NCBI RefSeq assembly: GCF_006345805.1
Contig: NC_043023.1
Coordinates: forward strand, 4,960,001-5,024,000
DNA length: 64,000 bases
Direction of reading: 5' to 3'
Source of the DNA: Octopus sinensis
Taxonomy: Eukaryota
Each line of letters starts with the position of its first letter. The stretch's first letter is position 1. Shown in pieces: positions 1 through 64,000 of this stretch. Made by a program: the position numbers and the translations under genes. Below the pieces are notes generated by a model that had not been told where the DNA came from, made no database searches, and saw nothing but the letters and a program-made list of their open reading frames with translations.

Positions 1-365
1 ATGGATGTGCAGTGGTGCACATTATGACGTGCAGAGGTGCATGCATGGATGGAGGGAAGCACACACATGGATGTCAGGTGGCACATGTGTGGAGGCGTGG
101 AAGTGTCGTGGTGCACATGTGGATGTTTGGAGGGTCACGCGTGAATGTGTGCAGGTACATGTGTGGTTGTGCGCTGGTGCAAGTGTGACTGTGTGATGAT
201 GCACAGTTGGATGTGCAGCGGCACAGGAGTGGATGTACGGAGGGGCATACGTGAATGTGTTATAGCATATGCATGAGTGGATACGCGGGGCTACACCTGT
301 TGATGTGTGAAGGCGCATAGGTGCACGTGTGGTGTGTGTTTCTATGTATGTGCGTGTCTATGTAC
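1..365. repeat. Degenerate (TG/CA)-rich low-complexity repeat
   Basis: Direct. Confidence 0.7.
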
Positions 366-504
366 GTTTGTGATTGTCTCCCACACACTGCTTGATAACC
401 GTTATTACTTTGTTGAGAACCACAATTTAGCAGTTCTGCAAAAGTGTCCAGGATCTTTTCCTTTTGAATGGCAGTTTTCAACACAATTTCTAGTTAACTA
501 AGCA

Positions 505-1370
505 CTCGCTCTTTGTGCCAATGTGAGTGGAGACTTGAAGATTAAGCTGCTCCTTGTCTACCATTCTGAAACCCCACAAGCACAAAATCCTGATAGAGAA
601 GCTGCAGGTCATGTGCAGTGCAAACATCAAGATTTTGTTTGGGTGCAACACAATTTCCTTCTTTGTTTCCAAAAACTACCGGCGTCAGGAACAAGAACGC
701 AACCTTAGAAAATATGACACTTTATTTCGTTATTTACATAAAGAAGGAACGTTGGTAAATTGGTAACCTCTTGGTGTAGGTACAGCAAGGCTGAAGTTTA
801 ACACTTGTAAAGATAAACCTCACAAAAACTCCAGCAGCAACAGAGCCGGTCAAATCCGAAGCGTCTGGGACAGGAGAATAGGCTGAAAACACGTCTTCTC
901 TCTTCAACGAACGCCATAGAAGTCTCGTTCCCAGTTTTTAGCGCATGTGAATTAGGGAACTTCCTTAGGCCTTTCCAGAAGGTTCCAGCCTCGCACACGC
1001 ACACTGAAGAATGACGTCACTACAATTTCGACATGCAGTGGCGAAAACCACAAAGATCCCAAAAGTACCTTCTGGAGAAGGATTTTCCTCTCAAGGCCCT
1101 CATCCTTGACAGTGCTCCAGCTCATCTGCCTAACCTGGAAGTTCTGTACCTTTCAGGCAACACCACCCATATCTTGCAGCCCAAACTCATGTTTCATGTA
1201 CACCAAACTCATGTTTTGTCGGTGCTTTGAAGTTAGCGAAAATACAAGTTCAACCCTTCGTGAGCTTTGGAAGGAGCACTACAACATTGTTAACTGCCTG
1301 AAAATCATCGATATGGCCTGGCAGGGTGTAATGAAGAGAACGTTGAATTCTGCATGGTGGAAGCTGAAGT
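505..1370 (+). mobile_element. Degenerate pogo/Tigger transposase (DDE_1) remnant, interrupted by an insertion at about 658-1021
   Basis: Fragments GDLKIKLLLVYHSETP, KYLLEKDFPLKALILDSAPAH, NTTHILQP and LRELWKEHYNIVNCLKIIDMAWQGV match Tigger1-type transposase motifs. Confidence 0.8.
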
Positions 1371-1557
1371 CTGACTTGCGAAATACCGCCAAGCATTTTG
1401 CCCAGCGTGAATGCGTTTGAATACTGTAACATCCAAGTTGTGAGGTTAATAAAATCAACTAATCCCTTCCCCTCAAAATACGGGTTAATGTTTACTTTAA
1501 CACCCGGCCGCCAAAAGAAAAAAGAAAAACAAGTATAATAGGTGTAAAAAAAATGTG

Positions 1558-2028
1558 GGCGAAGTTTCGGTTGTCGTAGCACACGTTTCCATCGATTTCC
1601 GTAAAAAACTTTTATTTTTTTACATATGGCTTTGCGGGAATATTTGAAGTAATGAGAGCGAAAGAGACTAAGAGGAAGCAATTGTATGACGAGGGAATTT
1701 CTTTTTGAAGTCCCCGTGTGTGTTTGATGGGGTGTGGGAGACAGACAGTATGTTGTGTAAGTGAAGTGCTTCTGTTAGTGTGTGCGAGAGAGTAATGTGT
1801 GAAAGAGAGAGATAACTGAAATTTTTTACTCGGTGTATGTGTATATGTATGTCTGCATGTATGTGTGTGTGTGTGTGTGTATGTATCTATGTATGTGTGT
1901 GTGTATGTATGTGTATGTGTATGTATGTGTGTGTGTATGTATGTGTGTATGTATGTATGGCCGATTCAGTGTTTACATTTTTTACGGAAATCGACGGAAA
2001 CGTGTGCTACGACAAACGAAACATCGCC
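1558..2028. mobile_element. MITE with ~50-bp TIRs and 8-bp TSD AAAATGTG
   Basis: GGCGAAGTTTCGGTTGTCGTAGCACACG... and ...CGTGTGCTACGACAAACGAAACATCGCC. TSD at 1550-1557 and 2029-2036. Confidence 0.88.
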
Positions 2029-2649
2029 AAAATGTGTATTAAACGAATATGAAAACAAAAATTTGCACCAATGAACCCGGGGGTAGGGAGAGGACCTTTG
2101 GAAAATTCACTTCTTGTGTATAGAGTAGATTGTAATATTTAAAAAATGTGACTGCTGTTTCCTCTATCAAGATGATACGTGTGTAAAAATATTTCAGCAA
2201 CATTTCAATGTAAGGTAAACCTCAAGTGAAAAGGTGAGGTAATAACAAGTAGTGTTTAAGTTAGATAACCTATTTGACAATGTGGTAGATCGCATTCTAT
2301 ACTAGCACCAAATAAATTTTTAGATTCATATAATTTTCGTTTGAGTAATAGAAAAAGGTTTAAAAAAGATCCCAACGGTGGAGATGTGCTAAAAACGACA
2401 GCTAAATCGCCCTTGACCTTTTTTCGATGGCGAAACCCTATTCAACACCACATTTATGAATTGATTACTCTCACCATAATACATGGGATCTTTCTTAAAA
2501 CCTTTTTCGGTAATTGTTTAGTTTGGTTAGATAAAAAAAGGGATCTTTTCCTTTTTAACGGCACTTTGTATCATAATTTCTAGTTAACTAAACACTTTTA
2601 AACTTCGTATACTGGTAGAATGTGTGGATCTATCCTCTGTTCTTTTGTG

Positions 2650-2925
2650 GGTACTACTAGCGAACAGTGGTCCCGGTGCGCGCACACGCGTAGTCGTGAC
2701 AAGTCGATCTTTACTTTGTGTTTTTGTGTGTTATTTACTTTGTTAAAAAAAATATTTACTTTGTTTAACAAAATTTATTTGCTTTGTGTAAAAAGAATTA
2801 TTTTGTGTTTTATTTACTTTGCTAGGATCGACTAGTCGTTGTAGGATCGACTAGTTACGAGTAGCTAGCGCGGATGCGCCACTACGCGCGTGCGCGCACC
2901 GGGACCACTGTTCGCTAGTAGTACC
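2650..2925. mobile_element. MITE with ~45-bp GC-rich TIRs
   Basis: GGTACTACTAGCGAACAGTGGTCCCGGTGCGCGCAC and its inverse. Degenerate 8-bp TSD CTTTTGTG/CATTGGTG. Confidence 0.82.
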
Positions 2926-3101
2926 CATTGGTGCATCGTTACATACACATTTTTTAAAAACCTATAACACATTTCTTGTTTTATTTTTGTTTGTTTGTTT
3001 GTTTTGGTGGCCGGGTGTTAAAGTAAGCATTAACCAAAATAATTGCTGGCCTTGCGCCTAATTCAGAAATTTATATTTATTTATTTATTTTATATAACAA
3101 T

Positions 3102-3520
3102 ATACCTATTTCTTTATTACCCACAAGGGGCTAAACACGGACGGGACAAACAAGGACAGACATAGGTATTAAGTCGATTACATCGACCCCAGTGCGTAAC
3201 TGGTACTTAATTTATAGACCCCGAAACGATGAAAGGCAAAGTTGACCTCGGCGGAATTTGAACTCACAACGTAACGCAGACGAAATACCTATTTCTTTAC
3301 TACCCACAAGGGGCTAAACACAGAGGGGACAAACAAGGACAGACATAGGTATTAAGTCGATTACATCGACCCCAGTGCGTAACTGGTACTTAATTTATCG
3401 ACCCCGAAAGGATGAAAGGCAAAGTCGACCTCGGCGGAATTTGAACTCACAACGTAACGGCAGACGAAATACCGCTAAGCATTTCGCCCGGCGTGCTAAC
3501 GACTCTGCCAGCTCACCGCC
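3102..3520 (-). mobile_element. tRNA-derived SINE with its body duplicated in tandem
   Basis: Pol III A/B box head GGCGGTGAGCTGGCAG...GAGTTCAAATTCC, central GCCTTTCATCCTTTCGGGGTCGATAAA domain. About 183 bp repeated. Confidence 0.8.
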
Positions 3521-3551
3521 TAGCGAGACAGTTATCTGCCCCTGGCAGTGA

Positions 3552-3592
3552 GCCGCCAAATTTAAATTTTGATCGTTGGAAGAAAGGTGGGT
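3552..3592 (+). promoter_or_regulatory. Candidate NUF2 promoter: E2F-like site (GCCGCCAAA) abutting CHR-like TTTAAA, then a donor AAG|gtgggt at 3586/3587
   Basis: Motifs are seen directly. Assignment to NUF2 is inferred from the DREAM/MuvB regulation known for mitotic genes. Confidence 0.35.
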
Positions 3593-3820
3593 TCACTTTG
3601 TATATTATATGGCAATCTTTGGTTTAAAATGCATCTAACTGCGAGATCCAACATCAATATGTACTTACGTCAGTTTGTTTTAGTAATCGTTAGTTGCTTC
3701 ATTGACTCATGAAGTTTTAACAGTAATTGATCTTAATAGTCATTTGATAAAAAGATTATTGTTTTTGTAAATTGGGGGAACGTTATTTTCATATTCGACA
3801 ACCCTCTCTTTCTCACATAT

Positions 3821-3865
<45 letters not shown>

Positions 3866-3926
3866 CTGTCTGTCCATCCTTTTGTTTATCTATCTGACTA
3901 TCTGTCACTCAACGTATCTCACTTTC

Positions 3927-3960
<34 letters not shown>

Positions 3961-4979
3961 ATATACCAATTAAGGACTGAACACGAAAAGTGGACAGTCA
4001 ACATGCTAGATATGTGGAGAATGGCGATTTGACGTCTATATCTAGCATGTTGACTGTCCACTTTTCGTGTTCAGTCCTTAATTGGTATATAAAAATATTT
4101 TAATCTTCGGATTCTTTCTTTAATATGCTAGACCACTGGTTCTAATTGATAAATATCAATTTTTACCCTAAATTTAAAATTATATATAATATATATATAT
4201 ATTTCGTTTTGGATTTGGCTTGCAAGATTCTTTATGTGAGTTCGTGTATTGAAACATATTCTGTTGTGTCTGGGGAGAATCATTCTGTTTTAGTGCCTTA
4301 TAATTCGACACACTCACCGGTAAAAGAGTCGAAACTATTGTAAAGGTTGCGAGATGCAACGAAAATTTTAGAAAAATAAAGAAGGAAATTAGTGGAAATT
4401 TTACCAGTGAGTGTGTTTAATTATAAGACACTAAAAGAGAATGACTCTCCCCAGACACAACAGAATATATATATATGTATGTATTTCTGTTTAATCTGAC
4501 TCTCTATATATGTGTGAGAGAAGGCGTTTAAAGAAAATTTAAACCGTCTGTCCCTGCTTCATCATCGTTTTTTTTCAATCACCGCTAAAATTTTCTTTTT
4601 CTATTTTACGTCATTTTTATTGTGTTCCGATATAACCTCAGTTTAAAACCAACTGAAAGTTATTTACCATCTACTTGTTTCAATAATTGTGTTGTGGCTA
4701 TGTTGGGGCACTGCCTGGAACAGGCCCCGATTCTTATTGTTTTAAAATAGCCTCATATTATTTATAGATGGCTTTTTGTCAAACAGCTAGTTACAAGACG
4801 TAAACAAACACACACACATAGGCGTAGGTGTGGCTGTGATAAGAAGTTGGTCTTCTAGCTACAGTTGGGTTCAGTCCCACTGCGAGGCACCCTGGCTGTC
4901 TTCTACTCGGGTCCACGAAAGCCTTGTGGTTGGACTTGGTTGACAGAAACTGAAAGAAGCCTGTTGTATGTATACTTAC

Positions 4980-5066
4980 GGAGACGATGACAAGTGATCG
5001 AAATCTTTGACGATATACTGTGCTGGAGAAGACTCGTGAAGCCCTTGTGGTTATTGCCAATGTCAT
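4980..5066 (-). CDS. Possible first coding exon of an opposite-strand gene (MTLAITTRASRVFSSTVYRQRFRSLVIVS)
   Basis: ATG, consensus donor TCC|gtaagt in phase 0, CpG-containing unique DNA. The R/S/T-rich, acid-free peptide resembles a mitochondrial presequence. No further exon found in the window. Confidence 0.3.
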
Positions 5067-5236
5067 GTGAATGGCCCCGTGAAATTATAGTCGTGGCCGT
5101 TGACGGTGGCAAAATCTTTTTCCCCACGAGAGTTCCGGACGTTAAATGATGATGAGGATTTGTGTATATGTGTGTGTATGTATAGATTGTTTGAAGTGAT
5201 GTACAAATTTTATATTTTAAGAAAAAGAAGGTAGTA

Positions 5237-5613
5237 GGCACAGGAGTGGCTGTGTGGTATGTAGCTTGCTAACCAACCACATGGTTCCGGGTTCAGTCCC
5301 ACTGTGTAGCATCTTGGGCAAGTGTCTTCTACTATAGCCTCGGGCCGACCAAAGCCTTGTGAGTGGATTTGGTAGACGGAAACTGAAAGAAGCCTGTCGT
5401 ATATATGTATATATATATGTGTGTGTTTGTCCCCCTAGCATTGCTTGACAACCAATGCTGGTGTGTTTACATCCCTGTCACTTAGCGGTTCGGCAAAAGA
5501 GACCAATAGAATAAGTACTGGGCTTACAAAGAATAGGTCCCGGGGTCGATTTGCTCAACTAAAGGTGGTGCTCCAGCATGGCCGCAGTCAAAAGACTGAA
5601 ACAAGTAAAGAGT
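5237..5613 (+). mobile_element. Abundant tRNA-derived SINE (family A)
   Basis: Head CAGGAGTGGCTGTGTGGTA...GGTTCAGTCCC, central (TA)(TG) microsatellite, TAAAAGAG-type tail. More than 20 full or partial copies in the window. Confidence 0.88.
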
Positions 5614-5663
5614 AGTCAAGAGTTGGATAAAAACTATTTATTTAATACTTTTGTCTCTTTCAG

Positions 5664-5687
5664 GAATTAATCATGAAGGATTTCAAA
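5664..5687 (+). other. NUF2: Candidate 24-nt 5' UTR micro-exon of NUF2 carrying an upstream ATG (5673)
   Basis: Strong acceptor ttttgtctctttcag| and donor AAA|gtaaat in unique sequence between two SINEs. Confidence 0.5.
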
Positions 5688-5772
5688 GTAAATAGTTTTT
5701 ATCCAAATCCTACCTCCTTTTCCTTAATATATATACCATGAGGTAGTGAGTTCAATTCCTGGACTGACTGTA

Positions 5773-5968
5773 TACTCTTACTCTTTTACTTGTTTCAGTC
5801 TTTTGACTGCGGTCATGCTGGAGCACCGCCTTTAATCGAGCAACTTGACCCTGGGACTTATTCTTTTGTAAGCCTAGTACTTATTCTATTGGTCTCATTT
5901 GCCGAACCGCTAAGTAACGGGGACATAAACACACCAGCATCGGTTGTCAAGCAATGCTAGGGGGACAA

Positions 5969-5999
<31 letters not shown>

Positions 6000-6370
6000 C
6001 ATATATACGATGGGCTTCTTTTCAGTTTCCGTCTACCAAATCCACTCACAAGGCATTGGTCGGACTTATTTTTTAAAGCATGTACTTATTCTATCAGTCT
6101 CTTTTGTGAACCGCTAAGTTATGGATACATAAACACACCAACACCAGTTGTCAAGCAGTGATGGGGGAACAAACACAAAGACACACACACACATATATAT
6201 ATACATATATACATATATACGACGGGCTTATTTCAGTTTCTGTCTACCAAATCCACTCACAAGACTTTAGTCAGCTTGAGGCTATAGTAGAAGACACTTG
6301 CCCAAGGTGCCACACAGTGGGACTGAACCCGGAACCATGTGGTTGGTAAGCAAGCTACTTACCACACAGC
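5773..6370 (-). mobile_element. SINE family A, two fused copies
   Basis: Two successive reverse-orientation bodies. Confidence 0.8.
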
Positions 6371-6711
6371 TGTGTTTTTGAGCAAGACATTTGATCTCCT
6401 ATTACTCCAATTCACTCATCTGTAGAAATGATTTGCAATGTCACAATTGAAGTCTTTTGTGACCGAAGGGGGTCCTTAAGTGAGTCATGATGGTAGAAAT
6501 GGGAGGGTATTCAGAATGATAGGAGATAAGAGAAATACTTAGAATGGAGTCTCGCAGAAGGTGGAGAGAGAGAGCAGGGGCTGAGGGCACAGAAAGGAGG
6601 GGATTGATGGAAATAGTGTGGACAAGGATGATGAGGAATGGAAGTAGATCTAGGGGCATAGGTTGGGGGACAATTTATGAAGGAATGGGATGTAATGTGT
6701 ACCAGTAATGT

Positions 6712-7112
6712 GCGCAGGAGTGGCTGTGTGGTAAGTAGCTTGCTTACCAACCACATGGTTCCGGGTTCAGTCCCACTGCGTGGCACCTTGGGCAAGTGTC
6801 TTCTACAATAGCCTCGGGCCGACCAAAGCCTTGTGAGTGGATTTGGTAGACGGAAACTGAAAGAAGCCTGTCGTATATATGTATATATATATTTATATGC
6901 CTGTGTGTGTTTGTGTGTCTGTGTTTGTCCCCCTAGCATTGCTTGGCAACCGATGCTGGTGTGTTTATATCTCAGTCACTTAGCAGTTCGGCAAAAGAGA
7001 CCGATAGATTAAGTACTAGGCTTACAAAGAATAAATCCCGGGGTCGAGTTGCTCGACTAAAGGCGGTGCTCCAGCATGGCCACAGTTAAATGACTGAAAA
7101 AAGTAAAAGAGA
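6712..7112 (+). mobile_element. SINE family A
   Basis: Full-length match to the other copies. Confidence 0.88.
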
Positions 7113-7309
7113 AAACAAAAGAGTTCTACTCTGGTCAGTGCAACTGCTGTCTAGAACCATAGATGGGGGAGGAGACCGTGGGTTGGAGAAGTGATTTCTA
7201 CTCGTCCGTGTACTTTAATTAATCTATATCTTTGAAGTCCTAGAATGTTTATTTCATAGGTCGTTATAATATTCTGTTTTATGTATTGGTAACAAGTTTT
7301 TGACTAGGT

Positions 7310-9225
7310 TCATCTGGTTTCATGTTGTTATGTATTGAACAGTTTGACAGGAGCTGGTGAGATAGAGGACTGCACCAAACCATTATCTACCTTGGCATGG
7401 TTTCTATGGTTGGATGCCCTTTCTAATGCCAACCACTTTACAGGGTGGTTCTTTTTACGTGGCACCAATGAGGTCATCAAATAACTTGTAAGATTTTAGG
7501 CTGAGTGAGCAGTAGAAGAGAGGGAAGGGGCCTTGTGCCAGGGGATAAAAGTTTAGAGTACGACAGGGATAGAAAAGGTGTCTTGCAGTAGAGGAGATAC
7601 ATGGCTACCCTAGTTGGAAAAAGAGAGAGAAAAGATAGTAAGGAAGATGTGTCAGAACATACCCTTGAGCTACGGGAAGGTAAATATAAGTGGGGTGGTG
7701 CAGGTGTTTGAATAGGGTGAGTGGGCAGGTGAGTTTACGAGTGCAAAAGGGGAGAGGAATGCTGTGGAAGGAGGGAGTATTAGGAAGATGAGTTGTGGGA
7801 GGAATGATTTGTCAGGAGCAGATTCTATGCAGGGGCAGGGACATAAAAATCATGTCTTTAGGGCCTTGATTTTACTTAGGTGAACAGGTTATCTGAAGCG
7901 CAGCAAATCGTTAATCATCTGAGTTCTTTATCATTTCCTATGAAGCTCAACATCTGAAGATCATTTTCACCAGTTTGTCCCATGTCTTCTTCTTCCTCAG
8001 GTTTCATCCTCATTTAGTGACCAATACTTCCTTATGCAGCTGTTCTCGTCCATATACATCACATGGCCATACCAGCAAAGTCTTTTCTCTTGTGCTTTAC
8101 ATCCAATGCCTCTTATACTCAGTTTTTCTCTCAACACATTTACACTTTGTCATATATCCACACTAATATTGTACATCCTGTGAAGCTTGCTAACTTCATT
8201 TCTTTCAAGCCTTCATCTGCCCTCCACATTCACAACCCATGTTTCACTATCATGTAGTGTAGCTGTTTGTATACAGGCATCATGCAGTCTGCCTTTCACT
8301 CTGTGAGAGAGGCTCTTTGTTACCAACAAAGTTAATAGCTCCCTAAACTTTTCTCAGCTAGTTCTTTTTCTAGCACGCGGAGTTCTGTTTTTTATTCGAC
8401 GGTCATTCGGAATGCTCACAGCAGCCAAATTCCTACCGCTCTATGTCACGCTGGTGAGACCCATATTGGAGTACGAGATTCAAGCCTCTTCTCCTTATCT
8501 CCTCAAAGACATACATCATCTCGAAAGAGTCCAGAAGCTGGCTACCCGCATGGTTTTTGGTTTCAAGCATTTGTCTTATGAAGAAAGGCTGAAGACGCTC
8601 GACCTTTATTCTCTAGAAAAACGCCGCCACCGTGGTGATCTCATTCTCGCTCACAACATCATAAGCGGAAAGTGTAACCTCTCAAAAGAGCTGTTCTTCA
8701 CTCCTGCTCCAAAGCGTCGGCTGTGGGGTCACTCCGAAAAGCTCTATCTGCTACGAATTCATCTCAATCGAAGGAGAGGGCTTTCTCCGTCTGGGTTGCG
8801 GATCCATGGAATAAGCTGTCGGACGAGATAGTGAAGATGCCGATGACCGCTCGGTTCAAAGTCTCTCTTGACCAGAAATGGCCTGAACTCTTTGCATGAA
8901 CATCCTCCCTGTACATAACTCCATGTCCTCCTACATGGCCTTGCTTTTTGCTTTTTAAGCCAAAAAATTAACTTAACTTAACTAGCTACTATATGCCCTC
9001 TACTGCTAATTAAGTCATCTAGGTGACCGAAACCATTTATTATCCTCCTGGGCATTTGAGGAAATCTATTTCCTGTGTGTTCTCAGTCTTTATTGTTCCT
9101 GCACATTTGCCACACCCACAGACTACTTTCTCTGTTAGCCTTCCTGTAATTCCACAGCTTCTCTTATGTGTATGGAATTTCCGTCTTCACCTTTTTTAGA
9201 TATCGAGCAGGGCCGTCTCCCTGAA
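7310..9225 (-). mobile_element. Old RTE LINE copy split by a CR1-like insertion
   Basis: Reverse-strand similarity to the 50244 element (KFREL..LVTK.LS.RVKGRL.DAC) on both sides of 8375-8983. Confidence 0.7.
8375..8983 (+). mobile_element. CR1/L2-group LINE 3' end
   Basis: LYVTLVRPILEY...LERVQKLATRMV...LYSLEKRR.RGDLI. (TAACT)n tail. Confidence 0.85.
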
Positions 9226-9471
9226 GGAATTAGTAATTTATAGATGTGATTAGTAATTTATAGATGTGATGCACATCCATAGCTCTGTTTACTCACAAAG
9301 GTATTTGTCAGCCCAAAGCTAACAAATGGTCTGACTTGGTGGAAGATGAATGCAATGAAATTCTTTCTAACATTTTAACCTTTCTTTTCTTTTCCTTTCC
9401 AGATTTTCAGCTCAGAATCCTCTGGATTTAAGAGAAACTGCAGACCCCATTATTCTTCTCACCGATAAACC

Positions 9472-9561
9472 ATGTCCCAGTTCTTTTTCCCTTTGCTAAA
9501 ACTCGAAGAGATTCTGGAAAATTGGGACTTTGTAAAGCGCAGCGACTATGAGAAACCAGAA
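9472..9561 (+). CDS. NUF2: NUF2 coding exon 1 (MSQFFFPLLKLEEILENWDFVKRSDYEKPE); acceptor probably at 9403
   Basis: ACCATG start, pyrimidine-rich acceptor ending ccag at 9402, donor GAA|gtaagt, phase 0. Resembles the Nuf2 N-terminal F-P-x-L-x-x-x-E-I motif. Confidence 0.85.
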
Positions 9562-9862
9562 GTAAGTACAGATTTGTATTTCCCATCTACCCCTTAACCA
9601 CCCAACTGTATGACCCCTCAACTTGTGTGTGTGTGTGAGACTGTCAGATGGTGCAAGTTTAGCTGTCATGTCTTTCATGTCCACTTTTGCCATCAGTTGG
9701 AGAAGACTTATGCCCTTTCTCACTCATCAATGCTGAATTGCTTCTCAAGTTCGCTCTCCTTTATTTCGCCAGTCTTTACACATTGAAACTGCCAAACTAC
9801 AAGGGTGGGATGCAAAGTCAAGAAGGTTGGCTACGAAGGAGTGATGCCAAAGCTGTAAAGTC

Positions 9863-10072
9863 TTACTCTTTACTCTTTCACTTGTTTCAGTCATTTGACT
9901 GCGGCCATGCTGGAGCACCGCCTTTACTCAAGCAAATTGACCCCGGGACTTATTCTTTTGTAAGCCCAGTACTTATTCTATCGGTCTCTTTTTGCCGAAC
10001 TGCTAAGTAACGGGGACATAAACACACCAGCATCGGTTGTCAAGCAATGCTAGGGGTACAAACACACACACA

Positions 10073-10116
<44 letters not shown>

Positions 10117-10288
10117 CATATATATACGACGGGCTTCTTTCAGTTTCCGTCTACCAAATCCACTCACAAGGCTTTGTTCGGCTCGAGGCTATAGTAGAAG
10201 ACACTTGCCCAAGGTGCCAGGCAGTGGGACTGAACCCGGAACCATGTGGTTGGTAAACAAGCTACTTACCACACAGCCACTCCTACGC
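9863..10288 (-). mobile_element. SINE family A
   Basis: Full-length reverse copy. Confidence 0.88.
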
Positions 10289-10399
10289 CTATGCATTAAT
10301 TGCACCTCTTCTTATTAATAACAGCTTTGGCTTTGTTTCCATCCAGGTAAACTGACATTTGACTGTTCAAAGAGCACTTCAAAAGTAACTAGTAGAGAC

Positions 10400-11190
10400 T
10401 TCTCTTGAAAATGGACAAAATTTGACATGGTATTATCAAGTACCTGCAGAAAAAGGGTTTAGCACTCCAGGACATTCATGCTGACATGCGTGCTAAGTTA
10501 GGGGATGACACTCTAGTTTTATCAACAGTGCAAAAATGTGCAGCTGAATTTAGGAGGAGAAGGGAGGGTCTGGAAGATGACCCAAGGTCTGGACATCCTG
10601 CAACTGCCACCACTGAGGAAAATAGTGTTTGTGTTCACCACATAATGATGGATGAGAGGTGATTGACTATAAATCAAATAGATAATGCTATTAGCATATC
10701 CCATGAGAGAGTTGAGAATATTCTGCGCAATGGACTTGGCATGATGAAGGTTTCTGCTTGGCGGGTGCCGTGTCTTTTGACATCTAATCAAAAGTGTGCC
10801 AGGCTGACCACATCCCAGGACAATCTAACATTGTTTGGAGCAGATCCAGCTCATTTCCTTGAACATTTTCTAACTCAAGATGAATGTTGGGTTCATCACG
10901 ATGAGCCAGGGACAAAGGGACAATCCATGCAGTAGAAACACCCCTCCTCACCTTCTCCAAAGAAGGCTAAGGTCATTTCATCTGCAAGGAAGGCATTGTT
11001 TTTGTTGAATATCTTCATAAAGGTCGCACCATTAATGGAGAGTATTATACCAACTTGCTGAGGCAGTTATGAAAACCTATCAGGACCAAACATCCAGGAA
11101 AACTGATATCAGGGGACTTGTTTCATCAGGACAATGCTCCAGCACACAAGTCCTTACTTTCTATGGCTGCTGTGCATGTCTGTGACTTTC
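10400..11190 (+). mobile_element. mariner transposase remnant
   Basis: LEDDPRSGHP, KVSAWRVPCLLT, FLTQDECWVHH, LFHQDNAPAH motifs, with stops and frameshifts. Confidence 0.85.
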
Positions 11191-11513
11191 AACTTTGCTT
11201 AGTCAAGCAAATCGACCCCAGGACTTATTCTTTGTAAGCCTTGTACTTATTCTATCGGTCTCTCTTGCCAAACCACTAAGTGACGAGGACGTAAACACAG
11301 CAGCTTTGGTTGTCAAACGATGTTGGGTTGTGGGGACAAACACAGACACACAAACATAATACACCCACAAACATATATATTATTCACTCCACAAATGTTT
11401 GGTCATCAATGCTACACTTTCCCGTTTCACCTGTTTCAACATAACTGTAATATATTATATACAAACTATGCCATTTTAATCCTGAGCAACGCTGGGTGTC
11501 TCTGCTAGTAATA

Positions 11514-12020
11514 ATCATCATCATCGTTTAACGTCCGCTTTCCATGCTAGCATGGGTTGGACGGTTCAACTGGGGTCTGGCAAGCCCGAAGGCTGCACCA
11601 GGCCAGTCAGATCTGGCAGTGTTTCTACAGCTGGATGCCCTTCCTAACGCCAACCACTCCGAGAGTGTAGTGGGTGATTTTATGTGCCACCGACACAGGT
11701 GCCAGACGAGGCTGGCAGACGGCCACGCTTGGATGGTGTTTTTTATGTGCCACCGACACAGGTGCCAGACGAGGCTGGCAGACGGCCACACTCGGATGGT
11801 GTTTTCTTATGTGCCACCGACACAGGTGCCAGACGAAGCTGGCGAACGGCCACGCTCGGATGGTGTTTGTTACGTGCCCTCAGCACGGAGGCCAGTCGAT
11901 GCGGTACTGGCTACGGTCACGTTCGGATGGTTTTCTTATGTGCCACCGGCACTGGTACCACAAGGATACAAATTCCATTGATGTTCATCTATTTTGATTT
12001 GGTTTGATTTGATTTGATTT
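11514..12020 (-). mobile_element. RTE 3' UTR fragment with internal tandem units of about 62 bp
   Basis: Matches 51780-52187 in reverse. (CAT)n end. Confidence 0.85.
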
Positions 12021-12036
12021 ATATTTGTCATTGCAG

Positions 12037-12111
12037 GCGATTCGCTGGTTCAGGATCTATGCTCTCCTGTTTGAATCAATTACAGGGGTGAAACTGGACA
12101 GTGTTGAAGAA
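12037..12111 (+). CDS. NUF2: NUF2 coding exon 2 (AIRWFRIYALLFESITGVKLDSVEE)
   Basis: ttgcag| acceptor, |gtgagt donor, 75 nt, phase 0-0. Aligns by eye with the Nuf2 CH-domain segment IYMRALQIVYGIRLE. Confidence 0.85.
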
Positions 12112-12264
12112 GTGAGTATGGACACCAACTGGTTCCCTTTTCTCTCTCCTCCCTAATCCCTTCCTGTATTATAGTTAATTTTTCTGCACCCAACTCTCGG
12201 CATCACCTCTTAATCAACTATCTAACTCAGAGGCTCTCAAAATAAAGAAAATTTAGTTCTAGAG

Positions 12265-12443
12265 CAGTGGTTTTCAACCAGGGTTCTGCAAGAAGTTACA
12301 AAACTGCTAAAATCAGCAGTAATTTTTAAGTCTCCTGTGCAGATATGTGTGCATAGTACTATTATATTATTGCACAGGGGTTCCTCGAGCCAGTGGAATG
12401 TTTCCTTGGGGTTCCGCTCCAGCAAAAAGTTTGAAAAGCACTG
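12265..12443. mobile_element. hAT (Charlie-like) MITE
   Basis: CAGTGGTTTTCAA...TTGAAAAGCACTG termini, perfect 8-bp TSD TTCTAGAG. Confidence 0.85.
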
Positions 12444-12596
12444 TTCTAGAGAGTAAACTTGGAGATTTTTAGATTTGTGCATATTCTTTACAATCATAAT
12501 TTTAGGAATCTGAAATTGAGAAAAAAATAGGGAGTTGGCCTGTTTTCCTTTTTACCACTTTATTCTATACTTCTTGTGTTGTTAATGAAATGGCCT

Positions 12597-12917
12597 GAAG
12601 GCGTAGAGCGTTGGGCTCACAAGCATGAGGTAATGAGTTCAATTCCCAGGCCAGGCTGTGTGTTGTGTTCCTGAGTACACAATCATGTTACTCTAGTTCA
12701 CTCAGTTGTAAAAATGAATTACAACATCACTGGTGCCAAGCTGTATCGGCCCCTTTGCCTTTCCCTTGGATAACATCGGTGGAGTGAAAAGGGGAGACTG
12801 GTATGCATGGGTGACTGTTGGTCTTCTACAAACAACCATGCCGGACTTGTGCCTCAGAGAGTAACTTTCTAGGTCCAAACCTGTGGTCATTCACGACTGA
12901 AGGTGGTTTTTACCCTT
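12597..12917 (+). mobile_element. tRNA-derived SINE (family C)
   Basis: B box GAGTTCAATTCC. 15-bp TSD TTAATGAAAT(G/A)GCCT. Confidence 0.8.
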
Positions 12918-14447
12918 TTAATGAAATAGCCTAAGACTGTATTCTGTTCATTATTAGTCACAAACTGACCAAGATACTATCATGACTAAATGATATTTAT
13001 TTTTCAACATGGTCTCCCTAGCACTGCTTCTAATTTATTAATGAATTTCTTCTTATGTATCCATCATGATGACATTCCAGCTAATGGTTTTTACACTATT
13101 TGTAAATTGCCTTAATATATATATATTAATTATTAGTAAGTAATAGAAGCAATACTAATGGCAAAAGGTAATCTTTTATATCCAATTTAACATGGATACC
13201 TTGTTAAAACACCAAATGCTGTGTTATTAGCCTGGAGAGATCCTCTCATATTTGTGTTTGTTGCATAAAAGCACTCACATAGAATGTAGCAGAAGAAACT
13301 TGTCTGTAATGAGAACCAGATTTCTTGTGTCATGTGATTTCATTCTATTGGAATTCATCAGTGAGAGACACTAATCACTGAATGACAATCAAATCTCACT
13401 GCTACAATATGTAGTGGTTAAGTGTGTATGTAAACAAATACATAAACTGATTTATGATTGAAATTCATTTATTTAGTGTTAGTTTAGTGATTGGTCACTA
13501 CATACAAAATGCAGGCAACTGCTACGAGTTGCTTGAATAGAGTACATATTAGAAAGGAATACATTTGTGTGCGTGTTTCATTCGAAACTAGTCGATTGGC
13601 ACTTTGAGCATTTCTCTCTGTCTCTGTCGTCTGCCAAAAGCTTGGGTCGTAGATAAATCTATCTCATGTGTCTGCTCCCGTCTCTGCTGCCTCTCCTGTT
13701 TCAATTGGTTTTATAATATTTGTGGCAGCTAGAAAAACAGACATACTGCAGCAGAGTTAGTACCTAAGTAGGTCAGCGCTTATCCAGTTGAACTTGGCCT
13801 GACATGGCTGAGGTCGCAGGTCAAAGAGAGATGATCAATCAATTTTTGACAGAACAAAGCAAACCTTTTTCCGCACCTGTTGATCGTTGTGGTTTGGACG
13901 ACCGAGAATTCTTGGATTCGATTTCGAATCTAGGCTTAGAAGAGGAAGTGTTAATTCTTACAAATATATAGAGTTTCAGCAAATAGCCAGTTGGCCTCTC
14001 ATGTAGGCACTTGGTACTCAAAAGCATAAACATAGATTGTAGCAGACAAAATTTGTCCCTCGTGGTTACTGGAATTCCCATATCACATTCTATTGGAACT
14101 CATCAGTGGGAAGCACTGGTCACTGCATGGCAATTAAATCTCACTGCTACGATATAACACAAACAGCCAACAGGCTTATTTAAAATGAATTATTAGTGGC
14201 AGAAGCAATATTAATACCAAAAGGTAATCTTTATATCCAACTTAACGTGGATGCCTTGTTAAAACACCCAAACCATATAAAATAGGAATTGCAGCACCCA
14301 TGACAGACAAACTTTGCTATGATCTATGTGTGTGCTTTTGTGCATCAAGCATCTAATTGAGAGGATCTCACAAGGCTAATAATGCAGGATTAGGTGTTCT
14401 AACGAGATAACCATGTTTAATTGGACATAAAGATTACCTTATATATA

Positions 14448-14915
14448 ATCATCATTATCATCATCATTGCTTAATATCCATTTTCCATGCTGGCATGGGT
14501 TGGATGCTTTGACAGGAGCTGGCCAGCTGGGGACCTGTTTAGACTCCAACTGTCTGTTTTTGGCAGGGTTCTACAGCTGGATGCCCTTCCTAATACCAAC
14601 CACTTTACAGAGTGTGCTGGGTGCTTTTTATGTGTCACCAGCATTGTGCCTTTTCTACGGCACTGGCACTTGTAAAGGACAAGCCTAAATGTGTAGAAGA
14701 CAGTGATTTTACTTGGCTTGACACCTCTTCTCAAGTACAGCAAATCACAACTCCCAGTCCTTTGTCATTTCCTCAGTGAGGCCCAGCATCTGAAGATCCT
14801 TTCTCACCACTTCATCCCACGTCTTCCTGTGTCTACCCCATCCACAGGCTCCCTCCGCAGGAGCTCAGCACTTCTTTATACAGTTGTCCTCCTCCGTACG
14901 CATCACATAACCAAA
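14448..14915 (-). mobile_element. Diverged RTE 3' end
   Basis: (CAT)n end, CAGCTGGATGCCCTTCCTAA core, KTWDEVVRKDL remnant. Confidence 0.7.
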
Positions 14916-14995
14916 CCAGCACAGTCTTCTCTCTTGTACCTAGTTTTCTTCTTAAATCACTTACCCTCTGCCATGTCCTTTCTTTCCTCCTGCAG

Positions 14996-15087
14996 AAAGC
15001 CCTCCTCACTTTCAATAAAATCATAGATGTTGAACACCCTGAAATATATGATGAAGCTGGTCGTGTCATTTGGTTCACCATTGCTTT
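14996..15087 (+). CDS. NUF2: NUF2 coding exon 3 (KALLTFNKIIDVEHPEIYDEAGRVIWFTIAL)
   Basis: ctgcag| acceptor, |gtaagt donor, phase 0-2. Supplies exactly the phase the next exon needs. Confidence 0.85.
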
Positions 15088-15332
15088 GTAAGTATTGTTT
15101 CATTGGTTGTTTTGTTGTAGTTTCTTCATTATGTCCATCCTGGTGCTGCTTAATGTCAAAGCCATCATTATCTGGTCCCTGCAACTCCCTTTATAGAGTC
15201 CTTCCACTATAGTCCCAGGCTGACCAAAGACTTCTGAGTGGGCTTGGCAGAGAGAAACTAAAAGAAGCCTGCTTATATATATATATATATATATATAGAT
15301 AGATAGATAGATAGATATATATATATATATAT

Positions 15333-15729
15333 CAGGAGTGGATGTGTGGTAAATAGCTTGCTTACCAACCACATGGTTCCAGGTTCATTCCCACAGTGTG
15401 GCACCTTCCACTATAGCCTCGGACCAACCAAAGCCTTGTGAGTGGATTTAGTAGATGGAAACTGAAAGAAGCCCATTGTATATATGTATATGTATATATA
15501 TATATATGTATGTGTGTGTCTGTGTTTGTCCCCCCAACATCGCTTGACAACTGATGCTGTTGTGTTTACGTCCCCGTAACTTAGCAGTTTGGCAAAAGAG
15601 ACCGATAGAATAAGTACTAGGCTTACAAAGAATAAGTCCTGGGGTTGATTTGCTCGACTAAAGGTGATGCTCCAGCATGGCTGAAACAAGTAGTCAAATG
15701 ACTGAAACAAGTAAAAGAGAATAAAAGAG
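15333..15729 (+). mobile_element. SINE family A
   Basis: Near full-length copy. Confidence 0.85.
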
Positions 15730-15756
15730 TATATATATATATATATAAATTTTTTT

Positions 15757-15791
<35 letters not shown>

Positions 15792-16037
15792 ATAAAATAT
15801 ATACATGGAAAACGGACGCTAAATGATGATGATAATGATGAATATTAGATATGTACGTATATACACAAGGGTACAACATGAGTACCTATATCACTAATTA
15901 TAGAAGTCAAGAAATACTTCTGTACCACCGCAAAGTTACAAATCTATTACAGACAAGATAGGAAAAAATATCAGTGAACAATAATAATGTCTTACTTCAA
16001 ATGGGTCAGAACAAGTAAATGCTGGTCAACTCGGTAC

Positions 16038-16710
16038 ATCATCATCATCATCATCATCGTTTAACGTCCATTCTCCATGCTAGCATGGGTTGGACGGTTT
16101 GACCGGGGATCTGGGAAGCCAGGAGGCTGCACCAGGCTCCAGTCTGATCTGGCAGTCTTTCTACAGTTGGATGCCCTTCCTAACGCCAACCACTCCGAGA
16201 GTGTAGTGGGTGCTTTTCTATGCCATCGGCACAGGTGCCAGGCGAGGCTGGCAACGGCCACGATCGGATTGGTGCTTTATACGTGCCACCGGCATGGAAG
16301 CCAGTCTAGGCGGCGCTGGCATCGGCCACGTTTGGATGGTGCTTTATACGTGCCACCGGCACGGAATCCAGTCTAGGTGGCGCTGGCATCGGCCACGTTC
16401 GGATGGTGCTTTATACGTGCCACCGGCATGGAAGCCAGTCTAGGCGGCGCTGGCATCGGCCACGTTCGGATGGTGCTTTATATGTGCCACCTGCACAGGT
16501 TTCACAACTGCAGTTTCCATTGATCTTTGATGTTGGTGTACTTGGACTCGATGGATCTCCTCAAGCACAGGGTCGAAATGGTGTTTCTTTACTTGCCACC
16601 TGCACAGGAGTCAGTCCAGCGGCCCTGGCAACTGGCAGGTGCCAGTCATAGGATTGGTTCGCCTCAACAGGTCTTAGTGTGTCCAAGGAAGGAAAGGCAT
16701 GCATAAGTGG
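16038..16710 (-). mobile_element. RTE 3' UTR fragment with units of about 67 bp
   Basis: As above. Confidence 0.85.
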
Positions 16711-16974
16711 TACTGGTTTCGAAATTTAGCGCAACCTAGACACGTGATTTCTCATCAACCAAAGTCCGCCAGCTAAATAACTACAAACATTCTCCCCCAT
16801 CATGCCTGCGAAAGTTCGCTTGAAGTGACCAAGCACCGTACGAACAAATGAAATGCGTAAATTCATTTATTTATAAATATAGGGATGGTATTATTAAAAT
16901 ACCATCACTATAATTAGCGATATAGGTACTCATGTAGTACCCTTGCATATATATGTACATATCTAATATTGTAT

Positions 16975-17221
16975 GGTGACATGTAAAAAGCACTATCCGA
17001 TCGTGGCCGTTTGCCAGCCTCGTCTGGCACCTGTGCAGGTGGCACGTAAAAAGCACCCACTACACTCACGGAGTGGTTGGCGTTAGGAAGGGCATCCAGC
17101 TGTAGAAACACTGCTAGATCAGATTGGGCCTGGCACAGCCTTCTGGCTTTCCAGACCCCAGTTGAACCATCCAACCCATGCTAGCATGGATAATGGACGT
17201 TAAACGATGATGATGATGATG
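16975..17221 (+). mobile_element. RTE 3' UTR fragment
   Basis: Ends GGACGTTAAAC(GAT)n. Confidence 0.85.
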
Positions 17222-17359
17222 AATAAGTACTGGGCTTACAAAGAATAAGTCCCGGGGTCGATTTGCTCGACTAAAGGCGGTGCTCCAGTATGGCCACAGT
17301 CAAAATGACTGAAGCAAAAGAAAAGAAAGTAAAAGAAATATATATTGTAAGTAGGCATT

Positions 17360-18090
17360 AAAAATTGGTAATAAAATCGAAATTCCTTTTCCAAATTTCT
17401 TGAAACCAAGGGTACATGTTCTTTCTTACATGGGAAAATGAAAGTAAATCTTCATATTTCAACATAAGCACCTCAAATGGCCCCAGGGATGGAATGAACG
17501 ACCTTCTGAAGGACATCGTCTGGGATATCATTGAGAACTTCCTGAATCCGTGTCTCCAAGTCCTCAAGTGTGCGAGGTTCTGTCCTGTACACCTCCTCTT
17601 TTGTGTAACCCCACAGGTAAAAATCACATGGAGTGAGATCTGGACTTCTGAGGTCACAGTCTTCACAGTCTGCATGCAATGGACTTTCCATGGACAAAGA
17701 TTCAATTCTTTATGCAACACCATATGTATTGTATGTCTTGTTAGTCCCCTTCCACGAGATGCTTGACATGTTGATTTTTGAAGGATGTCATTAAACATTT
17801 CCTGCACTCTTGCCACGTTCTCCGCTGATCAGGATGTGGTTGGATGGCTACTTCTTCTTGCATCATTCACAGAGCCTGTGGTCATCAGCTTTGCTTGGCA
17901 ACTTTTTATTGCCTCCAGATGTAGTGTTGCATGCTTGCCTTTCCATGCACGTCACCATCTCTGTTCATTTGGTAGGCCCACTTGTAGGGTGTTGGTAGAT
18001 ATAATTGTAGCTATACTATTCTGCAAGACTAGCCTGAGCTTAAGTACTCTATCACACACTCTGACTACCTCTAGGACAGTAAAAATTGTC
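17360..18090 (-). mobile_element. Tc1/mariner-superfamily transposase remnant
   Basis: RSPDLTPCDFYLWGYTKEEVYRTEPRTLEDLETRI. Confidence 0.8.
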
Positions 18091-18207
18091 TGGAGTATAT
18101 ATTATTATTAATAATAAAGAGTATGGAGACTTGTTCATGTAGCATATTGATGATTATATATATGATGATTATATATATATATGATTATATATATATATAT
18201 ACTCTCT

Positions 18208-18426
18208 CTCTTTTACTCTTTTACTTGTTTCAGTCATTTGACTGCGGCCATGCTGGAGCACCGCCTTTAGTCGAGCAAATCGACCCCGGGACTTATTCTT
18301 TGTAAGCCCAGTACTTATTCTATCGGTCTCTTTTGCCGAACCGCTAAGTGACGGGGACGTAAACACACCAGCATCGGTTGTCAAGCAATACTAGGGGGAC
18401 AAACACAGACACACACACACACATAT

Positions 18427-18473
<47 letters not shown>

Positions 18474-18638
18474 TACGACAGGCTTCTTTCAGTTTCCGTC
18501 TACCAAATCCACTCACAAGGCATTGGTCGGCCCGGGGCTATAGCAGAAGACACTTGCCCAAGATGCCACGCAGTGGAACTGAACCCGGAACCATGTGGTT
18601 GGTTAGCAAGCTACTTACCACACAGCCACTCCTGCGCC
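18208..18638 (-). mobile_element. SINE family A
   Basis: Full-length reverse copy. Confidence 0.88.
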
Positions 18639-19030
18639 TATATATGATTATATATATATATGATTAGATATATATATATATATATATATATTTAATCATC
18701 ATCATTGTTTAATGGTCATCTTCCGTGTCTTCCATGCTAGCATGAGTTGGATGGTTTGACAAGCGTTGGCTGACCAGTGGTCTTCAACAAGCTTCACTGT
18801 CTGCTCTGGCCTGGTTTCTATGGCTGGATTCCCTTCCTAAGACCAACTACTTTACAGAGTGGTTTTTTTATGTGGCACCAGCACTGGTGAGGTCTGTTTT
18901 GGCATGGTTTTGACAGCCGAATGCCCTTCAAAACGTTGACCACTGTTAGACCCAATGCGTACACATAGCAGAGTTCCTTATATACAAGGTGTATGATGGA
19001 AGTTAATTCTGTTGTATTTTTATTCCACAG

Positions 19031-19092
19031 ACAGAGGGCTTTCATTGCCTGTGGTGTCCATGATTTCACTTTCAAAGACGTTAGGGATCCAC
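19031..19092 (+). CDS. NUF2: NUF2 coding exon 4 (QRAFIACGVHDFTFKDVRDP)
   Basis: ccacag| and |gtaagt, 62 nt, phase 2-1. Matches the conserved Nuf2 motif C-x-V-x-D-F-x-x-x-D-[IL]-x-x-P. Confidence 0.92.
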
Positions 19093-19403
19093 GTAAGTAA
19101 GTGGGGGATTCACATCTGATCCCCTTTTTTTTTCGTCTCTATCTTCTACATGTGTCTGTCTGTTTGTCTGGTCTGTCATTTGTATTACTACATCAGAATT
19201 TATGTAACAATGTGTTTGAGGGAGCATCTTTTACCGATTTCAGCTCATTGGATTGTAATTATCTTAGAGTACCACCACCTTCAGGAGGGGTTTTAATCTA
19301 TTGTATAGCAACAGCACCCTTCTCCGCCTCCATCCAGTATTCATTCCAGTCTGTTTCCATTGAGGGACATAAAAAGGGCACAATCAACATGCAGGAAAAA
19401 TGA

Positions 19404-19442
<39 letters not shown>

Positions 19443-19529
19443 TGTATATTAGAAGGTTTGGAGATGATGTACAGGTATTATATATTAGAAGAAATAAGGT
19501 ACATGTGTATATTTTGTTTGTCACTGTTA

Positions 19530-19855
19530 TTTATAACAACCCTAACCCTAACACCTTAAAATCAGTACAAACAATGTCGTAAATAACAGTGACAAACAAA
19601 AAATACACTGCCAATAGTTGTTGTTCACAAACAACAGCAGTAATTTTATTCAGCTGAATACACGTCATTGATTGGTTGAAATTACCGAAATACGACAACT
19701 TTAACAAGAAATAACTTTGTAAATATAAGCTTTTCTCAAAAATGTTAAGAGTAAAAGATGTTTTATATGACACATTCTACCAGTGTCCCAAGTTTGAAAG
19801 TGATTAGTTACAAAAAATTATGTTTTAAATCTGTCGGTCAAAAGGTAAAGATCCC
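19530..19855 (-). mobile_element. Non-autonomous DNA element, GGATCTTT(A/T)CCTTTT family
   Basis: Same terminus seen at 450, 2541 and 56129. Confidence 0.6.
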
Positions 19856-20114
19856 ACTGTAATAGCTTCACCAGAGCTTCAAGCAAGCGCTCAGTTATGA
19901 GTGCATTGCATCTTACAGCAGAAACATAATTGTCTATTCCTTTGTCACTCCAATATTTCTTATTACTGCTCTATACTCAACCGATGCTTTGTTCTGAAGA
20001 ATTTGTAGATTGAGTTCTAACATCAGGTTGTTAGTATTGCAATGCCTAAGTAAACTGACAATAATGTGTATATGTACAGAGTCCAAACACACGGATATGA
20101 TTTTCTTTTACTAG

Positions 20115-20212
20115 GTCCCAAAAGGCTTATTGTGATCAGCAGTGCATGTATCAACCTCCTCCGATTCAAATCAAGCCGTGAACCCCTCATTCAAGAAATT
20201 CTGGAGAACATA
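20115..20212 (+). CDS. NUF2: NUF2 coding exon 5 (RPKRLIVISSACINLLRFKSSREPLIQEILENI)
   Basis: actag| and |gtaagt, 98 nt, phase 1-0. Matches Nuf2 KRT..FLS..INF..F...R. Confidence 0.92.
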
Positions 20213-20537
20213 GTAAGTGTTGATGGATGGTTGATGTATTCTTGTTGTATGTTGTTGTTGTTGTTGTGACACATTATCTAATGTATACCAGAGTAGTTTG
20301 TATTAGTGTCTAGAGTTGCAGTTGCTAAGTCTTGATTCAACAGACCTGTGATCAAAGATGTTCCAGTTGTGACCATCCTGACATTTATTCAGACATAGTG
20401 GAAGCAAACAAACACGTGCATGCACACACACACACACACACGCACACACACACACACACACACACACCAAGCTTCTTTCAGTTTCCATCTATAAAGTTTC
20501 GATTGACCAAAGATGCTGCATAATGATATACTCTCTC

Positions 20538-20907
20538 TCTCTTTTACTCTTTTACTTGTTTCAGTCATTTGACTGCGGCCATGCTGGAGCACCGCCTTTA
20601 GTCGAGCAAATCGACCCCAAGACTTATTCTTTGTAAGCCCAGTACTTATTCTATTGGTCTCTTTTGCCGAACTGCTAAGTGACGGGGATGTAAACACACC
20701 AGCATCGGTTGTCAAGCAATGCTAGGGACACACACATATATATACGACAGGCTTCTTTCAGTTTCCGTCTACCAAATCCACTCACAAGGCTTTGGTCAGC
20801 CCGGGGCTATAGAAGAAGACACTTACCCAAGATGCCACGCAGTGGGACTGAACCCGGAACCATGTGGTTGGTTAGCAAGCTACATACCACACAGCCACTC
20901 CTGCGCC
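20538..20907 (-). mobile_element. SINE family A
   Basis: Full-length reverse copy. Confidence 0.88.
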
Positions 20908-20925
20908 TATATATATATAATGTGG

Positions 20926-21240
20926 GTGTGTGGAGGCACAATGACCCAGTGGTTAGGGTAGTGAACTTGCAGTCGGAGGATCGCAGTATCGATTCCCAGA
21001 CCGGACATTGTGTGTGTTTATTGAGCGAAAACACCAAAAGCTCCACGAGGCTCCGGCAGGGGGTGGTGGCCACCCCTGTTGTACTCTTTCGCCCCAACTT
21101 TCTCTCGCTCACACTTCCTGTTTCTTGAGTGATGTTGCGATGGACTGGCGTCCCGTCCAGCTGGGGGGAACACATACGCCACAGAAACCGGGAAACCAGG
21201 CCCATGAACCTGGCTAGACTTGGAAAGGGCGCATAAAAAT
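20926..21240 (+). mobile_element. tRNA-derived SINE (family D)
   Basis: tRNA-like head CCCAGTGGTTAGGG...TATCGATTCCC. Related reverse copy at 46138-46452. Confidence 0.7.
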
Positions 21241-21825
21241 ATATGTATATATATATATCATTATGTCATATATATTACTTTTTATAAAATATAAAATAAA
21301 TTATTTATACATGTTTATCTGTAGGCATAGTTGTGGCTGTTATGGTAAGAAGCTTCCTTTCCAACCACATGGTTCTGGGTTCTGTCCCACTGTGTGGCAC
21401 CCTGGGCAAGAGTCATGTACTATAGTCTTAGGCCAGTCTTGTGAGTGTATTTAGTAGACAGAAACTGAAAGAAGCCTGTCACATACATACATACATACAT
21501 ACATTCACACATACATTTACACATACATACATACACACACAAATACATTCACACATACATACACACACAAATACATTCACACATACATACACACACACAC
21601 ACGCACAATTGAAACATGTAAAAGATAAAAGATATCCACAAATGTATTAAATATGAAAATTTTTCTTTTTAGAAAGGGTCCAAAGCCTGTGGACAACACT
21701 TCAAAGGCACCTGTTGCCATCCCATGTTTTAGATGGTAGGATGGTCACTGCTGGACCCATCTGGATTGACCTAGGGTTAAACAATATTATCATTCACTAC
21801 ATTGTTGCCTCTTTCTCTCCAAAAG

Positions 21826-21936
21826 GAAACCAAGAAGATGCAATACAATGAATTGATCAAGAATAATGAAGAATGTAGGAGAAAACTGGAAATTGCCCGT
21901 CAGATACAAGAAAAGAAGGAACCGGAAAAGGAATCT
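21826..21936 (+). CDS. NUF2: NUF2 coding exon 6, start of coiled coil (ETKKMQYNELIKNNEECRRKLE...)
   Basis: ccaaaag| acceptor, |gttagt donor, 111 nt, phase 0-0, heptad character. Confidence 0.8.
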
Positions 21937-21982
21937 GTTAGTTCTCTTCTATTATTTCTGTGTGTGTGTGTGTGTGTGTGTG

Positions 21983-23012
21983 TGAGGGGGTATCGAAAGG
22001 TTCCTAGACTAGTTATGTTTAAAAAAAAAATAACTTATTTATTTAAGTTTTATCATCATCTTCTTCAAAATAGTCCCTTTGTGCCACAATGCTTCAGTCC
22101 TGGCATTTCTGCCACTTGGAATCAGGCTGAAAGTAGGTTCCTGAATGTAAAGTTAAAGAAAATAAGAGAAAAAAAGTCACTATTTTATCCAACACTAACA
22201 ATTCCGTTAGGTTGCCGCCTTTGCCTCTTTTTTTCTAGTAACCCTTTCCATTATCGCCAAGTGAGTTGTGAGTTGAGGATCTTCTGCGATTCACTTATGA
22301 TCTCGACAACAGTGTTAAAACGGTGACCTTTGAACCGCATATTCATCATGGGGAAGAGATGGAAGTCTGTGGGTGCTGTATCTGGTGAATAGGGTGGGTG
22401 TGGAAGCAATACTATGTTTTTTTTTGACAAGAAACTCACGAGTGAGGAAAGCTCAAGTGATGGTGCTTTGTCATAATGAAGAATCCAATTCTTTGTCCTC
22501 CACAGATCTGATTGCTTTCATTGAATGTCCTCCCTCAAACGCTTCAAAACATCACCGTAGAACTCTGGATTGATGATCTGGCCGGGGGGGGGGGGGGCGA
22601 ATTCTCAATACACAATACCACATTTCCAAGGGTGACGTTTGTAGCAGGTTTTCCAGATCGCTCATTCTTCTACTTTTGAAGCACCCATGCCACTTGAAAC
22701 ATTGCATGCGACCCATTGCCTTGTCACCATAAGCTGGTTGAAACCGTATCGATGCCTCTGTAGAAGACTTCCCAAGTTTAACAGAAAATTTCATGCTGGC
22801 TCTTTGTTCCTGTCCATAACAAAATTGCAGATTACAGCATTCATGTGATAACAAAAACACAAATTTCACAACTTGTGAAATAAACACAGTGATGTCACTT
22901 GGCACACTGCCCCATGAAGGTCACTGTTAGTTCTCACTGAACATGCAACCGTGTACTGTCATCTGTTGGAACGCTACAGAACTAGACCGGGAGGTTTTTG
23001 ATGCCACCTCCT
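21983..23012 (-). mobile_element. mariner element remnant with degenerate TIRs
   Basis: EQRASMKFSVKLGKS (HTH) and LPHPPYSPDTAPTDFHLFP. Imperfect inverted ends. Confidence 0.82.
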
Positions 23013-23057
23013 ATCTGTCTGATTGCCTCTGTATACCAATATATGTTTATCTCTCCA

Positions 23058-23412
23058 TAAAGCACCATCCGAACGTGGCCGATGCTAGTGCCGCCTTAAC
23101 TGGCCCATGTGCCGGTGGCACATAAAAAGCACCATCCGAATGTGGCCGATGCCAGCGCTGCCTTGACTGGCTTTTGTGCCGGTGGCACGTAAAAAGCACC
23201 AACCGATCGTGGCCGGTACCAGACTCCTCTGGCACGTAAAAAGCACCCACTACGCTCAAGGAGTGGTTGGCATTAGGAAGGGCATCCAGCTGTAGAAACA
23301 CTGCCAGATCAGACTGGAGCCTCGTGCAGCCTTCTGGCTTCCCAGACCCTGGTCGAACCGTTCAACCCATGCTAGCATGGAAAGCGGACGTTAAACGATG
23401 ATGATGATGATG
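23058..23412 (+). mobile_element. RTE 3' UTR fragment
   Basis: Ends GGACGTTAAAC(GAT)n. Confidence 0.85.
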
Positions 23413-24321
23413 AAATATCTGCGTGCCTGTCTATTAAAATCATTATCAGCATCTGGTGAGGCAGATAAGGGTAGTTAAGCTGAGATTAATCTTAAATAAA
23501 TCAAGTTAAACCTACCTCTGTCTATGCTCCATCGTCTCGGCTGGCTGATGATAAGAAGGACCGATTTTATGAAATCCTTTTGCTGAGATACCTCAGCAAT
23601 GACCGAGACTTGATGAGCTCAATGGACATGTTGGGCAGCATTTCTGTGGGTATTATGGTATGCATGAAAGTTACAGATTTGACTCTAGAAATGAGGTAGG
23701 AACAAGGGGACTGCAGTTCTGTGCTTCAAACGATTTAATGACCTGCAAACACTAACTTCAGGGAACCAGCCAGCCCCCTGATCACCTATCAGTGTGGCAG
23801 GCCCTTAAGCAAGATGAATTACATCCTCATCAGACAACAAGAAAGACAGATGCTTGTAAATTGGTCTTTGCCAGGTGAAGAATGGGTGGCAAGAGAGGGA
23901 GGAAGGGCAGTAGCCTCTCTAAAGCCTGGAAAAGGGTTGAAGGGAAAAGAATGCATGAGCTGGGGCGGGGGGCACAGGGACACTAACAGTAGGATAGTAA
24001 TGATGCTGTTGGCAGCGGGGAGAAGGGAGATGGTGTGTTTGGGTAGGCTTAGGGTAGTGAGGAGAAGAGAGAGATGATGGAGGAAGGAGATAAATGACAG
24101 GTGTAATACATGAGGAGAAATAATTTGGTGATCTGGGCATGGGACGTGGGGTGGGGGGGCACCGTAACATGTGGGTATGGAGAATGGTATTAATGGTGAT
24201 GAATGAGAAGCAAGTTAGATGCTTTATCTTGTATCTGAGTAGTTAATCTGTCTAGCAAACTCAGCCTCTTCATCCTCTTATCCTCATGGATGCAAAGGAT
24301 GCCAGGACTGTTGATGCTCTT

Positions 24322-24429
24322 CTTTCTTCTTCCAATTCTTCTTCTTCTTCCAATTCTTCTTCTTCTTCTTCTTCTTCTTCTTCTTCCAATTCTTCTTCTT
24401 CTTCTTCCAATTCTTCTTCTTCTTCTCCC

Positions 24430-24462
<33 letters not shown>
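24322..24462. repeat. (CTT)n then (ATT)n microsatellite just upstream of NUF2 exon 7
   Basis: Direct. Confidence 0.92.
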
Positions 24463-24487
24463 GGTAATTTTTCTCTTTGGGCATTAG

Positions 24488-24607
24488 TTGATGAAGGATT
24501 CAGAGGAAATGAAAGAGAAACTAAGTGCGATCCAGGCAGAGAGCGAGGAAATATTGGCTGCTATAGCAGAACGAAAGGCCAAGATTGCGGAAATCAGAGC
24601 CTTGAAG
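24488..24607 (+). CDS. NUF2: NUF2 coding exon 7 (LMKDSEEMKEKLSAIQAE...EIRALK)
   Basis: cattag| and AAG|gtaaga, 120 nt, phase 0-0, coiled coil. Confidence 0.85.
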
Positions 24608-25009
24608 GTAAGAGGATGTTGTTTAGCTCTGGCAGGCCTATAATCAAAGGTGTTCCAACTGCGACCATCTCATCTTTTATTCAGACATAGTGTATCTAGG
24701 ACTACATGTATAGTAGTTTGTATTAGCCGCTATTATCAAAGATGTTCCAGCTATGACCATCCCATCTATTATTCAGACGTATTGCATCTAGGATTATTAT
24801 TATTATTATTATTATTATTATCATCGTTATGGTTGTGGCCAGCTGAGCAAAATGTTTAGTAGTATTTTGCCTGTCTTTATGTTCTGAGTTCAAATTCCAC
24901 TGAGGTCACATTTACCTTTCCTCCTTTCAGGGTCAATAAATTAAGTACCAGTCAAGCACTGGGGTTGATGTGATGAATTTTACCCATCCCCACAAATTTC
25001 AGGCCAAAT

Positions 25010-25029
25010 TTCATCACCATCATCATCAC

Positions 25030-25070
<41 letters not shown>

Positions 25071-25164
25071 CCATCATCACCATCATCATCATCATCATTA
25101 TCATCATCACCACCATCATCATCACCATCATCATCATCATCATCTTTATCATCATCATCATCAT
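25010..25164. repeat. (CAT)n/(CAC) microsatellite
   Basis: Direct. Confidence 0.95.
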
Positions 25165-25511
25165 GCTGATGACTGCACTGCCTGACTGGCATCCATGCTA
25201 GTGGAATGTTAAGAGCACCATCCAAGTGTGATCGTTGCCAGGGCCGCTGACTGGCAGGTGGCATGTAAAAACACCATTTGAGTATGGCTGTTGCCAGTAC
25301 TGCCTGACTCACCCTCGTGCCGCCGGTGGCACGTAAAAACACTCACTACACTCTTAGGGTGGCTGGTGTTAGAAAGGACATCTAGCTGTAGAAACTCTGC
25401 CAGATCAGATTGGAGCCTGGTGCAGCCCTCTGGCTTGCCAGTCATCAGTCAAACCATCCAACCCATGCCAACATGGAAAGCGGACGTTAAACGATGATGA
25501 TGATGATGATG
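25165..25511 (+). mobile_element. RTE 3' UTR fragment
   Basis: Ends GGACGTTAAAC(GAT)n. Confidence 0.8.
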
Positions 25512-25520
25512 ATAATTATT

Positions 25521-25567
<47 letters not shown>

Positions 25568-25797
25568 TATTATTATTAACAATTATTATTATTATTATTA
25601 TTATTAACAATTATTATTATTATTATTAACAATTATTATTATTATTAACAATTATTATTATTATTAACAATTATTATTATCATTATTAACAATTATTATT
25701 ATTAACAATTATTATTATTAACAATTATTATTATCATTATTAACAATTATTATTATTATTATTATTATTATTAACAATTATTATTATTATCATTATT

Positions 25798-25828
<31 letters not shown>

Positions 25829-25843
25829 ACAATTATTATTATT

Positions 25844-25874
<31 letters not shown>

Positions 25875-25924
25875 ACAATTATTATTATTATTATTATTAA
25901 CAATTATTATTATTATTATTATCA
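25512..25924. repeat. (ATT)n microsatellite with AACA interruptions
   Basis: Direct. Confidence 0.95.
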
Positions 25925-25933
25925 ACTATGCAG

Positions 25934-26196
25934 GCTCAGACAAATTGTGAAAGTGTGAAATTGAAGCAAGACAAAGAGAAGTTGCAACAGAACATTGTTC
26001 AGTCTCCTGAGAAGACAAAGGAAAAGAGGAAATCGATGAAGGAGAAGGTGGAGAAGATGAAGGAAGAGATCCAGAGGAAAGTGAGTACTTTGTCAAATTA
26101 CAGCAGCAAGCTGAGCAGTATGACAAACTCTGAACACATGCAAGAGCAGATCTTACATCTCCTGCAAACCATGGAAGAGGATATGCAAAAACATGA
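25934..26196 (+). CDS. NUF2: NUF2 coding exon 8 (contains IVQSPEK)
   Basis: tgcag| and |gtgagt, phase 0-2. LKQDKEKLQQNIVQSPEKTKEKRKSMKEKVEKMK matches the conserved Nuf2 IVxSPEK coiled-coil break. Confidence 0.92.
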
Positions 26197-27073
26197 GTGA
26201 GTCAAACTTTTTGGTTATTGTTATGTTGTTGTTTAGCCCCAGGTCAGTCCTGATCCAGCTGGCCTATGATCAAAAATGAGAACATCTCATCTTTTATTCA
26301 GGCATAGTGTATCTAAGACTACATTATCTAATGTATAATATAGCAGTTAGTATTAGTGGGTATAGTTGTTGTTTAGCCCAAGGTCAATCCTGATCCAGCA
26401 GACCTATGATCAGAGATCTTCCAACTCCATTCCATCTTTTATTCAGATCTTTCTAGGACTATATTATCTAATCTATGATACAGTAGTTACCTACACCAAG
26501 GAAGGAGGTTATGTTTTATCGGCGTTGGCTTGTCCGTCTGTGTGCAAAATAACTCAAAAAGTTGTGAACAGTATTTAATGAAACTTGCAGGAAAAGTTGG
26601 TAATGACACAAGGAACAGATGATGAAATGTTGGTAGTGATCCAGGAATTTTATGGATTCTTGAAGGATTTTTCATTTGTTACATTTACTTTACATGAAGT
26701 ATTACAATATTATGTTCTTTGATTATCTCCCTTGAATACACATCATTTCCACGTAACCTATGGTGGAGTTGCTGTTTCCAAAGTTTATTTTCGTTTCTCT
26801 TTTAGTAATTTTACTCGCGTATCTATCTTAAAATTAGTGGTAGTAGTTGTTGTTGTTTAGTGCCAGGTCAGTCCTGATCCCTCAGGCTCATGATCAAAGA
26901 TGTTCCATCTGTGACCATCACATCTTTTACTCATAGTGTATCTAAGACTAGATTGTGTAGTGTGTTGTACAATAGTTGTTAATAGCTATGATTGTGGAGT
27001 TGGAAAGTTTGTATCCCAACTGGATAGTTTCAGATTCAGTGCCACTGTGTGGCACACTGGGCAATTGTCTTCT

Positions 27074-27104
<31 letters not shown>

Positions 27105-27114
<10 letters not shown>

Positions 27115-27452
27115 CTGAAGTTGTCTGTGTGTGTGTGTGGTAGGTTTGGTAGCCTTCAACTAATACTATCTCCTCTGAGACCCTGTGACACAAGTTGACC
27201 AAAATTGAGAGTATGATAGAAGAAGGCTTCCTCTTCATTCTGTAGAAGAAAAAAATTCAAATCAGACCAAAAATTATTTACATCAAAAAGGTGCTTTTTT
27301 TCTAAGAAAATCCCTATTTTTTACAATTTTTTGGTGTATTTCAACCAGAAAAATGTTCACTTAAAGAGGATAACAAGCTACATACTTTTCAAAAATTCCA
27401 ATTCTAAAGGGTCAAAAAGAAAACAAACCCGAGCAACACTGGGGTATACTGA
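27105..27452 (+). mobile_element. Non-autonomous Helitron (diverged)
   Basis: TATATATAAAG start, CCCGAGCAAC..GGG subterminal hairpin. Confidence 0.6.
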
Positions 27453-28205
27453 TATATATATATATATATATATATGATGATATATATATATATATATATG
27501 TATGTGTATATATATATATATACTAACTGACATCATCATCATCTTCATCGTTTAACGTCCACATTTATGTGCTTACTCTAGTATTTACAGACAGGTCATG
27601 GTTGACATATGACCTATCCAACTTACGATGATTCCTGTGCCCACTGCCGGCAGCAATAATAAAAAGTCCAGCTGAAATCTAATGGGAGTAATTTCTTAGA
27701 AATTAACCCACCTACTGATGATATCAGCTAAAAACCGTTTCCCCTAGGCTTGGTTATCCCGAGTGTCGGATGAATATCCTGTCGTGGAGACATCGAGGCA
27801 ATTTCGTATTTGTTTATAAGACAACTGTTTGAGAATCCAAAGTTTTTGACTAACATCAGTATAATAGTAGAGTACAGAACGCTGTGTGTGACTTTTACCT
27901 GAGAATGTACTTTAAGAATTTAAAAATATAAAACAAAGTTATGTAGGCCTATAGGCCGACTTACGACCAGTCAACCAGAACCAGTTATGGCTGTAAGTCG
28001 TCAACGACCTGTATATGTATATATATATATATATATATTATATATACTTTATTTAAAGCAGCAGAAAATTCAACAAAACCTGTTACTCTGCTGCTTTAAA
28101 TAAAGCATATAACTCTACCACTGGTATTTGAGTACTCTTTTTTTCCACCTTGTTTCACATTTATGTGTTTTCTCCGGTATATACATATATATATTTATAT
28201 ATAGA

Positions 28206-28704
28206 CTAGCAGTATCGCCCGGCGTTGCTCGGGTTTGTAAGGGAAGTAACTATATAAGCATTTTTAGAGAGTTACTTCCCTTATAGATGCCAAATCGGCC
28301 TTTCTTAGCCATTTCTGTTTTGGTGTCTTCAAGCCATGAAGTCGTTCTAAAAGAACGCTGGCCTCCTTGACAACGCATTACGACGTTGATTTCCTTAAAC
28401 TCCCTTCCCCACGGCTTCACGAGGGAGGGAAGAAGGGGGAGAAGCAAACACAGGTGCAGGTGTTTGAGCGTGGACGCCAACTCCGCCGCCATCGACACAC
28501 GAAAAATTATGCATTAAAATGGAATAAAAAAATGATGTTAAATTATTTTTTAAATCGTAGACTCATCGTAGACGCACGCTAATAGCCAGACGGGCTCGAT
28601 ATTAATCACGACTATAAGATACCCGAATTTGGTTAAACTGCACCGCAAAATGTGGGAGGAGTTAGGAATCTAAATCGTAGGAGACAGACACTCACACAAC
28701 TACA

Positions 28705-28715
<11 letters not shown>
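28206..28715 (-). mobile_element. Non-autonomous Helitron
   Basis: 3' end CCCGAGCAACGCCGGG hairpin followed by CTAG on the minus strand. Confidence 0.82.
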
Positions 28716-28757
<42 letters not shown>

Positions 28758-28888
28758 TTTATTTAAAGCAGCAGAAAATTTAACAAAACCTATTACTCTG
28801 CTGCTTTTAAATAAAGCATATTACTCTACCCCTGGTATTTGAGTGCTCTTTTTTTCCACCTTGTTTCACGTTTATGTGTTTTCTCCGG

Positions 28889-28920
<32 letters not shown>

Positions 28921-29123
28921 GCTTCTGCACGCATTTTTTTCTCTCCTTGTTTCTCTCCGTGTTTCTTTTCTGTGTATCTTTCTGTTGAAGAGTGTAGGCT
29001 CAAAATGTAAAAGACTTGTTTTATTTATATTTCCTGAGTGCCATACTAATACAATTGTCTGTTTGTACTCCACCTGCCTTCGTCTTTTGTTTATTTTCAT
29101 AAAGCTTCCCGTTATATATATAT

Positions 29124-30250
29124 AGATATTGTTATATTTAGGAATGGTCATATTGCCAGTTTAGCCAATAAAAACACACACACTATATATAGACTACCCC
29201 ACTAAACACCCCAACCATAGACTACCAGTACTAGACACTGAACTCTGGCTAGAAATTGTGAAAAATAAAACCCAAATCCTTCATTCATACTATGCAAAAC
29301 CTATGGCCTCAAAATACCTGATCCACCGGAACTCAGCCATTGCGGGCAATGCCAAATTCAATATTTTGATGGCAGACCTCGTCAGAATAATGAGAAATGT
29401 GTCACGCATGTGCGAGCCTACAGAATTAAAGAGACACATACAGTATTTCATTCACCGCATGCAGTTCTCAGGTTACAGCCATAAAGAAAGGGTCAGAGTA
29501 TACAAAGGAGCCATGAAGAAATTTGATAAATATTATGTAATGATAGGAATGGTATTTGCCCACTCTATAGAACAAGTCATGGAACACTATAGAAAGGACA
29601 AAAAAGAAAATAGGGAAGGCCAACTCTTGGTATGATAGCCATAAATACCAGAGTGTCATGTTCGTTGACACCACCCCTGGAGGTGAACTGGCGTACCGCT
29701 TTAGAAGGACCCTAGATAAACTTAAACTAAGAATTAAGGTTGTTGAAAAGCCAGGCAACCCTATCAGATCTATAATTGGTAGAGAGCTATCCTTTTAGTA
29801 GAACTCTCTGTCGGATAACTATTGCACTGTATGTAGATTTAGCCCACAAACAAACTGTAAAGCCAGAAATGTGGTCTATAGTATAAGATGTATAGAGGGA
29901 CGATGCAGTAACAAGACAGTAACATACGTAGGGGAAACAGCAAGAAGCATTGGTGAGCGGGTGAATGAACATTGGAGACAACTCAAGGAAGGTAAAAGCT
30001 CATCGATTCTGTACCAACACGCTGAACAAGAACACGGGGGATCAATCAATAACATAGAGATTAAGATATTGTCCACACATAGAACAGATGCAACAATTAG
30101 ACAAATTACAGAAGCTACACATAATAGAAAATAAACCTAGCCTGAATAGAAAACTAGAATGGAGCAATAGCGCACACCACAACATATGACGATAGTGGAT
30201 CCTGCAAACATAATAAATACACAGATAATTAAAGAAATAGAAATGAATAA
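29124..30250 (+). mobile_element. Penelope-like element, 5'-truncated (RT thumb plus GIY-YIG)
   Basis: YYAKPMASKYLIH...; VYSIRC....C....TYVGETARSIGERVNEH. Confidence 0.85.
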
Positions 30251-30295
30251 CTATATATATATATATGTGTGTATGTATATGTGTATATGTGTGTG

Positions 30296-30342
<47 letters not shown>

Positions 30343-30602
30343 CTACTGGTTGGCTACGCTGCATTGAAAAGGTTGCAATACTCCAAAAACGCTGTAGCTG
30401 CCGGCCAAGTAGTGTGGAGCGACTGCTGACCTCCCTTGTTCAAAGGTTATATGGATACAGTTTGTGTATCAAATAGCTAACTTAAGGCGATGGCCTCATG
30501 GGGCTAATAAGCAGTCAGCTTTATTCTTATTTTTATAAGAATGCCATATTGGTATGGCGATAACTAATATTTTATATATATATGTATATATATATATATA
30601 TA

Positions 30603-33244
30603 TAACGGGAAGCTTTATGAAAATAAACAAAAGACAAAGGCAGGTGGAAAACAAACGAACAATTGTATTAGTATGGCGCTCAGGAAATATAAATAAAACA
30701 AGTCTTTAACGTTTCGAGCCTACGCTCTTCAACAGAAAGATACACAGAGAGAGAAAAACACAGAAAGAAGGAGAGAAAAAAAATGCGTGCAGTAGCTAAC
30801 GAATCAACATGGCGATCTGATTTCGGCCAGAGGTCAAAGATCAAACATGAGACGCGAGAGCGAAATAAGGGGAGATAATAGGGGTGATAAACGGGTTGAG
30901 GGACCAGCTAAAAGTGCGTGGGAGGGGTCTGGATGTGTGTATGTATAGGGTTGGTGTTGTATTAGTATGTATAAGGGGGTGTGTGTGTGTGTGTGTGTGT
31001 ATGAGAGAGTATTAGTGCGTAAGATTGGTCTGGAGTGCGTATGTATGGGGTTGGTGTATGTATTAGTATGTATTAGTACGTATGGTATGTATAGGTGTGT
31101 GTGTGTGTGTGAGAGAGTATAAGTGCGTATGCGGAGTCTGGACGTGTGTATGTATAGGGTTGGTGTAAGTATTAGTATGTACTAGTATGTATTAGTACGT
31201 ATTAGTATGTATTAGTTGGTGTGTGTATTAGTATGGCACATCATATGTGATGTGATGTGTAAAGTCATGTGGTGTAGTGAGGAGAGAGGGGGGAGAAGGG
31301 GAGGGTAAGAAGAGGGGAGGAGGGGGAGGGGAGGAGAAGGGGAAGAGGAGACGATGGGGGAGAAGGAAGGTGAGGAGGGGGATGAAGGAGGAAAGAGGGA
31401 GTGAGGGAGCAGAGGGAGGGAGAAAGAGGGAAGAAGGGAAGGGGAGTAGGGGTGAAAGGATGAAGGACTGAAGAAGTAGGGGTCGGGGGAGAAAGGATAG
31501 GTGAGGAGGGGGGAGAGGGGGGTTAGATGAGGAGGGGGGAGAGTTGAGACCAAATGGCGTATAAGAGCGAAGAGAGAAGATTAATTCCTGTTCACGGTGC
31601 AAACAGGAATCCGGATGGCCTCTGTGTAAGGACAAACCGAACACAGATAGGTGTTGCAAGGAGTGACCGGTGGAGTGGAAATGGCGTGAGACCGGTGTGT
31701 CGTTCGCAAGGTGGATGTCACGAAGGTGTTCCGCGAACCGGTCAGCCAAGCGGCGTCCCGTTTGTCCGATGTACAAGGAATTGCAGAGAGAGCAAGAGAT
31801 GCAATAGATAATATTGCTGGAGGTGCAGGTGAAGGAGTGGATGATGGATAGGGTCGATGGTGGGTGCCAGTGAGGCGGGTGGTGTTGGAGAGGTAAGGGC
31901 AAGTGCGGCAACGTGGGCGGGAGCAGGGGAACGAGCCGGGTTGGGAGGTAGGGTCAGGGAAGAGCTATGGACCAAAAGGTCTCGAAGGTTGTGGGCTCGT
32001 TTGAAAGAGGGGAGGTCGGTTAGGGAAGAGTGTGAAGTGGACGGGTCGGACTGGAGATGACGGAAAGCTCGAAGAATGGTGCGTTGGAGACGTAGGGTCG
32101 TGGGGTGGTAAGTGAGGGGAAAAGGGAGGCGGGAGACTACAGGGCGGGTTCGGGGAGAGAGAGCAGATACACGGTCACGGACCGTGCTCTGGCAAGGGCG
32201 GTGTGGATAGTGGTGAGGGGGTATCCACGTAGGGTGAAGTGGTGAGCCATACGTTGAGACTGAGTCTCAAAGTCATGGTCGTCACTACAGAGCCTACGTA
32301 GACGGAGGAATTGGGAATAGGGGATGGAAAGCTGGTGTGTTCTGGGTGGGAGGAAGAGAAGTTGAGGTATGAGTGTGAGTCTGTGTGTTTGTAGTGAATG
32401 GAGGTGGTAAGAGTGGAGTGAAGAATGCTAACCGAAATGTCGAGGAAGGAGACAGAGTGTGTTGGAGATAGGAAGTGAAGTGGAGGGCTGGATGGAAAGA
32501 TTGGATGAAGAGAGGAAGGAATCTAGATGTTCGCGGGAGAGTGAGGTGGCACCGATAATGTCGTCAATATAACGACCATATAGTTCAGGAGTGGGACCAG
32601 TGAAATTAGAGAATATTTGGGCCTCAACATAGCCAACGAACAGGTTCGCATAGTTGGGGCCCATTCGCGTTCCCATGGCCACTCCCGAGACCTGATGGTA
32701 GAACTCGCCGCGCGCGAGAAGCAGTTCAGAGTAAGGACATTCGGCCAGACGAATGAGTGTGGAGTGTCAGGTACAGGGTTAGAGCGGAGGTCAAGAAAGT
32801 GTCGAAGGGCCTGCAGTCCTTCGTGGTGAGGGATAACAGTATAGAGGCTTTGGATGTACATAGTAAAAAGGATTTTGGAGGAGCCGGGAGGAAAGGAGAA
32901 AGAGTTGAAAAGCCGAGAGCATGGTTGGTATCGTGGATGTGGGGGAAGAGATGCCACTAGGGGGGCAAGGACACGGTCGAGGTATTTAGAGATGAGCTCC
33001 GTGGGGCAGTTACAGGCGGAGACGATGGGGCGGCCAGGGTTGTTGGGTTTGTGGATTTTGGGGAGGAAGTAAATGGTGGGGGTACGTGGGGTTCGCACAA
33101 TTAGGTTGGATGCGGTGCGGGGGAGACGGGAGGACGAGATGAGGTCTTGGACAGTAGAGGATACCGTCTGTTGGTAGCTACGTGTGAGGTTAGAGGGCAG
33201 AGGGGAATAGAAGGAGGTGTCATTGAGTTGGCGGAATGCCTCGG

Positions 33245-33247
<3 letters not shown>
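30603..33247 (-). mobile_element. Penelope-like element (Neptune-type), frameshifted
   Basis: IYFLPKIHKPNNPGRPIVS, AMGTRMGPNYANLF, RYIDDI, linker PCSRPRCRTC, NIIYCISCSLCNSLYIGQTGRRLADRFAEH. Confidence 0.92.
30703..30740 (-). ncRNA. Minimal hammerhead-ribozyme-like motif in the PLE 3' repeat
   Basis: TCTTT-CTGTTGA-A-GAGC(GTAG)GCTC-GAAA-CGTT-AAAGA: stems I and II, palindromic stem III. Core has U in place of A (CUGUUGA). Confidence 0.55.
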
Positions 33248-33289
<42 letters not shown>

Positions 33290-33298
<9 letters not shown>

Positions 33299-34070
33299 TT
33301 CAATTAGATTTATTATTATTACTAATTTTGTTGTTATACATACATACAAGCATATGTAATGATAATAATGGGTGGATGTAAACACATGAACAAAATTAGA
33401 ACAAAAGCAACAACAACAAAAACAAAATACAAATTACAAGAATGTATATAACCAGAAGATACAAATATTACAGGCATCCCCCCCACACACACACTAAATA
33501 AACATAGACGCACATAGAGATATAAGCATGCGCAAATGAAGACATACAATAGAAATACAAAATGGCTGACGGTTAGAAGGAGAGACACAAGTAAGTGAGA
33601 AGAAAACAAAGGACCACTGATGCGGTCACAGGAGTGTGACGAAAGAACTTTGGCCGAAATAAGATTAAGATTAATGTAAGAATAAATATCACTGAAGCAA
33701 AATAACACCAAATATATAGTGCGTGTGTTTTTATTGGCTAAACTGGCAATATGACCATTCCGAAATATAACAATATCTGTTTCAACACACGACTTCACAT
33801 AAAAAATCTTGCACAACAAATATTTAAACGTATATATATAGATATATACTTAAATGAATAAAATGCATGATGGATATGTATTAGGTCATTACAGCTGTTT
33901 CTTAAGTTTTTACAAAACAAAAGTTTTCTCAGGAATGCTGCGGAGATGTGTCTGTTGAGACCAAGCTATAGAAAGGGAAATGACCTATAATGTTAGCCGT
34001 TAAGATGTGGTTCTTGAGAGAGTGTAATATGATGCGTGTGTTTGTTGGAATTTTCTATGTTGGAATTTTT
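33290..34070 (-). mobile_element. Probable Penelope-like pLTR
   Basis: 33712-33779 is the inverse of 29124-29190. Degenerate hammerhead-like GAAACAGCTGTA at about 33885-33938. Confidence 0.5.
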
Positions 34071-34134
34071 TTCCTAATGGTTGTTGCCATCTAATTTCTT
34101 ATTATCGTTATAATTATCCACCTACCACGAACAG

Positions 34135-34326
34135 GAAGATCAAGAATGAAATCAAAGCATTTATGGAGCTGAGTGTTGTGAATTCCATGAAGTTGAAGTC
34201 ATTCCAGTTAGAAGAGAGCGAATTGGTTGATGCCCAAGCCCTCATCCAGGAGCGATATGAAAATCTTCAGACTCAGAAGAGAGTTCGTTTGCGCGACCTT
34301 GACGCTCGTTCTTCGGCACAAGCTGA
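34135..34326 (+). CDS. NUF2: NUF2 coding exon 9 (KIKNEIKAFMELSVVNSMKLKSFQLEE...SSAQA)
   Basis: aacag| and |gtgagt, 192 nt, phase 2-2, open, coiled-coil composition. Confidence 0.85.
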
Positions 34327-34359
34327 GTGAGTATTTAATTTTATTCTTCCTTTTCTCTT

Positions 34360-35823
34360 TCTTTCTTTCTTTCTTTCTTTTTCTTCCAATTCTTCTCCTC
34401 CCCTCCTCCTCCTTCCAATTCTCATTCTTCTTCCAATTCTTCTTCTTCCAATTCTTATTTTTCTTTTCTTCTTCTTTTTCTCATTCTTCTTCTTCCTCTA
34501 CTTCTTCTTCTTCATCTCATTCTTCTTCTTCCAATTCTTCTTCTTCCTTCTTTCTTCTTCTTCTTCTTCTTCCTCTACTTCTTCATCTCATTCTTCTTCT
34601 TCCAATTCTTCTTCTTCCTTCTTTCTTCTTCTTCTTCTTCTTCTTCCAATTCTTCTTCTTCTTCTTCCAATTCTTCTTCTTCTTCTTCCAATTCTTCTTC
34701 TTCTCCTTCTTCTTCTTCTTCTTCCAATTCTTCTTCTTCTTCCATTCTTCTCCTTCTCCTTCTCCTTCTTCTTCTCCTTCTTCTTCTTCTTCTTCTCTTC
34801 TTCTTCTTCATTCTTCTCCTTCTTCTTCTTCTCCTTCTTTTTCCATTCTTCTTCTTCTTCCTTCTTCTCCTTCTTCTTCTTCCAATTCTTCTTCTTCTCC
34901 TTCTTCTTTCCATTCTTCCTTCTCTTCTCCTTCTTTTTTTCCATTCTTCTTCTTCTTCTTTTCTCTTCTTCTTCTTCTCCTTCTTCTTCTTCCAATTCTT
35001 CTTCTTCTTCTTCTTCTTCTTCTTCTTCTTCCATTCTCTTTTCTTCTTCCAATTCTTCTTCTCCTTCTTCTCTCCAATTCTTCTTCTTCTTCCATTCTTC
35101 TCCTTCTTCTTCTTCTTCTTCTTCTTCTTCCATTCTTCTTCTTCTTCCAATTCTTCTTTTCTTCCATTCTTCTCCTTCTTCTTCTTCTTCTTCTTCTTCT
35201 TCCAATTCTTCTTCTTCTTCAATCTTCTTCTTCTCCTCTTTCTTCCAATTCTTCTTCTTCTCCTTCTTCTTCTTCTTCCATTCTCTTCTTCTTCCATTCT
35301 CTCCTTCTCCTTCTTCTTCTCTTCTTCTTCTTCTTCTTCTTCTTCTTCTTCTTCTTCCATTCTTCTCCTTCTTCTTCTTCTCCTTCTTCTTCTTCCAATT
35401 CTTCTTCTTCTTCCATTCTTCTCCTTCTTCTTCTTCCAATTCTTCTTCTCCTTCTTCTTCTTCCATTCTTCTCCTTCTTCTTCTCCTTCTTCTTCTTCCA
35501 TTCTTCTTCTTCTTCTTCTTCTTCTTCTTCTTCTCCTTCTTCTTCTTCCAATTCTTCTTCTTCTTCTTCTTCTTCTTCTTCTTCTTCAATTCTTCTTCTT
35601 CTTCCAATTCTTCTTCTCCTTCTTCTTCTTCCAATTCTTCTTCTTCTTCCATTCTTCTCCTTCTTCTTCTTCTTCTTCTTCTTCTTCTTCCAATTCTTCT
35701 TCTTCTTCAATTCTTCTTCTTCTCCTTCTTCTTCTTCTTCCAATTCTTCTTCTTCTCCTTCTTCTTCTTCCAATTCTTCTTCTTCTTCCATTCTTCTCCT
35801 TCTTCTTCTTCTTCTTCTTCTTC
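34360..35823. repeat. Interrupted (CTT)n/(GAA)n tract of about 1.46 kb
   Basis: CTT units with recurring CCAATT/CCATT/CTC interruptions. Confidence 0.95.
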
Positions 35824-36699
35824 CACAACATAGTGCCATTCTTTGGATAGCATGCCACTATGTGCTTGTTGTGACTATCTGCACCAGAGTTCAAATCCTA
35901 TCGAAGTCAAAATTTCCTTTCATCTTTTTGGGAATCAATTAAAAAAGGGGGGGTGGGGGGGAGAAAAACCCCATAAGTCAAGACTGTGGTTAAGAAGCTT
36001 CCTTTGTAGCCATGTGATTTCAGGTTCAGTCCCACTCCACAGCACTTTGCACATATGTCTTCTACTTTAGCTCTAGGCCAACCAATGCCTGGTGAGTAAC
36101 TTCGGTGGATGGAAACTGTGTGGAAGCCCACCTTGTATATTTATGTATGTGCATGTGTATGTGTGTGTATATTATATATATATATATATATATATACATA
36201 CACACACACACACACACACACATAGGTGCCAGCATGACTGTGTGGTAAGAAGCTTGCTTCCCAACTACATGGTCCCAGGTTCAGTTCCACTTCATGGGAC
36301 ATTGGGCAAGTCCAAATTCTGCCAAGGTCAATTTTGTCTTTCATTCTTTCAGAATATATGTGTGTGTCTGTTTGTCCTTTTCATCACCAATTGACAACTG
36401 GTGTTGATGTGTTTACATCCCTGTAATCTAGCAGTTTGGCAAAAGAGACTGATACTGGGGTCAATTTATTCGGCTAAAACCCATCAAAGTGGTGCTGCAG
36501 TCAAATGACTGAAACAAGTAGAAAAGAATATATATATATATATATATACATATATATACATATATATACATATAGATGTAGGTACGTACATATATATGTA
36601 TGTATGCATATATTTTATTTATTAAATTATCATATGACTGAGCGCCCTCGCGTTGTTTCGTTTCTTTTCTCCAAGTAAGTTTATATATATATATATATA

Positions 36700-37066
36700 C
36701 TCTTGTTTCAGTCATTTGACTGTGGCCATGCTGGGGCACCACCATTAGTCGAGAAAATCAAATCCCAGGACTTATTCTTTGTAAGCCTAGTATTTATTCT
36801 ATCGGTCTCTTTTGCCGAACCGCTAAGTTACAAGAATGTAAACACACCAGCATCGGTTGTCAAGCGATGTTGGGGGGACAAACACACACAAATATATAAA
36901 CATATATACGACGGGCTTCTTTCAGTTTCCGTCTACCAAATCTACTCACAAGGCTTTGGTCAGCCCATGGCTATAGTAGAAGACACTTGCCCAAGATGCC
37001 ACGCTGTCGGACTGAACCCGGAACCGTGTGGTTGTTAAGTAAGCTACCTACCACACAGCCACTCCT
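36700..37066 (-). mobile_element. SINE family A
   Basis: Reverse copy. Confidence 0.85.
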
Positions 37067-37401
37067 ATATAAACAAAACAAGAATGTTACAGGCAACAGC
37101 AAAACATCTGGACAGTTTAGACAATTGATACAAATAAGGACAGGAAAAAACAAGGATGGGTCATATTGTCAGTCCAGTTGCAGTTTTGGTTGAGTCAGAG
37201 TAGCACCCAATTCCTGTTTTAGGGTTGATATGTATAACCTCCTAACTGGGAGATATATTTGACTCTTAATTCTTGTTTTATGGGTTTGGGATATCAAAGA
37301 GTATTATCAACATGGTACATGATCCAGATTTAGTAACTTTGAAAGCTGTCAGTAATAACCTGCAAAACAACACAGGCGTGATTCCCATAAACTGGGGGCT
37401 A

Positions 37402-37790
37402 CATCATCATCTTTTAACGTCCGTTTTCCGCGCTAGCACGGGTTGGACGGTTCTGATCTGGCAGTGTTTCTACAGCTGGATGCCCTTCCTAACGCCAACC
37501 ACTCTGCGAATGTAGTGGGTGCTTTTTACGTGCCACCTGCACAGGTGCCAGAGGGGTCTGGCATCGGCCACGATCGGTTGGTGTTTTTTTTTTTATGTGC
37601 CACCGGCACGGACGCCAGTCAAGGCGGTGCTGGCATCGGCCACATTCGGATGGTGCTTCTTATGTGCCACCGGCACAGAAGCCAGTCGGGGCGGTGCTGG
37701 CATCGGCCACGTTCGGATGGTGCTTTATATGTGCCACCGGCACAGAAGCCATTCGAGGCGGGGTTGGCATCAGTCACGTTCGGATGGTGC
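37402..37790 (-). mobile_element. RTE 3' UTR fragment
   Basis: Reverse copy with tandem units. Confidence 0.82.
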
Positions 37791-38574
37791 TGTAGACGTA
37801 TTTGTATTTGAAACATTGTGACTCTCGGTGCTGGCTCAAATGTTTATAGAAAATCTTAAGAAATGACTTTCAAAAATGATGATAATAACACTGTAACATG
37901 ATTTTTGTCCTTGGGCGGCAACTGTTATTTCTTGTTTGCTTACTCCTAGAAAGTATGGGAGATGGCTGATATTTACATCAGACTTTGCTTTTGTTTATAT
38001 TTATTCAAACCTTAAAGAATCCCTCTCAGCACATGGCTATGATGCTGCCCAACTACTCCTGCTCATGATCAGAGATGCACATATTGTCAGTTACTAAGGG
38101 ACATGCTCAAGTGGTTATGGTCAAGCAAATGACAAGCAAATCTGTGGTATTGAGCAGAATATTTGCTATAATGTGATTTCTGCTGAATCTGTCTGAAATT
38201 TAATGGAAAATAGGTGAGTTTCAAAACATTGATCTCCATCCAGATCACAAAAGCAAAGTTTGAAGGGGAAAGTCATTTGCTTTGATTTCTAGTTGGAAGC
38301 AAATAGGAAATGACACTTAACGAGCAAATACACAAAAAAAATTAAAATTTTGTTCTGGAATGTATTAATAATTGTTTCTAATTGAAGCAGAAACCTTGAA
38401 AGTTGGAGATATAGGATTAGTGATTTACATTGAGCCTATTATCAGAGTGGTACTTTATTTTATGGGCCCTGGAGGGATGAAAGACAAAGTAGATCAAGGC
38501 AACACAAATGCACCAAAGCATTTTTTTCAATGCTTCAATAATTTATGCCCTTAATTACGATGATTATGTTAATA

Positions 38575-38791
38575 ATAATCCTTTCTACTCAAGGCACAAG
38601 GCCTCAAACTTTTGGGTAGGGGACTAGTCAGTTGCATCCCACCCCCCGTTTCACTGGTACTTTATTTATCGATCTCAAAAGGATGAAAGGCAAAGTCAAC
38701 CTTGGTGGAATTTGAACTCAGAACACAGCGACAGGTGAAATACTGGTAAGCATTTCGTCCAGTGTGCTAACGATTCTGCCAGCTCACCGCC
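38575..38791 (-). mobile_element. Diverged SINE of the 44510 family
   Basis: Same head (CCAGCTCACCGCC) and AAAGGCAAAGTC domain. Confidence 0.7.
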
Positions 38792-38801
38792 TTAATAATA
38801 A

Positions 38802-39092
38802 TCATCATCATCATCATCATCATTTAGCGTCCGTTCTCCATGCTAGCATGGGTTGGACGGTTCGACCGGGGATCTGGGAAGCCAGAAGGCTGCACCAGGC
38901 TCCAGTCTTATCTGGCAGTGTTTCTACAGCTGGATGCCCTTCCTAACGCCAACCACTCCGTGAGTGTAGTGGGTGCTTTTTACGTGCCACCTGCACATGT
39001 GCCAGGCGAGGCTGGCAACGGCCATGGTCGGATTGGTGTATTTTACGTGCCACCGGCACGGAAGCCAGTCGAGGCGGCGCTGGCATCGGCCA
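38802..39092 (-). mobile_element. RTE 3' UTR fragment
   Basis: Reverse copy. Confidence 0.85.
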
Positions 39093-39437
39093 ATAATAAT
39101 AGTAGTAGTAGTAGTAGTAATAATAGTTATAATATTGATTTCCAATTTTGTCACAAGAGGGAGTAAGTCAACTACATTGATCCCAGTGGTCAATTGGTAC
39201 TTATTTTATCAACATGGAGAGGATGAAAGGCAAAGTTGATCTCGGCAGCATTTGGTCTCAATGTTTGGACGGATGAATTGCTGCTAAGCATTTTGCCTGG
39301 CATTGCTAATGGTTTTGTCAACTTGCCATCCTAAAAGCAGAGTTGATGTTGGTGGGATTTGAACTTAGAATGAAAACAGACGAAATGCTGCTGAACACTT
39401 TTCCTGGTATGCTAACAATTCTGCCAGGTCACTACCT

Positions 39438-39828
39438 TTATAATAATAATAATAACAACGATAATAATAATAATAACGATAATAATAATAGTAATAGTAA
39501 TAATAATAATAATAATAGTAATAGTAATAACGATGATAATAATAATAGTAATAATAATAATAATGATAATAACGATGATAATAATAATAATAACGATAAT
39601 AATAATAATAATAACGATGATAATAATAATAATAACGATAATAATAATAATAATAACGATAATAGTAATAATAATAGTAATAATAATAATTATAATAGTA
39701 ATAGTAATAATAATAATAACGATGATAATAATAATAACAATAATAATAATAATGATAATAATATTAATAATAACGATAATAATAACAATAATAATAGTAA
39801 TAATAATAATAACGATAATAATAATAAT
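39438..39828. repeat. (AAT)n microsatellite with AACGAT/AGT variants
   Basis: Direct. Confidence 0.95.
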
Positions 39829-39980
39829 TGTTGATAAGAAAAAAAACTTTATTTTTGTTTTGTATATTTTCAATAATATATCTTTCCTGTTTTTATTTCC
39901 CATGACCACCCACATGGACACATCACTTTTGCTGCTCTGTCTATTACCACTGCCATTGTCATTGTTGTCATGGTCACCAG

Positions 39981-40143
39981 ACAGAATAAGAATCTAAGAG
40001 AAGCGCTGCAGAAAGCCATACAGAGGAAGGAGGAGAAGCTGAAAGAGCGGCAGCTGCTTCTGGGCACCTTGAAAGACTCTGCATCTAACAGCACCAAGAC
40101 AATCAACACTGTCATCAAGAATTACTCGGACATTTTGCAAGAG
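39981..40143 (+). CDS. NUF2: NUF2 coding exon 10 (QNKNLREALQKAIQRKEEKLKERQ...DILQE)
   Basis: accag| and GAG|gtgagt, 163 nt, phase 2-0. Confidence 0.85.
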
Positions 40144-40267
40144 GTGAGTTACAGAGCAGGGGAAAAGGACAAGTGTGTCTCGGTGAGAGAACGAGATGTT
40201 TTGGCACTGACCTTATTTGACCTCAGGTGTTTTAGTGGTTTCTTTGCTCTCTCTCTCTCTCTCTCTC

Positions 40268-40698
40268 TCTTACTTGTTTCAGTCATTTGACTGCGACCAT
40301 GCTGGAGCACCGCCTTTAGTCGAGCAAATCGATCCCAGGACTTATTCTTTGTAAGCCCAGTACCTATTCTATCAGTCTCTTGCTGAACTGCTAAGTTACG
40401 GGGACGTAAACACACCAGCATCGGTTGTCAAGCGATGTTGGGGAGACAAATACAGACACACAAACATATACACACACACACACATATATATATGTATATA
40501 TATATATATATTATTTATATATATACACACATATATACGACGGGCTTCTTTCAGTTTCCGTCTACCAAATCCACTCACAAGACTTTGGTCGGCCCAAGGC
40601 TATAGTGGAAGACACTTGCCCAAAGTGCCACGCAGTGGGACTGAACCCGGAACCATGTGGTTGGCAAGCAAGCTACTTACCACACAGCCATTCCTGCG
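40268..40698 (-). mobile_element. SINE family A
   Basis: Reverse copy. Confidence 0.85.
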
Positions 40699-41131
40699 CT
40701 CTATGTATGAAGAGGGAAAAAGTGATTATGTCAGTCATGTTCAGTTTAATAAATTGTAATTCTCTCTCTTTCTCACTCAGTATATCTTTTTAGCTATTTA
40801 CTTGTTTCAGCCATTGGACTGTGGCCATGCTGGAGCATCATCTTTTTAGTTGAATGAATCAACTTCCAACACCTTTTTTTCTTTTTCAAAGCCTGGTACT
40901 TATTTTATCAGCCTCTGTTGCTGAACTGCTAAGTTACAGGGACATACATAACTCAACACAAGTCATCAAGTGGTGGTCAGAAACAAACACTGACACAAAC
41001 ACACATGTGCGCACGCACACACTACAGGCTTCTTTCAGTTTCCATCTCCAAAATCCACTCACAAGACTTTGGTCAGCTTGAGGCTGTATTAGAAGACATT
41101 TACCCTGGAGTGCCTGCATATATATATATAT

Positions 41132-42929
41132 ATATATAAATAAAAGGAAATGAAGAAAATGCTGACAAAATAATTTAAGTAATTTAATTAGGTGAAAGTT
41201 CTTTTTACCGGTTGCGCATTTGTTATGCTTATCAAAAGTTTTTTTCTCTTATCTGACTTTATGTTGGGTTTCCTGTCTCTTATATGTGAAAAAAGAGGCT
41301 CCAGAGTTGTTTAAGATTTGCTTGGTTTCGCGCCTAAAATTTCTTGTGGACAATGGTCAATATAATTTTGATTGGTCATTATGAAGGGGTCATGTGAATG
41401 TTTGAATGGAAGTTGGTGTTGGGGTAAGAAAAAAGGCTCCAGAGAAGTTAAAATTTGGCTAGTGTCACGCCTAAAATTTCTTATTGGTCATAATAAAGAG
41501 GTCACATGGATGTGGTCATAATAGAGAGGTCACGTGAATGTTTAGAATTTTCGAAAATAGCTTTGTTGAGAATTCCTATTGTTCAGGCTGGTCAGTAGAT
41601 GTCATGTGGATATTTTAAATAGCTTTTTAATGTGTAGTTAGGGAGTGTATTTTCCGCTTGACTGAATTTGAGCTGGATAAGTAAGTTCATTTAGGACAGG
41701 AAGAGCTATATGTATGTATGTATGTGTGCGCGCGCGTGTGTGGTGTGTGTGTGTTTATATGTATGTTGGGGGGTGTATATATGTGTGCGTGTGTGGGTAC
41801 AATTTTCAATATTTATAGTTCTGCTGGCCTTGTGCCTGTATCGAGAAGCAACGTGTTTGTGTGAAGTCAATATTTACAGTCATTTCCAAAAAATAGTGTT
41901 GGATGTTTTGCACTCGTATCCAATTATGTGTATGTGTGGAACCATATATTTGCGTGTGTCATGGTGTTAATATCTGGGTAAAAGTGTGTGTAGGGTGTGT
42001 GCAGGTGTAAGTGTGTTTGTTGTGGGTTCGTGTTAGGGGGATGTGTTTAGAAGTGGTCTGTATTTATTAATAGGTGGGATTCCATGGTTATTCGCTGGGT
42101 ATGAGTGGCATTGTCTTTAAATTTGTAGAGGGGAAAGATTCTAAAATTGGGATGAAGTTGTGCGGCACAGGTATCAATATGTGCACTAAGTGCTATTTTT
42201 CTGTAAACCTGTATTTTTATTTACAGCAGAACTATAAATATTGAAAATTGTACCCACACACGCACACACATATATACACGCCCCAACATACAGCGCCCCA
42301 ACATACATATAAACACACACACACGCGCGCACACATACATACATATAGCTCTTCCTGTCCTAAATGAACTTACTTATCCAGCTCAAATTCAGTCAAGCGG
42401 AAAATACACTCCCTAACTACACACTAAAAAGCTATTTAAAATATCCACATGACATCTACTGACCAGCCTGAACAATAGGAATTCTCAACAAAGCTATTTT
42501 CGAAAATTCTAAACATTCACGTGACCTCTCTATTATGACCACATCCATGTGACCTCTTTATTATGACCAATAAGAAATTTTAGGCGTGACACTAGCCAAA
42601 TTTTAACTTCTCTGGAGCCTTTTTTCTTACCCCAACACCAACTTCCATTCAAACATTCACATGACCCCTTCATAATGACCAATCAAAATTATATTGACCA
42701 TTGTCCACAAGAAATTTTAGGCACGAAACCAAGCAAATCTTAAACAACTCTGGAGCCTCTTTTTTCACATATAAGAGACAGGAAACCCAACATAAAGTCA
42801 GATAAGAGAAAAAAACTTTTGATAAGCATAACAAATGCGCAACCGGTAAAAAGAACTTTCACCTAATTAAATTACTTAAATTACTTAAATTATTTTGTCA
42901 GCATTTTCTTCATTTCCTTTTTTATATAT
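41132..42929. repeat. Near-perfect inverted repeat of about 700 bp (41132-41826 / 42224-42929), probably inverted PLE pLTRs
   Basis: Direct reverse-complement match, (TA)n flanks, degenerate hammerhead in each arm. Confidence 0.9.
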
Positions 42930-42974
42930 CACAACTCGTGTTCCACATCTCCTTTTTTAGATATATATATATAT

Positions 42975-43519
42975 GCCACTTATGTGTACCTTTCCTTCAT
43001 TGGACACTAAACTCTGCTTGCAAAGACCTGTTGAGGCAAGTATAATTGAAATTAAATTTGATGACTGGCATCCATGCTAGTGGAGCGCTTAGAGCACCAT
43101 CCGAGCGTGATCATTGCCAGAGCAGCTAACTGGCTTCCGTGCCGGTAGCATGTACAAAGCACCATTCGAGCGTGATCGTTACCAGCGCCGCCTTACTGGC
43201 ACTTGTGCAGGTGGCACATGAAACAACATTCAAGCAAGGTCGTTGCCAGTGCCACTGGATTGGCTCCGGTGCAGGTGGCACGTAAAAAACACCATCTGAG
43301 TGTGGCCGTTGCCAGTACCGCTTGACTGGCCCTTGTGCCGGTAGCACATAAAAGCACCCACTACACTCTCGGAGTGGTTGGCGTTAGGAAGGGCATCCAG
43401 CTGTAGAAACTCTGCCAGATCAAGATTGGAGCCTGGTGCAGCCATCTGGTTCGCCGGACCTCAGTCAATTCGTCCAACCCATGCTAGCATGGAAAGCGGA
43501 CGTTAAACGATGATGATGA
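42975..43519 (+). mobile_element. RTE 3' UTR fragment
   Basis: Complete 3' UTR-like copy with (GAT)n tail. Confidence 0.85.
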
Positions 43520-43541
43520 TATATATATATATATATATATA

Positions 43542-43712
43542 GGCGCAGGAGTGGCTGTGTGGTAAGTAGCTTGTTTACCAACCACATGGTTCCGGGTTCA
43601 GTCCCACTGCATGGAATCTTGGGCAAGTGTCTTCTGCTATAGCCTCGGGCCGACCAAAGCCTTGTGAGTGGATTTGGTAGACGGAAACTGAAAGAAGCCT
43701 GTCGTATATATG

Positions 43713-43751
<39 letters not shown>

Positions 43752-43940
43752 TTGTCCCCCTAGCATTGATTGACAACCGATGCTGGTGTGTTTACGTCCC
43801 CGCCACTTAGCGGTTCGGCAAAAGAGACCGATAGAATAAGTACTGGGCTTACAAAGAATAAGTCCCGGGGTCGATTTGCTCGACTAAAGGTGGTGCTCCA
43901 GCATGGCTGCAGTCAAATGACTGAAACAAGTAAAAGAGTA
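43542..43940 (+). mobile_element. SINE family A
   Basis: Full-length copy. Confidence 0.88.
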
Positions 43941-44509
43941 ATATATATATATGACAGGCTTCTTTCAGTTTCCATCTCCCAAATCCACTCACAAGGTTTT
44001 GGTCAGCCTGAGGCTAGAGCAGAAGGCACTTGCCCAAGATGCTGTGCAATAGGACTGAACCTGATACATGCAGTTGGGTAGCAATCTTCTTACTACACAG
44101 CTATGCCTGTGCCTTGTCTATATTGCTCATGTACCATACACTTATGTGTGTGTGTGGGTGTGCCTCCAGTACCAAAAAGTACTGTTGCCAAAGCAGGTTC
44201 TATGGTCAGTCAGCTGTGCCACTTTACCACCTTCCAAACTGCTGCATCCAATCATCACATTCCATCTTAGAGAATAACAATCTTTGCTCTTTTGCTCTTT
44301 GTTTTAGCCAACTGAGACAATGCTAGCGCACTGTTGAAGAATTTAACCAATTCAATGCTTCCCCACCACTCCCACTTATTTTTAAGTCTGCCAAGACAGA
44401 CACAGTAGCCTGGTGTAATCTTCTACCTGGCTGGCTCCTGTCAAACTGTCCAACCCATGCCAGCATGGAAGATGCCAAATTGTATAGTTATGAGGTAAAT
44501 AAATCATAA

Positions 44510-44740
44510 GGCGGCGAGCTTGGCAGAAACGTTAGCCCGCTGGGCGAAATGCGTAGCCGTATTTCGTCTGCCGCTACGTTCTGGGTTCAAATTCCGCCGA
44601 GGTGGACTTTACTTTTCATCCTTTCGGGGTCGATAAATTAAGTACCAGTTACGCACTGGGGTCGATATAATCGACTTAATCAGTTTGTCTGTCCTTGTTC
44701 GTCCCCTCTGTGTTTAGCCCCTTGTGGGTAATAAAGAAAT
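44510..44740 (+). mobile_element. Full-length SINE of the same family as 3102-3520
   Basis: 17-bp TSD AGGTAAATAAATCATAA at 44493-44509 and 44741-44757. Confidence 0.9.
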
Positions 44741-45073
44741 AGGTAAATAAATCATAACATAATTGGCAGATCTAAATTTATTGTCCAGTTTAACATGACC
44801 ACAACCTGAGTATTGAGAGGGTGACAGTGGGACCCACAAGGGCTCTAGTGTGAAAATATCCTTCTCCGCCTTCCCTTTTATTTATCTGTTTTAGAGACTT
44901 TGAAAAGGGGAGTAAGTGGGAGCAGTTCTTCCATCTTTGATTAAGTCACGAGTATGATTGCTTCATTCCTTGTCTACCAGTATTATGCAATGACCCCCAA
45001 ACACATGCATGACTAATGTTGCAGAACAAACCCAAATATGTATGCACACTCATGAAAACACATGTATGTACAA

Positions 45074-45452
45074 CTAGCAGTATCGCCCGGCGTTGCTCGG
45101 GTTTGTAAGGGAAATAACTCTATAAGCATTTTTAGAGATGTAAAGTATAATAGCCATCTCAATATGGCTAACCACAAAGGAGGGGGTTACTGTAGCTTTT
45201 TACGTTCTGAGATTTAATAATACATTTTTAGAGAGTTACTTCCCTTATATAATAGCAAAAAAATGCATTAAAAATGGGAAAAAATGATGGTAAATTTTTT
45301 TTTTAATCGTAGACTCATCGTAGACGCGCGCTAATACCCAGAAGGGCTCGATATGAATCACGACTATAAGATACTGCACCGCAAAATGTGGGAGTAGTTA
45401 GGAATCTAAATCGCAGGAGACAGACACACAACTTCACTTTTATATATAAAGA
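45074..45452 (-). mobile_element. Non-autonomous Helitron (same family as 28206)
   Basis: 5' TC, 3' hairpin plus CTAG, inserted between A and T. Confidence 0.85.
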
Positions 45453-45624
45453 TGTGGTCTGAAACCCTTGTTGTCATAACTGACAGAGTACCAGTGTCCT
45501 TGAACAAAACCCTTTATTTCACATTGCTCCAATCCAGTCGGCTGGTAGAAATGAGTCGTACCTGCAATTCAAAGGGGCCAGCCTTGTCCCGTTCTGTGTC
45601 GGCATGGTTTGGTTTCCCAGGGAT

Positions 45625-46575
45625 CTGATAAAAAAATTCATCAGTACTTCTCTTGATCGTTCCCAGGGCACCTTGAATGGTTTTGATTTTTAATTGCTAC
45701 GTCCTGGATATCTCAATCTCTAGGTCCTTATATTTTTAGAGTTTTTCAAATTCCTTTGCTGAGATGTTTCTATCAGTAGACACTGCCATATCAACTAACA
45801 GCCATGTTTTTGTCTTATGTCTTTGATGATTATGTCTGGTCTGTTAGCATTTATTTACCTGTCTGTATGTATCCCATAATCTCATAGGATGGTAACATTC
45901 TCTCCATCAGTGACTGACTCTGGATGATGTTCATGCCAGTTCTTAGAGTGTGGGATATCATAGTGACGGCATATACTCCAGTGCAAGTATTGGCTAATTT
46001 GATCATGCCTGGTTTTATATTCTGTAGGGACAAGAACTGAGTAACCAGCAACAATGTGGTCAATATTCTGAAATTTGTCATTGCAGAGTTTACTCTTTGT
46101 GTCTACCTCATTCTGTGCGACATTAGCTTGATAATTTTTGTTTTTGTTGTTTGTTTCTTCTCAAGCCATGCCTAGCTCATAAGGGCCGGTTTCCCGGTTT
46201 CTTGTCATATAGGTTCCCCACTTGGATGGGACGTCGGTCCGTTGCAGGTGAGCTGCAAGATGCAGGAGGAAAGAGTGAGAGGAAGTTGTGGCGTAAGAGT
46301 CAGCAGAAGTTCACCATTACCTTCTGCCGGAGCCGCGTGGAGCTTAAGTGTTTCGCTCATAAACATACACATCACCCGGTCTGAGATCCAAACCCGCGAT
46401 CCCTCGACTGCGAGTCTGCTGCTCTAACCACTAGGCCATGTGCCTCCGCATCTTGATAATTCTGAGTGAGGATACTCTGATCTTGTGTGACTAAGATAAA
46501 TCCTTTGGTTTCTGCTTTCAAGCCAATACTCTGCAGCCACCAATGGGTTCTTCTCAATTCTACATCAGTTTCCAC
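45625..46575 (-). mobile_element. R4/NeSL-like (RLE) non-LTR retrotransposon C-terminal remnant
   Basis: WLQSIGLKAETKGFILVTQDQS, NRPDII and KYKDLEIEI fragments. Confidence 0.7.
46138..46452 (-). mobile_element. tRNA-derived SINE inserted into a LINE remnant
   Basis: tRNA-like head at 46450, (CAA)-rich tail, flanked by TTGATAATT duplication. Confidence 0.72.
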
Positions 46576-46767
46576 AGTTCAAATTCCACCGAGGTCGACT
46601 TTGCCTTTCAAGCTTTCAGGGTTGATAAAATAAGTACCAGTTGAACACTGGGGTCAAGGTAATCAACTCATCTCCTCCTGCAAAACTGCTGCCCTTGTGG
46701 CAAAATCTGAAACCATCATTATTATTATTATTATTATCATTATTTTTATTGTTTTTTATTATTACAG

Positions 46768-46815
46768 TTGGATAAATACCATCTCCTTCTAAAGAAGAAC
46801 TTGGTTGTGGATTAA
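46768..46815 (+). CDS. NUF2: NUF2 last coding exon (LDKYHLLLKKNLVVD*)
   Basis: ttacag| acceptor, phase 0. LDKYH resembles the Nuf2 C-terminal LEKYH. Total CDS 1314 nt = 437 aa plus stop. Confidence 0.82.
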   Translation: MDKYHLLLKKNLVVD

Positions 46816-47787
46816 GGAGGTCATTCTTAGTTTCCCGATACCAACATGTACCACCACTGCTAGTACGACTACTGCTGCTGCTACCACCCGTACCACCTGT
46901 TTCTGAAGAAGACCAAATGAGCTGACCACTGCTACAATCACAACACCACTACCACTATATCTACTACTACTACTACTACATCAAAGATATCATTTTGAAA
47001 TTGTAGATATTTCTTAATATGTGTGTGTGTATATAATCATCTTTCCATGCTGGCATGGGACATAAATGCTTATGTGGGTGGAGATACATGTGTGTGTGTG
47101 TATTTGGATTGATATCCAAGAGTAGAATAGTGTAATTTTTTTTATTATAACACCATCATAAATTACATAATTGTTACTTGTTCCACTAACGATTGCTAGT
47201 AGATTATGCAGTAACCATTCCATGGAAATGTTAGATTTTCAGAAGAAATCAGTCATTCAGCCTGTTTTTATTTACCAATGTCAGTTAGTTGGCAGTGAAT
47301 AGAATTTAAGAGAGTGAACTTTTGACAGAAGATTATTTTTTATTTTATCAGTGAAAAAATGAGAGAAAGAAGTAAGGAGGAGTGTTGTAAGTCAAGATGT
47401 CTTAGGAGTAAAAGAAAGCCAAGTCCCTAAGCTGTCATAGTTAACAATGATAAATGGTTTAGATCAGTGATTCTTGACCCTTTTTTTAACTTAATGCCAT
47501 TAAATGTAGTAAACGTAGTTTTATAATTGCTTCTTTCAAAATTCCTATTTTGTTTTTCACACATTAAGTTGGTCCACGGAAAACAGAAAAAGAAACATAC
47601 ATCGAAAGCAAAATTCTTTTCAGTGACCCTTAAAATACTACTGTAAATCCCCAATTTGCTGTCCTGCTTGCATAGACCTCCTCTGATTATTATTTTATTC
47701 TCTTGGACCCCTGCCCCAGAGCCATTCAATGTTTAAAAACTAGTTTTAGAGGTGCTCCTTTCAAAATAACTGTTTTATCTTTCATAT

Positions 47788-48180
47788 ACTCTTACTCTTT
47801 ACTCTTTTACTTGTTTCAGTCATTTGACTGCGGCCATACTGGAGCACCGCCTTTAGTCGAGCAAATCAACCCCAGGACTTATTCTTTGTAAGCCCAGTAC
47901 TTATTCTATCGATCTCTTTTGCCGAACCGCTAAGTGACGGGGACAACCAGCATCGGTTGTCAAGCAATGCTAGGGGGACAAACACAGACACACACACTTA
48001 TATATATATACATATATACGACAGGCTTCTTTCAGTTTCCGTCTACCAAATTCACTCACAAGGCATTGGTCGGCCTGGGGCTATAGCAGAAGACACTTGC
48101 CCAAGATGCCACGCAGTGGGACTGAACCCGGAACCATGTGGTTGGTTAGCAAGCTACTTACCACACAGCCACTCCTGCAC
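47788..48180 (-). mobile_element. SINE family A
   Basis: Full-length reverse copy. Confidence 0.88.
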
Positions 48181-48499
48181 CTATGTTCACTTGTGTAGGT
48201 TTGTAAATAGTTTCCTTTGAGAGAATCTGTTTCTGTGGCTGGAAAAACGTTGAAAGATGCAGCTTTTCTTTATCTTTTATCATTTTACTTGTTTCAGTCA
48301 TTTGAATGCAGCCATGCTGGAGCACTGCTTTGAAGGGTTTTAGTTGACCAAATCAATCACAGGACTCATTTATTCTAAAACTGGGTACTTATTCTATCAG
48401 TCTATCTTATCAAACTGCTAAGTTACTGGAACAGAACCACACCAGCACTGGCTGTCCAGTGGCGGTTGGGGGACAAATACAGACACAAACACACACACA

Positions 48500-48817
48500 G
48501 CGTGATCGTTACCTGCGCACCTGTGCTGGTGGCACGTGAAAAACATTCAAAGCGAGGTTGTTGCCAGTGCCACTGGACTGGCTCCTGTGCAAGTGGCACA
48601 TAAAAAACACCATCTGAGCGTGGCCGTTGCCAGTACCGCCTGATTGGCACTCGTGCCAGTGGCGCGTAAGAGCACCCACTACACTCTCGGAGTGGTTGGT
48701 GTAGAAACTCTGTCAGATCAGATTGGAGTCTGGTGCAGCCATCTGGTCCGCCAGTCCTCAGTCAAATCGTCCAACCCATGCTAGCATGGAAAGCGGACGT
48801 TAAATGATGATGATGAT
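48500..48817 (+). mobile_element. RTE 3' UTR fragment inserted into a reverse family A SINE (48280-48992)
   Basis: SINE halves flank it at the central microsatellite. Confidence 0.78.
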
Positions 48818-49327
48818 GTTATATACATATATATATGTGATGGGCTTCTTTCAGTTTCCATCAGCCAAATCCATTCACAATGCGTTGGTCAGCCTGAGGC
48901 TACAATAGAAGACACTAGCCCAAAATGCCATGCAGTGGGGCTGAAACCAGAACCATGTGGTTGGGAAGCAAGCTTCTTACCACATAGCCACACTTCAGAA
49001 AGAAATCCAGCTGTTTCTTACTATAAGAAAGTAAGTAGAATGCTACTGGATGACAAACTGTGGTGAGGATGTTATTCCATGTGTCCCAATCCGTGGTACC
49101 GGCCCTGGCATGCTTTAGGTTGAAGTGCTGTGACTTCCAGTCTTCCTTCACTTGGTTCACCCATGTCTTCTTTGCTGCTCTGCACTGGATTCTCCAATGA
49201 GTGAGTCACTGCTACCACAAAGGGGCTCGTCCTGCAGGTGTGGCCAAACCACCAGCCTGTCTTACCATTCTTGGTTCTCAGTGGTCACTGTTGCTGGCAC
49301 TGTTCTCGGATGTTCTTGTAGTTCTTT

Positions 49328-49711
49328 TCCTTGTTTCAGTCATTTGACTGTGGCCATGCTGGAGCACCACCTTAGAAGGTTTTAGCTGAAGAAATCGATC
49401 CCAGAACTTATTCTTTGTAAACCTAGTATTTATTCTATCAGTCTCTTTAGCTGAACCGCTAAATTATGAGGGCGTAAACATACCAGCAGTGAAAGTCATG
49501 CAATGGTGGTGGTGAGGACACGGGGACACACACACACACACATATATATATACGACAGGCTTCTTTCAGTTTCCGTCTACCAAATCCACTCACAAGGCTT
49601 TGGTTGGCCCGAGGCTATAGTAGAAGACACATGGCCCAACGTGCCACGCAGTGGGACTGAACCCAGAACCATGTGGTTGGTAAGCAAGCTACTTACCACA
49701 CAGCCACTCCT
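49328..49711 (-). mobile_element. SINE family A
   Basis: Reverse copy. Confidence 0.82.
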
Positions 49712-50243
49712 ACATATATAACTTTTTATTTTTCTATCCCTACCACATGTGTAAATATGCACACATCTATGAAAGCTTAAATATGTGTTCTCATATATAC
49801 TCATATCTATCTCTACACAACCATATACACATACACTGAACTCCAAAAAATAATGATAATGAAATATATTTGGCAGACCCTTTTCTGCATTCTCTACATT
49901 GCTCCCCAGGCCTGCCCTCACTCACCTGCTCCCTGTTTCATTGCTGTATGGTTGTCCCTCCTACTTTTTCTAGATGCCCACATTTCACTAGTCACTGCAT
50001 TCCCCACCTCCACACTCTTTGCATTCATGTAAAGTCCCTACTCCCTATTCATGCATTGTTGCCAATACTCTACCATCCCATTTATATTATAATTCCCAGG
50101 AGTGGCTGTGTGGTAAGTAGCTTGTTTACCAACCACATAGTTCCGGGTTCAGTCCCACTGCAAGTGTCTTCTGCTATAGCCTCGGGCCGACCAAAGCCTT
50201 GTGAGTGGATTTGGTAGGCGGAAACTGAAAGAAGCCCGTCGTA

Positions 50244-52187
50244 TGGTGATACACGAAGGAGTCATACCCAATGACTGGTGTAGCAGCATAATAGTCAACT
50301 GCTACAAAGGTAAAGGTGACACCCTGGATACAAATAACTACAGGGGTATCAAGCTGCTGGATCAGGTAATGAAGGTTACGGAGAGGGTTATAGCCCAACT
50401 AATTAGAGAGAGAGTTAGCTTAGATGAGATGCAGTTTGGGTTCGTGCCAGGGAAAAGTACTACTGATGCTATATTCCTGGTAAGACAGCTGCAGGAGAAA
50501 TACCTAGCCAAAGATAAGCCCCTGTACCTGGCTTTTGTTGACATGGAGAAAGCCTTCGACAGGGTCCCCCGATCCCTTATCTGGTGGTCAATGAGGAAAC
50601 TAGGGATAAATGAATGTTTAGTGAGAGCTGTGCGAGCCATGTACAGAGACGCTGCTAGTAAGGTGAGGGTTGGCAACTATTTATCATAGTCCTCCAGGCA
50701 ATAACGGAGGAATTCAAGACAGGATGCCCCTGGGAGCTCTAATTGCTGAGTCACTATCAGAACTGGAGGAGAAGTTTCAGGTGTGGAAGCAAGGATTAGA
50801 ATCGAAGGGCCTTAGAATCAACCTAGCCAAAACCAAAGTCCTAATAAGTAGGAAGGTAGACCAATCACAAACGCCTTCAGGTAGATGGCCCTGCTCGATC
50901 TGTAAAAAAGGCGTATGTAGAAACTCTATAAGGTGCACCAAGTGTAAGCTATGGACACATAAGAGGTGCAGCAATGTCAAAGGAAGGCTAACTAGGAAAA
51001 TAGTTTTTGTCTGTGGCAGATGCTCAGGAGCAATAAACACTGAAAATGTGCAGAGACCAACTTCTACCACGTTCCAGGGAGAAAAACCAGAAGTAGTTGA
51101 TAGCTTCCGCTACCTAGGTGACCAAGTCAGTAGCAGGAGTGGGTGTGCTGAAAGTGTAACTGCTAGAGTAAGAATAGCCTGGGCAAAGTTTAGAGAGCTC
51201 TTACCCCTGCTGGTGACAAAAGTCCTCTCGCTCAGAGTAAAAGGCAGACTGTATGATGCATGTGTACGAACAGCCATGCTACATGGTAGTGAAACATGGG
51301 CTGTGACTGGTGAGGATATGCGTAAGCTCGCAAGAAATGAAGCCAGTATGCTCCAATGGATGTGTAATGTCAGTGTTCATAATCAACAGAGTGTAAGTAC
51401 CTTGAGAGAAAAGTTGGACCTAAGAAGCATCAGTTGTGGTGTGCAAGAGAGTCGTTTGCGCTGGTATGGTCATGTGACGAGAATGGCTGAAGATAGTTGT
51501 GTGCAAAAGTTCCACACCCTAGCAGTTGAGGGAACCTGTGGAAGAGGTAGACCCAGGAAAACCTGGGATGAGGTGGTGAAGCACGACCTTCGAACTTTAG
51601 GTCTCACTAAGGAAATGACTAGAGACCGAGACCTTTGGAAGTATGCTGTGCGTGAGAAGACCCGGCAAGACTAGTGAGACCATAACCTGTGGCCTCTACC
51701 TGGTATGTAGCCAGTCGACTTATACATACCTTTCCTTCTTGGGACACAAAACTCCACTTGTGAAGACCCGTTGAGGCAAGTGAAAATCAAAATCAAACCA
51801 AATTAAATCAGATATCAGAAAGCAGAACCAAAATCGAAGTCGATCAACATCAATGGAAATTGCAGCTGTGATACCAGTGCCGGTGACAAGTAAGCGAACC
51901 ATTCGATTGTGGCTGTTGCCAGCACCGCCCCGACTGACCTCCGTGCCGGTGGCACATAAAAAGCACCATCCGTCCGTGGCTGTTTGCCAGCTCTGTCTGG
52001 CACCTGTGCGGGTGGCACGTAAAAAGCACCCACTACACTCACGGAGTGGTTGGCGTTAGGAAGGGCATCTGGCTATAGAAACACTGCCAGATCAGACTGG
52101 GCCTGATGCAGCCTTCTGGCTTCACAGACCCCAGTTGAACCGTCCAACCCATGGAAAGCGGACGCTAAATGATGATGATGATGATGA
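50244..52187 (+). mobile_element. 5'-truncated RTE-clade LINE (RT, PHD-like finger, 3' UTR with minisatellite, (GAT)n tail) inserted into a family A SINE
   Basis: NYRGIKLL, QFGFVPGKST, FVDMEKAFDRV, RLRWYGHV, GRGRPRKTW motifs. SINE halves at 50097-50243 and 52188-52410. Confidence 0.92.
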
Positions 52188-53519
52188 TATATATATATGT
52201 ATGTGTGTTTGTCCCCCTAGCATTGCTTGACAACTGATTCTGGTGTGTTTATGTCCCTGTCACTTACCAGTTCGGCAAAAAGAGACCAATAGAATAAGTA
52301 CTTACAAAGTACAAAGGCTTACAAAGAATAAGTCCCGGGGTCAAGTTGTTCAATTAAAGGCAGTGCTCCAGCATGGCCTCAGTCAAATGACTGAAACAAG
52401 TAAAAGAGAGATACCTTGATGGTATGTCCTGGCACCTCACCACCATCTATCTCTACCATCCCATTTATATTCTGATCCCCTCAGTGAATCCTGGTACCGT
52501 CTTCTGGCTTGCCAGCCACTGTCAGACTGTCCGACCTATGTCAACATGGAAACGGATGTTAAATGATGATGAGGAGGGTAAATTCCAAGCTGGGTCTTCT
52601 TGTACATTAATAAATCTGTTTATATCCATTTGAATTTGAACATACATATAATTTTGTATACATCCCCGTTATATGTATTTGTGTGTGTGTGTGTGTGTGT
52701 AAAATTGTGATAATGTGTATCTGTGAATACAGCTGTCTTTGTGTGTGTGTGTGTGTGTGGACATGAGTGTGTGTGTGTGTGTACATATGCATGTGTGTAT
52801 GTATGTGTATATATAAGTACATCTGTATCATTGTGTATGTATGCACAAATACATATGCATATATATATGTATGTATATATGTGTATGTATATATATATAT
52901 ATATGTGTGTGTGAGTATGGATGAATATATATCTAACTGTCTTTTCCCCTCATCTTAACTACTTGATTTGCCCTTTATTCTTTCCTCCAAGCTATCTATA
53001 CAACCCCTGCTTACTAGCTATATATAAATGCTTCTTCCAAATGTAAATCTTGTGTTTCCAATGGGAAATTTCTGAAGTGTTTATCCAACATGTACAACAT
53101 TGTAACTCCTATTAGCAAATGAAACACATGTAATGGTGAATAAATAATACAAAAACTATTTTCCAATTTCCTGTTTTGTTGTCTATGTATGTGTCTTTAT
53201 ATCTTACAGTGTGACTGATCAAGCCCCATCTCTTTTTTAGAATTTTTTAATTTTGGGAGTTTGGTTTGTTCCATCCCACAGACATCTGTTGGAAATTTTG
53301 TCTGGCCACCAGATCTTGAGGATGTTGTACAGAAATGTCTTCTACATTTTAACAATACAATTAACTTTTTAGCATTCAAATTATTCTGTCAAATGCAATA
53401 CATATTCGTTCACACTATTTTGAATTAATCATACACTACCTCAAAGCTTCAAGATTATGATGATGATGTTATCTATTTTTTAGAATAACATTGTAGGCTA
53501 GGTGTTTTTGAGTCATACT

Positions 53520-53995
53520 TTTAGAAACCTTCAACTCCTCTGCAAGGTCTCTCGTTGTGATACTTGAGTTTTCTTTGATTTTGGGGTTCAAAACATCTTC
53601 ATCCAATTTTGAAGGTTTTCCACTGCGACTGTCATCTTCCAAGCTAAATTCCCCAGCTTTAAGTTTTGCAAACCATCTTTGAACAGTTGATTCACCTGCA
53701 GCATCATCATCACCATAAACTTCTCAAATGTTTTTGCAAGTCTTTGCAGCATTTTCTTCTTTTTAAAAAAAGAAAAGCATTACAACACAAATATGAAATT
53801 TTTGGTTATCCATTTCAAATATCAATAAAAGGTAACCGGAATGAAAGATAAATCTGTTTTTAGTCAAGAACAAAGAAGAGATGCTCTACCACTTCAAGCA
53901 ATGCCTGAGTTTTAACTGTGTTACGTTTCAGGTGTGTTCAATAAAGCATTAAAGGGTTTAACCTAAAATCTCTCGGAACTTTCCGACAACCTAAT
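53520..53995 (-). mobile_element. mariner 5' remnant
   Basis: TATTAGGTTGTCGGAAAG-type end. LEDDSRSGKP HTH fragment. Confidence 0.65.
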
Positions 53996-54079
53996 ACATG
54001 CATGCACACACACACATACGTGGGAGAGCTGCACCAGGCCCCTAGTCTGGTCTAGCATGGTTGGATGAGTCTAATGGGG

Positions 54080-54555
54080 ATTACAAAAGTACGGCAGCTC
54101 AGAAAGCTTATTCTGATAAGAAAAGAACTCCTGAATTTCTTGGTGAGATCCACGCTATGACTAACAACGATCCCTCCAAGGTCCATTGCCAGAGACATGG
54201 GGGTTTCTTATCAGGCGGGTAGTACACGAAGACATTTGGTATTCCTCATACAAGATGTGAAAGGGCCAATTTTTATCACAAGTCATCAAGGACATGAGGA
54301 AAGACCACGCTACGAAGCTTTTGAACAAATTCAAGCATCTTCTCCAATTGAACATGCTTTGGTTTTTCTCAGACGAGAAAAATTTCCGCCAAGATCAGAT
54401 GGTGTACACAGAATAACTGTTGGCTTGCCATGTCCCCAAAACGTACTGAGAGGGATAAAAATCAAAAATCCAGTCAATATCATAATATTTGGAGTGATGA
54501 TGATGTTATGCCTCCATTCATATTCCCACACGGCCTCAGACTCAACACGCGGAAG
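54080..54555 (+). mobile_element. Tc1/mariner-superfamily remnant
   Basis: SIARDMGVS and WFFSDEKNF fragments. Confidence 0.65.
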
Positions 54556-55035
54556 GTAACTTTCTATATGTGTTCCTGTGTTTGTTCCAGCCCCACTGCT
54601 AAATTTTGATATCCAGCTACATTGCATGTTGCATTATATTTCTTACATCTTATTCATCATCATTTAATGTCTCTTTTCCAAGCTGGCATGGGTTAAAAGC
54701 TGGTCAGTTGAAGAGCTGTTCAGGCTTCATGTCCATTTTTGGCATGGTTTCTACGACTGGATGCCCTTCCTAACGCCAACCACTTAACAGAGTGTACTGG
54801 GTACTTCTTACATACCACCGGCACTGGGGCATTTACGTGGCACCGGTACAAGTGCTTTTTATGTGGCACCAGCACTTACGAACCTGCAAGACTCGGAATG
54901 ATCAACAGAAGGATGCAGGGGACAAGACTGTATGCAAAGACAATCACACATTTACTTAGCTTGAAGTGTCTTTTCAAGCACAGCAAACAACTAGGCGTCT
55001 CAGTTCCCTGTTATCCTCTCTGCAAGTCACAATGT

Positions 55036-55756
55036 TTACTCTTTTACTTGTTTTAGTCATTTGACTGCGGCCATGCTGGAGCACTGCCTTTAGATGAGCA
55101 AATCGACCTCAGGACTTATTCTTTGTAAGCTTAGTACTTATTCTATCAGTTTCTTTTGCTGAAACGGTAAGTTACAGGGATGTAAACACACCAGCATCAG
55201 TTGTCAAGCGATGTTGGGGGGACAAACTTACATATAAATGGGATAGGAGACCCCCTTCGGTCATGAATGACCATGGGATTGCGCCTAGAAAGTTACCTTC
55301 CGAGGGACAAGTCTGGGCAAGTTTGTTTATGGAAGACCAGCACTCGCCCATGCATACCAGCCTCCTCTCTCCACGCCACCAGTGTTATCCAAGGGAAAGG
55401 CAAAGGCAAAGGGGCTGATACAGCTTGGCACCAGTGATGTCACAACTCATTTCTATGGCTGAGTTAACTGGAGCAACATGAAATAAAGTGTCTTGCTCAA
55501 GAACACAACACAGCCCAGTCTGGGAATTGAATTCACAACCTCACGATCGTAAGCTCGACGCTCTAACCACTGAGCCATGCGCCTTCACTCATACATATAC
55601 ATATATACGATGGGCTTCTTTCAGTTTCTGTCTACCAAATCCGCTCACAAAGCTCTGGTCAGCCCGAGGCTATAGTAGAAGACACTTGCCCAAGGTGCCA
55701 CGCAGTGGGACTGAACTGGGAACCATGTGGTTGGTATGCAAGCTACTTACCACACA
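55036..55756 (-). mobile_element. SINE family A interrupted by a different tRNA-SINE (about 55240-55586, same family as 12597-12917)
   Basis: The two halves of family A flank the second SINE at the central microsatellite. Confidence 0.78.
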
Positions 55757-56127
55757 GTACACTGTGAATATTTTGTAATTCATGACTTGTGCAGTATAAA
55801 GAAAATTATGTCTAAATGTTCACAAGATCTTGTTAACTCATTCACACACATCCTCGGCAAACACCTCACAAATAACAGACCGGCAAAGCGATTATTCTGA
55901 ATCCCTAGTCTCAAGGGAGCAAATCTGAACACCAAGATAGTCATACTTTGAGTGTATTTGATGGTCAGTTTGACCAGAGGGTAAATCTCTATTATACCAC
56001 AGTGTAGTCCTGGATGCAATATGTCGGGATGAAAAAAAATTAGATGAACATAGCTTGAACACCTTTGATCATGCTTCCATTAGATAAGGACTGACCTAGG
56101 GCTAAATAGCAACAAGAATTATAGCCA

Positions 56128-56715
56128 CGGATCTTTTCCTTTTGAACGGCACTTTGTAACATAATTTCTAGGTAACTAAAAAGTTTTAAACTTCGTATAC
56201 TGGTAGAATGTGTTTATAAAACATCATTTTCTCTTGGTTTTATTGAGAAAATTCTATAGTTTGTAAGATATTTCGTCTGAAATTTCGAGCATTTCGGCAA
56301 TTTTAACCAATCGATTACCTCCATTGAGCTAAAATCATTTGCTGCGTCTAAAACTGAGACAACATCCTGTTACTAACCCTAAACCTCCCCCTACCTTAAC
56401 CCCCATCTTTTTTTCTTCATTGTTAAATTAATTTAATTGTTACGCGTATAAAAAAAAAACGAAAGCAATGGAAAATAATTTAAACAATTAACAAACAAAA
56501 TAATTCTATAATTTTATACACAGGCTTTCCGTACGTATAAAGACGATCTGGCAGAATTCTGGTTTTTACACCCCTTATAATCCCTCATAACTTTTTCTCT
56601 TTTTTTTTTTGAATTTTCAGAAAATTTTTGCGAATATATGTTCTACACACGAGAATTCATATGGTCATGAAGAAAAAGTAGAAAAAAAAATTTTAACCCC
56701 ATTCCTTTAGATCCC
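56128..56715 (+). mobile_element. Non-autonomous DNA element, GGATCT...AGATCC ends
   Basis: Shares about 80 bp with 2541-2625 and, in reverse, with 19530-19855. Confidence 0.62.
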
Positions 56716-57078
56716 TAAAAGTTCCACTCTTTTAAGAATTTTTTGTTTGTCACATCATAGTTTAAAACATGGACAATGCGATTATTTTGCTTGAATCCCA
56801 GCAATAGACTGCCCTTGGCTACATCAGCATTTCATGAGGAAAAAGTATCCGGTGGTCGTGAGATGTGCTAAAAATAACAGTTAAATCACCCTGAAATCAC
56901 TCTTTTTTATTGTATGAATTCCCGTATGTAGGACACAAATTAGGAAAATTTTCCTGGAAATTCCCCCAAATAATGCTATGAATAGACATATATGCGTGTG
57001 TGCATAATAAAATAATAATTAATCATCACTTTCATTATCGTTAATTTTGTACCACAATTCCATGGAATTTTGCTGTAA

Positions 57079-57200
57079 ACTTCCGCTTCCGGTACACCAT
57101 CCTCGTGCTTCTGTTTACAACTGTCGCAGTCACTTCCTTACCTTCGTTGTTCTGTCAGCCGTGGCTCGACGCTCCACACCTGGCCACCCCACTGAGAAAG
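57079..57200 (+). promoter_or_regulatory. Candidate promoter and non-coding first exon of the LRR gene
   Basis: Tandem ETS cores ACTTCCGCTTCCGG (57079-57092), CpG-enriched unique sequence, consensus donor GAAAG|gtatgt at 57200/57201. Confidence 0.6.
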
Positions 57201-57873
57201 GTATGTACGCCCTTGTTGGCCATGGATGAGCAAAGTCGCAGTTCCAATCCCATGTTTCTGTCTCTCTCTCTCTCTTACACCCACTTAACCGAACCATGTT
57301 AACAACGGCCAGCATGAAGGCCACAACCTCTCATTTCATAGCTTTCTGTCCTGTTAACATTTCGCAACTTTAAGGGACGAATTTTCATTTTGTTTTATTA
57401 TTTCTTTGCTTTGTCTCAACCCAGTTTTTATCGAAGGCGGTGAAACCACGAACCATCCTTTTACTGCATTTCCTTTTCGTATATTTCACATTTTAAGAGA
57501 CCAAAGTGTCATTTAGCTGCTATTTCCTGCATCTTGATCGACCACAGAACTTCCCATTCCCTCCTTGATACCAAACAAAGAAGCTTCCTTCCTTCATTTA
57601 CATTTCCGGCATCCTTCCAGGCTGTAATCACTAATTAAAAGTTAAAATATTGACGCTAATTTCGGCAATTCCTGAAAGATTCGTCGAAGCGGCCCTTCAT
57701 ACTTTGTCCCTTTTCCTCGCCTAAATTTCTTCAGAATCCAGTGTTCCAACAACTGAGATTACAATTTTACCCGGCTTTTCAAAATTTTAATCCTCGTCCC
57801 CTCCGGTTTTTGTTAAAACCTTTTTTTAAAATCTATTCATCTCTTTAAAAATCCGCAGATTACTAAATCATTC

Positions 57874-57948
<75 letters not shown>

Positions 57949-58760
57949 AGAATGTAAAAAGAGAGAGAATAGAAAGCTAACAATGCGGATAGTTTTATAA
58001 AACCTTTATGTTTCAGGCGCAAGAAGAAAAATAGTGTGGGAAATTCCTAGTCATAGGTTCTGTTAACTCATTCAAATCCCGTATATATATATGTAATAGC
58101 AAACCAAAAGAATATCCCTATTTCTACACACTACCCGCATACGTCTGTACTTGTGTATAATGGGTCTTATTGAGTACTGCATAAATGACACCACAACTCG
58201 TTGCTTTTTCTATTCTGACTGGCAGACAACCACTGTAGTTAGGAGTCGTTTAGTACTCGACTGCTTTCAATACTTCCCTTTGGTTTTATTTCCCATCTGA
58301 CGTTCATAAAATCAGTGATCCAAGAAGTTTATTTCAGCAAGACATTTCATAACTATAAGTGGTGCACAATGTGAACAACGGTTAAAAAGTGAGGGAAAAT
58401 GTGAGACTTAATTTGGCCACATGTGAGAATTCTTCAACAACCCACAACGGGGTACATTAAGCAATGCAAGTTGCTGAATCCGACAAGGATCGAACCACTG
58501 TCGTAATTGTAAGCCTTTCATTACTATCTGCTGATCTGTAAGTGTTTTGTTGGGATTCACAGTAAAACAAGGAGCAGCAGGGCGTCCGCGAGACATGTTA
58601 ATCGAATTGAAATGAAATTGAAACTAAAACAAATTCGATTTTAGGAACGTCAAATAGGATATTACCCCATCATCTGGTTGTAAACAGTTTTTTAAATACT
58701 GATATCCCTCGTTGAGAAATTCATAAATACCACATTTTACCTTAACTTCCGGAAGAGTTC

Positions 58761-59128
58761 TACTCTTTACTCTTTTACTTGTTTCAGTCATTTGACTGCG
58801 GCCATGCTGGAGCACCGTCTTTAGTCGAACAAATTGACTCCAGGACTTATTCTTTGTAAGCCCAGTACTTATTCTATCGGTTTCTTTTGCCGAACCGCTA
58901 AGTGTCAGGGACATAAACACACCAGCATCGGTTGTCAAGCAATGTTGGAGGGACAAACACAGACATACAAACATACACACACACATATATACGATGGGCT
59001 TCTTTCAGTTTCCGCCTACCAAATCCACGAGGCTATAGTAGAAGACACTTGCCCAAGGTGCCACGCAGTGGGACTGAACCCAGAACCATGTGGTTGGTAA
59101 ACAAGCTACTTACCACACAGCCACTCCT
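58761..59128 (-). mobile_element. SINE family A
   Basis: Reverse copy with a small internal deletion. Confidence 0.85.
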
Positions 59129-59725
59129 GTCCACATTTAACTGAGTGGAAATCTTTATACTTCTATTGGAAATCAATAATGTTGACAAGCGACCTCCAGA
59201 AAACACGGCCTGAAAAGAAGCAAAACTATAGTTAAGTTCAGCCCTCCTCGAATTTGTTTCCCCAGTAAATTTTTAGACAATGTGTTCTTAAATGACATTT
59301 TTCTGAATTACGTTTGCAAGAGTGTAGATCATAATTATGCTGATAAAATGTAGGAAAACAATTAAGGAAATGTTTCCGGTCGTTCTTCCTCCTTACAACC
59401 TTGACTTTGTAGCACACATCCTAATCCTAAATTCCTTCAATTCTTTCTTTTAATGTGTGATATATATATATATATATATAAAATATTATTGAGACACTAT
59501 TTTGCAAACAAACAAGGAAAGACTAATCAATACATAAAATTTAATAATATTAAATTTTATGTATTGATTAAGTCTTTCCTTGTTTGTTTTGCAAATAGTG
59601 GTTTTGTCTCAAATAATATTTTTAATATTTTACTATAAAATTGGATTTAATCCTAAATCTGATTTTTTTCCCTGTAAATTTGGATATATTCTAATATTTA
59701 TTATTTATTATATTATATATATATA

Positions 59726-60117
59726 GGCACAGGAGGGGCAGTGTGGTAGGTAGCTTGCTTACCAACCACATGGTTCCGGGTTCATTCCCACTGTAGGGCA
59801 CCTTGGGCAGTGTCTTCTACTATAGCCTCGGGCCGACCAAAGCCTTGTGAGTGGATTTGGTAGACGGAAACTGAAAGAAGCCTGTCGTGTATATGTATAT
59901 ATATATATGTGTGTGTTTGTGTTTGTCCCCCCAACATCACTTGACAACCGATGCTGGTATGTTTATGTCCCCGTAACTTAGCAGTTCGGCAAAAGAGACC
60001 GATAGAATAAGTACTAGGCTTATAAAGAAAAAGTCCTGGGGTCGATTTGCTCAACTAAAGGCGGTGCTCCAGCATGGCCACAGTTAAAATGACTGAAGCA
60101 AGTAAAAGAGTAAAAGA
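59726..60117 (+). mobile_element. SINE family A
   Basis: Full-length copy. Confidence 0.85.
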
Positions 60118-60141
60118 ATATATTATATATATATATATATA

Positions 60142-60400
60142 ATCATCATCATCATCATTTAGCGTCCGCTTTCCATGCTAGCATGGGTTGGACGGGTCAA
60201 CTGGGGTCCGTGAAGCTGGAAGGCTTCGTCAGGCCCAGTCAGATCTGGCAGTGCTTCTACGGCTGGATGCCCTTCCTAACGCCAACCACTCCGCGAGTGT
60301 AGTGGGTGCTTTTTACGTGCCACCTGCACAGGTGTCAGACAGAGCTGGCAAACGGCCACGAACGGATGGTGCTTTTACGTGTCACCGGCACGGGGCCAGG
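60142..60400 (-). mobile_element. RTE 3' UTR fragment
   Basis: Reverse copy. Confidence 0.85.
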
Positions 60401-60438
<38 letters not shown>

Positions 60439-60633
60439 CTGATGCCATGTAAAAAGCATCCAGTTTGCACTGTAAAGTGGTTGGCATGTGGAAGAGCAAG
60501 ACCATATCATAGTGGCAGGAACATTTTTACCTGATATGGATTACAATATTAAAAACCTTTATATCTTATTTGCCTGTTTCCTCCTTTGTAAGGTTCAGCA
60601 TTTTGAGATCGGCCATAAGCTGCTCCTTTTAAA

Positions 60634-60767
60634 CTTAGCAAGAGTTAAACCAGACTCTGAGACATTGATTCAAGTGTCAATATTGTTTAATGTGCTTATA
60701 GGGGCTGACCCCATCATCTTGTTCTTGGGATCAGTGGCACCAGCTATATCAGGATTAGGATCTAGAG
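60634..60767 (-). repeat. Inverted duplicate of LRR-gene coding sequence 61755-61888
   Basis: 134 bp, 4 mismatches, no gaps. Confidence 0.97.
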
Positions 60768-61081
60768 GCAGTGCTCCAGCATGGCTACAGTTTACTTGTT
60801 TCAGTCATTTTAACTGTAGCCATGCTGGAGCACCGCCTCTAGATCCTAATCCTATTTACCACTGTTTTTACCCCAAGCTCTCACCCAATACATAATGTAG
60901 ACAACTCACAGGCTCTGTCCATCTCAGGTTCCTTCATCCAGTCATTGCAGAAGAATACTTGAACAATTTTTCTACTCCTTCACAAACAAAATCCACTCTT
61001 TCGAAACAATGCATCTGAAGAATCAATGTGTTTTATGAAAGTAAATGATGTTAAAACCTTTTATGTATTTTGATCCATCAA

Positions 61082-61300
61082 CCCTTTAGCATTCAAAACG
61101 GCGATATTAGGCCCAAATATTCTACCTGTTTTATGTTAAAACCAGCCAGATCTGGTCTTTGCCATCTACCCTATAATGTCATTCTAAAAGTAAAAACAAT
61201 CACATCATAATCTTGAAGCTAAAAGATAATCCATGATTAATTCAAAACAATGTGAATAAATAAGCAGCACATTTGATGGAATAATTTGAATGCTGAAGGG
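61082..61300. mobile_element. MITE with CCCTTTAGCATTCAAA TIRs (piggyBac-like ends)
   Basis: Inverted termini. Partial relative at about 53360-53500. Confidence 0.65.
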
Positions 61301-61504
61301 TTTCTTTTATTTAATTATGTTTCTTGCATTTGTATCTTTATTTCCTTGAAGCAAAGTATTGTTTATTCTAGGCATAAAAGGACGAGTCATGCACTAGTTT
61401 TAATAATTAACTAATTAAGTCTGAGTTTCTCCATAATAATTATATTAATGAAGGTTTTTTTTCTTTTTTTCTCTTTCTTCCAAATCCATTTTAGTTGGAG
61501 GCAA

Positions 61505-64000
61505 ATGATGGACTCTGATTCATCCAGGGCTGGCATTGAGTCTGCATCTCGGAATCACAGAACAAAGAAGAAGAAGAAAAAAGGCTCAGCAGGTAAATCC
61601 CCTAGTACCAAGGGAAGTACCTTAAATGACTGTAGTCCCAAGGATGGGAACATTGACAACAAGACACCCTTGAATCCTCTCATGGATACCTCAAATAATG
61701 TTGAGTTAGGGACCAATTCATCAGACCCTAAAGACACCCTAAATAATATTGACACTCTAGATCCTAATCCGGATATAGCTGGTGCCACTGATCCTAAGAA
61801 CAAGATGATGGGGTCAGCCCCTATAAGCACATTAAACAATATTGACACTGGCATCAATGTCTCAGAGTCTGGTTTAACTCTTGCTAAGGATTCTTGGATA
61901 ACTAAAACTGATTCTACAATTGAGAAGAAGAAGAAAAATTTGAATTCTCCCCAGAATAATTTAGACAACGTTGAGATTGAGGTGAATAATTCAGATTCTT
62001 GTCCAACTTTTCATAGCAGTTCATTGATAGAAGAAGCTCATGGTAATGTTAATCTCAGAAATCTCAGAAGTACTGGCATTGAAAGTGATAACATGGGTCA
62101 TGCAGAATCAAGTGACCCCCATGAATCAGATGCACCTCACCCCTCTGTCAACAGCAACATTGGCTTGGAATTTCCATATACAGAAAGACTGGTAGAAAAC
62201 ATAGAGGGTGCACAGCAGTTCACTTTGTTCCGTCAGCTGACCTCTATGGGAAAACTTGAAGACATAATTCTAAGAAATAGCGTGAGGGTTTTGAAGCTGG
62301 TGGGTTGTCATTTGAGTTCACTGCCTGAAGACTTGGGTAACCTGTTATATCTGGAGGCCTTGGTATGCAGTGAAAACAAACTCACAGAGCTTCCACAGTC
62401 TGTTGGTTATCTTCAGCATTTGAAAGTGTTACAAGTTGATATGAATCGCTTAAAACAGCTTCCGGCAAACATCGGATCCTTGAAGTCTTTGAAGTTGCTT
62501 GCTGCCAATGACAACCAGTTGGAGTATCTGCCAGCAAGCATTTCGGTGCTAGAAAACCTCCAGACTCTCGACTTGTCGAACAATTGTTTGCGAAGCCTGC
62601 CATTACACTTTCAGTCATCTTCATGTCTCAACCAACTTTACATCCAGAAAAACTCTATTGAAAAGTTACCACCTTGGATAGCAAAATTGTCGAAAATTCA
62701 AGAATTCCAGGTTGGTGAGAACCAGTTGACCGAGTGGCCGGACTTTGAAGAGTTTGGTCGCACAGCCACAGAGCTCACGGTGTTAGATGTGTCAGAAAAC
62801 CGGCTGAGTGCTCTGTCCAGTGGCTTTGGAGGACTACAATCATTGAATTGTTTAAATTTGGGCCGAAACCCTTTTGTTGACAATCAGAATGCAGAATGTG
62901 TTGGCAATCTGTTGAAAGGGCTGCCAGACAGCTTCTGTCAGCTCCATGCTGTTACTTTGTTAAGCATTGATGGGAATTGCTTGCAGAACTTACCCGATAA
63001 TTTTGGTGATTTGCGGTCCCTGAAGATGCTGAACCTGTGCGACAACGAACTTGAAGCGTTACCAGATTCTTTCTCTTACCTGAACTCTTTACAACTATGT
63101 CTGCTTTCAAGGAACTCACTGAATTGCCTACCTGAGCAGTTTGGACACCTGCCTGCTCTCAAGCACCTGGAGGTGTCTCACAACAACCTGGTGGACTTGC
63201 CATCATCATTTGGTAAGTTGTCTACGCAATTAGTCTACCTAGACCTTTGCAATAATTGCATCCTGCATGAACTAAAGATCCTTGAGAAATTCGAAAGGCT
63301 CACCTTCCTGGACGTTGGTAGCAACCCATTTGTGCAGTGTGATTTGTCGTCCACCTCTCGTGCTGTGAATCCCCAACTCACCTCAGCCTGTAAGCACTAC
63401 TTCACTACATCACTTGCAGGACAGTTTGAAGATTTTGATAGTGACGAAGAAGGAAGGGATGAAGGTAAAAACTGTGATGATGATGATGAAGATGATGAAG
63501 ATAAAGATAAGAAAGGAAAGGTTGTATATAGTCAAATCACATATCAACAGGGAGATAAAGACACATTGCCATCAAGAAATAACCACCAATCTTCTCCTCA
63601 GAACTCTCCTTGTGGCATAGATAGCTCGTTTGTGGGTCCTACAGAGTCATGTAGTGACCCCTTGAAATCTTCAATGACCCTAACCCAGCAGCTCAAAGGC
63701 AACATCACGGACAGTGATGATGGCACGAAGCAGAATCATGTTGCAGCAGAAATCCACAGAATGTCTTGTCACCGTGACAACAGTGTCAATACAGATCATC
63801 ACCATAGTAACCACACCGACAAGAGAAACATGTCTGAGGTGAAACGAAAAGAGGAGGAAGACTGGGATGAAGAGGAATGGGCTGGAGACAGCAAAGTGGC
63901 CCCTGCTTGTCGTGACCACACCATGAACACTACCATGACAAACAACACTGTTAAGCACAATTCCAGCTGCAGACAACCCACCATGACCACCACAGGTGCT
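61505..64000 (+). CDS. Leucine-rich repeat protein (about 15 intracellular 23-aa LRRs) with disordered N- and C-terminal regions; 3'-incomplete
   Basis: Uninterrupted frame of 832 codons from ATG 61505 to the window end. Acceptor ttttag| at 61494. LxxLxLxxNxLxxLPxxxGxLxx repeats at about 62280-63330. KKKKKK and KKKK basic clusters, acidic D/E tract. Confidence 0.93.
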   Translation, partial: MMDSDSSRAGIESASRNHRTKKKKKKGSAGKSPSTKGSTLNDCSPKDGNIDNKTPLNPLMDTSNNVELGTNSSDPKDTLNNIDTLDPNPDIAGATDPKNKMMGSAPISTLNNIDTGINVSESGLTLAKDSWITKTDSTIEKKKKNLNSPQNNLDNVEIEVNNSDSCPTFHSSSLIEEAHGNVNLRNLRSTGIESDNMGHAESSDPHESDAPHPSVNSNIGLEFPYTERLVENIEGAQQFTLFRQLTSMGKLEDIILRNSVRVLKLVGCHLSSLPEDLGNLLYLEALVCSENKLTELPQSVGYLQHLKVLQVDMNRLKQLPANIGSLKSLKLLAANDNQLEYLPASISVLENLQTLDLSNNCLRSLPLHFQSSSCLNQLYIQKNSIEKLPPWIAKLSKIQEFQVGENQLTEWPDFEEFGRTATELTVLDVSENRLSALSSGFGGLQSLNCLNLGRNPFVDNQNAECVGNLLKGLPDSFCQLHAVTLLSIDGNCLQNLPDNFGDLRSLKMLNLCDNELEALPDSFSYLNSLQLCLLSRNSLNCLPEQFGHLPALKHLEVSHNNLVDLPSSFGKLSTQLVYLDLCNNCILHELKILEKFERLTFLDVGSNPFVQCDLSSTSRAVNPQLTSACKHYFTTSLAGQFEDFDSDEEGRDEGKNCDDDDEDDEDKDKKGKVVYSQITYQQGDKDTLPSRNNHQSSPQNSPCGIDSSFVGPTESCSDPLKSSMTLTQQLKGNITDSDDGTKQNHVAAEIHRMSCHRDNSVNTDHHHSNHTDKRNMSEVKRKEEEDWDEEEWAGDSKVAPACRDHTMNTTMTNNTVKHNSSCRQPTMTTTGA

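What the first reader, a model, noticed from the sequence alone, without database searches (positions are those of the whole stretch)
60634..61888. A gene carries an inverted copy of its own coding sequence in the upstream intron: candidate newborn editing-complementary sequence
Seen: 60634-60767 is the ungapped reverse complement of coding bases 61755-61888 (130/134 identical; one mismatch would be a G:U pair). It is unique gene sequence, not a transposon, and lies about 1 kb upstream, between the candidate donor at 57200 and the acceptor at 61494. Established: intronic complementary sequences pairing with exons direct ADAR A-to-I recoding, and coleoid cephalopods recode extensively. Inference: the pre-mRNA folds into a 134-bp duplex spanning the 3' splice site and start codon. 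This could cluster recoding edits in LDPNPDIAGATDPKNKMMGSAPISTLNNIDTGINVSESGLTLAK (K>R/E, N>S/D, I>V, M>V, T>A), modulate splicing, or yield endo-siRNAs. High identity means either a recent origin or selection to keep pairing.
Basis: partly seen in the sequence, partly recalled or inferred. Interest (0 to 1): 0.82.

Follow-up and report, generated by a model that had tools for sequence, protein, structure and literature searches.

The report
Repair-scar inverted exon copy in octopus
A 134-base piece of an octopus gene's coding sequence is copied backwards 1 kb upstream, inside a patchwork insertion that likely arose in one DNA-repair accident; the unspliced RNA is predicted to fold into a long duplex that editing enzymes could act on, but no strong editing showed in two probable RNA assemblies, so it is likely a young by-product and not an evolved editing guide.

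Summary
60634-60767 is the reverse complement of coding bases 61755-61888 (130/134), the only second match to that exon segment found in the genome. The gene encodes an 869-aa leucine-rich-repeat protein from an intronless ORF in an Octopus close to O. vulgaris. The insertion joins the exon copy, a 42-bp fold-back hairpin, the last ~50 bp of a SINE-like element and a second 16-bp exon match, meeting at microhomologies: the anatomy of a template-switch insertion. Contigs of a second coded organism hold the right junction and break exactly where the copy predicts, so an assembly artefact is unlikely. Divergence of about 2.5% fits recent origin. Two of the three later changes break pairing, none puts a C opposite an exonic A, and the paired codons lie in a poorly conserved, predicted-disordered N-terminus. 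A 117-bp duplex is predicted, but two probable-RNA contig sets show no majority A>G there (a weak test). Incidental editing stays plausible; a selected ECS is unsupported. The scan has found this kind before in other genomes.

The parts
57115..57200 (+). Candidate non-coding first exon (5' limit approximate), donor GT at 57201
   Evidence: Top donor-like score in 56900-61480 and exon ends in AG, as the RNA contig alignments require; 57030-57260 is single-copy. Inferred, joint not seen.
60615..60633 (+). Left half of the interrupted old host repeat (left flank of the insertion)
   Evidence: Matches at 15+/19 in 4 of 14 genomic copies of the right-flank family (14+/19 in 6 of 14), 21-83 nt upstream of the equivalent point; 0 of 3000 random stretches reach 15 and 12 reach 14.
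60634..60767 (-). Inverted copy of coding bases 61755-61888 (130/134)
60751..60853 (.). Fold-back hairpin: arms 60751-60792 and 60812-60853, 41 of 42 paired, -81 kcal/mol
60791..60842 (-). 3'-terminal ~50 bp of an abundant SINE-like repeat (family name not determined)
   Evidence: 94% to the copy at 60055-60106; 119 hits in 664 kb examined.
60837..60852 (+). 16-bp exact direct match to exon 61755-61770, the homology that bridges hairpin and exon
   Evidence: the base at 60839 occurs in 1 of 79 SINE copies but equals the exon; junction held unchanged by contigs of runs X1 and X3.
60841..61070 (+). Right half of the old host repeat (resumes between 60841 and 60853), 67-80% to genomic copies
61495..64000 (+). 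Single coding exon; ORF starts 61505 and runs past the window end (stop ends at window-equivalent 64114); 869-aa LRR protein
61755..61888 (+). Exonic arm, residues ~85-128, in the predicted-disordered N-terminus; 61772-61888 is the part predicted to pair

Best explanation
The inverted exon copy is part of a 207-220-bp insertion that likely arose as a young template-switch (repair-synthesis) accident and is likely unselected, giving at most an incidental ADAR substrate. Shown: the insertion splits an older repeat and contains, left to right, the exon copy, a fold-back hairpin, a SINE-like 3' end and a second 16-bp exon match. Inferred one-pass model, read on the bottom strand from the right: a broken end in the host repeat primed on the exon 0.9 kb away through about 4 nt of homology and copied about 12 nt. 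It switched to a SINE end (5 of 6 nt alike) and copied about 50 nt, then folded back on about 3 nt and re-copied 42 nt of its own strand. It then re-invaded the exon through the resulting 16-bp homology, copied 117 nt, and was joined to the left end without homology. The mismatch at 61771/60751 would be the scar of the last switch. Inferred consequence: if transcription starts near 57.1 kb, the unspliced RNA would form a 117-bp near-perfect duplex over 36 exonic adenosines until the intron is removed. ADAR would be expected to edit it promiscuously and at sub-majority levels, in codons of a disordered, weakly conserved region.
For: Both flanks belong to one older repeat family. Hairpin 41/42 and 16-bp bridge. 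The base at 60839 is exon-like, not SINE-like (1 of 79 copies). Similar divergence in both duplicated parts: 3/117 and 1/42. The differences at 61850/61852 arose in the copy, because outgroup proteins keep Gly there, and they break pairing. No exonic A faces a C. The paired residues are no better conserved than their flanks (33/44 vs 69/84 and 91/122 in P0003; LRR core 326/370), and O. bimaculoides lacks 11 of them. pLDDT is below 50 for residues 1-255 (5-sequence alignment). Fold-back synthesis at microhomology with end-joining of the other end, and complex templated insertions, are described in yeast (PMC11724301, abstract and Discussion read). Long-dsRNA hyper-editing gives most putative coding edits across animals (PMC9989829, passages).
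Against: Such copies are uncommon: 0 unique-sequence local inverted pairs of at least 80 bp and 93% among 16 pairs in 600 kb of blind samples (under about 5 per Mb, and 10-kb pieces undercount), so retention could reflect benefit. It appears to be shared by two coded organisms. Three changes give almost no power against selection. The editing test sees only majority alleles in tissues not on record.
Confidence: 0.75

Rival explanations
1. Functional newborn ECS: after arising by accident, the copy guides ADAR to recode residues ~90-128 in neural tissue and has been kept by selection (BLCAP-like).
For: Geometry fits: likely 5'UTR intron, intronless CDS, predicted 117-bp duplex of -216 kcal/mol. 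34 of 40 possible A>G changes in the 134-nt arm are nonsynonymous. Octopus recodes widely: 76,359 recoding sites in O. vulgaris (PMC8382921 Table ST3). One later change keeps pairing as U:G. Probably shared by two organisms.
Against: No A>G listed in the arm in 2 of 2 probable-RNA contig sets (weak). 2 of 3 later changes break pairs. No A-C mismatch at an exonic A. The target region is poorly conserved and predicted disordered. Known selective ECSs are imperfect and conserved (BLCAP, PMC2958456 passages).
Confidence: 0.06
2. Two-step origin (differs from the best model only in history): a 5'-truncated SINE first retrotransposed into the host repeat; a later break at its edge folded back and switched to the exon through a chance 16-bp match formed by SINE end plus host sequence.
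For: The SINE piece ends near the element's natural 3' tail. Several host-family copies continue after the left-flank match with bases resembling 60841-60845.
Against: It needs a SINE variant seen in 1 of 79 copies at 60839 plus a chance 12-bp host-exon match. No target-site duplication is visible.
Confidence: 0.3
3. Assembly artefact (long-read fold-back chimera).
For: Fold-back plus local duplication resembles read chimeras. No single contig spanning 60634-60790 was displayed (the table was cut).
Against: The four differences from the exon include a two-base cluster, and the hairpin has a CpG-type change. Contigs of X1 and X3 hold the 60824-60853 junction unchanged. The X3 exon contig ends at 61796, exactly where 31-mers shared with the copy begin (chance about 1 in 2,200 for a random end). 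Against that reading, the X1 contig runs through the arm unbroken, and the X3 contig passes the other predicted branch at 61888.
Confidence: 0.04
4. Splicing switch or endo-siRNA source: the duplex loops out the 3' splice site to slow splicing, or is diced to silence the gene.
For: The duplex would enclose the branch region, acceptor and start codon, and is long enough for Dicer.
Against: The acceptor is 260+ nt from the exonic arm and about 730 nt from the intronic arm. Both probable-RNA contigs are spliced there. The same intron already holds a stronger SINE-SINE inverted pair (238 nt, -365 kcal/mol). No small-RNA data were examined.
Confidence: 0.05

Closest known systems
Complex templated insertions / fold-back inversions at DNA breaks (MMBIR-like and Pol theta-type; Yu et al. 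2024, PMC11724301, abstract and Discussion read)
   Same: Local fold-back at short inverted microhomology, copying of nearby and repeat templates in mixed orientation, one junction without homology.
   Different: Here it is a germline insertion in an animal intron, 207-220 bp with about four inferred switches; the enzyme cannot be assigned (that paper gives about 30 nt as typical for POLQ alone).
Template-switch mutations that create RNA hairpins in one step (Monttinen and Loytynoja 2022, PMC8794818, abstract read)
   Same: A single replication or repair event yields a reverse-complement copy able to form a perfect stem.
   Different: Their cases are short stems in RNA genes; here the arms are about 1 kb apart, one is coding, and a SINE-like piece is captured.
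BLCAP: intronless CDS with an ECS in the single 5'UTR intron (PMC2958456, passages read)
   Same: Same inferred architecture: upstream intron pairs with the 5' part of the only coding exon.
   Different: The BLCAP duplex is imperfect, conserved across mammals, adjacent to the acceptor, demonstrably edited, and hits the most conserved residues. This one is near-perfect, young, shows no editing so far, and covers poorly conserved residues.
Human CDS editing clusters driven by inverted paralog sequence (CLDN9/CLDN6, TOR1B/TOR1A) and the exon-intron 50-bp duplex of ASNS (PMC8897444, passages read)
   Same: Duplicated coding sequence in reverse orientation on the same transcript can act as an ECS and give clusters of coding edits.
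   Different: There the partner is a downstream paralog or an older intronic stretch and editing is measured. ASNS also shows that a perfectly paired duplex can stay almost unedited until an A-C mismatch appears, and no such mismatch exists here.

Membership tests
Complex templated insertion (template switching) | Inserted DNA interrupts a pre-existing sequence | tested here: met
   Both flanks map in order to one old repeat family; empty allele itself not seen.
Complex templated insertion (template switching) | Inserted pieces are copies of nearby or repeat templates in mixed orientation | tested here: met
   Exon 1 kb away, SINE-like end, own-strand fold-back.
Complex templated insertion (template switching) | Microhomology at switch points | tested here: met
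   16-bp bridge, 5-of-6 exon/SINE overlap, short fold-back homology; none at the left junction.
Complex templated insertion (template switching) | All pieces arose in a single event | tested here: inconclusive
   Divergences agree (3/117, 1/42) but intervals are wide; no outgroup locus available (closed).
Editing-complementary sequence (ECS) | Lies on the same pre-mRNA as the exon | tested here: inconclusive
   Acceptor 61494 supported; donor 57201 inferred from score only; best AG-ending donor-like site downstream of the copy scores 2.1 vs 10.0.
Editing-complementary sequence (ECS) | Can base-pair with the exon | tested here: met
   Predicted 117-bp helix in both MFE and centroid folds of 60560-61960.
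Editing-complementary sequence (ECS) | A-to-I editing in the paired exon | tested here: inconclusive
   No A>G listed in 61755-61888 in X9 or X18 contigs; contigs drop minority variants; tissue and RNA status not on record.
Editing-complementary sequence (ECS) | Editing depends on the intronic element | not testable with these tools
   Needs a minigene deletion or a natural comparison with a species lacking the copy.
Editing-complementary sequence (ECS), selected type | Conservation or compensatory change; A-C mismatch at target adenosines | tested here: not met
   No exonic A faces C; 2 of 3 later changes break pairs; low power.
Transposon terminal inverted repeat / MITE | Dispersed multi-copy arms | tested here: not met
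   2 genomic matches only.
Known structured RNA family | Rfam match at gathering score | tested here: not met
   0 matches in 56500-64000.

The most novel reading that the evidence does not exclude
One repair accident a few million years ago created, in a single step, a long-range intronic editing guide that switched on a cluster of recoding edits in residues ~90-128 of this LRR protein in octopuses carrying the copy but not in those lacking it. That would be a dated natural experiment on how cephalopod recoding clusters are born, testable with existing neural RNA-seq.
Probability: 0.3. Interest if true: 0.6.

Novelty: new member of a known kind. Interest (0 to 1): 0.27.

Why it matters
As it stands, it is a well-preserved scar of a multi-switch templated insertion that happens to make a long exon-intron duplex; both ingredients are known. 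Its value is as a test case. Published cephalopod editing clusters are tied to context within about 100-200 nt of the site (bioRxiv 10.1101/2021.06.16.448723, passages read). A lineage-restricted guide 1 kb away in an intron would show whether one mutation can create a recoding cluster, with relatives lacking the copy as controls. A negative result would show that a near-perfect upstream duplex can escape ADAR even in a heavily editing animal.

Tried and rejected
2) Published editing tables: Liscovitch-Brauer 2017 was not held under the id tried. The Shoshan 2021 supplement listed summary tables only (file list and part 1 of 7 read). The Duan 2018 supplement was cut when stored and had no hit for the gene terms. 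Zhang 2023 supplements gave 0 hits for 6 name terms; the gene may be listed under ids I do not know, so this is no evidence. Site tables hosted elsewhere and bioRxiv supplements were not seen and could settle the editing question. 3) No run was on record as RNA; X9 and X18 are guessed RNA. I laid 4 of the 24 listed runs, and repeat matches crowded the joint, loose-end and piece tables, so the 5' exon letters and any contig over 60634-60790 were not displayed. RNA depth of zero in 60926-61044 proves nothing alone. 4) Base rate: 16 local inverted pairs in 60 blind 10-kb samples; 14 were repeat-derived and the 2 that looked unique proved to be dispersed families. A relaxed scan (50 bp, 88%) left three more palindromes (L064, L066, L084) unchecked against the genome. 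So my first expectation that such unique copies are common was not supported. 5) The nearest SINE (60055-60106, 94%) as template is not established: genome-wide copies reach 96-98%. 6) L018 was dropped from the host-family count as a duplicate of L004. 7) Literature searches listed no paper on an exon-derived intronic ECS in a cephalopod; the library lacks most subscription papers.
Full report
OBSERVATION. 60634-60767 is the ungapped reverse complement of 61755-61888 with 130 of 134 identical; the differences fall at exon positions 61771, 61795, 61850 and 61852. Searching the 2.72-Gb own genome with 61495-62100 gave two matches, the exon and this copy.

THE GENE. One ORF runs from 61505 to window-equivalent 64114 without an intron, 869 aa, with Pfam LRR families. 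Its cluster holds an O. vulgaris protein identical at 865 of 869 residues, and an O. bimaculoides ortholog matches at 773 of 869, so this is an Octopus near O. vulgaris. AlphaFold on a five-sequence alignment gives a confident LRR core (about 256-611) and pLDDT below 50 for 1-255; low alignment depth could contribute. The arm encodes residues ~85-128. There the outgroup P0003 matches 33 of 44 residues, against 69 of 84 and 91 of 122 in the flanks and 326 of 370 in the LRR core; O. bimaculoides lacks 11 of these residues.

The copy's right end runs into a hairpin, 60751-60792 with 60812-60853, 41 of 42 paired. 60791-60842 is the 3' end of an abundant SINE-like repeat (94% to the copy at 60055-60106; 119 hits in 664 kb; family name not determined). 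60837-60852 is a second, direct, exact 16-bp match to exon 61755-61770; its base at 60839 is found in 1 of 79 SINE copies but equals the exon. To the right lies an old repeat family at 67-80% identity. The 19 bases left of the copy match that family's upstream part at 15 or more of 19 in 4 of 14 copies (14 or more in 6 of 14), 21-83 nt upstream of the equivalent point; 0 of 3000 random stretches reach 15 and 12 reach 14. So a 207-220-bp patchwork was inserted into an older repeat.

ORIGIN (inferred). The simplest one-pass path on the bottom strand has four switches and a join. First, host end to exon through about 4 nt. Second, exon to SINE end through 5 of 6 nt. Third, a fold-back through about 3 nt that copies 42 nt of its own strand. 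Fourth, a return to the exon through the 16-bp homology so created, copying 117 nt. The product then joins the left flank bluntly. The 61771/60751 mismatch equals the hairpin partner base, so it reads as a switch scar and not a later mutation. Fold-back synthesis at microhomology with end-joining of the other end, and complex inverted insertions, are described in yeast (PMC11724301; abstract and Discussion). Template switching can create RNA stems in one step (PMC8794818; abstract). A two-step history with an earlier SINE insertion remains possible, because no outgroup locus could be read.

IS IT REAL? Four of 24 listed runs were laid. Contigs of X1 (organism A; possibly the source sample, so not independent) and X3 (organism B, another study) carry the 60824-60853 junction unchanged. 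The 31-mers that the exon shares with the copy begin at 61796, and the X3 exon contig ends at exactly 61796, the break expected if organism B has the copy (chance about 1 in 2,200). Against this, the X1 contig crosses the arm unbroken, the X3 contig crosses the second predicted branch at 61888, and no contig over 60634-60790 was displayed. Graph simplification could remove such branches (my knowledge, not tested). An artefact is unlikely but not formally excluded.

AGE AND SELECTION. Leaving out the scar, copy and exon differ at 3 of 117 sites (95% interval 0.5-7.5%), and the hairpin arms at 1 of 42. The window and organism B differ at 4 of 317 sites in the adjacent intron (Fisher p 0.45). For scale, O. 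vulgaris and O. sinensis split about 2.5 Mya and O. bimaculoides about 34 Mya (10.1101/2023.05.16.540928, passages). An age of a few million years is therefore a rough inference, and high identity needs no selection. The 61850/61852 changes arose in the copy (outgroups keep Gly) and break pairing; the third is a wobble. No exonic A faces a C. Three changes cannot exclude selection. Such copies are uncommon: of 16 local inverted pairs in 600 kb of blind samples, none was unique sequence once the two candidates were checked, which bounds the rate below about 5 per Mb. This is the main point against calling it trivial.

RNA LEVEL. Folding 60560-61960 predicts the local hairpin plus a 117-bp helix 60634-60750:61772-61888 in both MFE and centroid (-216 kcal/mol). 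The acceptor and ATG lie in the loop, 260 nt or more from the helix. In both probable-RNA runs the gene contig stops aligning at 61493 with 84 and 40 extra 5' letters, which supports splicing at 61494 to an exon ending in AG. The best donor-like site is 57201 (10.0 against 2.1 for the best AG-ending site downstream of the copy; rough matrix from memory), so the copy is probably intronic; the joint itself was not seen. No A>G is listed in the arm in X9 or X18; the one exonic A>G (63734) is also in X3 DNA and so is an allele. Contigs show majority letters only and tissues are not on record. In squid, robust recoding is 91% neural-type and most sites are edited at low level (PMC9068888, passages), so this negative is weak. 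The same intron holds a stronger SINE-SINE pair (238 nt, -365 kcal/mol), so long dsRNA is nothing unusual for this transcript; what is unusual is that one arm is coding. Published site tables could not be mapped to this gene.

COMPARISON. It would work like the BLCAP ECS (5'UTR intron pairing with an intronless CDS; PMC2958456, passages) or like the inverted-paralog clusters of human CLDN9 and TOR1B (PMC8897444, passages). It fails or leaves open the defining ECS tests. In the ASNS case of the latter paper, a perfect exon-intron duplex stays almost unedited until an A-C mismatch arises. Across animals, most putative coding edits in long duplexes are hyper-editing by-products (PMC9989829, passages). 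It meets the tests for a complex templated insertion. Earlier unchecked notes of this scan describe the same kind of copy in other genomes; they gave two literature leads and are not evidence.

VERDICT. A real, young, repair-born inverted exon copy; likely neutral (0.75). My estimate that it causes measurable editing is roughly 0.3-0.45, and that it is a selected ECS about 0.06. New member of a known kind; interest 0.27, rising to about 0.6 if neural RNA-seq shows a recoding cluster confined to species that carry the copy.

Noticed in passing
window 41132-42929: Element with ~700-bp inverted arms (95-98% complementary, ~400-bp spacer). It is a dispersed fold-back/MITE-like family with at least 40 genomic matches, several also paired.
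   Followed up: partly
window 61753-61789: An annotated 858-aa isoform from this same contig (P0122) and the O. bimaculoides protein both lack the same 11 residues. The 33-nt gap sits between 4-nt direct repeats, has no GT-AG ends, and its left edge coincides with the start of the copied arm (61755). It may be a deletion allele or a cross-species annotation artefact; the laid RNA contigs show no gap there.
   Followed up: partly
window 15841-15903 and 16908-16970: 63-bp inverted pair, 92%, about 1 kb apart, with no match in my ~0.8-Mb comparison set; not checked against the genome.
   Followed up: no
window 58791-59028 and 59851-60088: Oppositely oriented SINE-like copies in the same likely intron, 238 nt at 87%, predicted duplex -365 kcal/mol; could recruit ADAR independently of the exon copy.
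   Followed up: partly
window 61077-61302: Very high-copy short element with terminal inverted repeats nested in the old host repeat just upstream of the acceptor.
   Followed up: no
window 34200-35900: About 1.7 kb of pyrimidine-rich (TTC/CTT-type) simple repeat with extreme strand skew.
   Followed up: no
L044:1678-1898; L084:7923-8139; L064:8880-8937; L066:5196-5276: Near-perfect palindromes in blind samples; the L044 one belongs to a dispersed palindromic family, the others were not checked.
   Followed up: partly
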